A stretch of DNA of 64,000 bases from Heptranchias perlo (Eukaryota). The stretch's first letter is position 1; every line of letters begins with the position of its first letter. A model generated the notes under the pieces. That model searched no databases, was not told the origin of the DNA, and saw only the letters and a list, made by a program, of their open reading frames with translations. Below are positions 1 to 64,000 of the stretch, piece after piece. A program made the translations under genes and the position numbers. The stretch is taken from NCBI RefSeq assembly GCF_035084215.1, contig NC_090331.1:33604001-33668000 (forward strand). Reading direction: 5' to 3'.

Positions 1-84
1 CACTGGCAGCTATTCCACCATGACAGGCACATCACCCACACATCTTGCAGAATACTCACTGACACACTGCCTTCTGTCTTTCAG

Positions 85-1375
85 GAGAAGGTGGCGCATA
101 ACAGCCGGCAGCAGGAGAAACCTGAGGGTGGTCGGGGACACTTACACTTCCTCCCCCCCCCAAGGAGAGACAGTGTTTCGGATCATCGGGTGGGCCACCG
201 CTGCAGCTGGAGGTCCCAATGAAGGTGGTCTCTGCATACCTAATGCTCCTTCTCTTTTCCCACATCTCCCTCCTCCCATAATCTTTTCTGACTCACGTGC
301 AGCAGATGCTGTCAACAAGCACATCTTACTTGCTCCTCTCCCCGCTCCACAATTCATCCTGTTTCCCTTTGTCATTGCAGATACCCAAGAACACGTGGCA
401 GCATTTTCCGAGGAGAAGGAGGAGTAGGACAAGGGGGACACTGAAGCCACACCGTCAATCGATCTGACACTTGCTTCCACCAGCTCAGAGACTGACACTG
501 CACATCGTTTAGAGGCTAGGTTAGAGGAGGGATCTGCATTGGGTGAGACACCAGGCACAAGTGCGCAGGAGCCGGGGTAGGGGGAATGGATACCACAGGA
601 GCCAACTCGCCAGTCAGTGAGGTCACTCACTAGTTCTGCTGCAGACGAGTCAGATGAGGACTTTGATGGGCCAGGCTACAGAAGACGGCTGATGGGCGTA
701 CACCATCAAATGCTTGGTGCACTGGAAAGTCTGCGAACAATGACAAGGGGCAAGGAGGAGTCCAGCTCCAACTTGGCACAGTGCTTTGCACCGAGCTTGG
801 AGCCCATCCTTTCCAACATGGAACGGGTGATCACCTCCATCAGCACCCCTGTGGAACCCACCATGATGCAGCACCTGATGGCCGATGTCGCGGCTTCCAT
901 TGCAGCACAAACCGATGTGATCAAAGGTCTGCAAGCTCCAGGTGCTGCTCAGACTGCTGCTATCGTGGCTCTGGGGACCACTGTGGAACGGGGCTTCCAG
1001 GGCGTATCAGCACTTCAACAATCCGTTCTCCAGCCGATCACCAGGAGTGCTGAGGCGCCGCCCCGGGAGAATGGCAGTCGCGCCATGTCAGTCAGACCTG
1101 CTGTCCTCTCTCAGGATGACAGCATTCCTACTCCCACCCCTGCCACTCTGCCAGTGCCCCTGTTGCTGTCTCTCGGCCAGCCAGGCCAGACTGCTGCAGC
1201 CCGTGCTGAGATGGCGCAGTCTGAAGCCGGGCCCTCCCGACCCAGAGCTGCTCCAGATCGTCCTCCAAGGCCATCTGCACACTCCTCCTTTGAAGACCAG
1301 CAGCCTTCCACCACCCATGTTCCAGCCACTGGGGAAGCACCTCGTAGGAGCACCAGGATAGGTAAAGGCACATGA
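85..1375 (+). pseudogene. Harbinger Myb/SANT-like partner gene, exons 2-3 (decayed)
   Basis: Acceptor TTTCAG at 84 followed by EKVAHNSRQQEKPEGG. Second acceptor ATTGCAG at 380, then an acidic stretch, SIDLTLASTSSETDT and ORF 617-1375. Homologous to the minus-strand copies at 7815-10955 and 15400-16955. In-frame stops are present. Confidence 0.7.
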
Positions 1376-1628
1376 ACAACAGGCACTAAGGGAATGCACA
1401 AGGGTGAATAGTTCTGTTCTGTTTCCATAATTTGATTTATTCACTGATAAATGTGACCTTGAAATTGCCTTTGATGTTGGTTTTTATTTGTGCAATGAGC
1501 TGAGGAGGAAACCAATGTGAAATCAGATGGAGGGCGATTTGATTGCCTTGTGGGAGCGGAAAGGTGGGAAGTGTTGTACTGTTGGTGAGTTGGGGGATGT
1601 AGTTTACATTATTGATAGTGGGCACGGA

Positions 1629-1892
1629 TCAGCGAGCACGCAGAGCCCTTGCAGACAAGGCGTGTGGTCCCTGTTGCATCCTTCCGTCTTTCTCCACTTC
1701 CTCTTCCAGCTCCTCCCCATCCTCCTCCTCAGCCTCTTTCTCTTCCTCAGCCTCCTCCTCCTCTACCTCGGGCTCAGGGTCTTCTCCGATCATTGGTGGC
1801 AAAGGTTGGTCCCTCATGATGGCGAGGTTGTGCAGCATGCAACATACCACCACAAATCTGCCCACCAGCAGCCAGAAGCAATAATCCAGCAA
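1629..1892 (-). pseudogene. Harbinger transposase C-terminal remnant
   Basis: VVVCCMLHNLAIMR followed by an acidic tract and ARALRAR, matching the end of the transposase at 14820-15066 (IIVCCVLHNIAQQR...EEEE...ARDARDSL). The catalytic core is deleted. Confidence 0.8.
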
Positions 1893-2359
1893 CTAACCGG
1901 TAATTCTTGCATGTTCTCTTTAAATAGCGCTGATGGGGGGTCCTCCAAGCATTCTAAGACACATTCAGGTGCACTGGTTCAGGCAGTACGTTGAGTTGAG
2001 CATTAAGGTACAAAATGGTGTCTATCACTTTAAATCAGTGTTGCACACTGATTACATGCATTTTCTCCTTGCTTTACATGCTTCCGGCGTTTTGTATTTT
2101 CGCATGTGCTAACTCCTGTACCAAAATGGCATCCGGCACACATCATTCTGGAAATGTGTGTGCGCATCCAAGATGCCATCTTGGATGTTCGAGAGGCCGC
2201 GTAACGTCGAAACAATGGGCGCTACACGGCCCAATTTAGCGCCCGATATCTTTAATATTAAATTGGTAGATTCAACCCATCCACTGTCTGATTGTTTCAC
2301 TAAAAGAAGTACATGTACGAAGAAACTATTAGGGGTCCTGGAGAAGGGTTGCCTCACAA

Positions 2360-2657
2360 TGTAATGTTTTGAATAGTATAAGTTGTACAGAGTAGGGATG
2401 TTTTTGACTTTTGACATTTTTGTTTGTATTGTGTCGATATAAAGTTTAATTTTTTTTGTTTAAAGAGAGAGACAGGCATCTGTTAATTGTATCCATATGA
2501 TTTATATCAATTAGTGTTAATTGTATTTAGGTGGTAGATATCGATTGAGCAATCTCTTGTATCCATTTATATGAGAGCTTATCTGGGGTGTGGAGTTGGT
2601 CATGTGGATCTCTGTGAATAAAGGCTTGGAAGCCGGGCTATCCAATTTTGTTATACA
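2360..2657 (+). mobile_element. Possible solo LTR
   Basis: Starts TGTAATG, has AATAAA at 2617-2622 and ends ...TACA; about 300 bp. No TSD found. Confidence 0.25.
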
Positions 2658-2694
2658 TTCAGTTTTAGGTCTGGCTCTGCATTAAAAAATAGAA

Positions 2695-2793
2695 GGGTAG
2701 AAATTCTGCTCTTTTTGGGGGACAGAATTATGGGACTGAATCAGCTGAACCGGGAGTTAAGGTGGAACTTGGCTCCATTGGATTTCTACCCCC
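2695..2793. mobile_element. Tiny Harbinger-type MITE (about 99 bp)
   Basis: GGGTAGAAAT at the left end and ATTTCTACCC(CC) at the right end form an exact 10-bp inverted pair. Confidence 0.55.
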
Positions 2794-2799
2794 TGAGAG

Positions 2800-2910
2800 A
2801 TTAGTGCCCTTTCGAACTAGGATACATTGGACAGAGGCTTTGATCAATTAGATGATGCCGGGATATAATTGGATAGTTTAGGCAACAAGCCACATCACAG
2901 GAAGAAGGGG
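2800..2910. repeat. Unclassified 110-bp repeat, copy 1
   Basis: Near-identical to 4924-5035 (ATTAGTGCCC.TTCGAACTAGGATA.ATTGGA.AGAGGCTTTGATCAATTAGA...GGCAACAAGCCAC). Confidence 0.85.
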
Positions 2911-3266
2911 TAGGTGCTTCTTCTGCCCACCGTCCTGTGTGCCCTGACTGCTGTTTGGGACGTGCTTGGGGCATTCCTATACTAGCCCAGGAACATCCAC
3001 AGACAGGCCCATGATAAATGTCCCCAGTGCCTGCAGAAAGCGGACCATTCTGAGGGCACCACCAAGAAAAAATCGAATGGATATAAACCCCAGAGGGATC
3101 AATTGGCATTTGATTCAGGGTCTTTCAGCGAAGGAGCAAAAACACGTAAAGTTGTTGGCCTTATTTCCCTCTGAAGTAATAGGGTGCTGCTATGATATTC
3201 CACTTGCTCTGCTGAGTGGGCACCCTGTTGCATTGCTACAGGCCTGTGCTCCCGTCCCCAATATGT

Positions 3267-3870
3267 CATAGAATCATAGAAAATAGGAGCAAGAGTCGGC
3301 CATTCGGCCCTTTGGGCCTGCTCCGCCATTCAAAATGATCATGTCTGATCGTCTAACTCAGTACCCTGTTTCCGCTTTTTCCCCATATCCCTTGATCCCT
3401 TTAGCATTAAGAAATATGTCTATCACCTTCTTGAATACATCTAATGACTTGGCCTCCACTGCCTTCTGTGGTAGAGAATTTCATAGGTTCACCACCCTCT
3501 GAGTGAGGAAATTTCTCCTCATCTCTGTTCTAGGAACATAGGAACAGGAGTAGGCTATTCAGCTCCTCCGCCATTTGATAAGATCATGGCTGATCTGTGA
3601 TCTAACTCCATATACCTGCCTTTGGCCCATATCCCTTAATACCTTTGGTTGCCAAAAAGCTATCTATCTCAGATTTAAATTTAGCATGGCATACCCCGTA
3701 TCCTGAGACTGTGACCTCTGATTATGGATTCCCCATCCATCGGGAACATCCTCCCTGCATCTAGTCTGTCTAGTCCTGTTAGAATTTTATATGTTTCGAT
3801 GAGATCACCCCTCATTCTTCTAAACTCTAGTGAATATAGGCCTAGTCGACCCAATCTCTCCCAAAATGTC
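3267..3870 (-). mobile_element. CR1 LINE 3' fragment with a nested second CR1 tail (3531-3683)
   Basis: ERLGRLGLYSLEFRRMRGDLIETYKILTGLDRLDAGRMFP, with a CATAGAAT tail. The nested tail matches 22612-22790. Confidence 0.92.
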
Positions 3871-4184
3871 AATGACCCCGTCCCCAGGATTCGGGGTGGG
3901 GTGGCCAAAGCAGCAGTCAGTAGTTATGCCCTGGTGGCACCATTAGGGTTTCTACGGTAGAGCCTGAATACTTCTTTGAATTGGTGTTGGGAATTCAAAA
4001 AGTTAATGCTGAGCTGTTAATATAAGGCAGTCTTGAGTTTGCTACTTTCTTCATTTTATCCCAGTAATGTTTAGTCAGCTGGCTCCTGGTAGAGTGAAAT
4101 AAAACAAATAAGATGTAATTGTAGAAGAGTACACTTATATTGTGCTGTGAATGTGAACTATATTGACTTAAAGATACTTTCTCC

Positions 4185-4480
4185 AGTTTTTTTATCCTCC
4201 TTTCCAGAAAATGGTGACTCTGAGGCAGGTTCTATGAATGTTAACAATTCAAAGTGACCATAGTTCCTTATGAGCCCAGACAGTAAGAATCAACAAGTTA
4301 TTTGACTGCTTAGTTCATCATAGTTGAGCCTTACGTCTTCCTCGCCTGACATCCTCAGATGTTGATTATAATCTGAGGATACTGAGATCAAATGCAGTTC
4401 CCCCACTATTAGTTCAGCTGTGATCAGCTAATTCCATACAGAGCATAGGTTGGGTCTGGTCTGCAAGGCTCAGTGCTAAC
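4185..4480 (-). mobile_element. Ancient tRNA-derived SINE relic (family not assigned)
   Basis: Shares blocks with 28100-28490 and 43900-44400 (GATCAGCTAA, GGCTCAG head region, GAGCC.AGACAG, ACTGAG...CAA). Confidence 0.5.
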
Positions 4481-4699
4481 TTTATGGTACATTTACCTGC
4501 TTGGGACTGCAAAATTTTGTTTAGGGAGCTAAAAATAATAAAGTGACAATTTTTGTTTAAATCAAAGTGTGGCATCAACAGTAACATTTATAAGATAAGT
4601 TATTGTAATATTGCAATTGTTTAAGATTATTCCAGAGATTCTCAATTGCCATTTCTAGTTATCAGAATTTTTATAAAGAATATTTACTTTATATTAATT

Positions 4700-5450
4700 T
4701 TGTACATTACAATAGAAATGCATTGGTTTCTTCTGTAATTCATATTGATCATTTGACCTTGCTGGAAAAGATTATAATTGTTTCTACATTTGGGATTGGA
4801 GAAATAATATTTCCAAAAAAGTTTAAAAGTCCATTGGAAAGGTATCCAAACTGTTCAATGGCAATATTAGAAAACACTACCAGACTGGTTAGTTCTTCAT
4901 TTCACTATTGTCACACTGACTATATTAGTGCCCATTCGAACTAGGATATATTGGATAGAGGCTTTGATCAATTAGAAGATGCTGGGATATAAATGGATAG
5001 TTTAGGCAACAAGCCACGTTGCAGATAAGATGGTCTAGATACTCAAGTAAAAAGAGTCAGGAGAATAATAAATGAGAAACTACTCATCAGATCCATTACC
5101 AATCCATGCATCACCCTCTAAAGTTATTCTCATCTTGATTCTATAAAAAATTGGTGGTTTCCAACATTGCTTTTGGTAAGGACAGGAAAAAGTATGACCC
5201 ATTTAAAACTGTTTTATTTGAGAGATGTTAGTTTGTGACATTGGTTCAACATTATTCAACATTTCTACAAAGTTTCATAGATCATATTATTTCTGAAATA
5301 CTCCATTCCACCTGAAAGTAAAATTTTGTGATATTTCAAAATAAGCATAGAATCTTCATGAGGAAACTTATACCTTCTGCCAACCCATCTATTTTGATGA
5401 CAACATTCTTGCTTCGTGGCTGATTTTCAAGTTACTCAGACATCTTTTGA
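4700..5450 (-). pseudogene. L1-clade ORF1 relic (highly decayed)
   Basis: The minus strand near 5350-5445 reads QKMSE*LENQPRSKNVVIKIDGLAEG, resembling the L1 ORF1 motif LENRSRRNNIRIxGLPEG. An FPAR motif lies near 4757-4768. Confidence 0.45.
4924..5035. repeat. Unclassified 110-bp repeat, copy 2
   Basis: Near-identical to 2800-2910; the flanks differ. Confidence 0.85.
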
Positions 5451-5868
5451 AAAACTTACTAGTTATTAAAAGTTTTAGTCCATGTGGAATAAAAAATTCA
5501 TCATTGAATTTCCAGGAAAACTAAACTGATATTTTGTGTCCAGTATTTAGTTATTTGTCAACTAACTGGAACATCGGGAATTTAGCATCTGCCAATTATT
5601 GCCTTCTGGTGTTTTCTGGAAACACAATTAATGTGAATGGTTGAATATTACCAAAATGTCATGTTTTTTGTGAACAATGATTGCTTCCTTCATTATATAG
5701 AGGTGGTAGACCATCTATATCCTGGGGGCTAAATGTAGCCTGTGGTACTTAGCAGAAATGGGTCAAATCTATACGTCACTTTGCCTCTTTTCCTGGTTTA
5801 TTTGTCTACGAGGTATTATTAGTGCCAGCATTCAGCACTCTTTCCTTTCTTTTATGGAAACATTTATT

Positions 5869-6624
5869 GGCCCAGAAATTGCTCATCTCGAGATGCCGTT
5901 CCATAATGGCGTCCTTTTGCTCCACAATGGAGTAAGTTCACGAATGCGGACATGCTCACTAAAACCTGGAAATCGTCAACTTGCTCCCATTGGTTCGCCG
6001 GCGGTTTCACAGCTGTGAATTATAGGGGCACGCTACGCTACAGTCATTGAAATCAATGAACATTCGTAAATTATCCATCTGCCCAGCTAGAACAAAAATA
6101 CTTATGCCACCAAATGGTATGCTGAAAAATACCAGCTGCACACTACTTTTTAAAAGCACGATGATTCCCAATGACTGTGAAAAAAAAAATTAAATTTTAA
6201 AAATGTGAAGTCATATTACTCTTATTTGTTGATCGTTAAAAAAAAAGTTAAAAAATTTAAAGAATTTATTTTTTTACTTTTAACTTCTGTCCGTTTCATA
6301 AATTAAATCATTTGCTTGGCATTTTATAAGATATGTCAAATTTTTATTTACATTGACATACAGAAGTTTACTTTAAATGAATGATTTCTCCTTGCCTGGT
6401 GTGGGCGTGACTTCTCTTCCTGACAGATTCTGTGGGCGTGGCTTCCATTCCCACAGTCTGTCCGCTGCGAATGAGAACCTACTCTGATTTCAGAGCGCAC
6501 AAGTTGAAAAGAATTCAAAAAGGAGCTAGTGGATGCCGCGGACCACGAAGTAAGTATTTTCGTACTTTTTATCCGTAGGCTGTGCGGAGAGCCTTGCCAC
6601 GCCGGTTGGCGCAAGTTCTGGCCC
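5869..6624 (-). mobile_element. Non-autonomous Harbinger-type element (about 756 bp)
   Basis: TIRs GGCCCAGAAATTGC / GCAAGTTCTGGCCC with TSD ATT on both sides. The internal block at about 6195-6222 is the reverse complement of a block in the elements at 40559 and 58083. Confidence 0.8.
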
Positions 6625-8713
6625 ATTATTTTGAGACAGGATTACCATAGCCTCACATAGTGCAATGAAATGGCTAATTAAAGCTATGGGTGCCACAACT
6701 TGCATTGGTCCCTTTCATTTCTGCTGTGAATGCTGAAATAACCTTACCTCTTAATAGCATTTTCTTGGTTTTCCTCACTGGGAGATAAGGGAAAGAAAGG
6801 GAATAGTGCTGAATACCTGCATTGGCAGCACCTCACTGCCAGGCAAGTCATGAGCACAGTCAAAGAGAAAGACAGAGGTCACAAATATAGTCAGAGAAAA
6901 GAGAAACAAAACGTGCTCCTAGACTTGTGCCAAAGCTGCTGTACAGCCAGCCACTTTGTAAGTGTGCATGAGCCCAGGATAATTGGCCATTCTCCTCCCT
7001 GTGGGAATGTGCTTGATCGCTGGTCAGCAGTTTCATCTAGAAGGAGCTCAAAAATGTGGGAACTGGTGAGTGCAGGCGCGTGTTTCAATATTCTTTGGCA
7101 AAATATTAGAGGATCAGTGGTGGTGCCTTTCAAAGCAGACATTGCTTCAGATTGTGGCTACAAATAAAATACTAGTGGGCAACAATGTAGCACTTTGCCC
7201 ATAATAGAGATATTCTGCTGCCTCTATTCTAAAGTGCATAAATTTAACATTTTTGATCAAGAACAATAGTCAGAATTTCAGTCTAGTAATAAGGAAAACA
7301 AAGTAATAATTGACCATCAGGGTTCTCAGATAAATCTCGTAAGTAACTGAGGCTTGCAAAAGGGAAAGGACAAGGAATATCATACAGGCAAAATGTGACT
7401 GTTTTTTGACAAATGTGAAACGTGGAGGGGGAAGTTACGATGCGTCTCACACATTTTCGGGATCCAAAACTGGTGTGACAAAGTCCAATACAGCAGTGCG
7501 ATTATCCGCGCAGAAGACCGCTGGAAGTGTACTCAATACCATATTGGTCCGTGCGCTCGATAGGCGTCCACGGCTGCTGTTTGCAACAAAGCGAAAGCAC
7601 AGTTAAATATGATGATAAGGATCCTGCGCCAGAATCATGGCCCTTTTGTTAAATCGGTGTCCGTGTGCGCTGTAAATGTCACTTCCTCAACTGGGCAAAC
7701 TGGTCCAGCTCGCTGTATAATACCAACAAGGGCAACGGTTGAAAGGCTTGCGGGGGCACAGGTGTACTCTCATTCTGCGAGAGGTCAGCGGGTGCCTCTC
7801 CCATGGAACTAATGCCAATTCTCAGGGAGCTAAACCTCAGTACTTCCAATGATCTGGGTGAGAACAGGGTGCAGGCGTCCTGGGAGGCTTTCAAAGCCCC
7901 AGTCTATGCTCTCCTTCAGGCTTTCTAAGCCAGAGGAAATGCTGGATCCCAAAGCCAAGGTGGCAGCAGTCTGAGCTTCCAATGACGCTGTCACCAGAGG
8001 CTCCATCACTGAGGGTCCCCCTGCAGTGCTCATAGAGCTGACCACTCGCATCCTTGTTTTACTGCATGGTCTCGATGCCATGTGTGAAGGCAGCACACAA
8101 GTTGAAGCTGGATACCTCCATGCTCTCTAACAATGTAGCCTAGTGTACTTAGAAGGTCTCTGTGGATTGCCATCGGTATTCGTATGTCTAGTGGACCCTC
8201 GATGTCTTCATCTGCACCATGTGCAGCAGAGCTAGGATGCAAGCTCTCCATCCAGCGAGCTACTTCCTGGGCCATCTTGTTCACCTGCCCTTGCTCCTGC
8301 GCACTAATGCCGGGAACATCTCTATATGCAGACCCCTCTAGCCCACCCGCTGCACTATGCACGGTGCCAGTCTCTGAGCTGGTGTCTGCAGGCATGAGAT
8401 CAAGAGATGGCTCCTGATGTGCAGTGCTGGCCTCTTCGTCGTCTTCTTCTTCTGCATCCTGAGGGCTTATTGGAGCTTCAGGAGCTGAAATGGAAAAAAA
8501 GGGACAAGCATTAGCATTTAGTGGCATGGGTAAGCAGAGACAGATGGTTGGCTTCTGAAAACAGCAGTGATTTGTCATGTGTAAGGATGACATTTAAGTG
8601 AGAAGGGAAGAACGGAAAGATGATTTAAACCTCTGCAGGACTTCTCCTCCAGCCTCGCTAGATGCCATGCTCCTAATGCACCCCCTGCCCACAATGTCCA
8701 TCACCCACTATTT

Positions 8714-8956
8714 GGGGGTGATTTTAAACCCCAAGAACAGGTGGTTTGGGTGCAGGAGGGAGTTAAAAATAGTTGTTTTTTTGGGACACAGCTGCAAAAT
8801 TTTTGGACCTTGCATTCCCAGTGGGAAGCCTGTACTTCTACATGCTGATGTTAAACCTGGAAATAAAGTCAGGTTGCGATCGCGACCCGAGAAACAACTA
8901 TTTTCAACTCCCACCTGGCCCCAAACCACCTGTTCTTGGGGTTTAAAATCACCCCG
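8714..8956. mobile_element. Palindromic Harbinger-type MITE
   Basis: Perfect terminal inverted repeat of about 36 bp (GGGGTGATTTTAAACCCCAAGAACAGGTGGTTTGGG) extending imperfectly to about 80 bp, flanked by TTT. Inserted in Myb exon 2. The end resembles the left end at 12539. Confidence 0.9.
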
Positions 8957-9311
8957 TTTAAGTGGAGACAGCACATGGTTGATTCGTGGCCCTCCTCTTG
9001 TGGATTTCTACTCCCTGTTGTTGTGTGCGAGCTTGGCCTGCAAGAAAGAAGGAAGTGTGTCAGTGTTAGAGCAGCAAAAAGTTTTGATGATGTGCATGTG
9101 AGGGGAGAATAGTGTTGCTCGTATGTTAAAGATGGCAGAGATCTGTGAAGGTGAAGGAAGTAATAGTGAGGAGTGTAGCAGGTGCAGAGTGTGGCAGTAG
9201 GAGCAGAAGGAGGTGGACTGAAGTGTGAAAATTGGAGGAGAGTGCTGGTAATCAGGGAGGGAAGGGTTCTGAGTGCTGGGGCAAGAGGTAGAGTAAGGCT
9301 AAGCAGAGAGT

Positions 9312-10862
9312 ATAGAATCATAGAATTAGTGAAAGGTTACAGCACAAAAGGAGGCCATTTGGCCCATTGAGTCCGCATCGGCTCTATACAATCCAGCTAG
9401 TCCCACCCCCCCCCCCCCCCCCGTCCAATCCCTGTAGCCCTGCCAATTTTTTCCTTTCAAGTACTTATCCAGTTCCCTTTTGAAGGCTATGATTGAATCT
9501 GCCTCCACCACCCCCTCGGGCAATGCATTCCAGATCCTAACCACTTGCTGTGTAAAAATGTTTTTCCTCATGTCACCTTTGGTTCTTTTGCCAATTACCT
9601 TAAATCTATGTCCTCTGTTTCTTGAACCTTCCGCCAATGGGAACAGTATCTTTCTATCTACTTTGTCTAGACCTTTCAAGATTTTGAATACCTCTATCAT
9701 ATCTCCTCACAACCTTCTCTGTTCTAAAGAGAACAACCCCAGCTTCTCCAGTCTATCTGCGTAACTAAAGCCGCTCATTCCTGGAATCATTCTAGTAAAT
9801 CTCTTCTGCACCCTCTCTAAGGCCTTCACATCTTCCCTAAAATGCGGTGCCCAGAACTGGACACAATACTCCAGTTGTGGCCGAACCAGTGTTTTACAAA
9901 GGTTCATCATGACTTCCATACTTTTGTACTCTATGCCCCTATTTATAAAGCCCAGGATCCCCTATGCTTTGTTCACCATTTTCTCAACCTGCCCTGCCAC
10001 CTTCAACGATTTGTGCACATATACCCCCAGATCTCTCTGTTCCTGAGCCCCTTTTAGTGTTGTGCCCTCTAGTTTTATTGCCTCTCCTTGTTCTTCCTAC
10101 TGAAATGTATCACTTTGCATTTTTCTGCATTAAATTTCATCTGCCACGTGTCCGCCCATGCCACCAGCCTGTCCATATCCTCTTGAAGTCTATCACTATC
10201 CTCCTCACTGTTTAATCCCTTCCAAGTTTTGTGTCGTCTGCAAATTTGGATATTGTGCCCTGTACACCCAAGTGCAAGTCATTAATATATATTAAAAAAA
10301 AGCCCGTCCAGTATTTCAACTATATCTTCCTTTACTGAGACCCTGGCAGCATCTTCCTTGGTAAAGATAGATGCAAAGTACTCATTTAGTACCCCGGCCA
10401 TCTCCTCTGCCTCCGTGAGTAGATCTCCTTTATGGTCCCTAATCGGCCCCACCCCTCTTACTACCCGTTTACTGTTTACATGCCTGTAGAAGACTTTTGG
10501 ATTCCCTTTTATGCTGGCCACCAGTCTATTCTCATACTCTCGCTTTACCCCTCTTATTTCCTTTTTCACTTCCCCTCTGACCTTTCTATATTCTGCCTGA
10601 TTCTCACTTGTGTTATCAACCTGACATCTGTCATATGCCCCTTTTTTCCGTTTTATTTTGTCATCCAGGGAGTTCTCGTTTTAATTGCCCTACCGTTCTT
10701 CCTGGTGGGAATGTGCCTAGACTGTACCCAAACCATCTCCTCTTTAAAGGCCGCCCACTGTTCAGTTTTGCCTGCCAATCTTTGATTCCAATTTACCCGG
10801 GCTAGATCTGTTCTCATCCCATTGAAATTGGCCCTCCTCCAATTGAGTATTTTTACTTTAGA
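9312..10862 (-). mobile_element. CR1 LINE with internal deletion
   Basis: RT C-terminal motifs (ISKFADD, LVRPQLEYCVQFWAPHF, EKLGLFSLEQRRL) and a TAGAATCA tail. The sequence jumps from EILDGL directly to the YINDL region at about 10300. Confidence 0.95.
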
Positions 10863-10953
10863 GTTAGTAATGAGAGGGGCTTACCTTAGTTATCCTTATG
10901 ATGTCATTAAACTTTCTTCAGCACTGCAGCCATGTCCTGGGGATGATGCTTCT

Positions 10954-11260
10954 GGTGAAAAACATGGAAAATAGCAGGATCAAGGTGACAAGAAATGAAA
11001 TAAGGAATAAAAAATAAGTCTAAGAAATATTTTAAACTATAATTGAATGGGACATGTAGACACAGCAGCTTTAATTGTTGATAGAAAAACGTGACCAAAA
11101 ATCGTGACGACAAGTTTGTGGACAGGAAGAGCGCACCTACTGGAAGATTTTCAATAATGTATAGATTATATGTAGAAACAAAATTTGATCAATATCAGGT
11201 GAAGAATGGGATTGCCAGATGATGAGATACCAACTGTGCTGTACAGCATGATTCATTTGT
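10954..11260 (+). mobile_element. Possible Gypsy LTR-retrotransposon gag relic
   Basis: PBS-like TGGTGA where the Myb exon is cut off, then scattered frames WKIF..RLYVETKFDQ..SGEE..PTVLYSM resembling a Gypsy gag N-terminus. Confidence 0.25.
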
Positions 11261-11446
11261 TGTTGGAATCATCAGACATTGTCATCTGTGAAATGCAACT
11301 GCTTTATAATGTGAGTTCTTTTGATACATTGATATCCTAGAGTTTTTTCTAGTTATTGGAGGTCAGGGACTTTTCACAGAACTTTAATTTTTTTCCTTAG
11401 GAAATTAAATAGGTTGGGTAGAATCCATGGTCAACAATTAGAGCAG

Positions 11447-11531
11447 AAAATACTTTGTAAACCTACTTAAATCAAAATACTTTGTAAACCTACTTAAATC
11501 AAAATACTTTGTAAACCTACTTAAATCAAAA
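11447..11531. repeat. Perfect tandem repeat, 3 x 27 bp
   Basis: AAAATACTTTGTAAACCTACTTAAATC occurs three times exactly. Confidence 0.97.
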
Positions 11532-11796
11532 AACAAAAAAAATGATCTTCATTCAACAATGTTTCTTCAAGAGTTTACCATTTTGTCATTGATGGCTATA
11601 TTTTATGACTGTAACTGATCTTAACTATAGCCTTGAAATAACGCTGTGAGATATTAGTGTAAGGCCACTTAAAATGTTTGTATGAATATCTTTGCCTGCT
11701 TTTATAAGAGCTATTATATTTAAATAGCCCTTATACCTCACAACAGAACTTCAAGAGCTATGTCTTTCTAAATAGCAAAATTCAACATTAACCACA

Positions 11797-12040
11797 TTAG
11801 AATATTACATAGAATTACATAGCTCAGAAACAGACCATTCGGCCCAACAGCTCCATGCCGGTGTTTATGCTCTGCACAAGCCTGCTCCCACCCTCCGTCA
11901 TCTAACCCCATCTGCATATCCTTCTATTCCTTCCTCCCTCATGTGTTTATCGAGCTTCCCCTTAAATGCATCTATGCTATTCGCCTCGACCATTCCATGT
12001 AGTAGCGAGTTCCACATTCTAACCACTCTCTGGGTGAATC
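11797..12040 (-). mobile_element. CR1 3' tail fragment
   Basis: CATAGAAT..., CCATTCGGCCC and GAGTTCCACATTCTAACCACTCTCTGGGTGAA, typical of CR1 3' ends. Confidence 0.8.
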
Positions 12041-13068
12041 TGATAATTACCCCAAAACTTGAACCCCAAAACTATGGTTCCATCCCATAAAATGTCAGCA
12101 TTGGCATACTGTATATTACAGTACTGATGTGCAAATTATAATTTGCAAATTAACCAACATTTATATTATTTTAGCAATATATAAAAATAAACAGACCTTT
12201 TATAGTAGAGCAAAAATGTTTGAAGTGAACAAAGGAATTTCTTGTGCAAATGTTTTATCCTAATTGGATTCATGACGTGCCCTGATACCTTCAAGTGGGA
12301 GACACATAAGGAAAACATGCTTTGCATTGGAAGTACTTCACCCTCTTTGGTACTGTTGACCTTAAAGGTAATAAGAGTCAGTCATGATAACCTCCAAATC
12401 AAAATGTGTTGGCCAATCCCTCTGATTCTATAATAAATCTCTTTCCAGGAGCATCCTTATTCAGGGCAGGTCACCAAAATCCATGATTTCAAGTGAAATC
12501 TTGAGTGCCAAATGGACATCTTCTGTAGCACACTCATTGGTGGTAATTTTAACCCCCAAGGACGGCTGGTTTGGGGGCGGGTGGGAGGTTAAAGTACCAG
12601 ATTTTTGGAGCGGGACTGCATCCCGGCTCCAACACGCTCACTTCCGGGTTTAACCCAGACACGTTAGGATGCGTGCACACAACAGAAGTCCCACTGGCAC
12701 CTAAAGCTGGCGGCTGATATTTAAAGGGCCAATTTAGGTACTTGAAAGACTTAAAGTAATTAACTTTTTGATGAATTCTGCAACAGAATCGAAATTATAC
12801 TTCTCCTGAATGTGTCTCCCATGGCTTCTGAAACATAGCATAGAAACGGAGGCGAGTTGCAGCCGAAGTTCATTTGACCCTTTAAACCAGTGATTGACGC
12901 ATTTCAATAAAAGGTGAGGTATTGCAGCTGGGCACTCAGTTCTCTCAGACAAACCTTTAGCTGGGAGTTCTTTGTGTTTAGGCTGAGATGTCTTTGTTGA
13001 GACTGAGAATTCTCGTGTTCACATAAATTTACCTACATTTTGGAGCCCCTCAAACTGATAACATCAGG

Positions 13069-15066
13069 ATGGGGCAGGGGGAGGCGCAATGGATCTATTC
13101 TACAGTACATCTGAGGAGGAGGCACATCACTCGGCATGACATGCAGCTCTGTGATCTGCAAGTGCACAAGACAGAGGTGCGCAACAAGAACCTGGAGAAG
13201 GGCAGAGAAGGGACCGAGGGGCTGAGGTCGCAGGAGGCACTACCCATGTGAGAGGGTCAATAGATAATAGAGGCTGAGCTTCCTGGACCTCTGTGATGAA
13301 CAGTGCCTACGTAGGGTCAGATTGAGTTGCCAGGAGGTCGCAGACATCTGCAGGCTCCTTCGTGAAGAGCTGCTCCCGACTGGGCCTGGTGGCCACGTAT
13401 TGCCTGTTGCAGTTAAAGTTACCACTGCCCTCAATTTCTTCACCTCCTGTGACATCTCCAGGGTGTCTCAGTCGTCTGCAAATAAATGGATATGACAGGT
13501 GACAGATGGCTTGTTTACCAGGGCATCTGACTACATCAATTTCCCCTGTGACAACATCAGCCAGACTGAGAGCGCAGTGGGTTTCAACTCTCTGGCTGGT
13601 CTACCGCGGGTGCAAAGCACAATTGATTGCAAACACGTAGCAATCCGAGGACCTCCACGTGCCAGGACTGTTCATAAACCTAAAGGGATAGCATTTTTTT
13701 ATTCGTTCATGGGATGTGGGTGTCGCTGGCAAGGCCAGCATTTATTGCCCATCCCTAATTGCCCTTGAGAAGGTGGTGGTGAGCCGCCTTCTTGAACCGC
13801 TGCAGTCCGTGTGGTGACGGTTCTCCCACAGTGCTGTTAGGAAGGGAGTTCCAGGATTTTGACCCAGCGACGATGAAGGAACGGCGATATATTTCCAAGT
13901 GGGGATGGTGTGTGACTTGGAGGGGAACGTGCAGGCGGTGGTGCTCCCATGTTCCTGCTGCCCTTGACCTTCTAGATGGTAGAGGTCGCGGGTTTGGGAG
14001 GTGCTGTCGAGGAAACCTTAGCGAGTTGCTGCAGTGCATCCTGTGGATGGTACATACTGCAGCTATGGTGCACCGGTGGTGAAGGGAGTGAATGTTTAGG
14101 GTGGTGAATGGGGTGCCAATCAAGCGGGCTGTTTTATCCTGGATGGTGTCGAGCTTCTTAAGTGTTGCTGGAGCTGCACTCATCCAGGCAAGTGGAGAGT
14201 ATTCCATCACACTCCTGATTTGTGCCTTGTAGGTGGTGGAAAGGCTTTGGAGAGTCAGGAGGTGAGTCACTCACTGCAGAATACCCAGCCTCTGACCTGC
14301 TCTTGTAGCCACAGCATTTAAGTGGCTGGTCCAGTTAAGTTTCTGGTCAATGGTGACCCCCCAGGATGTTGATGGTGGGGGATTCGGCGATAGTAATGCC
14401 GTTGAATGTCAAGGGGAAGTGCTTAGACTCTCTCTTGTTGGAGATGGTCATTGCCTGGCACTTGTCTGGCCCAGCTGGTGTGTGACCACCGGATGAGATT
14501 TCTGCAGGTGTGTGCCAGGTTCCCCGGCAGCTGTCATGATTCCTTCATTTTGCGCCAGTCCAACATCCCAGACCTCTTCCACACACAAGACAGACCTAAG
14601 GGTTGGCTCCTTGGAGACAAGGGATATCCCCTGCAGGCATGGTTCATGACACCTGTGAGAAATCCCACCAACGATGCACAGCAGCAGTACAACCAGAGCC
14701 AAATCATCACCAGGTCTGTCATTGAACAGGCCGTGGGAATGCTGAAGATGGCGCTTCAAGTGCCTGGATTGATCTGGGGGAGCCCTTCAGTACTCGCCAG
14801 CGAGGGTTTGCAGAATAATCATTGTGTGTTGCGTCCTGCACAACATCGCTCAACAGAGATGGTTACAGATGGAGGAGCTGCAATGCGCTCATAAAGAATC
14901 CTAATCTGCTGGCAATATTGAAGAAGACAATGAGGAAGAGGAGGAGGAGGAGGAGGAAGACTATGAGGAGGAGGAAAATGAAGATGGGAACCTATTGCCA
15001 GAACAGCAGCGCACATTGCTGCCCGTGATGCCAGGGATTCCCTCATCACGAACAGGTTCTCATAAT
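13069..15066 (+). pseudogene. Harbinger (HARBI1-like) DDE transposase, frameshifted and split by a LINE
   Basis: LSFLDL.DEQCLRR, LPVAVKVTTALNFF, GLPRVQSTIDCKHVAI, [LINE], QLVCDHRMRFLQVCARFPGSCHDSFIL, WLLGDKGYPL, TRSVIEQAVGMLK, CCVLHN, then an acidic tail. The DDE triad is recognisable. Confidence 0.93.
13694..14470 (-). mobile_element. CR1/L2-group LINE 3' fragment (distinct family)
   Basis: YKAQIRSVMEYSPLAW...RRSFIVAGSKSWNSLP...FKKAAHHHLLKGN with an A-rich tail. Same family as 55154-56972 and 44585-44912. Confidence 0.9.
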
Positions 15067-15399
15067 GAGATCCGCAACATGAAGACTTTGAACTACTCAG
15101 ACCACCAGGCACAACCACCACCACCGCCAGCAGCCCCCCCTCCTCCGTTTGCACAAACCGGTCCTTCAACTATGCATACACCCATTGCACACGCTCCCAA
15201 TGGGTGGCATCATGTCTTGGCATTCATGATGAAGCACATGAAAGGGCAAATTCACAAAAGGGACTCAATAATGGGCAAGACATGGTAGTGGTGATGAGAA
15301 TTATAACATTTAATGTGACATAAACAAAAAATATATAAATTAACATGACATTTCGTCACTCACCCTTGTGCGTACACTTGGTGAATTACAATACCTTCG

Positions 15400-16955
15400 C
15401 CTTTCTCTTCCTAGCACTTCTAGGTGGTGCAAAGCGTGGGAGCGCTTTGAGTGGAGTCCCCACTTCCATGTCCCCTTTCGCCATCATCCTCTCCCTGGCC
15501 AGCAGGCTGGTGAGCGGATGTGATACATTCTAAGGCTATGGCTAATGTATCTGTCTGCCTGTTTAAGGCGTCAGAAATGTTGGCATCCTGAGTCCACAAG
15601 GCCGTGGTCATGGCCTGCATGGACTCATTAGAAAGCCATGCTGGAAGCTCAATGGAGGATATCATTCTCTCCATCGCAGACTTTCCCGCACTTACTGCGC
15701 CACCACTCCACCAGCGACGGAGTTGGACTCCTCTATCCTCTCCGCTATTGCGGAGAGTGTGCGTGGCACATCGTCCAGTACCTCGCTAAGGTGCAGCTGT
15801 ACCTCTATCATTCTCAATCTCAATGATGGCCATCAGGGTTCAGCATCTATGTCCAGCTGAGCAGAGCTCGGAGAGGAGTGCACCCCCTGGTACGGACTCT
15901 CTGCAGCTGCCCTTGCCACCAGTGTCTGTTCATGCTCACTTGTGAGTGTTGAATCACCAGGTGACAACTCAACTATCTGGCTATCAGGATCCATCAAAGT
16001 ATGCTGGTGCATGGCTGTATTTCATGTGACGCTACACCCTCAGAAGGATTGAACCCCTCTGAGGAATGGCCTTCTTCCATAGTGGCCGATTCTCCTTGAA
16101 TCCGTGAATGCCCTGGAAGACAACATAAACCAATATTAATTATTCATCGGAAAAGTGACAGTCTTTCCAGTGACCATACTGAGGTGTGGAACAGGTCAAT
16201 CATTGATAACTTCAATCCATCATGTTTGTGAAGGATGTTAAAGTTCAGGTCACCAGCCATCTGGGGGTTGCCAGCCTCCACCTCCGACGGTCAGGCAGGC
16301 AACCGTCCGTTTGATGTCCATCGCCTCCTCCTCTGGATCTGTCAACGGTGCTATTTGTGGTGGTCTGCCTCAAGTTCTACTCCTCTCCCTTGAATTTTGC
16401 GCTCTCTTCTCCTACAAGGGGAGTGACTAAAGGTGATGTGTTCACCTGATGGATGCATTGCTTTGGGTCAGGCTGACAATGAAACCGATCCATCAGAGGG
16501 TGAGTATCAGACAGATTCATCACATTGCATCAGGATTGAGGTGAGTGGCAGTGGTGGGTGCACAAATGAAGAGGTGAGGAAGTGCATAGAGAGTGAAGGT
16601 AAGTTGATGATGAAACTTAAGTGGGTGTGAGAAGTGATGTGGTGCAGTAGGCTTGCCAACACAGGGTGAGAAGTCAGGGGGTGGGGGGGGTCTTTTCACA
16701 GGATGTGGGTGAATCAGCAATTGTACTCACTTTTCCTGACCTGGCTAGGTCATTAAATCGCTTTCTGCATTGAACCCAAGACCTGGGCACTGTGCTCCTG
16801 CTGCTCAGCTCATCTGCCACTTCTAACCATGCCGTGTTAGTGGCAGAAGCAGGTCTCTTCCTCATGTCAGCTGGGTACAGGGTACCTCTCCTGCTTCTCA
16901 CACCAGCCAGTGGCACCTCAAGGGAACCATGGCTGAACTGGGGTGCTGCCTGGAA
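15400..16955 (-). pseudogene. Harbinger Myb/SANT-like DNA-binding partner gene (NAIF1/MSANTD-like domain)
   Basis: Exon 1 reads AAPQFSHGSLEVPLAGVRSRRGTLYP...AWLEVADELSSRSTVPRSWVQCRKRFNDLARSGK with a GTGAGT donor. Exon 2 begins EKRAQNSRER after a TTGTAG acceptor near 16411. Exon 3 includes ORF 15420-15674. Confidence 0.85.
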
Positions 16956-16969
16956 AATATTTTTTTAAA

Positions 16970-17860
16970 CTGGAGGCAGAGGGCATGGCCCAGGTACTAA
17001 CTGAGTACTTTGTATCTGTCTTTACCAAAGAAGAAGATGCTGCCAGAGTCTCAGTAAAGGAAGGTGTAGTTGAGATACTGGATGGGCTAGAAATTGAAGA
17101 ATGAGGAGAGGCAACATAAAGTAAAGGACACAATTCTAAAAGGGGAATAGGAACAGAGGGATCTGGGGGTATATGTGCACAAATCGTTGAAGGTGGCAGG
17201 GCATGTTGAGAAAGCGGTTAAAAAAGCATACGGGATCCTGGGCTTTATAAATAGAGGCATAGAGTATAAAAGCAAGGAAGTCATGATAAACCTTTATAAA
17301 ACACTAGTTCGGCCACAACTGGAGTATTGTGTCCAGTTCTGGGCATCGCATTTTAGGAAGGATGTGAAGGCCTTAGAGAAAGGGTGCAGAAAAGATTTAC
17401 TAGAATGATTCCAGGGATGAGGAACTTTAGTTATGTGGATAGACTGGAGAAGCTGAGTTTTTTCTCCTTGGAACAGAGATGGTTGCGAGGAGATTTGATA
17501 GAGGTATTCAAAATCATGAAGGGTCTAGACAGAGTAGGTGGAGAGAAACTGTTCCCATTGGTGGAAGGGTCAAGAACCCAGGACATAGATTTAAGGTGAT
17601 TGTCAAAAGAACCAACGGTGACATGAAGAAAATCTTTTTTACACAGTGAGCGATTAGGATCTGGAATGCACTGCCCGAGGGGATGGTGGAGGCAGATTCA
17701 ATCATGGCCTTCAAAAGAGAACTTGGAAGGAAAGAATTGACAGGGCTACGGGGATAGGGCGAGGGAGTGAGACTAGCTGGATTGCTCTTGCATCGAGCCA
17801 GCACAGACTCGATGGGCTAAATGGCCTCCTTCCGTGCTGTAACCTTTCTATGATTCTATG
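16970..17860 (+). mobile_element. CR1 LINE with internal deletion, inserted in the Harbinger Myb gene
   Basis: EYFVSVFTKEEDA...EILDGL joined to KNEERQ...HKSLKVAG...LVRPQLEYCVQFW; tail TTCTATGATTCTATG. Confidence 0.95.
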
Positions 17861-20054
17861 AATTCTCTGATTCTACCCTTCGTTGGTGGCCACGGCGGCT
17901 GCTGAAGAATCTGAGCGAAGCAGGCTCGAAGCCTCGCCTGCTCATCGGCAACAAATTTCTTGATCGGGTCCTTCAACGGGCATTAGGCCCCTCAATTACA
18001 TACTTAGGGGGACGAACGCCTGTTTTAGGCATTAACCTGGGAAAGAAAGGACCCCATGACTTTAGCAGCGGGGCCAATGCCTACGCAGATTAGGCGCAAG
18101 TCTTCCCACTGCTAAATTGGTATGCTTTGCACCCATTTTTTGCATGAAAAGCGGGCACAACACTTAGCAATTTCTACTCCAATGTGTCCAGGCAATAGAA
18201 AGAAACCCATTTTATTAAGAATTGGCAACTATTTCCTTTCATTTTAATTCCAGTGAAAACTAAGCAAAATAAACTATGAACTATTTCTTGTGAAGGCCAA
18301 TTTCTTTTAAAATTTCAAGCTCATGTTCTAAATGTTTATATTTTCATCAATAACGTTGAAAGATTTTGTAATCATCAGCTTAATAGAAGGAGGTGTGATT
18401 GAAATTTATTATAAGGTGAGGTTATCTTGATCAGTTTAATGGGATCCACAAAGCTTGTGCCATTTTTTTCGTCAAAAAATGATCTGCTAATGTCATGTTT
18501 GCCAGGGATTTGGTTGAACAGGATTACGCTTCAGTTTTTAAAAAAAAAAAATAACGACACCTCGTCACGGTATTCTTTGGATTTCAACTGATATATTTGA
18601 AGATTGATTTCTTAAATAGAAAAATATACTTTGTTCCTTAATCAAGTAGTTGACATCATCTGTAAAACTGCTTTAATATGAATTAATGGTCGTTTGTTTC
18701 TTGGTGGAGGGGGGAGAAAAACGCAGATAAAAAGCTAAGCTTATCGTACATGGAATTTTTACACCTAGGGCTGCCTGAATGTATGATTGATGAAAATTGA
18801 ATATAGTGATAAATGGGTAAGTCATTTTGTTCACCACACTTAATTACCAGAACAAAAAACTTTTCCACACCTCACTTGTTTTTCAATGGAATATGGGCAA
18901 CAATGACGTTATATTTTGCTTTTTGTGCTTTTGTACATTATTTATAATTATATTCTTCTTAATCCCAATCTCAGAGCACAAATATAAAGCACAAATCTTT
19001 TGCTGCACTTTGGATTTCAATTACAGTCTCAGCAACCAAACCTCATCTAGGACATATGAGGGCAAAACTTCCAATCGGTGAAGTCCACAAATAAAATGCT
19101 TAATGCAATCCTACTACATTCCCGTATGTGATATTCAGGTATTAATCCATTTATTTTACCTGGAGTTACTTGGATCTGGGGACTGAGTAGCTGAGGACAG
19201 AACTAAAAGTCAAGAGGCGGTGAGATTGCGCTGTGCTCTGAATGAAGCCAGATTGTTGCTGAAATAAAGTTGGGAGCTTATACGTGTTCTAGTTTTCTTT
19301 CTTGTGACTATTAACTTTAAAACAAATAACTCACCAAAGGCGTGGAAAAGAAAGAATCATTTCAGTTTATATTGCAGTCACAGACAAGCTTCCAAAGACT
19401 CTCCTATTGTAGTTATTACCCATTATGTTCCAAAGAACCCCCAAGCAGTAGCCATATCAATAGGCTAAATGCTGCCTTCTAATTCACTTTATAACAGTTC
19501 AATCTGATTTTATCCCTTTGGGCACTGGGATTTCAGAAGTAAATAAATTTGGGTTGAATAGATTCCCAACTTTCTTTATTGCAAAAGCAGAGAGTGAGAT
19601 TTTGCCAGGTATAAAGATGACAGTCTTCTAATTGCCATAGATCATAAACTGATGTGGAGCATGCTCAGAGCCTGGTAAATATCAGCAGGAAGTCTCAGTT
19701 GAGCACTGGTACCACACTGGCGACCAAGTAGAACTGGAGCCCCAGGGGGAAGGTCTATTCAGACTAAAGTTGTTACAGGATTTCTAAAACAAAATAGGTA
19801 TGTTTATCATTATGATTTATTTGAGAAATATTTATTTTTTATAGGTTTATTATGTTATGAATTTAATTTTTAGACATATATAATCAATAGCTTGAAAAAC
19901 AGCAATGACCACTGCAAGAAACAACATTTTTTGAGAGATATGGTTGATTTTGTGGTACATGCTGGTGTATGAATGGCAGTTTTGCAAAAAGTTCAATGAT
20001 TATAAGTTACTTATTGTTCATTGGTATTTTTTGCTATTCATCACAAATCAGTAA

Positions 20055-21620
20055 ATGATAGTTTTGCTCATTCACTTAGTCTATCTAAGTCCCATTGTAA
20101 TTTCATGCGCCCATCTACACAACTCACTGTGCCTCCTAACGTAGTGTCATCTGCAAACATGGATATAGGAACTCTCTATTCCTTCATCCAAGTCATTAAT
20201 ATATATGGTGAAAAGCTGAGCCTCAGTAGAGACCTGGGGGACACCATTTGTCACGGCCCATCAAACAGAGAATATTCCCTTTATTCTCTATCTCCTACCA
20301 CCCAACCAATTATCAATTCATGTCACAAATACCTCTAATTCTGTGTGCTTTCATTTTTGAAGATCATCTCTTGTGTGAAACCTTATAAAAGTACCTCCTG
20401 AAAGTCCATATAGACGACATCCATAGGCACTCCCCTATCCACCACCTTAGTAACCTCCTCAAAAAATTCAACTGGATTAGTCAGACATAACCTATCCTTC
20501 ACAAATCCACTCTGACTCTCTTTGATCAGCTCAAACTTGTCCCAGTTGTCCTCTGGCCCTGATTTTAACTGCCCCCACTAGGTGGAAACCAGACAGGGCA
20601 GCAGTTAAAATAACAGGTGTCAAGTACCTCCATCAATCCTGCTTCCTTCCCGGCATGTCCCCATATTAACCTGCTCTTTTGAACAGATGAGCAGAACACC
20701 CACTGGAAAGAAGCGAGGTCCTGTTTTAAATATGCAGATCGGGTCCGATGATGTCAGAGGCCTGTGCGGGGAGGCAGCGTCGGCAAAACCTGCCGGGAGC
20801 TGGATCCTGGGCCCAGAAGAGGCCCAGCTGGTAAGTTTAAAATTTATTTTTCAGGTTTTCTTGTGGGCCAAGAGGGACAGGAGTGCTCCTCTGGGCCACA
20901 CAAGGAAGCCTTGGGCCTCCCCACCTCTCCCCCCAATCACAGCAAGAGACCCCCCCCTCCCTCTCGTGGCTCCATTCACAACACGTTCCACCCCACCGCG
21001 ATCGCGGCCCCAACCTCTCAGCCTCCCTCCTCCCTCCTCCTCCCAATTGCAGCCCCAAGCTTTCCCCTCACTAACTGATGGGGACCGTCCCCATGGCTCC
21101 CCGATAGCAGCCTCCTGCTGCTTGTTTGTGTTCCTGCCTGCCGGCCAGGCTGTCAATCTGGCCGGCTGTAGGGTGGGAGACAGTAGCATTTTATGTAAAT
21201 GAGGCCATGCCGTTAATCTCCATGTCCCCGGCCTTGCCGTTCTTTCGACGCGCTACAGCGCACCTCCGCACCCTACCCCCTCCCCATTAATATTGGGGCC
21301 TCTGTCTTTGATGATAGATTCCAGTAATGTTCTTATAACTAATGTTAAACTGACAGGTCCATAGTTACCTGGTTTTTCACTCCCTTCTTTCTTAAATAAT
21401 GGAGTGACATTTGCTGTTTTTGAATCCAAAGGCACAATTCCTGAATCTAGAGAGGTTTGGAAAATTATGATTAACGCATCTAAAATTTTCTCACTTTTTT
21501 AGTACTCTCAGGTGGAAACCATCAGGTCTTGGAGATTTGTTCATCTTAAGTCTAATTATTTTCTCTATTACCAATTCTTTACTTATATTAAATCTACAAA
21601 GTTCCTTTCCTTGACTTATT
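20055..21620 (-). mobile_element. Old CR1 RT fragment, split by a MITE
   Basis: KTANVTPLFKK...PGNYGPVSLT, plus MDVVYMDF and FADD motifs on the minus strand. Confidence 0.8.
20555..21300 (+). mobile_element. Non-autonomous Harbinger-type element
   Basis: TIRs GGCCCTGATTTTAA / TTAATATTGGGGCC with TSD TCT. The core is shared with 39526-39951, 59247-59910 and 44023-44300. Confidence 0.85.
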
Positions 21621-22611
21621 TTAGTTTCCCTTTTCCTTTTACTTCAATGAAACTGAATATCGTTCAGGGTGTGTAACAGGCGGCAGATGCGATGCCATCT
21701 GTTTTACACGACCGCCCAAGGTGAGATTCTACTCCTTTTATGGACAGCCAAAACATTACTCTGAGTCAAGATCTCCCTGAACTCATTGAAATATGCATTC
21801 ATTGAACCGATACCTTTGGATAATGAGTTTCTGTCTGGATCTAGAGAGTTAACCTGGGACAAAACACCCTTTTCTATGGAGGACAGGGGGAAAGAAAATG
21901 ACATCTGTCACCATTCTGTCATGTGGACATTACAGAGAGAACTGAACCATGTTGTTAATCATGTATAAGTGGTACTTGGTGTTTATAGATGCATAAAAGC
22001 AACATGAAACCCCAGCAATTTTGTTATCTGCAAATTGGCAATTTCAAGATCAACCAATTTTAATGATAGTACAGAAATACTAATTTGTGAGGGAAAAACA
22101 ACATTTGAAATCTTAATAATGGTATTAATGAAAACTCTGCACCTGGTTGCTATTTCTGGAATTCTGCAGTTCACAAATAACCCACATCTGAAGGGGGCTT
22201 TGAAGATTAAGTTGCAATGAGGTTTTTAATTATGTGATAATCTTAATAAAATAATATCTAATCAGTTGTATTGTTTCACATTGGAGATGAAAACTGAACA
22301 CTTGATAGTTTTGCCTTGTATTATGGAATGTGTCAGGAACCACCTGTTGAGATTACTTTATAAACTTTATAACATAGAGCTTTAGGTTTTCCACGACCTC
22401 CCCCGCCCACTGATTTTTCAGTGGATCTGGGTTGGACTGGAATGGAATGACGTTCCACCACATCTCTTCCAGGTGCCTGGACCCTGAGGCAATAGTATAT
22501 ATGAGTGAGTGTATGCTAATGATATGCAACTTGGCAAAATATATCTTCCGACATGTTTCCCGCAACTTTTGTCATTTGACCACTGGGAGCAAGGGTTACT
22601 TATCTGACATT

Positions 22612-22790
22612 CATAGGAACATAGGAACAGAAGTAGGCCATTCAGCCCCTCGTGCCTGCTCCACCATTTGATAAGATCATGGCTGATCTGTGATCTAGCT
22701 CCATATACCTGCCTTTGGCCCATATCCCTTAATATCTTTGGTTGCCAAAAAGCTATCTATCTCAGATTTAAATTTAACAATTGAGCTGTA
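22612..22790 (-). mobile_element. CR1 3' tail
   Basis: CATAGGAACATAGGAACAG tail; near-identical to 3531-3683. Confidence 0.85.
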
Positions 22791-22799
22791 ATTTCCTCC

Positions 22800-23580
22800 A
22801 GCTAAACATTGGGAAGGCTGAAGCGATTGTTTTCAGGCCTTGCCAACAATACTATCCCCCTTCCCAGCCACTGTCTCAGATTTAACCAGATTGTTTGCAA
22901 CCTCATCATTTTGTTTTGATTATGAGTTGAACTTCTGACTCATATCATCTCCATCACAAAGACTGCCTACTTCCACTAACATAACATCACCCACCTCAGC
23001 CCCAATCTCAAGCCCATTTGCAGCTAAAACCCTGATACATGCCTTTGTCACTTCCTGACTCGATTACTCCAATACTCTCCTGGCCAGGTCACATCCTCCA
23101 GCGTCCTTGAACCTCAACTCATTCAAAACTCTGCTACCCATGTCCTATCCCATCCAAAACTCCACTCAGCCATCACCCCTGTCCTTGCTGACCTACTTTG
23201 GCTCCCAAATTCTCAACCTTGTGTTTAAATCCCTCATCATCCTTCCTATCTCTGTAACGCCCTCCTGTGCTACAAATGCCTCCCAAACTCTTTGTTCCTC
23301 TGACGAGGCTGTTGTGCATTCCCCCTCCTTTTATCCCATGATTGCCAGCCTTGCCTTCAACCGGCTAAACCCAATTTCCTTGATAAAACCCTCTGTCTCT
23401 ACACCTCCCTCTCCTTCTTCAAGGTTCTCCTTAAAACCTACCTCTTTAAACAAGCTTTTAGTCACCCATTCTAATTTCTCCTCCTTTAGCTTGATGACAT
23501 TTTTCTTCACTCCTCTGTGAAGTATCTTGGATGTTTTTTCTATGTTAAAGGTGTTATATGAATGCAACTTGTTGTTATTT
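22800..23580 (+). mobile_element. L2 LINE 3' fragment
   Basis: Decayed ITKTAYFH and LIHAFVTS.LDYSNTLLA motifs, and an L2 tail TGTGAAG...AAAGGTGTTATATGAATGCAA. Confidence 0.85.
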
Positions 23581-25797
23581 ATTGTATTTAATGCAACAAT
23601 GACTTAACTTTGTGTGTCCCAAAATTGTTTCTCAGTCTTGCAGCATTAAATATCTGAATCTGTGCAGAAGTGTTTGTGGTTGCTGATCAAATTCTGGCTT
23701 TGAGTTAGACAGCAGCCAATAAACAATATGATACGAACACAATTTTTTTTCAAATTGTCCTGGAGGTTCTCATTATATGAACTCGGCAATAACAGTGATA
23801 TCCTGTAATATCCTTGATGCTAAGCAAGACAATATGAAGGACTTCCTATTGCATTCTAATCCTTCTGAACTAAAACTGAAAAAAAATAGTTCATATTGAG
23901 ATTCACTGATATTGAAAAATGTTTCTTCACAGAGTAACCTGGTAGCATCCGTTACCTGGGAAACTAAGGTTGCATGAAGAGTTCTCCTGGAGAGATATAA
24001 TGAAATTGAAACTTTTTTCCTTGAGCCTGGTTAAAAATGTCAGCACAGAAAAATTAATGACTCACAATCTGTTAACTGTAGCAGCTTTTCTAATTTGAAT
24101 TTCAGGGGATTTAAAATTTACTTTCTATAAGAATTATTTTGAGGGTTTTTTTTCAATATGTCTAAACAAAGCCACTGATGATTATATGTCATGTTTTCTT
24201 CTAATACAAGAAATGTTGAGTGGTGCTTTATGTTCTAGCCATCTAGGCTTTATTATGATGTTCAGAAGGGATTATTTCAGGGTCAGTGTGGTTTTAAATA
24301 GCATTGCCACAAGGGGAAGATTCAGGTCTCTATTCTGTCAGATTAGGGATAGTTTACAATTAATACATCGGGAAAATATAGTTTGTCGTAAGTTTTAAAG
24401 AATGGAGTGAAGAAGATAGTGCTGATGGTTTCTACTGCAGCATGTTTGTGACTGAACTCATTGCTGTCTACCCCCCAGTGTTGTCAAATCCAAACTCTGC
24501 TGGAGTCTGTTGCTTTTCTGGGGTGAGGATGGAGTGGGTGGTTGTCATTTGACCTGATTGTCAATGCACTGAACACACCTTAGACATCAAACACAAAGTC
24601 TTCAGGAAAGATAGGGAAGGAAAGAAAGGGGGAGGGGGGGTGGCACTATTGATTAAGGAGAATATTGTAGTGCTGGAGAGAATGTCCTGGAGGGGTCAAG
24701 GACTGAATCTATTTGGTTAGAGTTAAGAAACAATAGAGGTGCCACTGCACTACTGGGTGTATTCGATAGGCCACCAACTAGTGGGAAGGATATAGATGAA
24801 CAAATTTGCAGGGAAATTACAGAGAGGTGCAAAAGCTATAGAGTAGTGATAATGGGGGACTTTAAATATCCAATATAGACTGGGTTAATAATAATAAGGG
24901 GCAAAGAGGGGGAGGAATTTTTGAAGTGTGTTCAGGATAACTTTCTTGACCAGTACATTTCCAGCCCAATGAAGAAGGAGACATTGCTGGACTTGGTTCT
25001 AGGGAATGAGGTGGGCCAAGTGGTGCAAGTGTCAGTGGGGGAGCATTTAGGGAGCAGCGATAATAGTATCATAAGATTTAGAATAGGTATAGAAAGGACA
25101 CAGACCACTCTAAAGTAAAAATACTCAACTGGAGGAGGGCCAATTTCAGTGGGATGAGAACAAATAAGTTGGAATCAAAGATTGATTCCAATTGAACAGT
25201 GGGCTGCCTTTAAAAAGGAGATGGTTCGGGTACAGTCTAGGCACATTCCCTGAGGCAGAAAGGTAGGGCAACTAATACGAGAGCTCCCTAGATGACAAAA
25301 GAGACAGAGAGTAAGATGAAGCAGAAAAAAGGGGCATATAACAGATGTCAGGTTGATAACACAAGTGAAAATCAGGGAGAATGTAGAAAATTCAGAGGGA
25401 AGTGAAAAAGGAAATAAGAGGGGCAAAGAAAGAGTATGAGATTAGATTGGCAGCCAACATAAAAGGGAATCCAAAAGTCTTCTACAAACATATAAATAGC
25501 AATTGGGGCCAATTAGGGACCATAAAGGAGGTCTACTCATGGAGGCAGAGGGCATGGCCGAGGTACTAAATGAGTACTTTGCATCTGTCTTTACCAAGGA
25601 AGAAGATGTTGCCAGAGTCTCAGTAAAGGAAGATATAGTTGAGATACTGGATGGGCTAAAAATTGATAAAGAAGAGGTACTAGAAAGGCTAGCCTTACTT
25701 AGGTCACCCGGTCCAGATGGGATGCATCCTAGGTTGCTGAGGGAAGTAAGGGGGGAAATTGCAGAGGTACTGGCCATAATCTTCCAAACATCCTTAG

Positions 25798-26014
25798 TAA
25801 ACAATTTTACAACACCAAGTTATAGTCCAGCAATTTTTTTTGAAATTCACAAGGTTTCGGAGGCTTCCTCCTTCCTCAGGTGAATGTGGAAAATGAGAAA
25901 GGAGGAAGCCTCCGAAAGCTTGTGAATTTCAAATAAAATTGCTGGACTATAACTTGGTGTTGTAAAATTGTTTACAATTGTCAACCCCAGTCCATCACCG
26001 GCATCTCCACATCA
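25798..26014. mobile_element. Short Penelope-type fold-back insertion (217 bp) with hammerhead motifs
   Basis: Flanked by the direct repeat AAACATCCTTAG (25786-25797 and 26015-26026) inside a CR1 ORF. It has inverted arms of about 80 bp and the tail CCCCAGTCCATCACCGGCATCTCCACATC, shared with 50497-50622. Confidence 0.88.
25845..25885 (-). ncRNA. Minimal type I hammerhead ribozyme motif
   Basis: The minus strand reads AUUCAC-CUGAGGA-A-GGAG-GAAGC-CUCC-GAAA-CC-UU-GUGAAU: core CUGAnGA/GAAA/UH, a 6-bp stem I and a 4-bp stem II. The stem III palindrome is mutated here (GAAACCUU versus GAAAGCUU in the other arm and copy). Confidence 0.75.
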
Positions 26015-27716
26015 AAACATCCTTAGATACAGGGGTGGTGCCAGAGAACAGGAGAATTGCAAATGTAACATCCTTGTTCAAAAAAGGGTGTAAGGATAAA
26101 CCCAGCAACTATAGGCCAGTCAGTTTAACCTCAGTGATGGGGAAACTTTTAGAAACGATAATCCGGAGCAGAATTAACAGTCATTTGGACGAGTGTGAAT
26201 TGATTAGGGAAAGCCAGTATGGATTTCTTAAAGGCAAATCGTGTTTAACGAACCTGATAGAGTTTTTTCATGAGGTAACAGAGAGGGTAGATGAGGGCAA
26301 TGCAGTTGATGTGGTGTATATGGACTTTCAAAGTAAATAAAGTATCGGCTTGTCATCAAGATTGTAGCCCATGGAATAAAAGGGGCAGAAGCAACATGGA
26401 TACAGAATTGGCTAAGTGACAGGGATCAGAGAGTAGTGGTGAACAGTTGTTTTTCGGACTGGAGGGAGGTGTACAGTGTTGCTCCCCAGGGGTCAGTGTT
26501 GGGACCACGGCTTTTCTTGATATATATTAATGACTTGCACTTGGGTGTATAGGGCACAATTTCAAAATATGTAGATGACACGAAACTTAGAAGTGTAGTG
26601 AACAGTGAGGAGGATAGTGATAGACTTCAAGAGAATATATACAGGCTGGTGGAATGGGTGAACACATGGCAGATGAAATTTAATGCAGAAAAATGCGAAG
26701 TGATATATTTCGGTAGGAAGAATGAGGAGAGGCAATATAAACTAGAGGGCATAATTCTAAAAGGGGTACAGGAACAGAGAGATCTGGGGGAATATGTACA
26801 CAAATCGTTGAAGATGGCAGGGCAGGTTGAGAAAGCGGTTAAAAAGCATACAAGATCCTGGGCTTTATAAATAGAGGCATAGAGTACAAAAGTAAGGAAG
26901 TCATGATGAACCTTTATAAAACATTGGTTCGGCCACAACTGGAGTACTGTGTCCAGTTCTGGGCACTGCACTTTAGGAAAGCCCTTAGAGAGGGTGCAGA
27001 AGAAATTTACTAGAATGATTCCAGGGATGAAGGACTTTAGTTACGTAGTTAGACTGGAGAAGCTGGGTTGTTCTCCTTAGAACAGAGAAGGTTTTGTGGA
27101 GATTTGATAAAGTTATTCAAAATCATGAAGGGTCTAGACAGGGTAGATAGAGAGAAACTGTTCCCATTGACGGAAGGGTCACGAACCAGAGGGCATAGAT
27201 TTAAGGTGATTGGCGAAAGAACCAAAGGTGACATGAGGAAAATCATTTTTACACAACAAGTAGTTAGGATCTGGAATGCCCTGCCAGAGCGGGTGTGTTG
27301 GAGGCAGAGTCAATCATGGCCTTCAAAAAGGAAACTGGATAAGTAGTTGAAAATGAAAATTGACAGGGCTACGGGGATAGGGCGAGGGAGTGGGACTAGC
27401 TGGATTGCTTTTGCATAGAGCTGGCACGGACTCAATGGGCCGAATTGCCTCCTTCCGTGCTGTAATCTTTCTTTGATTCTATGAAAGCTTTGTCTCTCAT
27501 GGCTTTCTGGTACATTAAGCTGTTCTTGATGATGCAATATGATATTTCTTGAATTTAAGGTAATCATTTACAAGCAATTCCTTGTGTCATGTTCTTCATA
27601 GACCTCAGCAATCCATCTCTCAACAACAGCTGGTCTACAGTTTGCATGCGATAAAATTCAGTAGTCCATTCACTTCTTTTGATACCATTCCTACCCAAAG
27701 AATATTTAAAGATAAT

Positions 27717-27905
27717 GGGTGTAATTCTGACTTTTATCAAGGGGCAAAAAATGGGCGCTAGCCAATCGTCTGCTCGTTTTATACCCTGCCTGATTTTCTT
27801 TCCAATCGACTACAATGGAAAAGAAAATAAAGCAGGTTGTAAAACTGCTGGTCGATTCGCTGTCGCCCATTTTTATGCCTGTTGATTAAAGTTAATGTTA
27901 CGCCC
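27717..27905. mobile_element. Palindromic Harbinger-type MITE (189 bp)
   Basis: GGGTGTAA...ACTTT / AAAGT...TTACGCCC with TSD AAT; an imperfect palindrome along its whole length. Confidence 0.8.
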
Positions 27906-28099
27906 AATTGCTTTTCAATGGATAGAAATATTTTGCAGACATTACAAACAAATATTATGTAATATATTTTCATTTTGTAATGTATAAATATTCCCCCAAA
28001 AAAATTATCCATATTAGCTAGAACCTTTATTTTTGTCTTATTTAAATTATCATTTCAGGCAATTGGTATCTGAATATACTACGATATTTTTTTTTTCTT

Positions 28100-28490
28100 T
28101 TTGCCCCCTGCAATTTTCTCCCATCCTTTACTGAAGGTGCTGATTTGTACTGAGGTAAAGTTCTAAGGGTGCTAGCCACCCTTCAGTATCTCACCCAAAT
28201 GGCCCTCTTCATATATGGATTTAGACAGATAGTAAGTGCTGGCAGGTAATTGACCACGGAGAACATCATAGCCAAGCTTTCGTTGTTTCTTCATTTGATG
28301 TCCATATGTGCACTTTCCAGCAGACCATTGTATGGTGATCAGGAATGGGAAGCATGGTTGATTTTATTTTTCCCTTTCCTAGCCCAAGGGCACTGAGGCC
28401 AATTATAGCATTCACTTTGATCAGCTAACTGTACAGACTAGAGATCAAACCTCGGACCATCCTGATGTGTATTGCTCAGAACACGTTGGG
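28100..28490 (-). mobile_element. Ancient tRNA-derived SINE (family not assigned)
   Basis: The minus strand has a B-box-like GGTTTGATCTC head followed by GTTAGCTGATC and AATTGGCCTCAGTGCCC, and an A-rich 3' end. Related copies lie at 4185 and 43900. Confidence 0.6.
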
Positions 28491-29499
28491 CAGGTGGTTC
28501 TAATTAATAAAGGAGCTCTAATATGATGTAATTAATTGTGACACCTTTGTGAGCTGTGTCATTTTATCTAAAATATAATTAGTTCTGACTAGTGAGCATA
28601 ATTGATAGGAACAAAGTGCAAAGTCCAGAACCATATAAATATTTTTATCTCCTTGTCTTTGTGCTTGAAAGTCAATTAGATTTATTAATGCACTAAATAC
28701 AGATAGATATTATGCAGAATAACTCATTTTAATATTTTGTATACTACTTCCCTTTATCACAAGTAGACAGAGCTGAAAACTACAAGCACTAATATCTTTT
28801 AGTGCCATTTGCTTTTAGGATATAAGCAACACTCAGTGTCGCTGTCTATCGTAAGTGCATTTATTGTAAAGTACTTAAAACTGCTGATTCAAAGCGTGTG
28901 TGTAAAAGCTTTTCCATTTTCATGATTTAAATCAATTTGAAATGTCAAATTCACACTCCAAGGAAATCATCATTTTCTTACACGCCAGTTTCTACATTAG
29001 AACTCATCCTTTTACATATGACACACTCAGCATAGAACGTTTAGCAATGAAAACATTTTGTTTTGTCAAAGCCAACCAATTGTTTTTTTCTCTAGATTCT
29101 TTGATTTAATGTATGGATTTTGAACCATGTATGAATTGAATATTTAATTCATAGCTGAAGCAATTTATGCTGACGAGAGCATTTGGATTCAGATTTACAG
29201 GGCATCAAAATGTTGATTTTCTGAGGTTCCAAATTTCAATGGTAGTACACCAACTAGAAACTCTTCTAAATTACCATCGTGTATTAATGAAATTCAGACA
29301 AAATAACTCTGAGCAATGGCTGCATAACCTTTCATGTCAGTTGACACAGACAGACCCACCCGTCCATGAAAGCTTGGGGCACCCCACACTTGAATGTCAA
29401 AAATCAATCACATACATTTGTATTAGAGAACTTTAATGAGCTGTCATGCCCATTTTTTTTATAAATCATTTCAAAATACGTTCTTTGAAATTCATAAAA

Positions 29500-29800
29500 A
29501 GGAGAGAGTGGAAGGATTAGGGGCTCATGGGGATGTATAAGAGAAAAGAGATGAGATTGGAAATGGCCCTGTTGGTGATTGAAAGTTTCAAAGTGGCAAG
29601 AATTCCTGATGACAAGGTGATAGGGTTAGTCGAGTATGTCCATGGGGGAATGTATTTGGGGAGTGAGCTTGAAGGAGACAGGATAGCAGACAAATCAAAG
29701 GAGATGGGAAAGACTGAAATTGGGTGGAGATTAAAGTTACCAAGAATGAGGAGTTACTCGGTACAAAGACTGAGTGTGCAGAGAGTGAGCTTTGAGCACT
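29500..29800 (-). mobile_element. L2 endonuclease-region relic
   Basis: The minus strand gives LLILGNFNLH and HGHT-like motifs. Confidence 0.5.
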
Positions 29801-31398
29801 CAAGATTACAAGTAGGATTCAGTTATGCTTTCATTACTGTAAGTTAGTTTTCATAACTCTGAACATAGGATGAAACACTGATATTAGGATGACTTCAAAC
29901 TAGGCAGAATGTTTAATGATTCTGTATTCATAAAATTGACCATATAAGGTTTGTGGATACTTGGATGCATTCATTTGCTTCAGTACTGAATTTTCTGATC
30001 TGTTGAGTATAATATAAATGGTTATTACTGAAGTACCTGATTTGCTCCGGTTGGGAAATGGATTTGGATTAAGCATGAGGAGAATTTCAAGAATCTACTA
30101 CCTTTAGCCCTCTTGGAAACTATTTCGAGGAGATCTTGATGTTACATGAGAAAAATAGAAAGTAGTTGTTAAAGATATAACACAAAGTATTGCAACATGT
30201 ATGATCTGTTAAATATCAAAACATTTTTCAGGAAAATGTATTTACCTCATTTAATGGTAGCTTCATTGAATGTTATTGTTGCTATGTTCTGTTTGGCTAA
30301 ATGTACATGAGGAGGTGCCTTCACCCTGTGTTGTGCATGCTACCAATTAGATTTGAATGAATTTTATCATAGGGAGGGTCAGGTCTCCTTAGATTTAGCA
30401 ATATCTTGCTCTGTGTGCATAATTTATGGAACTGTGATGGTTGAGTGATGAAGAAAGATTCAGAGCAAAGAAACAGACACTACAAAATGACATTTTTGAC
30501 TACAGAAAATGATAAACATTATGGGTTTTGATCCGTTCTGGGGAGCCAGCCAGCTGCCTTCACTAGATGCGTTATATCTTTGCCACAGATTTTCAGTTAT
30601 GTCTCATCCATCTCTCAAGAGATTCGAGCTTTTAATGCCACAAAATGTACAACCAACACAAATTTTAATTGCTATTAGATACTACACCATAACTGCAGGT
30701 TCCATCAATAATTTTTTGCAGCTTTTACTTTTTTTTTGAAATTGTTGTTTTCTGGTATTTTGACATGAAGGTCAGATTGTTTCTCTAAGTGCAGAAGAGG
30801 GAAGTTTAATGACTAATAGGAATGCATCTAGCCCTAATTGAACTAACTATTGCATGCCTCTGATGAATGATGCAACATATTCAATTCGAAAGGAAAGACA
30901 AATTATTCCCAAGGAACCAAATGGGCTTTTTTCCCCTCCACGCATTGCCCTTTTTCCTACAAGCTTTCAACAACGGCATCTTTTCTACCATCTGTAGCCT
31001 GTGAAAGTTTAGGTGTAATGCCTCATTAGCACTGACGGTCACCTTCACAGTGTTGCTCATGGAGACACAATTTACTAACTGTGGCTCATCAAAGCAGCTC
31101 GAGTATTGTGCAGTTGATGAGTTGCAGGCATAATGTGAAAAGCGCCCTCAAAGATCTGTCACATAATTGATAGCTTTGATAATAGAGAACTAACTACACT
31201 CCTAGATCTTGGAATATATAATTTTACAAGTAACTAGTTTTATAAGTGACTAGTTGAAGGATATCTACCATAACTTCATAAAAAAAACTTCGAGGGATTA
31301 CACTGTTGAAATTTTCAGTTAATGAAGCAGCTATTTCTGCATGCAATCTGGAACTGTTGTGGTGGTATCAAAGCTATTTGCATCCTCTATTATTAGAT

Positions 31399-31816
31399 GC
31401 CTCTGAGTCAGAAGGTGATGGATTCTAGACTCACCCCAGAGATTTGAGCACATAATCTAGGCTGACACCTCAATACAATACTGAGGGAGTGCTGCGCTAT
31501 CAGAGGTGCCGTCTTTCAGATGAGTTGTTAAACCAAGGCCCCACCTTCCCTCTCAAGTGGACGTAAAAGATCTCCTGGCATTATTCGAAGAGCAGCAGGG
31601 ATGTTCCAAATGTTTATCCCTCAAACTACATCACTAAATCAGGTTATCTGGTCATTTATCTCATTGCTGTTTGTGGGATGTTGCTGTGTGCAAGTTGGCC
31701 GCTGCATTTACCAACATTACAACAGTGACTACACTTCAAAAGTACTTCATTGTGTGAAACGCTTTGGGATGTCCTGAAGTCGTGAAAGGCGCTATATAAA
31801 TGCAAGTTCTTTCTTT
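31399..31816 (+). mobile_element. Deu-domain SINE (SacSINE1/AmnSINE1-like)
   Basis: tRNA-like head GCCTCTGAGTCAGAAGGT, Deu core TACTGAGGGAGTGCTGC...GGTGCCGTCTTTCAGATGAG...CTCATTGCTGTTTGTGGGA, and L2-type tail AAAGGCGCTATATAAATGCAAGT. Confidence 0.88.
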
Positions 31817-32546
31817 ACAAGCCAAGTGTCATTTTTAAATCCTTTCAAAGTTTCTGTCAGTCCCTTTTGAAACTGTTTGTTTAAAAACATGTGAAAATAA
31901 TGGTAAATTTATATTGTTTTGTAAGCTTTCGTAATTAGTTCTTGGTTTCATGTGGAATTTTCTGGTTTGCAAACTAGAAATTATTGATCATGATTCCCAT
32001 TTAATATAACTTGTATCCTGAAGCAATATCAGTAAGAAAGTGCAGATTTTTGACACTTTGGGCCCGATTTTAGCACCCGCTCTCGGGTGCGTTCTCGGCG
32101 GGGGGGCCTCGAAAATTGCAAAATGGAGGAGCGGGACCGGATCGCGCCTCGATCCCGCCCACTTCCGGGTTCCCCGCTGACGCGCGGGCGTGCGTGCGCA
32201 GCCCCCGCTGGTGGGAATCCCGCAGGCAATTAAAGCCAGCGGGATGTCACTTGACGCTATTTACTTTGCTATTTCAGGTCATTAACTGACCTGATTAAGG
32301 GACTGTGTGTGATTTTTGTGCAACATGGGACTGTTTCCCGTACTGGGGGAAACACTCCCAGCTGGAATGGACGTGTTGCAGCTGTCAGCCTGCGGCAGTT
32401 GCAAAGGTCCATTTGACAGGTTGGGGGGGAGACCCTCACTCATTGCAGGAGGCCACTCTGTCACTTGGGACAAAGTTTGGCCTCCACCACCCTCCTCCTG
32501 ACAGTCAAAGTCACCAACCTGCACACTTACCCCGGGGTTCGGGCAC

Positions 32547-33071
32547 ATGTACCTACCTTGCGGACCCCCTCAGATGTACATCTTGTGGATGGGGGTCGCC
32601 GTAGCTGCAGTCATGACCTCCTCAGGGGGCGAACAGCATCACCAGCCTCGCCAGCCTCGCCATCCACACCGTCCACCTCTGACACGTGGAGCTCCACAAC
32701 AGAGTGCTGTGACACATCCACCTGTACAGCAGGAGGGAGGGCTACCACAGAGAGAGATGCGTCGCAGACGGCACTACCCTCGCCACACGTTCCACAGACT
32801 GAGGCGCAGCCTCCTGGACCTCTCTGAGCAGCAGTGCACACGGAGGCTCAGAGTCACTCGACATGTAGCCGTGGACATCTGCAGCCTCTTTCATGCCGAG
32901 CTGCTCCTGGCTGGCCCGTGCACCATCTTCCTACCTGTCGCTGTCAAAGTCACCACTGCCCTCCCGAACTTCTCCTCCGCATCCTTCCAGGGTGCCACCG
33001 GGGACATCGCCGATGTCTCTCAGTCGTCTGCGCAGAAGAGCCCTGCAAATACACCTACACCCACTCTGTAG
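32547..33071 (+). CDS. Truncated Harbinger transposase ORF (N-terminal region only, 174 aa)
   Basis: Open frame with RRRRHYP, LLDLSEQQCTRRLR, LPVAVKVTTAL and FQGATGDIADVSQSSA; no DDE residues. Expression is unknown. Confidence 0.5.
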   Translation: MYLPCGPPQMYILWMGVAVAAVMTSSGGEQHHQPRQPRHPHRPPLTRGAPQQSAVTHPPVQQEGGLPQREMRRRRHYPRHTFHRLRRSLLDLSEQQCTRRLRVTRHVAVDICSLFHAELLLAGPCTIFLPVAVKVTTALPNFSSASFQGATGDIADVSQSSAQKSPANTPTPTL

Positions 33072-33603
33072 TGACACAATGGGTGGCATCAGTGGTGGGT
33101 CCTCGTAGTGATACCCAGGAGTGGGCTTTATTGCACAAACCGGACAGGATTCACGAAGACATGGCAGTAGTGGTGCCAATATAATGTGTGATGTGAGTTG
33201 TTCTGAAATTCAATAGAAGTAACAACCATGACAAACCCTCAAACACCCTTGTGCATCCCCTTCATGCTCACGACACGTTTGCCTTACGCTGCCTACTGCA
33301 CATATGTGATGCATGCCCTGTGGCTGCAGCACAGGTGGTGGCAGGTTGAGTGAGGCTGGCCGTGAGAGAGATGCATGAGAGGGTGAGTATGGGATAGAGC
33401 CATGAGATTGTATGAGGATTGGGTTGCGTGTTAGTGGCGGGGTGAGTACTGGCGAGGTGAGTAGGTGCAGGTAAGATGAGGATGAGGTTTGAGTGGGTAT
33501 GAGGGGTCATGTGACAGAGTAGTGTTGGCAGTGCCGAAGGAGATGTGGGGTGGGGGCAGTGATGTAGCAGACGGAGTGTAGGGGAATGACTACGTGTACT
33601 CAC

Positions 33604-33849
33604 TGTGGCTGACCTACTGAGGTCATTAGACCGCGTCCTGCACTGTGTGCAGGTGGGCGATATGTTGGTGGCGCGGGTGACCCCCTCTGCCACCTCGAGC
33701 CAGGCCTTCCTGGTGGCAGAGGCGGGCCGCTTCCTCCCGCCCGCCGGGTGGAAGATCTCTGTCCTCCCCCTCCTCCTCACCCCATGTATTGATACCTGGG
33801 GTGAGGGATCATTAAACTGGGAGCAGCCGTCCCCCTGGGCTGCTTCATG
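33604..33849 (-). pseudogene. Harbinger Myb/SANT exon 1
   Basis: VRRRGRTEIFHPAGGRKRPASATRKAWLEVAEGVTRATNISPTCTQCRTRSNDLSRSAT followed by a GTGAGT donor; frameshifted near the start. Confidence 0.8.
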
Positions 33850-34639
33850 CAGTCATCTTTGCTATTTCTTGCAGCATCTGTCAGTGGAGGACTGCCCCTT
33901 TAAATAGAGCGCCTCCAGCTGACAGATCTTACTGCGCATGCGCAGCCCGCCCGACGCGCAGATCAGCAGCGGGGAACCCGGAGGAGCAGGTAAGTGGATC
34001 CAATTAGTGGTTTGCCTGCTGCGATCGCGCAGGAAACCCACTAATTTCTCGTAACGCGCCCGTTTGCCCATCTGCCGGGAACCCGCACCCCTGGTAAAAT
34101 CAGGCCCTTTATGTTAAGTGCATTTGACATTTCTGACCAAATAAATTACTATGTTTTAATTTAAATATATTTGCTTATTGAAATATCTTTGTTTTTGTAA
34201 TCATTTTAATTATGATATATGGCATTTTTTGAATCCTCATTATCGTAAATATTGCTTTAAAATGTCCAGTTAAAAATCTGAGCAGGACTGTGCACAAGAA
34301 TGTGATTACACTGCTTCTGTTTAAAGTAATATGAGAGGATCTGGTGATTAATTGAACACTGAGCCTTGAGATATAATTTATTAATGTACCAAAGTATTGT
34401 ACTACAGAGTAGTCGGATGCAGCTTCTTCGTTACTGTTTGCTACACAATGGGTTCCTGATTGCAGGCAAACCATCTGAAGATTGCAAGCCACTTTCCCCA
34501 TGAGGAGGGAGGAAAACTCCAAAGGATAAGTTAACTTGGGTTGCTCTGAGGCACCATCTAGGAACAAGAAATACAGCAGTCTTGGCAGAGGATTGACAGC
34601 AAATCCTGTGCCCACCTTCTACACAGTGAGCTCCACTTA

Positions 34640-35030
34640 CCCACATAATGAGTTCCCAATCACTCCAATTTAATATGCTCTCTTCACCCTACCCAATGAT
34701 TTCCACACCACTTCAGCCTGAACAATGCTCTATGCAAAAGCATAACTTACCTCAATATGCATTTTATTTCTGTTTTATACAACCGAACATCCCATTTGCT
34801 TTCTTGACAGCAGCCGGACATTAACTTGATGTCTTGAGGGATTGGCTTACTATAACTCCCAGCTCCCTTTCCTGTTTCATTTTTGTCAGTATTTTCCAAC
34901 TAATCGTATAATTCTTCTCCTTATTTTGTATTCCTAGATGCACAACTTTACACTTATCTACATTAAACTGTATCTGCCTATTATCAGTCCAGTGCTCTAG
35001 TTTTAAATCTCACTGTAGCTTGTCCCCTCT
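34640..35030 (-). mobile_element. Old CR1 relic
   Basis: Decayed WQIQFNVDKCKVVHLG-like and ANGMFGCI motifs on the minus strand. Confidence 0.6.
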
Positions 35031-36384
35031 TCCAAAAAAATTGGTCTGGCCTGATGGTGATAGTCAGCTGCAGCATCAGGCATGTTTCAGTGCTGTCTTA
35101 TGAGGAGTGTGCCCTGGATTGGCAAACAGAGTCACACTCCCTGGAATCACCTTTTGCATTACCACTGCTCCTACAGCCATCATCAGACAGTGTTGGGGAG
35201 GGTCTGGTGCTGGGCCGCTCCATTACTCCATTTTTGGCTCCATATTGGGTTTCTTTTTGCTTAATTTTGGCTAGTTACTTCTTTATCTTCTGCCTTGGAA
35301 AAGGCTGCAAATGGGTTGAGATGCCCTTTTGAGACTTTCCAAAAGCATGTGTTGTATTCTGCAGTTGTAATTGTCCTTTTTCCAATGCATTGAAAGGCTA
35401 AAGAAGTTAATCTAAAATGCAAGCTTACTTATCAGTAATTTCAAAATATATTTGGGTTAATTTTCCAAAATGTACACCTAGCATCGAGGCTTGTCTACAA
35501 GGAGCGCAACATCACTCCCCTAATATACACTTCTGGAGAGCAAAGGTCCATACCCGGGGCATAGCTTTGGAAAGTCAGTCCTGTGATCTAATCTGAATAT
35601 CATCTGTAAGATGGCCAGTATTTTTGATGAGCTGTGCAAACTGTAGTTAGTTTAAATGCTAGCAATGTTAAAATATTGTTTTCTTTAAGCCTTGAGCCCA
35701 AAAGTGTATTTCAGAAAGCCGTTAAACAGACCAACCCAAAAGCTAAGTTTGCTGGAAGCATAGAAGGCAGATGTTGATATTATCTGTCACTCGTTGGTTG
35801 AACATTATTTATAATTACAATCATCATCACTCATCTCCCTGTGTTTGACTAGCTCAATGTTCAGCTAGAGCCCAGCTTGACCTATCTTGTGTTTGTGGAT
35901 CCATCTAAAATGATGGTGAAACTATATATTTTTTTAAATGGTGCAGTGGATGACAGGGCCAGTGTTACTAGAAAAGCTTCTTGCATTCATTTAAGTCTAA
36001 GTCAGCAAGTTCACAACTAATCCTGTCTTTAGTCAATCCGGCTTTGATCTCTGTTACTGTCACTAGAACTCAATAGTCAGCTCTGCCACTCTTACATTGT
36101 CTGACACGTGCCTAATTAGACAGAATGCTTAGAATTGCACTACCAGGGACATGGAGATATACCCACTACAAAAATGGTATAAATCAAAACCATCTCTCAC
36201 CCCACTAGACTTAGACATCAGCTACTTATTTGTATTTCCCCGTCCCCACCGTCCCCCCACCTCCCCATGAGTCATACAATGATTACCGTTGTCACTGTAG
36301 CTTAAGACACAAGTGGCAACTTCCTGCTCGGCATTTGACATTGTTAGGACATTTTACAAACAAACAAACAAAAGAGAAATGAGA

Positions 36385-36742
36385 GAGAGGAAAAGACCTA
36401 CTGTCCATCCAGCCTGTCCCACACTGTTGTTATGCCTTGTGCATCACAATACATATACTGCCCACCCTACCCGGATGTCATGTAATCTCCTGGGAGAAGC
36501 GTAAAATCAGATACAAACCCAGGCCAATTAGGGGAAAAGACTATAAATTTACTCTCTGACCCTCATGGGCGATCGAAATCTAGTCCAGGAGAGCACTCTG
36601 GCCGTGATTAAATGTTTTTGGGTACTGAACTCTTGTATGAGCAGATTTCTGAGCCAGCCAGAAACAGGTCCAGCTCTTGCCTGAAGGAATTCAGTGAATC
36701 AGTGCTCACTGCATGAGCCGGCAATGGGTTCCACAGGTCCAT
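36385..36742 (-). mobile_element. Old CR1-type 3' tail
   Basis: The minus strand reads LWNPLPAHAV...LNSFRQELDLFL, followed by a 3' UTR. Confidence 0.5.
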
Positions 36743-37059
36743 AGAATATCCGTGGGTGGGTAATCCCGACAGTTACGTTAAGTTGTGCCAACCGTGGACC
36801 CTGCCAAAGTTCGCAGAGTCAGAGGAAGGGGGTTGCAGGAGTGACCTTTGGTTCTGTGGGGACACATCTGCAATTGTGCCCCTGCCAATGATCATTGAAA
36901 TGCCAGTGTTAGCTGGCTGGCCCAGGGATGGGGTTGGGGAAGGGGGGGTGGGGGGCGGTTCCCCTTAACAAAAGAAGAGTCTTGGTGAACTGAGTGGCCG
37001 CTTCAATGGGAGCAGTTACCTTTCACATAGACTGGGAGAAGCAGAACAGCTCAAATAGT

Positions 37060-37930
37060 AAAAGCAATTCATTTCTAGAATATATTCTGGACAGTTTTCT
37101 AGAACAATATGCTTTAGAACTGACAAGGGAACAGGTGATATTGGATTAATGATGACTAAGGAACCAGAACAAGTTGACAATTTGACAGTAAGGGAACAAC
37201 TTCAAATAGTGACCATAATATGATTGAATTTGGTATTAGGTTTGAGAGGGAGAAGGAAGCGCACAAACTAAGGTTTTAAATTGAAACAAGGCAAACTTCG
37301 AAAGGATGAGAAATGCGTTGACCGCCGTAAACTGGGCTGAACTATTAATGGGTAAACCTTCAGGCGAACAGTGGGAAGCAGTCAAAGAAGTATTTGGTAC
37401 AATACAAAACCAATACATACATCTGAAAGGAAATGCTCCACTTGTGTAGTTAAGCAACCACGGTCGACAAATGAGATAAGAGACAGTATTAAGCCAAAAG
37501 AAAAGACTTACATAAATGGAAGGAAAAGTGGAAATCCAGTGGACTGGGAGAGCTATAAAAAGTAACAAAGGGAAACAAAGAAAGTAATCAGATGTGCTGA
37601 AAGAGAATATGAAAAAAAAACTTGCAAGGGATGTCAAAATTAACAGCAAAAGTTTTTATAAATATATTAAGAGAAAGAAAATGGTAAAGAGGAATGTGGG
37701 CTCATTAAAGGCAGATGCAGGTGATACTATACTGAAAAATAAGGAAATTTCAGACTTGTTAAATGAGTGCTTTGAATCTGTTTTCACGGTGGAGGAAGAG
37801 GACAAAGTATAAGTGAACCTAAAAATAAATCAAGGGGAGGAACTTAGTGAATTTTATATCTATAATGGAGAAAATAATGAGACTTAAGATGGACAAGTCT
37901 CCAGGACCTGATGGTTTCCACCCGAGAAAA
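37060..37930 (+). mobile_element. CR1 middle fragment
   Basis: SDHNMIEF, NSKSFYKYIKRK, LLNECFESVFT and KSPGPDGFHP motifs. Confidence 0.85.
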
Positions 37931-39525
37931 TAAACCTAGCCTGTTAATATCACAATTTTCTCTCAAAAATCTCTGTAGATTTTGTCTTTCATGTTTTGTC
38001 AATGTGCAGAAACTTCCAATATAGCACTACATTCGGGTTATGTTATTTCCTAGTTAAACACTGTTCTGTAATAATCCTAAGCTTTTTCCAAATGGAATAT
38101 GTTTTGAATATGTTTCACATATTTCACTGTGAAAAATGCTATTTATAATTAAAGATAGCATATGCAAAAATGGAATAAATTTTGTTCAACTTAAATATAG
38201 GTTTGCAGCATTGAGTGATTAATAAAAATGTTGGTTTGTTAGATTATTTTTAATGACATGGATGAATTTTGAAGTGTATAGTAAAATTTATTGGCTCCTC
38301 TCTATGACACATATTGAGCTATTTTTAATCTTAGTATGTAGTTGTTCCTTCACAAACATGTTTTCCCACCTCCTCTCAAGAATTGGCACAAATTGAAACA
38401 ACTGCAATCAGTGTTCTCTTTCACACTCTGCCATCTGATTTTTATTTTTATTTTCACCTCTCTTTTTAGTAAAGGCTGGGAATTAGACCACGCATGTAGA
38501 ACCAGCTGACAGATGGCAGTTTATTGTAGTAAGAAATTTTGAAAAAAATGAATTTGTAATAAGTATTGTCTTGTCCCAAGAGACAGCAGTTTCAACATCC
38601 TTTAATGGATAATGAAATTGATCAGTAAACAAAAAAAAGAAAGATGTAATTGTCTGGTTGTTGGATGATGGTGCTTTGTGTTAGTGAACTAATACACAGT
38701 ACAAAGTGAAAGGAATGGATTCTCCTTTTACAGCTCCCTGTTTGATGAGTTCCACTTATTAGCCATACCAACAATGGGAAGCCTTGAGCAAAGGTAAAGT
38801 ACTTCTGTAGAGCAAGGGAAGAAAATATTGTTGTCATTACTTTGTATAAGCAATATTTAAGATGTAAATTTAGCCTATTGCTTATAGGCCCCTTATTAGT
38901 AGAGAAACCACAGAAAACATTTTCTAGAATCTGCTAATTACTACAACACACTTTTTGTATGGTTCCCAAAGACAACATTACAGAAAGGACCGCAGTGTAT
39001 TTTGCTGAAGTAATTGTTCCATCAGTTACCTTGCTATTAAAGTCTACTAAATTATTTTTAAATGACACACCAGGTAATAATAGAAAATGCTGGCAGCATC
39101 ACATTTAGAAATTAAGATTGTAGCCTTTAAAGGCTTTGCAGCTGAAATTCCTACATAAAGGGAACATGTCTGGGGGAGTCCCCTTGGGAATTATGTTTGT
39201 CCCATCCTTTAAAGACCTCAATGGAACTCTCGCCGTCTGAAGACCCAGAATGGCCTGGATCGTCTCAGGCAGAGTAGCTGTGGGCCACTCTGCCTTAAAA
39301 GGTGGATTTAGGACATACAAACGACCCCGTCCCTACAATTTGAGACAGGGTCTGTGGCCTACGGCATGGTTGGATGGAAATCCTGTTCTACTAGACTTGC
39401 ACCAGTGTTGAGGGCTCTAGGTATTTCAGGGCCATTTGTTTCTATTATTAAAATTGGTCAGGTTGGCACTGCTCACCTCCCGCCCGAAGGAATCAGTCAC
39501 TTCAAAATCGTCCCCATGAAAGTAT

Positions 39526-39951
39526 GACCTCGGGTTAAAATATCGGGATTGAGCACTCTGAACCTAACTCAACCCATTCCCAGCCGTTTAAATTTTTACT
39601 GCCCCAAATCAGGCCATCGACAAGGCTCCCGCAAAAGTTAGTTAACATTCAAAAGTCGTGACCTGATGACATTTTTAACCTCACCACAGGGGGAGCCCCA
39701 TGTCGTTTGCTGTTGGCTGGCCAGAAGAGGCCCAGGTAAGTTTTGCAACTTTTCCTTTTTTTTAAGCTCCTTGCAGACCAGGAGGAGCAGGAGTCTTCCC
39801 CCTAGTCTTCACAAGGAAGCCTTCGGCCTCCCCAGCTCCGATCATGGCTCCAAACTTGCTGGCAGAGCCTCCACATCCCTGGCCTTGACGTGTTCTTCAC
39901 CAATCACCGGGCTCCCCCACAGCCTTCTTGCCTCCCCGTTAATATGGGGCC
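39526..39951 (+). mobile_element. Non-autonomous Harbinger-type element (decayed)
   Basis: Right TIR TTAATATGGGGCC, TAT on both flanks, and core GGCCAGAAGAGGCCCAGGTAAG...ACAAGGAAGCCTT shared with 20555-21300. Another TIR-like end (AAAATCGTCCCC) finishes at 39515. Confidence 0.6.
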
Positions 39952-40009
39952 TATGTGTTTGTTAAGGTAAAAAAAATCCATGCTTGCGAATGGAAGATTT
40001 TCTACTTTA

Positions 40010-40405
40010 TGCATCCTGGATTAGTGTTTGACATTGTCAAGTTCAGATATAACATTGGTTATATGCAGGGTAAGGCTTTTTCTACACTGTCTTAATCTGC
40101 CTTAACGACATTCTCAGAAGGGTACCCTCCCTGTTGTATCAGTATTTCATTTCTGTCATTTACATCTGAAATCCTTATGGTGTCTTCAAGTTAACCTGTC
40201 CAATTAGTGCCAAATTATAGGCAGTTTTGTACTCTGCATTTATGTCTATTGGGAACTGGGTTGGGAATGCCCAAACACATTGAATTTAGATCCCTTATAG
40301 TTATCAGAGAGAAGAGACAGCCATTTCATATGCTGTGATTAATTTAAACTAAGGTGCCAGAGATGAAAGGCATGTATTCTAATTCTTTGCACCAGCCACT
40401 CCTCT
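40010..40405 (-). mobile_element. LF-SINE-like element
   Basis: Ordered blocks match the reverse complement of the LF-SINE consensus as I recall it: GCAGGGTAAGGCTT...ACACTG...AATCTGCCTTA, CCAATTAGTGCCAAATT, TTGGGAACTGGGTTGGGA, AGAGATGAAAGGC. Confidence 0.7.
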
Positions 40406-40558
40406 TGAAGAACACTATCCTAACTTTACATAGCCTTTTTCATGGTTTGGCACATACACATGAATGTATTAATACTATTGCACTTCCATAGAATTGCAAG
40501 TTGGGTTTCTTTTGGACAATGAACAATATTTCCCACTAATTGGATTCAGAAACACAAT

Positions 40559-41333
40559 GGGCTGGATTTTGCTGCGAGCGGTAACAGTGCCCGCTATTCC
40601 TTAGACTTGCACTTGCCCATAGAATTTCTATGAGCTGTTGCAGGGCAAGTTCCTGTATTTTAGAGATTCAAAAAGTGCTGCACCTGCTACAGGGCATCTG
40701 GGACTTGTGTGAACAGGGCGAGCAACTGTGTATCTCCTTAACCAATCAGATTGAAGTATGTTAATAAGCCGCGCAGAGACTGAACCGAGAAGTGTAAGTT
40801 CGAATAGTGAATTCAATGTCAAATCACGTACAGAAAGTGAAATAAAGAGAGGGAAAGAAAGACTGAATTAAGAGACAGAGATAAGAGACGGAAAGAAAAA
40901 GTTTTTAAAAATTATTAAAAATGATTTTTTTACATGTCTGAAAGCAATTAAAATCTGAAGAAATGAGCCTTCACACTTGTTAAAAGTTCATTTTCAGTGC
41001 CAGCGAGGTGGTTTGGGAGTCATTTAGACCTACCAAGCCATTAAAAAGGTACTTACATCAGAATGGAGAAGCCCTAACTTTTCTTGATGAGGTTAGTCTG
41101 TATGTCTGACGTCAGTGCAGGAACTTCACACTGTTGCGTTCATTTGAATGGGGAGCCAGCCGGCGAGATGCAGTTTTCGCGGAGCTTACAGAGACAGCTA
41201 GCATCTGGTACAGCAACTTCCGGATTTCCACGTTTAACTGCGCAAGTGCGGTCGCTGGAAGTTCCTGTCTGATTTGTACGTGAATAATGGTGAGCGCTGA
41301 TAGCATCTCCATTACTTTTACAGCAAAATCCAG
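40559..41333 (+). mobile_element. Non-autonomous Harbinger-type element
   Basis: TIRs (GGG)CTGGATTTTGCTG / CAGCAAAATCCAG, with the right tip abutted by a CR1 tail. The body is colinear with 58083-58848. Confidence 0.8.
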
Positions 41334-41502
41334 GGAACTTTCAAAAGGCAATTGGACATATAATTGAAGAGGACTAATTTGCAGGGTTATGGAGAAAAAG
41401 CTGGGCTGTGGGACTAAATTGGACGGTTCTTTCAAAGAGCCATCATAGGCATGACGAGCCGAATTACCCCCTTCTGTGCTGTAAGATTCTATAAGTCTAT
41501 GA
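41334..41502 (+). mobile_element. CR1 3' tail
   Basis: TTCAAAAGGCAATTGGA...CCTTCTGTGCTGTAAGATTCTATAAGTCTATG. Confidence 0.8.
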
Positions 41503-42207
41503 ATTAAATAATGATTTGTTTCCTTTTCCATAACTATTACTACAATATGTATCCGTGACAACTACTCTTTGTGAATTTAGACAATTATTGTACGGGTGAG
41601 GCAAGCGTAGAGTATGTACAGCTCATCTGTTATCTTGCCATCCTGCAGCAGCACTGCTTAGTCACGCCTGGCATGAACAAATCAAGTCAATATTTCAAAT
41701 CTGCAGAGGACAAGAAGAGTGATTGGAATGCAAAAACGTCAGATTCTTTTTTGTGCTTTCAGTAGATTTGCTTTAACATTACTTTTTTCCTACTAATATT
41801 TTGAGTTAATTCTGAATTTTTGACACTTTTAGAAGGAGCATCACAGCTATTTACATAAAGCAATCCTGGAAGAAAGGAAATTTTTATGGGATAAAAGTTG
41901 ACAGTAGCTTTGCAGCCAAGCCCTATAGAATGAAATTAGTTATTATGAGACATTCAAACAATGGTGATGAGATTATTTTGAAAAGCAAAATTTCAATGTA
42001 TCTCATGGCAAAACTGAAAGCTGACTTGGATAGTCTTGCCTGATCCGAGTGTCGACCATCTCTTAGACCGCTATCATATTCACACACATGTCCTAAGGTC
42101 TGTGATGTTAGGTTCCATAAGTCTCAAATACCAAAAGGAGAAATTATTGATTTTCAAAAACAAAAACAGATTTAGTTAAAAATGGTGTAATGCTACCAAT
42201 TTAAACT

Positions 42208-42957
42208 ATGCATTTGGGGAGAACAAACAAGGAATACACAATAAATGGGAGGATACTGAGAGGTGTAAAGGAAGTGAGGAACCTTGGAGTGCATGTCCAC
42301 AGATCCCTGAAGGTAGCGGGACAGGTCGATAAGGTGGTTAAGAAAGCATACGGTATACTTTCTTTTATTAGCCGAGGCATAGAATATAAGAGCAGGGAGG
42401 TTATGCTAGAACTGTATCAAACACTAGTTAGGCCATAGCTTGAGTACTGCGTACAGTTCTGGTCACCACATTACAGGAAAGATGTGATTGCACTAGAAAG
42501 GGTACAGAGGAGATTTACGAGGATGTTGCCAGAGCTGGAGAATTTTAGCTATGAGGAAAGATTGGATCGGCTAGGGTTGTTTTCCTTGGAACAGAAGAGG
42601 CTGAGGGGTGATTTGATTGAGGTGTATAAAATTATGAGGGGCCTAGATAGAGTGGATAGGAAGGACCTATTTCCCTTAGCAGAGGGGTCAATAACCAGGG
42701 GGCATAGATTTAAAGTGATTGGTAGAAGGATTAGAGCGGAAATGAGGAAAAAAAATTTCACCCAGAGGGTGGTAGAGGCAGAAACCCTTAACTCATTTAA
42801 AAAAAATACCTGGATATGCACCTGAAGAGCCGTGACCTGCAGGACTATGGACCAAACGCGGGAAAGTGGTATTAGGCTGGGTGGCTCGTTTCTCAGCCGG
42901 CACGAATACGATGGGCCGAATGGCCTCCTTCTGTGCCTTAAATTTTCTATGATTCTA
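42208..42957 (+). mobile_element. CR1 LINE 3' fragment
   Basis: MHLGRTN...HRSLKVAGQVDKVVKKAYG...ERVQRRFTRMLP; closely similar to 52236-53160. Confidence 0.95.
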
Positions 42958-43369
42958 AGGATAAAAAAGAAGACATACTTCACAGGACTTGATTATAAAC
43001 GACTTTATTGTACAATTTAAAGATCACAATATTTAGTAAAGTTGAAACAGGCCATTGCAGCCCAACTAGCTCATCCTTCACTAGATACCTACAATTCCCT
43101 CCACCCCCACCATGGCATTAACTATAACCTACAACTCATTTTGTTACTACAGTAGACTAAACATCTCAGGTTTTACACTGTCTAGATTAAGAATAATTCA
43201 GTACTGGACACCTGTCTCCACTTGTCTCGGGGTTTCAAAGGTTGTTCTATGGATCTATTGTCACATGCTAAAATAAGTCTCGAAACTTCTATGGCATTTT
43301 TAAAAATTCTTAAAATTTGGGACAACCAGATTTTTTTGGGTCAGCTGAATGCCTTACACACCCAAAAAC

Positions 43370-43815
43370 TCATCACCATGATTTAAGGTTCTCTCATCGC
43401 CCATCACCACCATTAGCTCCCAGTTATTCAGATGCCTCAAATTTAAAATTCTTATTCATAGTCCTCAATAGTCTTGTCCCTCTCTAACTCTGTAAGCTCC
43501 TACAGCCTCCTCCTCTCCCCCTTCAAACTCTCCATTCCTCTCACTCTGGCTTTTTGTGTATCCCCTAATCCTTTATCAACCATTGACAGTAATGTCATTA
43601 TCTGCCTTGGTCCCTCTTTAATTCCATCCCTAAACCATATGCCTCTCCACCTCCCTCTCCTTCTTTAGGACCCATCTTAAAACCCACCATGTGCAACAAG
43701 CTTTTGATCAGCTTCACTAATCACTCCTTCTTTGGTTTGGCGTCCATTTTGCTCTGTGAAGCATCTCAGGATTGTTTTTTATGCCAGAAACGCAACATAA
43801 ATGCAAATGGTTGTT
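43370..43815 (+). mobile_element. L2 3' tail relic
   Basis: Similar to 23170-23580: CATCACC, TTTAAAATTC and TGTGAAGCATCT...ATAAATGCAA. Confidence 0.65.
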
Positions 43816-43899
43816 CATGCAGCTATTATTTTAACAGGAGGCAAACACTTCATGAATTTAATTTGTCAAACTGTGCAAGTTTTATTCTCATGTAATTTT

Positions 43900-44400
43900 T
43901 TTTCTAATATTCTTCCCTCCTCTTGTAAGTATGTTGACTTATACTGTGCTACAGTTCAGTGACTGCCAGTCCATCTCCAGTACCTCATGCTAATGGTTAT
44001 TCTTATGTGAGCCTCAGCATTGATGCCCCGAATTTAGCTGGGCTAGGGCCGGAGCAGACGCAAATCATCCTGACCTTAGTGACATGACGCCCTGGAGATT
44101 TTAACTCCTGGGCCTCATCTGCATGCTACTGGTAAGTTTCCCACTCGAAACTGGAAGGAAGCGGCAGCTGACCAGTGAACAGGAGTGCAGGAGGCCACCG
44201 CCGAGGATCAAAGGAATGGTCCATGGCACTCAGGTTAAGTTGCTCAGAAGGAAGGAAGCTTAGGGCAGAGGAGGGCTAATCTGTCCTTGTGGGGCCAACT
44301 CAACATGGATTAGGGATTGAGTCTTAGATTTTCTTGTTCTTTTCTTGGTAGCTCAGTTCTACACTGGGACATTGTCTTTCCCAACTAAGCTATTGGGAGA
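43900..44400 (-). mobile_element. Ancient tRNA-derived SINE relic interrupted by a Harbinger fragment (about 44023-44300)
   Basis: The 3' part matches 28100-28230 and the head region resumes near 44310. The insert begins GCCCCGAATTTAGC and contains CTTGTGGGGCC as in 20555-21300. Confidence 0.45.
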
Positions 44401-44584
44401 GTCTCATGTATGACTTTGTTATACCTTTTCTATTTACACTAGATTGATTTTGTGTTGTTTTCAAGATGAAGTTTTAAGAAAAAATGACATTATTAATTTC
44501 TTGATTTCATTAATTGTACTGTGAATATGCCACCAACTTTTAGACCACCAACATCTACAGGCTAAAAAACTGCTGCATGTTTTT

Positions 44585-44912
44585 TCTTAATTTGTTCTCA
44601 GGAAGACGGCCACATTTATTGCCTATCCCTAGTTGCCCTGAGAAGGGAGTTGTGGGTTTTCTGTTTGAACCACTGCAGCCCTTGTGGTGATGGTACTTCC
44701 ACAATGGTGTTAAATAAATACTAGAATATTGACCTGGTGACAATGAAGGAATGTCAGGATGGTGTATCACAACAATGCTACTACTGTCCTTCTTAGTGAT
44801 AGAGGTTGCAGGGGAGGGAGGTGCTGTCAAAGTGACTTTGCTGAGTTGCTGCAGTGCATCCTGTCGATCACGCATGCTGCAGCCACAGTGCATCGGTGGT
44901 AGAGGGGGTGGA
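44585..44912 (-). mobile_element. Decayed CR1/L2-group LINE tail
   Basis: CATTTATTGCCTATCCCTAGTTGCCCTGAGAAGG, matching the copies at 13694 and 55154. Confidence 0.8.
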
Positions 44913-46469
44913 CATTGAAGACACTTGCAAACACTTCAGTCATGTTATTACGCTTGCTAGTTTATGTGTACCACGAAGATATTTCCGTGACTAGAATGTG
45001 TTCATTTACATTAGGAGCCTCTTAATTACTCTGTGTATATTAAATAGATGAGTCATTTCAGAATAGTTTTACAATTCAGAAAAATAAAAGCTTAGACCTA
45101 CATTATCCCTTTTTCTATCAGGCTTCATTCCAGGTCTGTTTTGCCTTCTAATTTTGGTATACAATTTGTCAAATTATATACCACATATATATATGGGGGT
45201 GGGGAATTACAATGTGAACCGAATGAAATAAAGAAACATTGCACTGTTAATCCAAACTCCACTACCACCAATGATCTCTGAGGATTTCAAATGGAAAAAA
45301 GAAAGTCTAAGGATGTTTATATAAGTGTTAAGATTTAATACTGACATGGCTGATGGGGTAGGAATGAGATTTGGATGCAGCTGAGCAATCATGAGTGGTA
45401 AGCGTCAAGCTTGTTTGTGTAAATTAGTATTTCTATGGTGCTGCCAGAGCTCAGAACTACTGAGACATAAAGTTATTTGTAAGTACAGCACAGCTATACA
45501 CTAAACTAACCAGCTGTTTTACAATGCTACTTCTCAGGCAACAGCTATTTGCCTGTAAATGTATTTATTCATTCATTCAGTTCTTCTGTGTATCCAAACT
45601 GATGCTGACATACATTTTGTTAGTGATGTATTCTTTTCCATTATTGGTGTGGAATGAAACCACCTGCTCCTATATGAATTTCTCTCAGTTGATTTATCTT
45701 AAATTGACCCTACTCAGCCAACAAATAGAACGGACATGCACATGGACCTATACATTCGCATCTATCATTTTGTGGGGGCCTTCTTGAAAAAAATAATGGA
45801 GCATCCTCGCTGTAAGATTAACCTTATCCTAACCCTGAAACTAACCTCAACCCTATAAGTACATTTAAGACATAAAATAATTTGTGCCTTAATCCAAAAT
45901 TACAACTTTGTAAGGAGTTGACACATCTTTCGATTATATTCTGCTAGCTAGATATTTTCAAGTTTGCATTATTTTTCTGATTTTGTAAGTCATGTCAAGT
46001 GTGCATGTACACACGCATAACACCAACTTAGCATAGTATGGGCACTATCGAATCAGGATTATTCCAGTTAAAAATCGAACTTCTCTATCTTTCCATTTTG
46101 TAATAGTGAAGAATGGCAAAGAAACAATCTTCAGGTGAACCAGGGCTAGGGGACATGGGATAATTGGACCTAAGCACACAGACATACTTTCCATTTAAAA
46201 TCTGTCCTTAATTTTATATTTCCACTTTAAATTCGTATCTCCACTTTTATAATGGAAACAGCCCATCTAAACTTGTCATGCTATAATTACATCCTCCCAC
46301 CTGGACTGCAGCACCCTTCACCCCAATGGGAGAGTGTAATTATCGTATGACCAAGTTTGTCTTTCTGTGCCTCCGTCCTCCCTTTGTGTTTCACAGATTT
46401 CAGTAATTAGAATGTTTACATTTTTTATCAACAAAATGCAGGTGATAGCAATTGAAAATAAGAGGTTTT

Positions 46470-47916
46470 GGGCGCTAAATTGGGCCATGTTGTTTCGGCG
46501 CTACACGGCCTCTCCAACATCCAAGATGGCGTCTTGGATGCGCGCACACACGTTTCCTGCGTGACGTGCGCCAGACGCCATCTTGGTATAGGAGTTAGCG
46601 CAGGTGCAGATAACGAACGCTGGAAGCATGTAACGTAGGGAGAAAATGGGTTCAATCAGTCTGCAACGCTGATTTAAAGTGATAAGTCCCAAAATGGTGC
46701 CTATCGCTCAACTCAACGCACAGTCTTAACCCCGACCATCTGAACGTGTCTTAGAGTGCCTGAAGGACCCCGCCACCGGCGCTATTTAAAGGGACCATGC
46801 AGGATTTACAAGTTAGTGGCTGGATTATTGCCCCTGGCTGCCGAGACATTTGTAACTGTTTTCGGAGGTCTCCTAGACTTCAATACTAGGACTCGGGGAA
46901 CATAGCCTAACATTTGGAGCCAGGATGTGCAGGAGTGAAGTTAGGAAATGCTTCTACACGCAAAGGGTGGGAAGCGTTTGGAATGCTCTTCTGCAGACGG
47001 CAGTTGATGCTAGCACACTTGTGAATGTTAAATCTGAGATTGATAGATTTCTGTGAACCAAGGGTATTAAGGGATATGGGGCTAAGACGGGTATATGGAG
47101 TTAGGTCAAAGGTCCACCATGATCTCACTGAATGGTGGAACAGGCTCGAGGGGCTAAATGCCACTGCCACTTGCTGCCTCTTGATATGCCCCGCCTTCTC
47201 CTGCAAGAAAGTGGGACATGTGCCTGGATGATGTGCCTGTCATAGTTGAATAGCTGCCAGTGTGTGTGGCGTGTGAATTGTGGGTGGACAGCTTGAAACA
47301 GTGGTAATGTGTAAGGGGAGAGGAAGCATCTGATTGGAAGAGTTGAGTACTGGTTGAAAGAGTTTATCGGTATGTGGGAGATGGGGGTGTAGTGCGTGGT
47401 GCAATTGGTAGGAGAAGCCACTTGACATCAGCAGAGAACCTTGGTGCATGCACTCTCGCAGGCCTGGTACCAACTCAGATCGGCAGATTGGTGAGGTCTG
47501 GCGTCCAGATTGGAGGATGTGGGATTTAGTAGTGCGCAACCTTTATTCCATGTTTTAACATAACTCATCAGTGTGTAGACATAGGGATGGGATCTGCATC
47601 AGTGTTTTACGTGTGCGATGTCTGATCTCTGTTCAGACTCCATGCAGACAGCAGACTGTTACTTTCAGCAAATAACAGGTACCAGCTACCTTTAAGAGAT
47701 TTCTAAGAAATATCCTCCCTTTAAGAGATGGGCCTCCCTCTGGTGGTGGAAAGTGCGAATTGCATTGGTTCCATGTGCAGGGCCTGGAAAGGAATGCCGA
47801 TTGCAGGTAAGTGCTCCCTTGGGACCAAACTTGCGTCTTGCCTGCCCAGGGTCCGTCGGGGTGTTCGCGCATCGTGCTAACATCGCCCAGAACAAACCCT
47901 TATCCAATTTTTCCCC
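46470..47916. mobile_element. Non-autonomous Harbinger element carrying an internal CR1 tail fragment (about 46925-47165)
   Basis: TIRs GGGCGCTAAATTGG / CCAATTTTTCCCC with TSD TTT. The left end is homologous to 2015-2244 in reverse orientation. Confidence 0.85.
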
Positions 47917-48534
47917 TTTGTTTTCTTTCAAAATTCAACTGGTTTAAAAAAAAACTCAAATTAGAATGAGAAAAGACATTGGGACCAAAAATCCACAGGA
48001 GAGTGACAGAACTGTCAGAAAACCACTGAGACCGAGTTTCACCGGAACTCCACCGTTTCCATGAATTTCTGACATGCCTTGAAAGGGGTGGAGCCGGAGG
48101 TCTGGGAGTTTCTTCATGGACCTGCCTTATCGCTGGAGGCTGGTGCACCGCGTGAGTTGAAGTGTACCGATCTCTGGAAGGGTAGAAGTGCACCCAACTG
48201 GTGAAGTCCTGACCAGGAAAATGGTCTGGATCCCCAAAGAAAGAGGCCATTTTTCAAACTCTGATCGGCCCCCTTGCACAGGGGTTGTGTGAAACGTGGC
48301 TAGGATGAGAGGTAGCCTGGGCAGCACCCCCAATGGTGGAAGCCCTCACCCCTATTCAATTAAATTTATAAATTTTGGGGAAGAGCATAGCAGTATTACT
48401 TTTATTTAACTAATAAGTTTTCTTTGATATATCTCAGTTCCTCTGACTTTCCGTCGGCAACACAATGGGAGATCCACTAGTGTTCAAACAATCCAGATAG
48501 TAAACAGTAGATCCCAAAGACTACTTCAAACTAA

Positions 48535-48790
48535 ATAGTTTCAGTTGCATAAGGCAACATAGGTTTAAACAAGTAAAAGGTAACTTGATTATTGATGTCA
48601 GGAAGGTCTTCTTTACATAAAAAAAAGTTGAATACATGGAATGGACTTCTGGGAGAGGAGTGGAGGCAAAAACCTTGGAATCATTTACGAATCAATTGGA
48701 CGCCGTACTGGAGGGGGACTAAAGGGGCATTCTGAATACATGAGCTAAGCTGGGTCAAATAGTCCTCCTCAACGTCATCTATCTTACGAT
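48535..48790 (+). mobile_element. Old CR1 3' tail
   Basis: RKVFFT..., WNGL, VEAKTLESFTNQLD-like sequence, then a 3' UTR. Confidence 0.6.
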
Positions 48791-49745
48791 CTAGTCAGTA
48801 ATTAGCACATTCCGTTTCATACATTTATGTATGTTTATTCAATATTTACTGTTCGTTTGTTTAGCAAGATCAGGTGGCTAAATAAACCCCAGCCACCCTT
48901 CCCCCAACCCCCACCATTTCTGATGCTTTATACAATATGTTTCCTTAAAATGTGCAGCACACCTCCAAATCTGCAGTCACCTTTCTGATTTAAAGGTGTT
49001 ATCATAGAACCATACAGCACAGAAGGAGGCCCAACATGCCTATGCGAGCTCTTTGGAAGAACTATCCAATTAGTCCCACTCCCCTGCTCTTTCCTCATAG
49101 CCCTGAAACTTTTTCCCAGCTTCTTTAGTCTCCCCACATAACTGAAGTTCCTCAGCCCTGGTACCATTCCAGTGAATCTCCTCTGCACCCTCTCCAAGAC
49201 CTTGACATTCTTTCTAAAGTTTGGTGCCCAGAATTGGACACAATGGGCAGCATTTTAGCACCCGCTATAGGGTGCGTTCCTGGCGGGGGGCCCCGAAAAT
49301 CGGGAAATCCCGGAGCGGGACCAGAGCCCGCCCTGAACCCGCGCACTTCCGGGTTCCCCGCTGACGCGCTGGCGTGCGCGCGCAGCCCCCGCTGGTGGGA
49401 ATCCCGCAGGCAATTAAAGCCAGCGGGATGCCACTTGAAGCTATTTATTTGGCTTGTTCAGGTCATTAACTGACCTGATTAAGGGATTATGTGAGGAGGG
49501 GTGGGATTTTAGAGCAAACTGGGACTGTTTCCCACACTGGGGGAAACAGTCCCAGTTCAAATGGACCTGTTGCAGCTGTCAGCCTGTGGCAGCTGCAAAA
49601 GTCCATTTGACAGGTTGAGGGGGGGGGGAGACCCTCACTCATTGCAGGAGGCCACTCTGTCACTTGGGACAAAGTTTGGCCTCCACCACCCTCCTCCTGA
49701 CAATCAAAGTCACCAACTAGCACACTTACCCCGGGGTCCAGAGAC

Positions 49746-50264
49746 ATGTACCTACCTTGCGGACCCCCTCAGATGTACATCTTCCAGATGGGGGCCGCCG
49801 TAGCTGCAGTCATGACCTCCTCAGAGGGCGAACAGCATCACCAGCCTCGCCATCCACGCCGTCCACCTCTGACACGTGGAGCTCCACAACAGAGTGCTGC
49901 GACACATCCACCTGTACGGCAGGAGGGAGGGCTACCGCAGAGAGAGATGCGTCGCAGAGGGCACTACCCTCGCCACAGTGTCCACAGACCGAGGCTCAGC
50001 TTCCTGGACCTCTCTGAGCAGCAGTGCACACGGAGGCTCAGAGTCACTCGACATGTAGTCGTGGACATCTGCAGCCTCTTTCATGCCGAGCTGCTCCCGG
50101 CTGGCCCGAGCACCATCTTCTTACCTGTCGCTGTCAAAGTCACCACTGCCCTCAACAACCTCTCCTCCGCATCCTTCCAGGGTGCAACCGGGGACATTGC
50201 CGATGTCTCTCAGTCGTCTGCACAAAAGAGCCCTGCAAATACACCTACACCCACTCTGCAGTGA
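49746..50264 (+). CDS. Truncated Harbinger transposase ORF (N-terminal region only, 172 aa)
   Basis: Paralogue of 32547-33071, with RPRLSFLDLSEQQCTRRLR and LPVAVKVTTALN; no DDE core. Confidence 0.5.
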   Translation: MYLPCGPPQMYIFQMGAAVAAVMTSSEGEQHHQPRHPRRPPLTRGAPQQSAATHPPVRQEGGLPQREMRRRGHYPRHSVHRPRLSFLDLSEQQCTRRLRVTRHVVVDICSLFHAELLPAGPSTIFLPVAVKVTTALNNLSSASFQGATGDIADVSQSSAQKSPANTPTPTLQ

Positions 50265-50496
50265 CACAATGGGTGGCATCAGTTGTGGGTCTTCATGGTG
50301 ATCCTCAGGAAAGGGCATTATTGCACAAACCAGGCAAGATTCGCGAAGACATGGCAGTAGTGGTGCCAATATAATATGTAATGTGAGTTGGTCAGAAATT
50401 CAATATAAGTAACAACCATGACAAACCCTCAAACACCCTTGTGCATCCCCTTCATGCTCACGACACGTTTGCCTTACGCTGCCTACTGCACATATG

Positions 50497-50622
50497 ATGT
50501 GGAGATGCCGGTGATGGACTGGGGTTGATAATTGTAAACAATTTTACAACACCAAGTTATAGTCCAACGATTTTTATTTGAAATCTACAAGCTTTCGGAG
50601 GTTTCCTCCTTCCTCAGGTAAA
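50497..50622 (-). mobile_element. Short Penelope-type insertion (126 bp) with a hammerhead motif
   Basis: Flanked by the direct repeat CTACTGCACATATG (50483-50496 and 50623-50636). The paralogous site at 33293-33306 has a single copy and no insert. Confidence 0.92.
50583..50622 (-). ncRNA. Minimal type I hammerhead ribozyme motif
   Basis: The minus strand reads UUUAC-CUGAGGA-A-GGAG-GAAAC-CUCC-GAAA-GC-UU-GUAGA: intact core, palindromic AAGCUU stem III, and stem I UUUAC/GUAGA. Confidence 0.75.
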
Positions 50623-50926
50623 CTACTGCACATATGTGATGCATGCCCTGTGGCTGCAGCACAGGTAGTGGCAGGTTAGGTGAGGCTGGCCGTGAAAGAG
50701 ATGTATGAGAGGGTGAGTATGAGATAGAGCCATGAGATTGTATGAGGATTGGGTTGAGTGGTAGTGGCGGGATGAGTACTGGCGAGGTGAATAGGTGCAG
50801 GTACGATGAGGTTGAGGTTTGAGTGGGTATGAGGGGTGATGTGACAGAGTAGTGTTGGCAGTGCAGAAGGAGATGTGGGGTGGGGGCGGTGATGTAGCAG
50901 ACGGAGTGTAGGGGAAAGAGTGTTTT

Positions 50927-51172
50927 TTGGCTGACCTACTAAGGTCATTGGAGCACCTCCTGCACTGTATGCAGGTGGGTGATATGTTGGTGGTGCAGGT
51001 GACCTCCTCTGCCACCTCGAGCCAGGCTTTCCTGGTGGCAGAGGCAGGCCGCTTTCTCCCGCCCGCTGGGGGGAAGATCTCTGTCCTCCCCCTCCTCCTC
51101 ACCCCATGTATTGATACCTGGAGTGAGGTATCATTAAACTGGGAGCAGCCTTCCCCCTGGGCTGCTCCATGC
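50927..51172 (-). pseudogene. Harbinger Myb/SANT exon 1 (splice donor lost)
   Basis: QFNDTSLQVSIHGVRRRGRTEIFPPAGGRKRPASATRKAWLEVAEEVTCTTNISPTCIQCRRCSNDLSRSAK. Confidence 0.8.
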
Positions 51173-51714
51173 TGTGATTTTTTCTGTTTGTTGCAGCATC
51201 TGTCAGTGGAGGACTGCCCCTTTAAATAGAGCTCCTCCAGCTGACAGATCTCACTGCGCATGCGCAGCCCGCCCAACGCGCAGATCATCAGTGGGGAACC
51301 CGGAGGAGCAGGTAAGTGAATCCAATTGGGCTACAATCGCGTGGGTGGCTGACTGATTTCACCGGGCGCGTTACCCACGCGCCCGATAGCCCGCCCGCCG
51401 AGAACCCGCAGCCCTGCTAACATCGGGCCCAATACTCCAGTTGAGGCCTAACCAGTGATTTGTAAAGATTTACCATCACTTCCTTGCTTTGTACTCTATG
51501 CCTCTATTTAAAAAGCGAAGGATCCCTTACGCTTTTTTAACAGCCTTGTCAACTTGTTCTGCCACCTTCAAAGATTTGTGTACATGAACCCCCAGGTCTC
51601 TCTTTAAAGTTGTACCATTTCCTTTTTATTGATTTTACTCATTCTTCCTTCCAAAATGCATCTTGATGAAAATGTAACACTGGTCAACAGCTAGTTTCCA
51701 CCAGTTCATTGAAA

Positions 51715-52092
51715 AGTATAAAATTCTGACAGGGCTAGACAGACTGGACGCCGGGAGGATGTTTCCCCTGGCTGGGGGGGTCTAAAATGAGGGGTCACAG
51801 TCTCAGGATACGGAGTAGGACATTTAAGACTGAGATGAGGAGCAATTTCTAAACTCAGAGGGTGGTGAACCTTTGGAATTCTCTACCTCAGAAGGTTGTG
51901 AAGGCCAAGTCACTGAATATATTTAAGAAGTAGATAGATTTCTAGACTCAAAAGGCATCAAGGGGTATGGGGAGAGAGCGGGAATATGGTATTGAGATAG
52001 AGGATCAGCCATGATCATATTGAATGGCAGAGCAAGCTCAAGGGGCTGAATGGCCTACTCCTGTTCCTATTTTCTATTTTTCTATGATTCTA
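51715..52092 (+). mobile_element. CR1 3' fragment
   Basis: YKILTGLDRLDAGRMFPL; same subfamily as 3267-3870. Confidence 0.9.
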
Positions 52093-52235
52093 AGCTGTAA
52101 AAAGTAGGTGAGAAAACCAATTTTCCATGTTTTTTGCAGGGTATTGCAGTTGAAAATATCCTGTTCTGTGTTCCAATGGGACTGGACTAAGCTCACCATA
52201 TACCTCAGCTGTTGCCCTGACCAGCAATCAGTAGA

Positions 52236-53160
52236 AGTTTGCAGATGATACAAAAATTGGCCATGTGGTTGATAGTGAGTGAGAAGGAAAGCTGTAGACT
52301 GCAGGAAGATATCAATCGACTGGTCAAGAGGGCAGAAAAGTGGCAAATGGAATTCAATCCGGAGAAGTGTGAGGTAATGCATTTGGGGTGGTCAAACAAG
52401 GCAAGGGAATACACAATAAATGGGAGGATACTGAGAGGTGTAGAGGAAGAGAAGGACCTTGGAATGCATGTCCACAGATCCCTGAAGGTAGCGGGACAGG
52501 TCGATAAGGTGGTTAAGAAAGCATACGGTATACTTTCTTTTATTAGCCGAGGCATAGAATATAAGAGCAGGGAGGTTATGCTAGAACTGTATCAAACACT
52601 AGTTAGGCCACAGCTTGAGTACTGCGTACAGTTCTGGTCACCACATTACAGGAAAGATGTGATTGCTCTGGAGAGGGTACAGAGGAGATTTACGAGGATG
52701 TTGCCAGAGCTGGAGAATTTTAGCTATGAGGAAAGATTGGATAGGCTGGGATTGTTTTCTTTAGAACAGAGGAGGCTGAGGGGTGATTTACTTGAGGTGT
52801 ATAAAATTATGAGGGGCCTAGATAGAGTGGACAGGAAGGACCTATTTCCTTTGGCAGAGAGGTCAACAACCAGGGGGCATAGATTTAAAGTAATTGGTAG
52901 AAGGATTAAAGGGGAGCTGAGGAAAAGTTTTTTTTAACCCAGAGGTTGGTAGGGGTCTGGAACTCATCCTGAAAGGGTGTTAGAGGCAGAAATCCTCAAC
53001 TCATTTAAAAAGTATTTGGATATGCACTTGAAGTACCATAATCTACGAGGCTGCGGACCAAGTGCTGGAAAGTGGGATTGGGCTGGTTAGCTCTTTTTCG
53101 ATGGGCGCAGACACGATGGGCCGAATGGCCTCCTGCTCCGTAAATTTTACTATGTTTCTA
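52236..53160 (+). mobile_element. CR1 LINE 3' fragment with a 232-aa open RT C-terminus
   Basis: KFADD region, then LQEDINRL..WQMEFNPEKCEVMHLG..LVRPQLEYCVQFWSPHY..RGDLLEVYKIM, and the tail. Confidence 0.95.
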
Positions 53161-55153
53161 TATTTGTAAGTAATTTTGTGGTATTCATCTCTAAGTTAGA
53201 TTTAAAAGCAGATCTGTAGAAATGGAAACCAATGATTTAAGACAGTGCCAGAATGTTTTATTTGTAAAGAAAACTACTTGGATCTGTTTCTTTGATAAAG
53301 TTGGTAAACGTCTTACAAGATGCAGTTTGTGCTACCCAAAAGTCGTAATGGGATATTTGATGTGATTGGTACTTAGCCCTAGAAGTAGCATATCTTTGAA
53401 GTTCTTTGTTACAGATCAGTTCATGACAGACATGAGGTGTGAAATAGCCCAGGGAATCTTTTGAAAGAATTTTATTCAATGAATAATTTTGTGCTCATTT
53501 CTATTAGAAGCCTGCGTCACATGAGGAGCTGGTTAATAGGTGCAAAAATTGTCCTTTGTAATCGACTAGCATGGGATAATTTTTAAGCTATGCATGACGG
53601 GCTTGTCAATAATTACTATAACTACTGTGGCTGTATTTTGAATGATTTATTATAAGTATCATAGCTGAAAGAATTCATACAATACAGAGGCACATTATTA
53701 AGTTACACATTGGAATAATCACTTTGGAAGAGGCAAATGGCAGTTTCAGGTCCACTGGTTCATCACAGACAGTTAGTTAATGTTATGTGACCTTGGACAA
53801 TGGCCTCGCTAAACTGAAAGAAGCAAGTAAGCTGACCAGTTTTCTGTAGTTTATTCAAAACCTAACATTGCATCTTCCTAGAGAAATTGTTCAGAACAAT
53901 CCAGACAAAAATAACCTACAAAACATGTAAAACTATCAGAAAAATGGAAAAAGAAAAACCCATTTTGCTTACAAAGCTTGCTGCTTCCAACAATTGACTA
54001 CAGTCTGTCTTGTAATAGACTCTCCTCAATTTATTTCACCTCTTGTGGAAGGTGAATAACCATAGATAAACATCCAAAAAATTCTCTGATCCCTGAAAGT
54101 AATCAAGTGAGGATGCCAAGATAGCAATCTAACACAATAATCTACATTATTCAGCCCTGACTGCTTGTTCTTACAGATGACATTCCTATTACATTGCCAT
54201 AGTCTCAATAGGACTGAAGCCATAATCTTCTATATAACATCTGATCATTTATACTAATCAGTATAACTGCAATCCTGTTCTGAACTTCAATCAACTGCTT
54301 TTAAGAGTTAATCAGCAAAGCATTAACTGCTTTTAGGAAGTCTATTCCAAAGAGTTCTAGCTCCCAGTTTAATTGAAATAACCTGTGTAGATTCACATGA
54401 TCCACTCCGCTCAGATTTTAAAGACCTGGATCACATTCTCTGTAAATCTCCCTTTCTCCAGTGATGATAAGTTCCATTCTGTGAACCTTTTTTATATCTT
54501 AAAGCCCAAACTCCAGAATCATCCTTTTCACTTCTATGAGTTCTCTCCAGTGCAACATCATCCTTTTGAAGTTAGAATGCTTAAAGTAGAACACTTCTCT
54601 TCGAGTGTTATCACTATGCTGATAATAATATAACTGAATATTTTATATGACTACACTTTCCTGTTCTGGTTTGTTAATAATAAGTATAAACAAGAAAATT
54701 CAGAATTCTAATTCAGTACAGACCCCTGTGGAACTCACTCCCCAGACACATTCTGCTTTTTGTTTCCAAGTTAATTTTCAGTCCTTTAATTGCATAGTCT
54801 ATAAATTACTGTTGGTGATATTAACGGTCCAATATTTAACGCATTTGTATGACATTCTGGTGCCTTTTATTTTAAACACAGAAGTAATGCATCCAGTAAT
54901 AAAATATACCATGGAATATTATACGAATTCAATAAGGGTTTGTTCACTAATATTACCTCGCATATGGAACATTATCACAAGTCTTCTGAAAATCTAACTA
55001 GACTACATTGACTGGCTCACCATTATCTACAAATTTTGTTGCCTCCTCAAAGAATTCCAATAGGTTTGTGAGATAGGAACTATTTATTCTAAATCCTGCT
55101 GACTGTCCATTGTAGCTTCAACGGTCAGTGCTAAAAAATCTCCCGTAAAAAGC

Positions 55154-56972
55154 TTTTTTTTTATTCATTCATGGGATGTGGGCGTCGTTGGCAAGGCCAA
55201 CATGTATTGCCCATTCCTAATTGCCCTTGAGAAGGTGGTGGTAAGCCTCCTTCTTGAACCGCTGCAGTCCATGTGGTGAAGGTTCTCCCACACTGCTGTT
55301 AGGTAGGGAGTTCCAGGATTTTGACCCAGCGACAATTAAGGAATGTCGATATATTTCCAAGTCAGGATGGTGTGTGACTTGGAGGGGAACGTGCAGGTGG
55401 TGCTGTTCCCATGTGCCTGCTGCCCTTGTCCTTCTAGGTGGTAGAGGTCACAGGTTTGGGAGGTGCTGTCGAAGAAGCCTTGGCAAGTTGCTGTAGTGCA
55501 TCTTATAGATGGTACACACTGCAGCCACGGTGCGCCGGTGGTGGAGGGAGTGAATGTTTAAGGTGGTGGATGGGGTGCCAATCAAGGGGCTGCTTTGAGT
55601 TGGATGGTGTCGAGCTTCTTGAGTGTTGTTGGAGCTGCACTCATCCAGACAAGTGGAGAGTATTCCATCACATTCCTGGCTTGTGCCTTGTAGGTGATGG
55701 AAAGGCTTTAGGGAGTCAGGAAGTGAGTCACTTGCTGCAGAATACACAGCCTCTGACCTGCTCTTGTAGCCACAGTATTTATGTGGCTGGTCCAGTTACG
55801 TTCCTGGTCAATGGTGACCCCCAGGATGTTGATGGTGGGGGATTCGGCGATGGTAATGCCGTTGAATGTCAAGGGTAGGTGGTTAGCCTCTCTTTTGTTG
55901 GAGATGGTCATTGCCTGTCACTTGTCTGGCGCGAATGTTACTTGCCACTTATCAGCCCAAGCCTGGATGTTGTCCAAGTCTTGCTGCATGTAGACATGGA
56001 CTGCTGCATTATCTGAGGGGTTGCAAATGGAGCTGAACACTGTGCAATCATCAGCGAACATCCCCACTTCTGACCTTATGACGGAGAGATTGATAAAACA
56101 GCTGAAGATGGTTGGGCCTAGGACTCTGCCCTGAGGAACTCCTGCATCGATGTCCTGAGGCTCAGATGATTGGCCTCCAATAACCACTATCATCTTCCTT
56201 TGTGCTAAATATGACTCCAGCCACTGCAGAGTTTTCCCCCTGATTCCTATTGATTTCAATTTTACTAGGGCTCCTTGATACTACAATTGGTCAAATGCTG
56301 CCTTAATGTCAAGGGTGGTCACTCTCACCTCACCTCTGGAATTCAGCTCTTTTGCTCTTTTGTCCATATTTGAATCAAGGCTGTAATGAGGTCTGGAGCC
56401 AAGAGGTCCTGGCGGAACCCAAACTGAGCATCGGTGAGCAGGTTATTGGTGAGTAAGTGCCACTTGATAGCGCTGTTGACGATACCATCTATCAATTTGC
56501 CGATGATTGAGAGTAGACTGATGGGGCGGTAATTGGCTGGATTGGATTTGTCCTGCTTTTTGTGGACAATACACATCTGGGCAATTTTCCACTTTGTTGG
56601 GTAGATGCCAGTTTTGTAGCTGTACTAGAACAGCTTGGCTGGAGGCGTGGCTAGTTCTGGAGCACACGTCTTCAGCAGCACAGCCGGGATGTTGTCGGGG
56701 CCCATAGCCTTTGCTGTATCCAGCGCACTCAGTTGTTTCTTGATATCATGCGCAGTGAATTGAATTGGCTGAAGACTGGCTTCTGTGACGGTGGGGATCT
56801 CGGGAGGAGACCGAGATGGATCATCCACTTGGCACTTCTGGCTGAAGATGGTTGCAAACGCTTCAGCCTTGTCTTTTGCACTCACGTGCTGGACTCTGCC
56901 ATCATTAAGGATGGGGATGTTCACGAAGCCTCCTCCTCACGTTAGTTGCCTAATTGTCCACCACCGTTCATG
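55154..56972 (-). mobile_element. CR1/L2-group LINE, RT to 3' end, frameshifted
   Basis: KAMGPDNIP, PANYRPISLLS, QFGFRQ, AGVPQGRVLGP, MFADD and WADKWQVTFAP motifs; A-rich tail. Confidence 0.93.
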
Positions 56973-57249
56973 CTAGAGAACATTTTCATACTGATGTAAG
57001 ATTAAGTGGTTTATAATTTCCAGGTTCATATCTTTATCATTAATAAAATATCAGTATACATTACCTATTCACCAGTTTTCAGTTATAGCTTCTTTAGTTC
57101 TTCAGCTTCTAAAAATATTAAATATAGCCTCCCTGATTTCCATTTGATTTTTCTAATCTAGTACAGGTGGCATCAAAAGCTGGAGGATAGCCAAATAATG
57201 GATCAGGCCACTAATGGACTGAAGAGTGCAATTTTATGGTAGGGAACAA

Positions 57250-58950
57250 AAGAATAATCCTTAAAAGTGGTTATTTCAAGATCCAGCAAATTGATGGATG
57301 CCTTTGTATTTACAAAGAAAGGTGAAAGGAAGGGTTGCAGGAATACCAAAGGAAGAAGTAGAGTAACCACTAGGTTCATATAAATATTCAAAAGAAAAAT
57401 ATATTAAAAGAGTCAACGGGACTTAAAGTTGATCAGCCATTAGGCCCAGGTTGTCTACAATCCAGGGAACTGAGAGAGGTTAGTAATAATGTATGCACTA
57501 ATCAGACTTTTCCAAAATTCGGGAGAGTGATGAAAGTTACAATCCTGTTCAAAAAAGGCAAAAGGGCTATGCCAGGAGTTAGCCTCATGTTAGTGGTGGG
57601 GAAACTGCTAGAAATCTTAATGAAGGACAATACTAGTGAACATTTAGAAAGGAATGGGCTAATGTGGGACTGTCAACACGAGTATATAAGAGGCAGTTCA
57701 CGCTTGGCTAATTGAATTGAATTCTTTGAGGAAATTAAAAGGCATATAGACAAGGGAATGTATTAGTTGTGTTGTGTTTGGACATCCAAAATATTTCACG
57801 ATGAGCCATGCAACAGACTTGGGAAGATTAAGTCCCATGGTATTAAAAGTAAAATAGTAATAGGTATGGCTGAAGGATAAAAAGTGGAAGGTAGGAATAA
57901 GTGAAGGTTTCTTGGGTTGGCAAGGTGGAGATTGCAGTGAATTCCAGGTGTCAGTATTGGAATCTCTCAGTTCTCCAAATACATAAATGTATTAATGGAA
58001 ATAGACATAGAGGGATAATATCAATATTTTCTGAAGACGCTAAATGATGACAATCAAATTATGAGGAAGAATGTAATATATTGAGCTTGAAATTGCACTG
58101 AGCGTCAAACGGACATTGTCTTCCGCTCGTAAGTAACTAACTCACCCACAAACTTCTTGTGGGCTTCTGGGCACCAACTTGCTTTAATTGAGAGCTGCAA
58201 GAAATGCAGCGGTCGTTCCCGGGCTTCTCTGAGCTGTGAGAGGAGGAAAGGATCTCTATGTCCCCATCACCAATCATCTTGAAGCAAGCCCTGCTGTGAG
58301 AACCAGGAAGTGAAGCTCATTCACAAACTGTGCAGACTAAGAACCAGGAAGTGTCAGATAAGATTAGTAAATGTACCATAAAATCAGATGGAGAAAGCAA
58401 AATAAAGAGAGGATGAGATAAAAGAGACAGAAAGAAGAAGTAAAAGAAATTTTTTAAATTATTTATTAATTTTTGTAAAAAAGATTTTAAATGTCCAAAA
58501 AATTATTAAAATCGGGAGTAATGAGACGCCACATTTTTAAAAGTTAATTTTCAGTGCCAGGGAGGGTATTTGGCAGTCATTAATACTTACCACGTCATTA
58601 AAAGTTAGTTTAGACCTCATATAACTCAGCATACCTTTTTTTCTGGCGAGATCAGTTAGTTTCCAGCTGAGCAGGAGAGCCAATTCATGATGCTCCATTG
58701 ATTCCTGCCTGTGATATCTCTTTAATGCAAAACTGTCAAATCAGCAGGGAATCAGGAAGAGCATGTTCCAGATTTCCGCCTTTGACTGCACATATGCGGT
58801 CGCCAGAACTTGCTCTTCCATTTGTCCATCAATAGCGGTGAGCGCTGTAAATAAATAAGGGAATATAAGCTAAATGGGAAAACTGTCAATGGTTCAGAGA
58901 ACCAGAGCTTTGCAGCTGGTGTTCTTGAGTCCTGCATACAGCTCTTTTGC
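57250..58950 (+). mobile_element. Very old CR1 RT relic, split by a Harbinger-type element
   Basis: VTILFKKGKR..VGKLLE.., LAN*IEFFEE, VVLCLD and IFSEDAK motifs; the CR1 resumes at about 58850 (REYKLNG). Confidence 0.65.
58083..58848 (+). mobile_element. Non-autonomous Harbinger-type element (right TIR missing)
   Basis: Colinear with 40559-41333 (TTTTCAGTGCCAG, CATTAAAA, GGTGAGCGCTG); starts GAGCTTGAAATTGC. Confidence 0.7.
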
Positions 58951-59246
58951 AGTAGAAACATAGGTCTTTGCTTAACAGTAGCTGCCTACACACCCATCCC
59001 AACAGATGAGCAAACTGAAAGTGATGTTGACACTATCATTACAAGTGCAAACCTTCAGCATACTACAAATGTGCAGCAGGAAATAAGCCAGGTGTGGAGG
59101 AGGAACCATTGCAGGTTTACCACATGGCATTGCAAACATTGCAGCATCACGATGCCCTGCAGTCCTATGAATCAATGCAAGCTGGTCTACAAAGTACAGA
59201 TGTTGTTTGAGAAGTGATGGAACTGAAGGATGATAGACAAAACATA

Positions 59247-59910
59247 AGGTCTGATTTTAACCTGGAATATAAGGTGAGTGTGGAGCCAGCGAGGCGAGCG
59301 GTAACTCTATGGTATGAGGCCCTGGCCATTATAATGCCTGCGAATTGTTACAATGATCTAGGCCTGACTCTCACCCAGACCCTGCGGGAATGAGATGAAG
59401 GCTGGCCAACAGGAGCGTGGCAGGAAACTGCAACCGAGGACCCGCGGGAATGGTCCCCGGAAGTCAAGTAACTGTTTTGGGGAGGCCGGACATGAACTTG
59501 GACAGGGGAGGGGGGATAGCCTAGGGCAGGAGAGGCCCAAAGTTTCCTTGTAGGGCCCAAAGGAGCACTCCTGCTTCTCCTGGCCCACAAGGAAACCTGA
59601 AAAAATGTAATTAACTTACCTTCTTGGCCCTCTTCTGGGCCTGTTACTGCGTGGCGCCAAGTTTCCCTGGCATAGACAGTGCCAAATGCATGACTGTACG
59701 ATAAAATCTCGTTGGGGTCTGAATGACATCAGCACACCTTGACTTTTGCATTCCAATGAGGGTGTCATCTACCTGGGGCGAGGACCTCCCACACTGCCCT
59801 AAACTCACCTGTTAAAATGTAGCAGGTGCAAGTGTGACATGGACAAAGTGAGTACCACACTGTCGATATTTTAACCCCTTGCTTGGGCCATGGAGGGTTA
59901 AAATCGGCCC
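59247..59910 (-). mobile_element. Non-autonomous Harbinger-type element
   Basis: TIRs GGTCTGATTTTAACC / GGTTAAAATCGGCCC. The core is the reverse complement of 20810-20920. Confidence 0.8.
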
Positions 59911-60171
59911 TATAGGCACTTCAGTTTTGCAACAAGCGCAGGCGTGAACCCTTATCTATACTGAAGACTGATGAAGAATGAGTTACTTATATCATCCAAA
60001 CTTCAAGTGAATATCACAGACAGAAAAGAAACTGAGAGAAAGTTGAAATGTGAGACAGACAAGGAGCGTGGGAGGAAAAGAAAGACAAGGAGGTTGTGAA
60101 TATGAGTGAGAGGTAGGAAGATGGGAGAATTGAGAGAGAGAGAGACAAAAAGGGAGGAAATTAGAGACAAG

Positions 60172-60575
60172 TTTAGAGCAGAGAAGGTTGAGAGGAGATT
60201 TGCTAGAAGTGTTCAAAATCATGAAGGGTTTAGATAAAGTGAATAAAATGCAATTGTTCCATTGGCGGAAGGGTCGAGAACCAGAGGACACAGATTTAAA
60301 GTGATTGGCAAAAGAACCAAAGGCGACATGAGGAAAACTATTTTACGCAGCGAGTGGTTATGATCTGGAATGCGCTGCCTAAAAGGGTGATAGAAGCAGA
60401 TTCAATCATGGCTTTCAAATAGGAATTGGATAAATACTTGAAAGGAAGAAATATGCAGGACTATGGGGCAAGACAGGCATAATGGGACTAACCGGATTGC
60501 TCTTACAAACAGCCGGCACAGGCTCACAGGGCTGAATGGCCTCCTTCTGTGCTGTAATCATTCTATGATTCTATG
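60172..60575 (+). mobile_element. CR1 3' fragment within GA-rich low-complexity sequence
   Basis: LEQRRLRGDLLEVFKIMKG; tail CATTCTATGATTCTATG. Confidence 0.92.
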
Positions 60576-60638
60576 AAGGAGAAAGGGAGAGACAAACAAA
60601 AACAGAAGGAATGAGAGTGAGAGAGATAGAGATCATTT

Positions 60639-60681
60639 GTGATTACTTGGACTTCAAAGGTATTGAAGTCCAAGTAATCAC
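60639..60681. repeat. Perfect inverted repeat (19-bp stem, 5-nt loop)
   Basis: GTGATTACTTGGACTTCAA-AGGTA-TTGAAGTCCAAGTAATCAC. Confidence 0.95.
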
Positions 60682-61623
60682 TCAGTTGCTCAACAAGCCC
60701 AGGAAGGAATCCTCCATGACAAGGAGTCAGGGACTGAATTAGAGCTTCAGGGACACAGTCTATGAGAGAGAAAAACAGAGGGGATGAGAGAAAAAGAAAA
60801 TTAGCGTGGGAATGAGACAGACACAGAGAAAGTGAATGAGACTAACAGGGAAAGAGGGAATAAAAGAAAGTGAATAAGCAGCATCTCAAAGGACCATTTT
60901 TCTTTTATTTATAGAATGTTGTGCAGTTCTAATCTCGCCCCATTTGACAGGCAAGTTCATGTTGAGGTGACTTGGCTGACATTGAATCTGATTGTGTGAA
61001 CATAAGATTAAGAGTTCATCTTCAAGTGCAAGTGAATGGGTAGTTACAATCAGTGAGCCTGTGTGAGTACCATGACCGACTGTATTCAAATATGGGTTAT
61101 AGCATGTAATTTTTGACAACAACACAGAAAGACCCGCATTTATTTGTTCTTTATGTAGTATGTTTTGTTTTCCAGTGCAAAATTGTTACAATAACATTTA
61201 GTGCTAACTTTATTGAATAACTGACAATAAACCTCATCACAGCTGCACTCTTGTCAGGTGTAGATTCATGCTGTGGTGTTTGCCAGAAATACATGATCCA
61301 TCCTTGACTCAACCCCGATCCAATGGATCCAGATCCAAACCACTGAAGCTATTGGGTCAAAGCAGACAGGGTTCAGATCTTCATTTCCTATTTTCTAAGT
61401 TATGTTCTCCTCATTCTCCTGTACCTCTGCTGAAACTGTTTTTTTAACTAGCCTTCAGGAAGTCCGTAAGAACACATTTTACTATTGGTTTTCAAAATTA
61501 AACCTTGCTTTATTCTTTTTAGAAAGCAATTGTTTTAATTAGTAACAAAAAAATAACAACTTGTTCCTGTGGCTGTGCAATCTTAAAGGCTTAAGCCATC
61601 AGAAAACAAATAGGACAATACAT

Positions 61624-63508
61624 GGGGCTGATTTTAGTATCCGTCACATCCCAGAAACATGTGCGGGCAGAGTGCAGTAGATTGCAAAAATGGGGAGAGC
61701 CTTCCTGTTGGAATTTTGTCTCTTTCGTCTATCTACAAAATGGTCCTGCTTACATGTTCACCATTCCCTCAACAAAAGCTTACAGATTTGACAATACTTC
61801 TTAACTGGAAAGCATTCCATTTCTGCTGCCTGTTGTTGTAATGTATAATACTATTACAAGAACATTTTGTGGGTACATTGGAAATATGTGCCACCAAATG
61901 TTTGTTCGCTCTTTGTGTATCTTGATACTGTTTACTACTCCATTGTTTCCTCTTTGGTGACTGCTGATGTGCTCTGTTACCTAATTTAGTTCTTCTTCTA
62001 GTGTCTGGATGCTCAGTTTCTGTCAAGGCAGTTGAGACGGTCATGGCTCTCAACCTCCGTGATCAGCAGTCTGAGATGGCCCAGCTGCATGCTGCACCAC
62101 TTTGGAAGTAGTCTGGCCCTGTGCACCTTCTGGCACATATGCAGCCATTGAACAAGGGTGGTGGAAGGATGCAGATGTGCTATTATCCAGAGAAATAGCA
62201 ACATCATTTGTGCTCATTCTACACTTGCCCTGGCCAATAAGCACCGTCTTGACTCGTTCATTGATCTGTGTGACAGCAGTCCCAATGAGAGTGGTGAGAT
62301 TACTAAATCTTCGATCAATGGCTGTCTCCATTAAGTCTCCTAGCCTGTCCAATGGGGAGACAGCAGAGCATAAGGCCTGTATGCAAAGGTATAAATATCC
62401 ATGGATGGTGTTATACGGTCTGGTGTGTAGGGCTCTGTTGTAAATGTCTTTGGAGTTGCCACATGCTCCGTGATGGACTACAAGTTTCTATCCTCTGCTT
62501 CAGAATATCACACATGCAGGTTGTGAACTGCTCCATTTGAGCTGCTTTATGGAAAGCTCCTAGACACACTCTCCAATGTGTGCAGCAATCTTTTAGGCTT
62601 AGAAAACATGCTTATAGAATCTGGGACCCTGCGGTCTTCATCCATGTTCTCTTCAGCCAGCTAGTTCCTTTTCCTTCTGTGCCACCACCGCCAGAAGAGT
62701 AGAATTATTGATACTGGCTGGAGAATGTACCGCCATAACCATGTATCAGTTTGCTGCCCATGGTTATTATGATTACAGGAACAAATATGACGCTATTACA
62801 GTAGATGGAATGAGCTGTTAGGAGAGAGAGCATTTCAGGGGGTCAGGAAACAATCTGTTAGTGCAAAAGAGAGTAGCAGTGAAGCCTTCCCTGCTGCATA
62901 ATAGCAAATCTGGGAAGCTTTCAAGCTACTGCCAGACTGTGTGGATGCCCTTCAGAGTCGAAAAATTGCATTAACATGATGTTTCCTACCTTGGCACACT
63001 TGATGAACACATTTTTTTTTCTGTCACTGTAGCCAGGAGCTCAGTACAATAATGTTAGCATTGACATGGTTCACCACCTCCTGTCAGGTATTCTGACCAA
63101 CTCACTGTGAAAGACAGCGCCATTTGCAGGGAGACGACCTCTCTCGTCTACCACACTTGTTCCAATAAAATTTCCACTACACCCTCAGAAGAACAAGGTC
63201 CCCTCATACTCGTACAACTCTTTGTTGACATAGCTGCTCACTTATAATTCTGTTTCTGCAAACTTTGGACAACAATGCCCTTTTACACATCCACAGACCT
63301 TTAAGACCTGCAACAGCACAAGACTTGCTGCCCCCAATGGACGGGTTGTTAATCCCAGGGGTGACTCATGCCTACAGCCGCCCATTCTGTGTTAATTTGG
63401 CTAAACCCGGAAACTCAACCTTTTTCAGTAATTGTTGGTGAGGGTGGGTGCTATTCATGCCATAGTTTTCTGCCACTGCTTCTAACACCTGATTCTAAAA
63501 TCATTCCC
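61624..63508 (-). mobile_element. Old Harbinger derivative retaining only the Myb/SANT gene
   Basis: TIRs GGGGCTGATTTTAG / CTAAAATCATTCCC with flanks CAT and TAT. Minus-strand exon at about 62990-63200 reads SEGVVEILLEQV..T*QEVVNHVNA..SWLQ*QKK with a GTAGG donor. Downstream ORFs lie at 61769-62352. Confidence 0.7.
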
Positions 63509-64000
63509 TATGTATGGAGGACATTTTGGTGTTCTTAAGAGTGTTGGTTAAGAATTGACAAGTAAAGAGTTTCTTTTTCAGATAAATGAATGGGAGTAAT
63601 TCTAAAAGTTAAATATGCAATAACCAAGACCCACTATAAATATGGATTGGATATATTCCAACAAGCTATTACAACAAAAATCTATTTTTTAAACTAGCAG
63701 ACAGGTGCTACATGAGCAAAATATTAATGTAGCTTTCAAACCTCAAGAACTAATAATAGCTTTTAATGAATCTAAACACAATGAACAGACTAAATAACAC
63801 AAAGAGGAAGGGGTTAAACATCACTGTAAGCTCAGGAAGTGAAATCGGAGTCAAAATTATACTTTAGACTCTCCGTTTTTATCAGGGACTGGTATGGTTA
63901 TGAAAAAAACATCATTTATATTCCACACTTTGTAACATTGCGCTGAATATCAAACATGCTGTCAGAATATTATTTGATATGCCAAGAATTAATATTGTTC

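Follow-up and report, generated by a model that had tools for sequence, protein, structure and literature searches.

The 126-bp insert at positions 50497 to 50622 (locus 1) of the window, the whole 64-kb stretch of DNA analysed here, is most likely a short end piece of a Penelope-like element (PLE), of a kind already described, and not a new ribozyme-driven element. In the reading to which we give a probability of about three in four, it is the end module of an EN+ PLE, a pseudo-LTR (pLTR) followed by a tail, copied into a Harbinger-type element by PLE enzymes. A separate non-autonomous lineage is unnecessary to explain it. The PLE assignment is likely, judged from terminal features, and the family is known here from end modules that carry no RT or GIY-YIG open reading frame. 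On this reading the insert is what a known class ordinarily produces, chiefly useful because it is clean, can be dated and has its empty site alongside. It bears on the in vivo role of PLE hammerheads, since the copies seen retain the cut site and stop just upstream of the motif; the hammerhead could mark the transcript start, stall the reverse transcriptase (RT), or have no role in copy length.

Insertion into an intact target in a Harbinger-type host

Sequence comparison delimited the insert, which reads on the minus strand as a hammerhead motif, the rest of the pLTR and the tail. It is flanked by identical 14-mers at 50483–50496 (at the 3′ end of the element) and 50623–50636 (at its 5′ end), and the same 14-mer is present as a single copy at 33293–33306 in a paralogous Harbinger-type copy. 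Exact 14-bp direct repeats spaced 110–170 bp apart occur once in the whole 64 kb, and that pair is the one at locus 1. At the junctions, one base (5′) and as many as three (3′) can be attributed to either element or target, the last three bases of the 3′-end copy (50494–50496) also matching the 3′ end of the family. These results show that the target was intact before the insertion and was duplicated through a staggered cut. The initial annotation had proposed a 126-bp insert with a direct repeat of about 14 bp and an empty site visible in the window, and both proposals were borne out, the second also by contigs from public runs X1, X8 and X10.

In these contigs the empty form joins 50482 directly to 50623, skipping 140 positions with 14 letters shared. 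It was present in three of the four public runs (six contigs in X1, one each in X8 and X10, none in X5). The three runs represent three organisms, among which X1 may be the window's own sample and hence non-independent. Because the empty joint is found in three runs from three organisms, the empty site can be regarded as the normal state of the Harbinger-type family. Position 50529 is the sole listed variant at which the window differs from nearly all contigs (97% of the depth in X1), and the comparison suggests an insert with few private changes.

The host copy spans about 2.1 kb (49245–51430) and contains a decayed HARBI1-like frame, which matches 'putative nuclease HARBI1' of Heptranchias perlo with 66% identity (E 3e-49; one hit among 54 candidates). 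The paralog (32060–34107) has a 13-bp terminal inverted repeat with 12 of 13 positions matching; the search that found it detected none in the host copy. Since no Pfam domain was found in four frames of the two Harbinger-type copies, the host was identified through the HARBI1 match and the terminal inverted repeat of the paralog, which support its assignment as a probable Harbinger-type element in a shark-like genome. Host and paralog were aligned over 2031 sites, of which 180 (8.9%) differ. The insert had been called younger than an already young Harbinger copy; its nested position confirms that it arrived later than the host, but the divergence of 8.9% gives no support for a young host.

Pfam analysis of 11 of the 45 open reading frames of at least 120 aa in the window revealed RT domains in three and DDE_Tnp_4 in one, with no GIY-YIG match among the 11 scanned. 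A fragmented older relative of the Harbinger host with DDE_Tnp_4 (66–72% identity), interrupted by other repeats, was found at 13227–13465, 14427–14894, 15146–15413 and 16463–16876. Two imperfect, MITE-like hairpins of 210–250 bp with about 71% arm identity lie at 8715–8955 and 27708–27914.

The hammerhead motif and the sequence downstream

A minimal type I hammerhead was recognised at 50583–50623 on the minus strand, with core C3 at 50617, by a descriptor, by folding and by the published consensus. Its parts follow in the order stem I 5′ strand, CUGAGGA, an extra A, stem II, GAAA, G-C, U16.1, U17 and stem I 3′ strand. Stem I has 6 bp (7 with flank), its outer one or two pairs using junction bases, and stem II has 5 bp with a 3-nt loop. 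The palindrome named as stem III has no loop, and one molecule by itself cannot close it. Cleavage is predicted after GAAAGCUU, between 50589 and 50588 and 34 nt inside the insert, a position that fits the published scheme for minimal hammerheads (min-HHRs). Every item of the min-HHR consensus is present (CUGANGA-H, G10.1–C11.1, GAAA, palindromic 15.2/16.2, UH and a short stem I), and the hammerhead claim of the initial annotation is thereby upheld for the minus strand. As for its details, the core stood; stem II proved to be 5 bp and not the 4-bp GGAG/CUCC, and stem III is reduced to a palindrome without a loop. Compared by eye, a turtle row in the available part of the PMC4209133 alignment also has GAAA-G-C-U-U and a 5-bp stem II, with CAAAUAAA coming after; this row is not marked there as linked to a PLE open reading frame.

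The minimal-hammerhead descriptor, composed after the motif had been seen, identified two motifs in the window, with C3 at 50617 and 25879, both of the same family. Its background was a mean of 0.015 per dinucleotide-shuffled window, three of 200 shuffles having one. The proposed check with hammerhead models was negative: Rfam hammerhead families gave no match at gathering and only two unrelated chance matches appeared at E ≤ 10. This blank was not counted against the hammerhead because minimal motifs lack helix III. Scans for more copies of the motif returned 0 and 0 in viral contigs and 0 and 0 in prokaryote genomes. A metagenome match (L001) was rejected as chance, with 24 of 28 bases only.

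Folding in short context gave a stem I probability of 0.97–0.99 for six of the seven pairs. With about 140–220 nt of host flank per side (361 nt), the probability of stem I was 0.08 and that of stem II 0.96–0.99. The self-duplex of the 6-nt palindrome is weak (−4.3 kcal/mol). Covariation was read over three arms: all 28 cells were paired, and in stem I one change was two-sided and two were one-sided. As 238 of 500 shuffles did equally well, the result is not significant with three rows. An alternative 3′ strand of stem I is common; in X1 contigs it accounts for roughly half the depth at 50585 and 50586. According to the available text of the published work, min-HHR motifs were not cleaved as monomers and only weakly as dimers (PMC4209133), and the hammerhead of an anole PLE was cleaved solely with the element's own protein (PMC11167929).

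What had been described as an 85-nt tail is present in sequence, though not as a single tail: it comprises about 50 nt of pLTR and a PLE tail. The pLTR part includes AATAAA just 3′ of the hammerhead (50573–50578, minus strand), a possible polyadenylation signal. The tail itself is an optional A/C-rich 3′ extension of 37–40 nt (50494–50533, minus strand), A or C making up 28 of its 40 bases. It is present at locus 1 and in one arm of a second locus described below, and is missing from the other arm and from two long public contigs. A stem-loop was predicted over the pLTR end and the first half of the tail (50516–50566, minus strand; z −2.1), with a counterpart at the second locus (z −2.9) whose pairing is partly different. 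The fold of the whole insert was not significant (z −1.25), and all three of its sense frames contain stops. No Pol III B box was found within one mismatch on either strand. There are no tRNA genes in the window, and the insert has neither a tRNA head nor a simple-repeat 3′ end.

A second locus and the family in public contigs

Another insertion of the same family, overlooked in the initial annotation, was found at 25797–26014 (locus 2). It lies in a LINE frame with RVT_1 (Pfam), which we take to be of CR1 type, and is bordered by a target-site duplication of 11 bp (12 with a shared G) at 25786–25796, within the RT frame, and 26015–26025. Two arms are joined there head to head, with a short word shared at the junction. 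The inverted arm (25797–25893, minus strand) is a pLTR without tail that ends 14–17 nt upstream of C3 and has a broken stem-III palindrome. The direct arm (25894–26014, plus strand) carries pLTR and tail, starts at core U4 and has G8 changed. Thus the hammerheads of both arms are damaged. The arms agree with each other at 79 of 82 positions, and the direct arm agrees with locus 1 at 114 of 121. Relative to C3, the 5′ ends of the window's three arms lie at −5/−6 (locus 1), +1 (direct arm) and −14/−17 (inverted arm). No further copy was detected in the window by nhmmer, which gave three strong hits and two others at E 0.07 and 1.3.

The 7-nt word TCCACAT (element strand) occurs just upstream of stem I (25884–25890) and again at the tail end (26006–26012 and 50497–50503); this repeat could favour template jumps or be due to chance. 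The target sites 33293–33321 and 25771–25795 weakly resemble the tail end, with 4.3% and 13% of 20,000 random sites scoring equally in this post hoc comparison.

To describe the wider family, contigs from public runs were compared with the insert, the evidence being 23 of 241 loose ends, 15 of 24 joints and 32 of 19,139 aligned pieces. The RNA origin of runs X5–X7, X9 and X13 is a guess, and summed contig depth was not read as copy number. A total of 16,011 X1 contigs align to a 240-base stretch that includes Harbinger flanks. At the 3′ end, among the ends listed, the tailed form accounts for 22 X5 contigs, which stop at 50494 before unrelated flanks (agreement 0.41, median 255 letters); the tail-less boundary is marked by two long contigs, ending at 50531 (X1) and 50533 (X5).

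At the 5′ end, the X1 contigs listed depart at 50619 (55 contigs, agreement 0.49) and 50623 (46 contigs, agreement 0.54), having few letters in common before many divergent continuations, and an X5 contig among those listed ends at 50613. A 2395-letter X1 contig of depth 20 leaves the reference at 50622, and other long X1 contigs among those listed are alike, which suggests that unique flank begins soon after the hammerhead. The listed contigs suggest that 5′ ends cluster within about 20 nt of the hammerhead without one fixed base. Contigs of X8 and X10 have a 16-letter upstream word in common, the start of which is matched by the inverted arm of locus 2; the family therefore extends 5′ beyond the end of the locus 1 copy.

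One joint listed for X1 connects 50617 head to tail back to 50528, with 33 letters between and a depth of 81, and points to a few tandems in the family. It may represent a short tandem of about 120-bp units with two hammerheads. No tandem of this unit was found within the window. Summed depth over the tail (50497–50533) in X5 and X8 is several-fold above that over the hammerhead region (50565–50620). The contig data suggest related subfamilies with a common tail but different upstream parts. We found no description of the shark family in the literature searched, a scope that left most subscription papers and Repbase outside.

Mechanism, alternatives and known systems

Several marks of PLEs are found in the two insertions: a hammerhead in a terminal repeat, an optional tail, an inverted 5′-truncated copy (at locus 2 only) and target-site duplications of 14 and 11–12 bp. 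The shark element may have a Neptune-type affinity. In the available parts of the sources, an inverted 5′-truncated copy beside the 5′ end and a 30–40-bp tail at one end only are described for PLEs (PMC8557442, PMC3846280), and Drosophila Penelope carries a 34–37-bp repeat. The link to PLEs suggested earlier is sustained by the consensus hammerhead, the tail and the inverted-pLTR-plus-tail form of locus 2. The end of a truncated PLE, one of two origins offered, is favoured by the locus 2 form, the upstream continuation and the intact hammerhead at the 5′ end of locus 1. The other, a discrete non-autonomous family, keeps some probability because the observed 5′ ends gather near the hammerhead.

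The simplest model is target-primed reverse transcription from the tail end by a PLE protein, finishing just past the hammerhead. By analogy with the anole PLE, the GIY-YIG domain would nick the target, and RT would start internally at the A/C-rich tail end with a primer-template match of up to 3 nt. Since the copied strand includes the cut site, the RNA that served as template had not been cleaved, unlike what a linear retrozyme monomer would give. Synthesis of the cDNA would stop once it had passed the core by 5–6 nt, because the transcript, started in the pLTR, has its 5′ end close by (run-off) or because the folded ribozyme terminates it early. A lone hammerhead without helix III would be silent unless a second copy pairs with it or a PLE protein helps. 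The available text on the anole PLE reports internal RT starts at two sites, one on either side of the tail, within an A/C-rich stem-loop, no effect of hammerhead mutants on insertion, and unprocessed RNA as the main substrate (PMC11167929). For Drosophila Penelope, partial sources place the transcript start within the pLTR and 46 bp upstream of the intron that spans 416–491, and the hammerhead C3 at 496, if the same numbering applies.

A more far-reaching proposal, which we consider doubtful, is that the end module of a shark PLE is copied at near-fixed length, RT running from the tail to the upstream edge of an uncleaved hammerhead that marks the template 5′ end or stops the enzyme, and that the resulting 125–140-bp units form a self-propagating family free of open reading frames, thousands or more in number. 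It is unlikely that the short copies form a discrete non-autonomous mini-element, a separate lineage of about 125–140 bp in which pLTR-plus-tail copies give transcripts that PLE protein mobilises again in trans. Such an element would suit the 5′ ends near the hammerhead edge in all three window arms, the long contig leaving at 50622 together with the other clustered ends, the high abundance in X1 (a count with Harbinger flanks included) and the head-to-tail joint. It has precedent in the available literature, in which pLTR cis-sequences suffice for trans mobilisation in Adineta (PMC3846280) and non-autonomous PLE derivatives are known in Chlamydomonas. However, the 5′ ends of the three arms spread over about 20 nt, the family reaches further upstream, and both B box and tRNA head are absent. 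Moreover, no master mini-copy is needed for so short a product, which internal initiation on an autonomous transcript would give as well.

The initial annotation had also considered a retrozyme- or SINE-like element, a reading contradicted at locus 1 by the lack of a tandem, Pol III B box, tRNA head and simple-repeat tail. It is highly improbable that the insert is a monomer of a non-LTR retrozyme whose template was a self-cleaved or circular RNA derived from a tandem array. The type I hammerhead, the single X1 tandem joint and the word TCCACAT shared by the region upstream of stem I and the tail end agree with such an origin, as does the occurrence, in the available text of Li et al. 2026 (10.64898/2026.07.22.740005), of retrozymes and monomers derived from pLTRs in one chondrichthyan. 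Yet locus 1 is a single unit and locus 2 a fold-back, the hammerhead is whole with its cut site well inside the insert, the 3′ end is fixed at the tail and not permuted, and the upstream sequence is unlike the tail beyond 7 nt; the motif is minimal, whereas retrozymes in the accessible part of PMC7229834 have the canonical type with loop-loop contacts. A tRNA-derived SINE was ruled against by the missing B box, tRNA-like head and simple-repeat end. That no insertion occurred, the other copy having lost sequence between chance repeats or the assembly being faulty, can practically be dismissed, for although no contig listed spans the whole stretch, the empty form is present in three of four runs, the same sequence lies in an unrelated LINE host with its own target-site duplication, and the 14-bp repeat pair is the only such pair in the window.

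The preferred reading, a PLE end module, was compared with described systems from the available parts of the respective sources. Metazoan PLE min-HHRs (Cervera & De la Peña 2014, PMC4209133) are alike in the core, the extra base before stem II, G10.1–C11.1, the palindromic 15.2/16.2, the short stem I and the U-rich and AU-rich flanks. That source describes them as mostly dispersed single copies, opposite-strand pairs being known as well, and the rows compared from its supplement file 2 include no shark row and no member of this family. PMC2377424 and PMC6155905 were among the other sources consulted.

Complex insertions of EN+ PLEs (Arkhipova et al. 2013, PMC3846280; Craig et al. 2021, PMC8557442) resemble locus 2 in the head-to-head inverted arm and the tail on one arm, and are alike in target-site duplications of about 10 bp and, it seems, in heavy 5′ truncation. 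The shark insertion differs in being the end module alone, with no open reading frame, and its duplications measure 11–14 bp compared with 8–10 bp in the Adineta examples given in PMC3846280. Poseidon PAc of Anolis carolinensis (Frangieh et al. 2024, PMC11167929) shares the two 3′ ends around an A/C-rich tail, the pLTR hammerhead and the uncleaved template; unlike the shark insert, with stops in its three sense frames, the PAc open reading frame begins inside the hammerhead. Non-LTR retrozymes (Cervera & De la Peña 2020, PMC7229834; Li et al. 2026) are likewise short, non-coding, related to pLTRs and dispersed as monomers, with a type I hammerhead. They are defined by tandem hammerhead units and circular RNA, whereas the shark copies are single or fold-back and combine a minimal motif with a PLE tail. 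According to the accessible text of Li et al. 2026, one chondrichthyan has hammerheads in tandem repeats as well as in monomers, and PLE insertions are mostly 5′-truncated with one terminal repeat.
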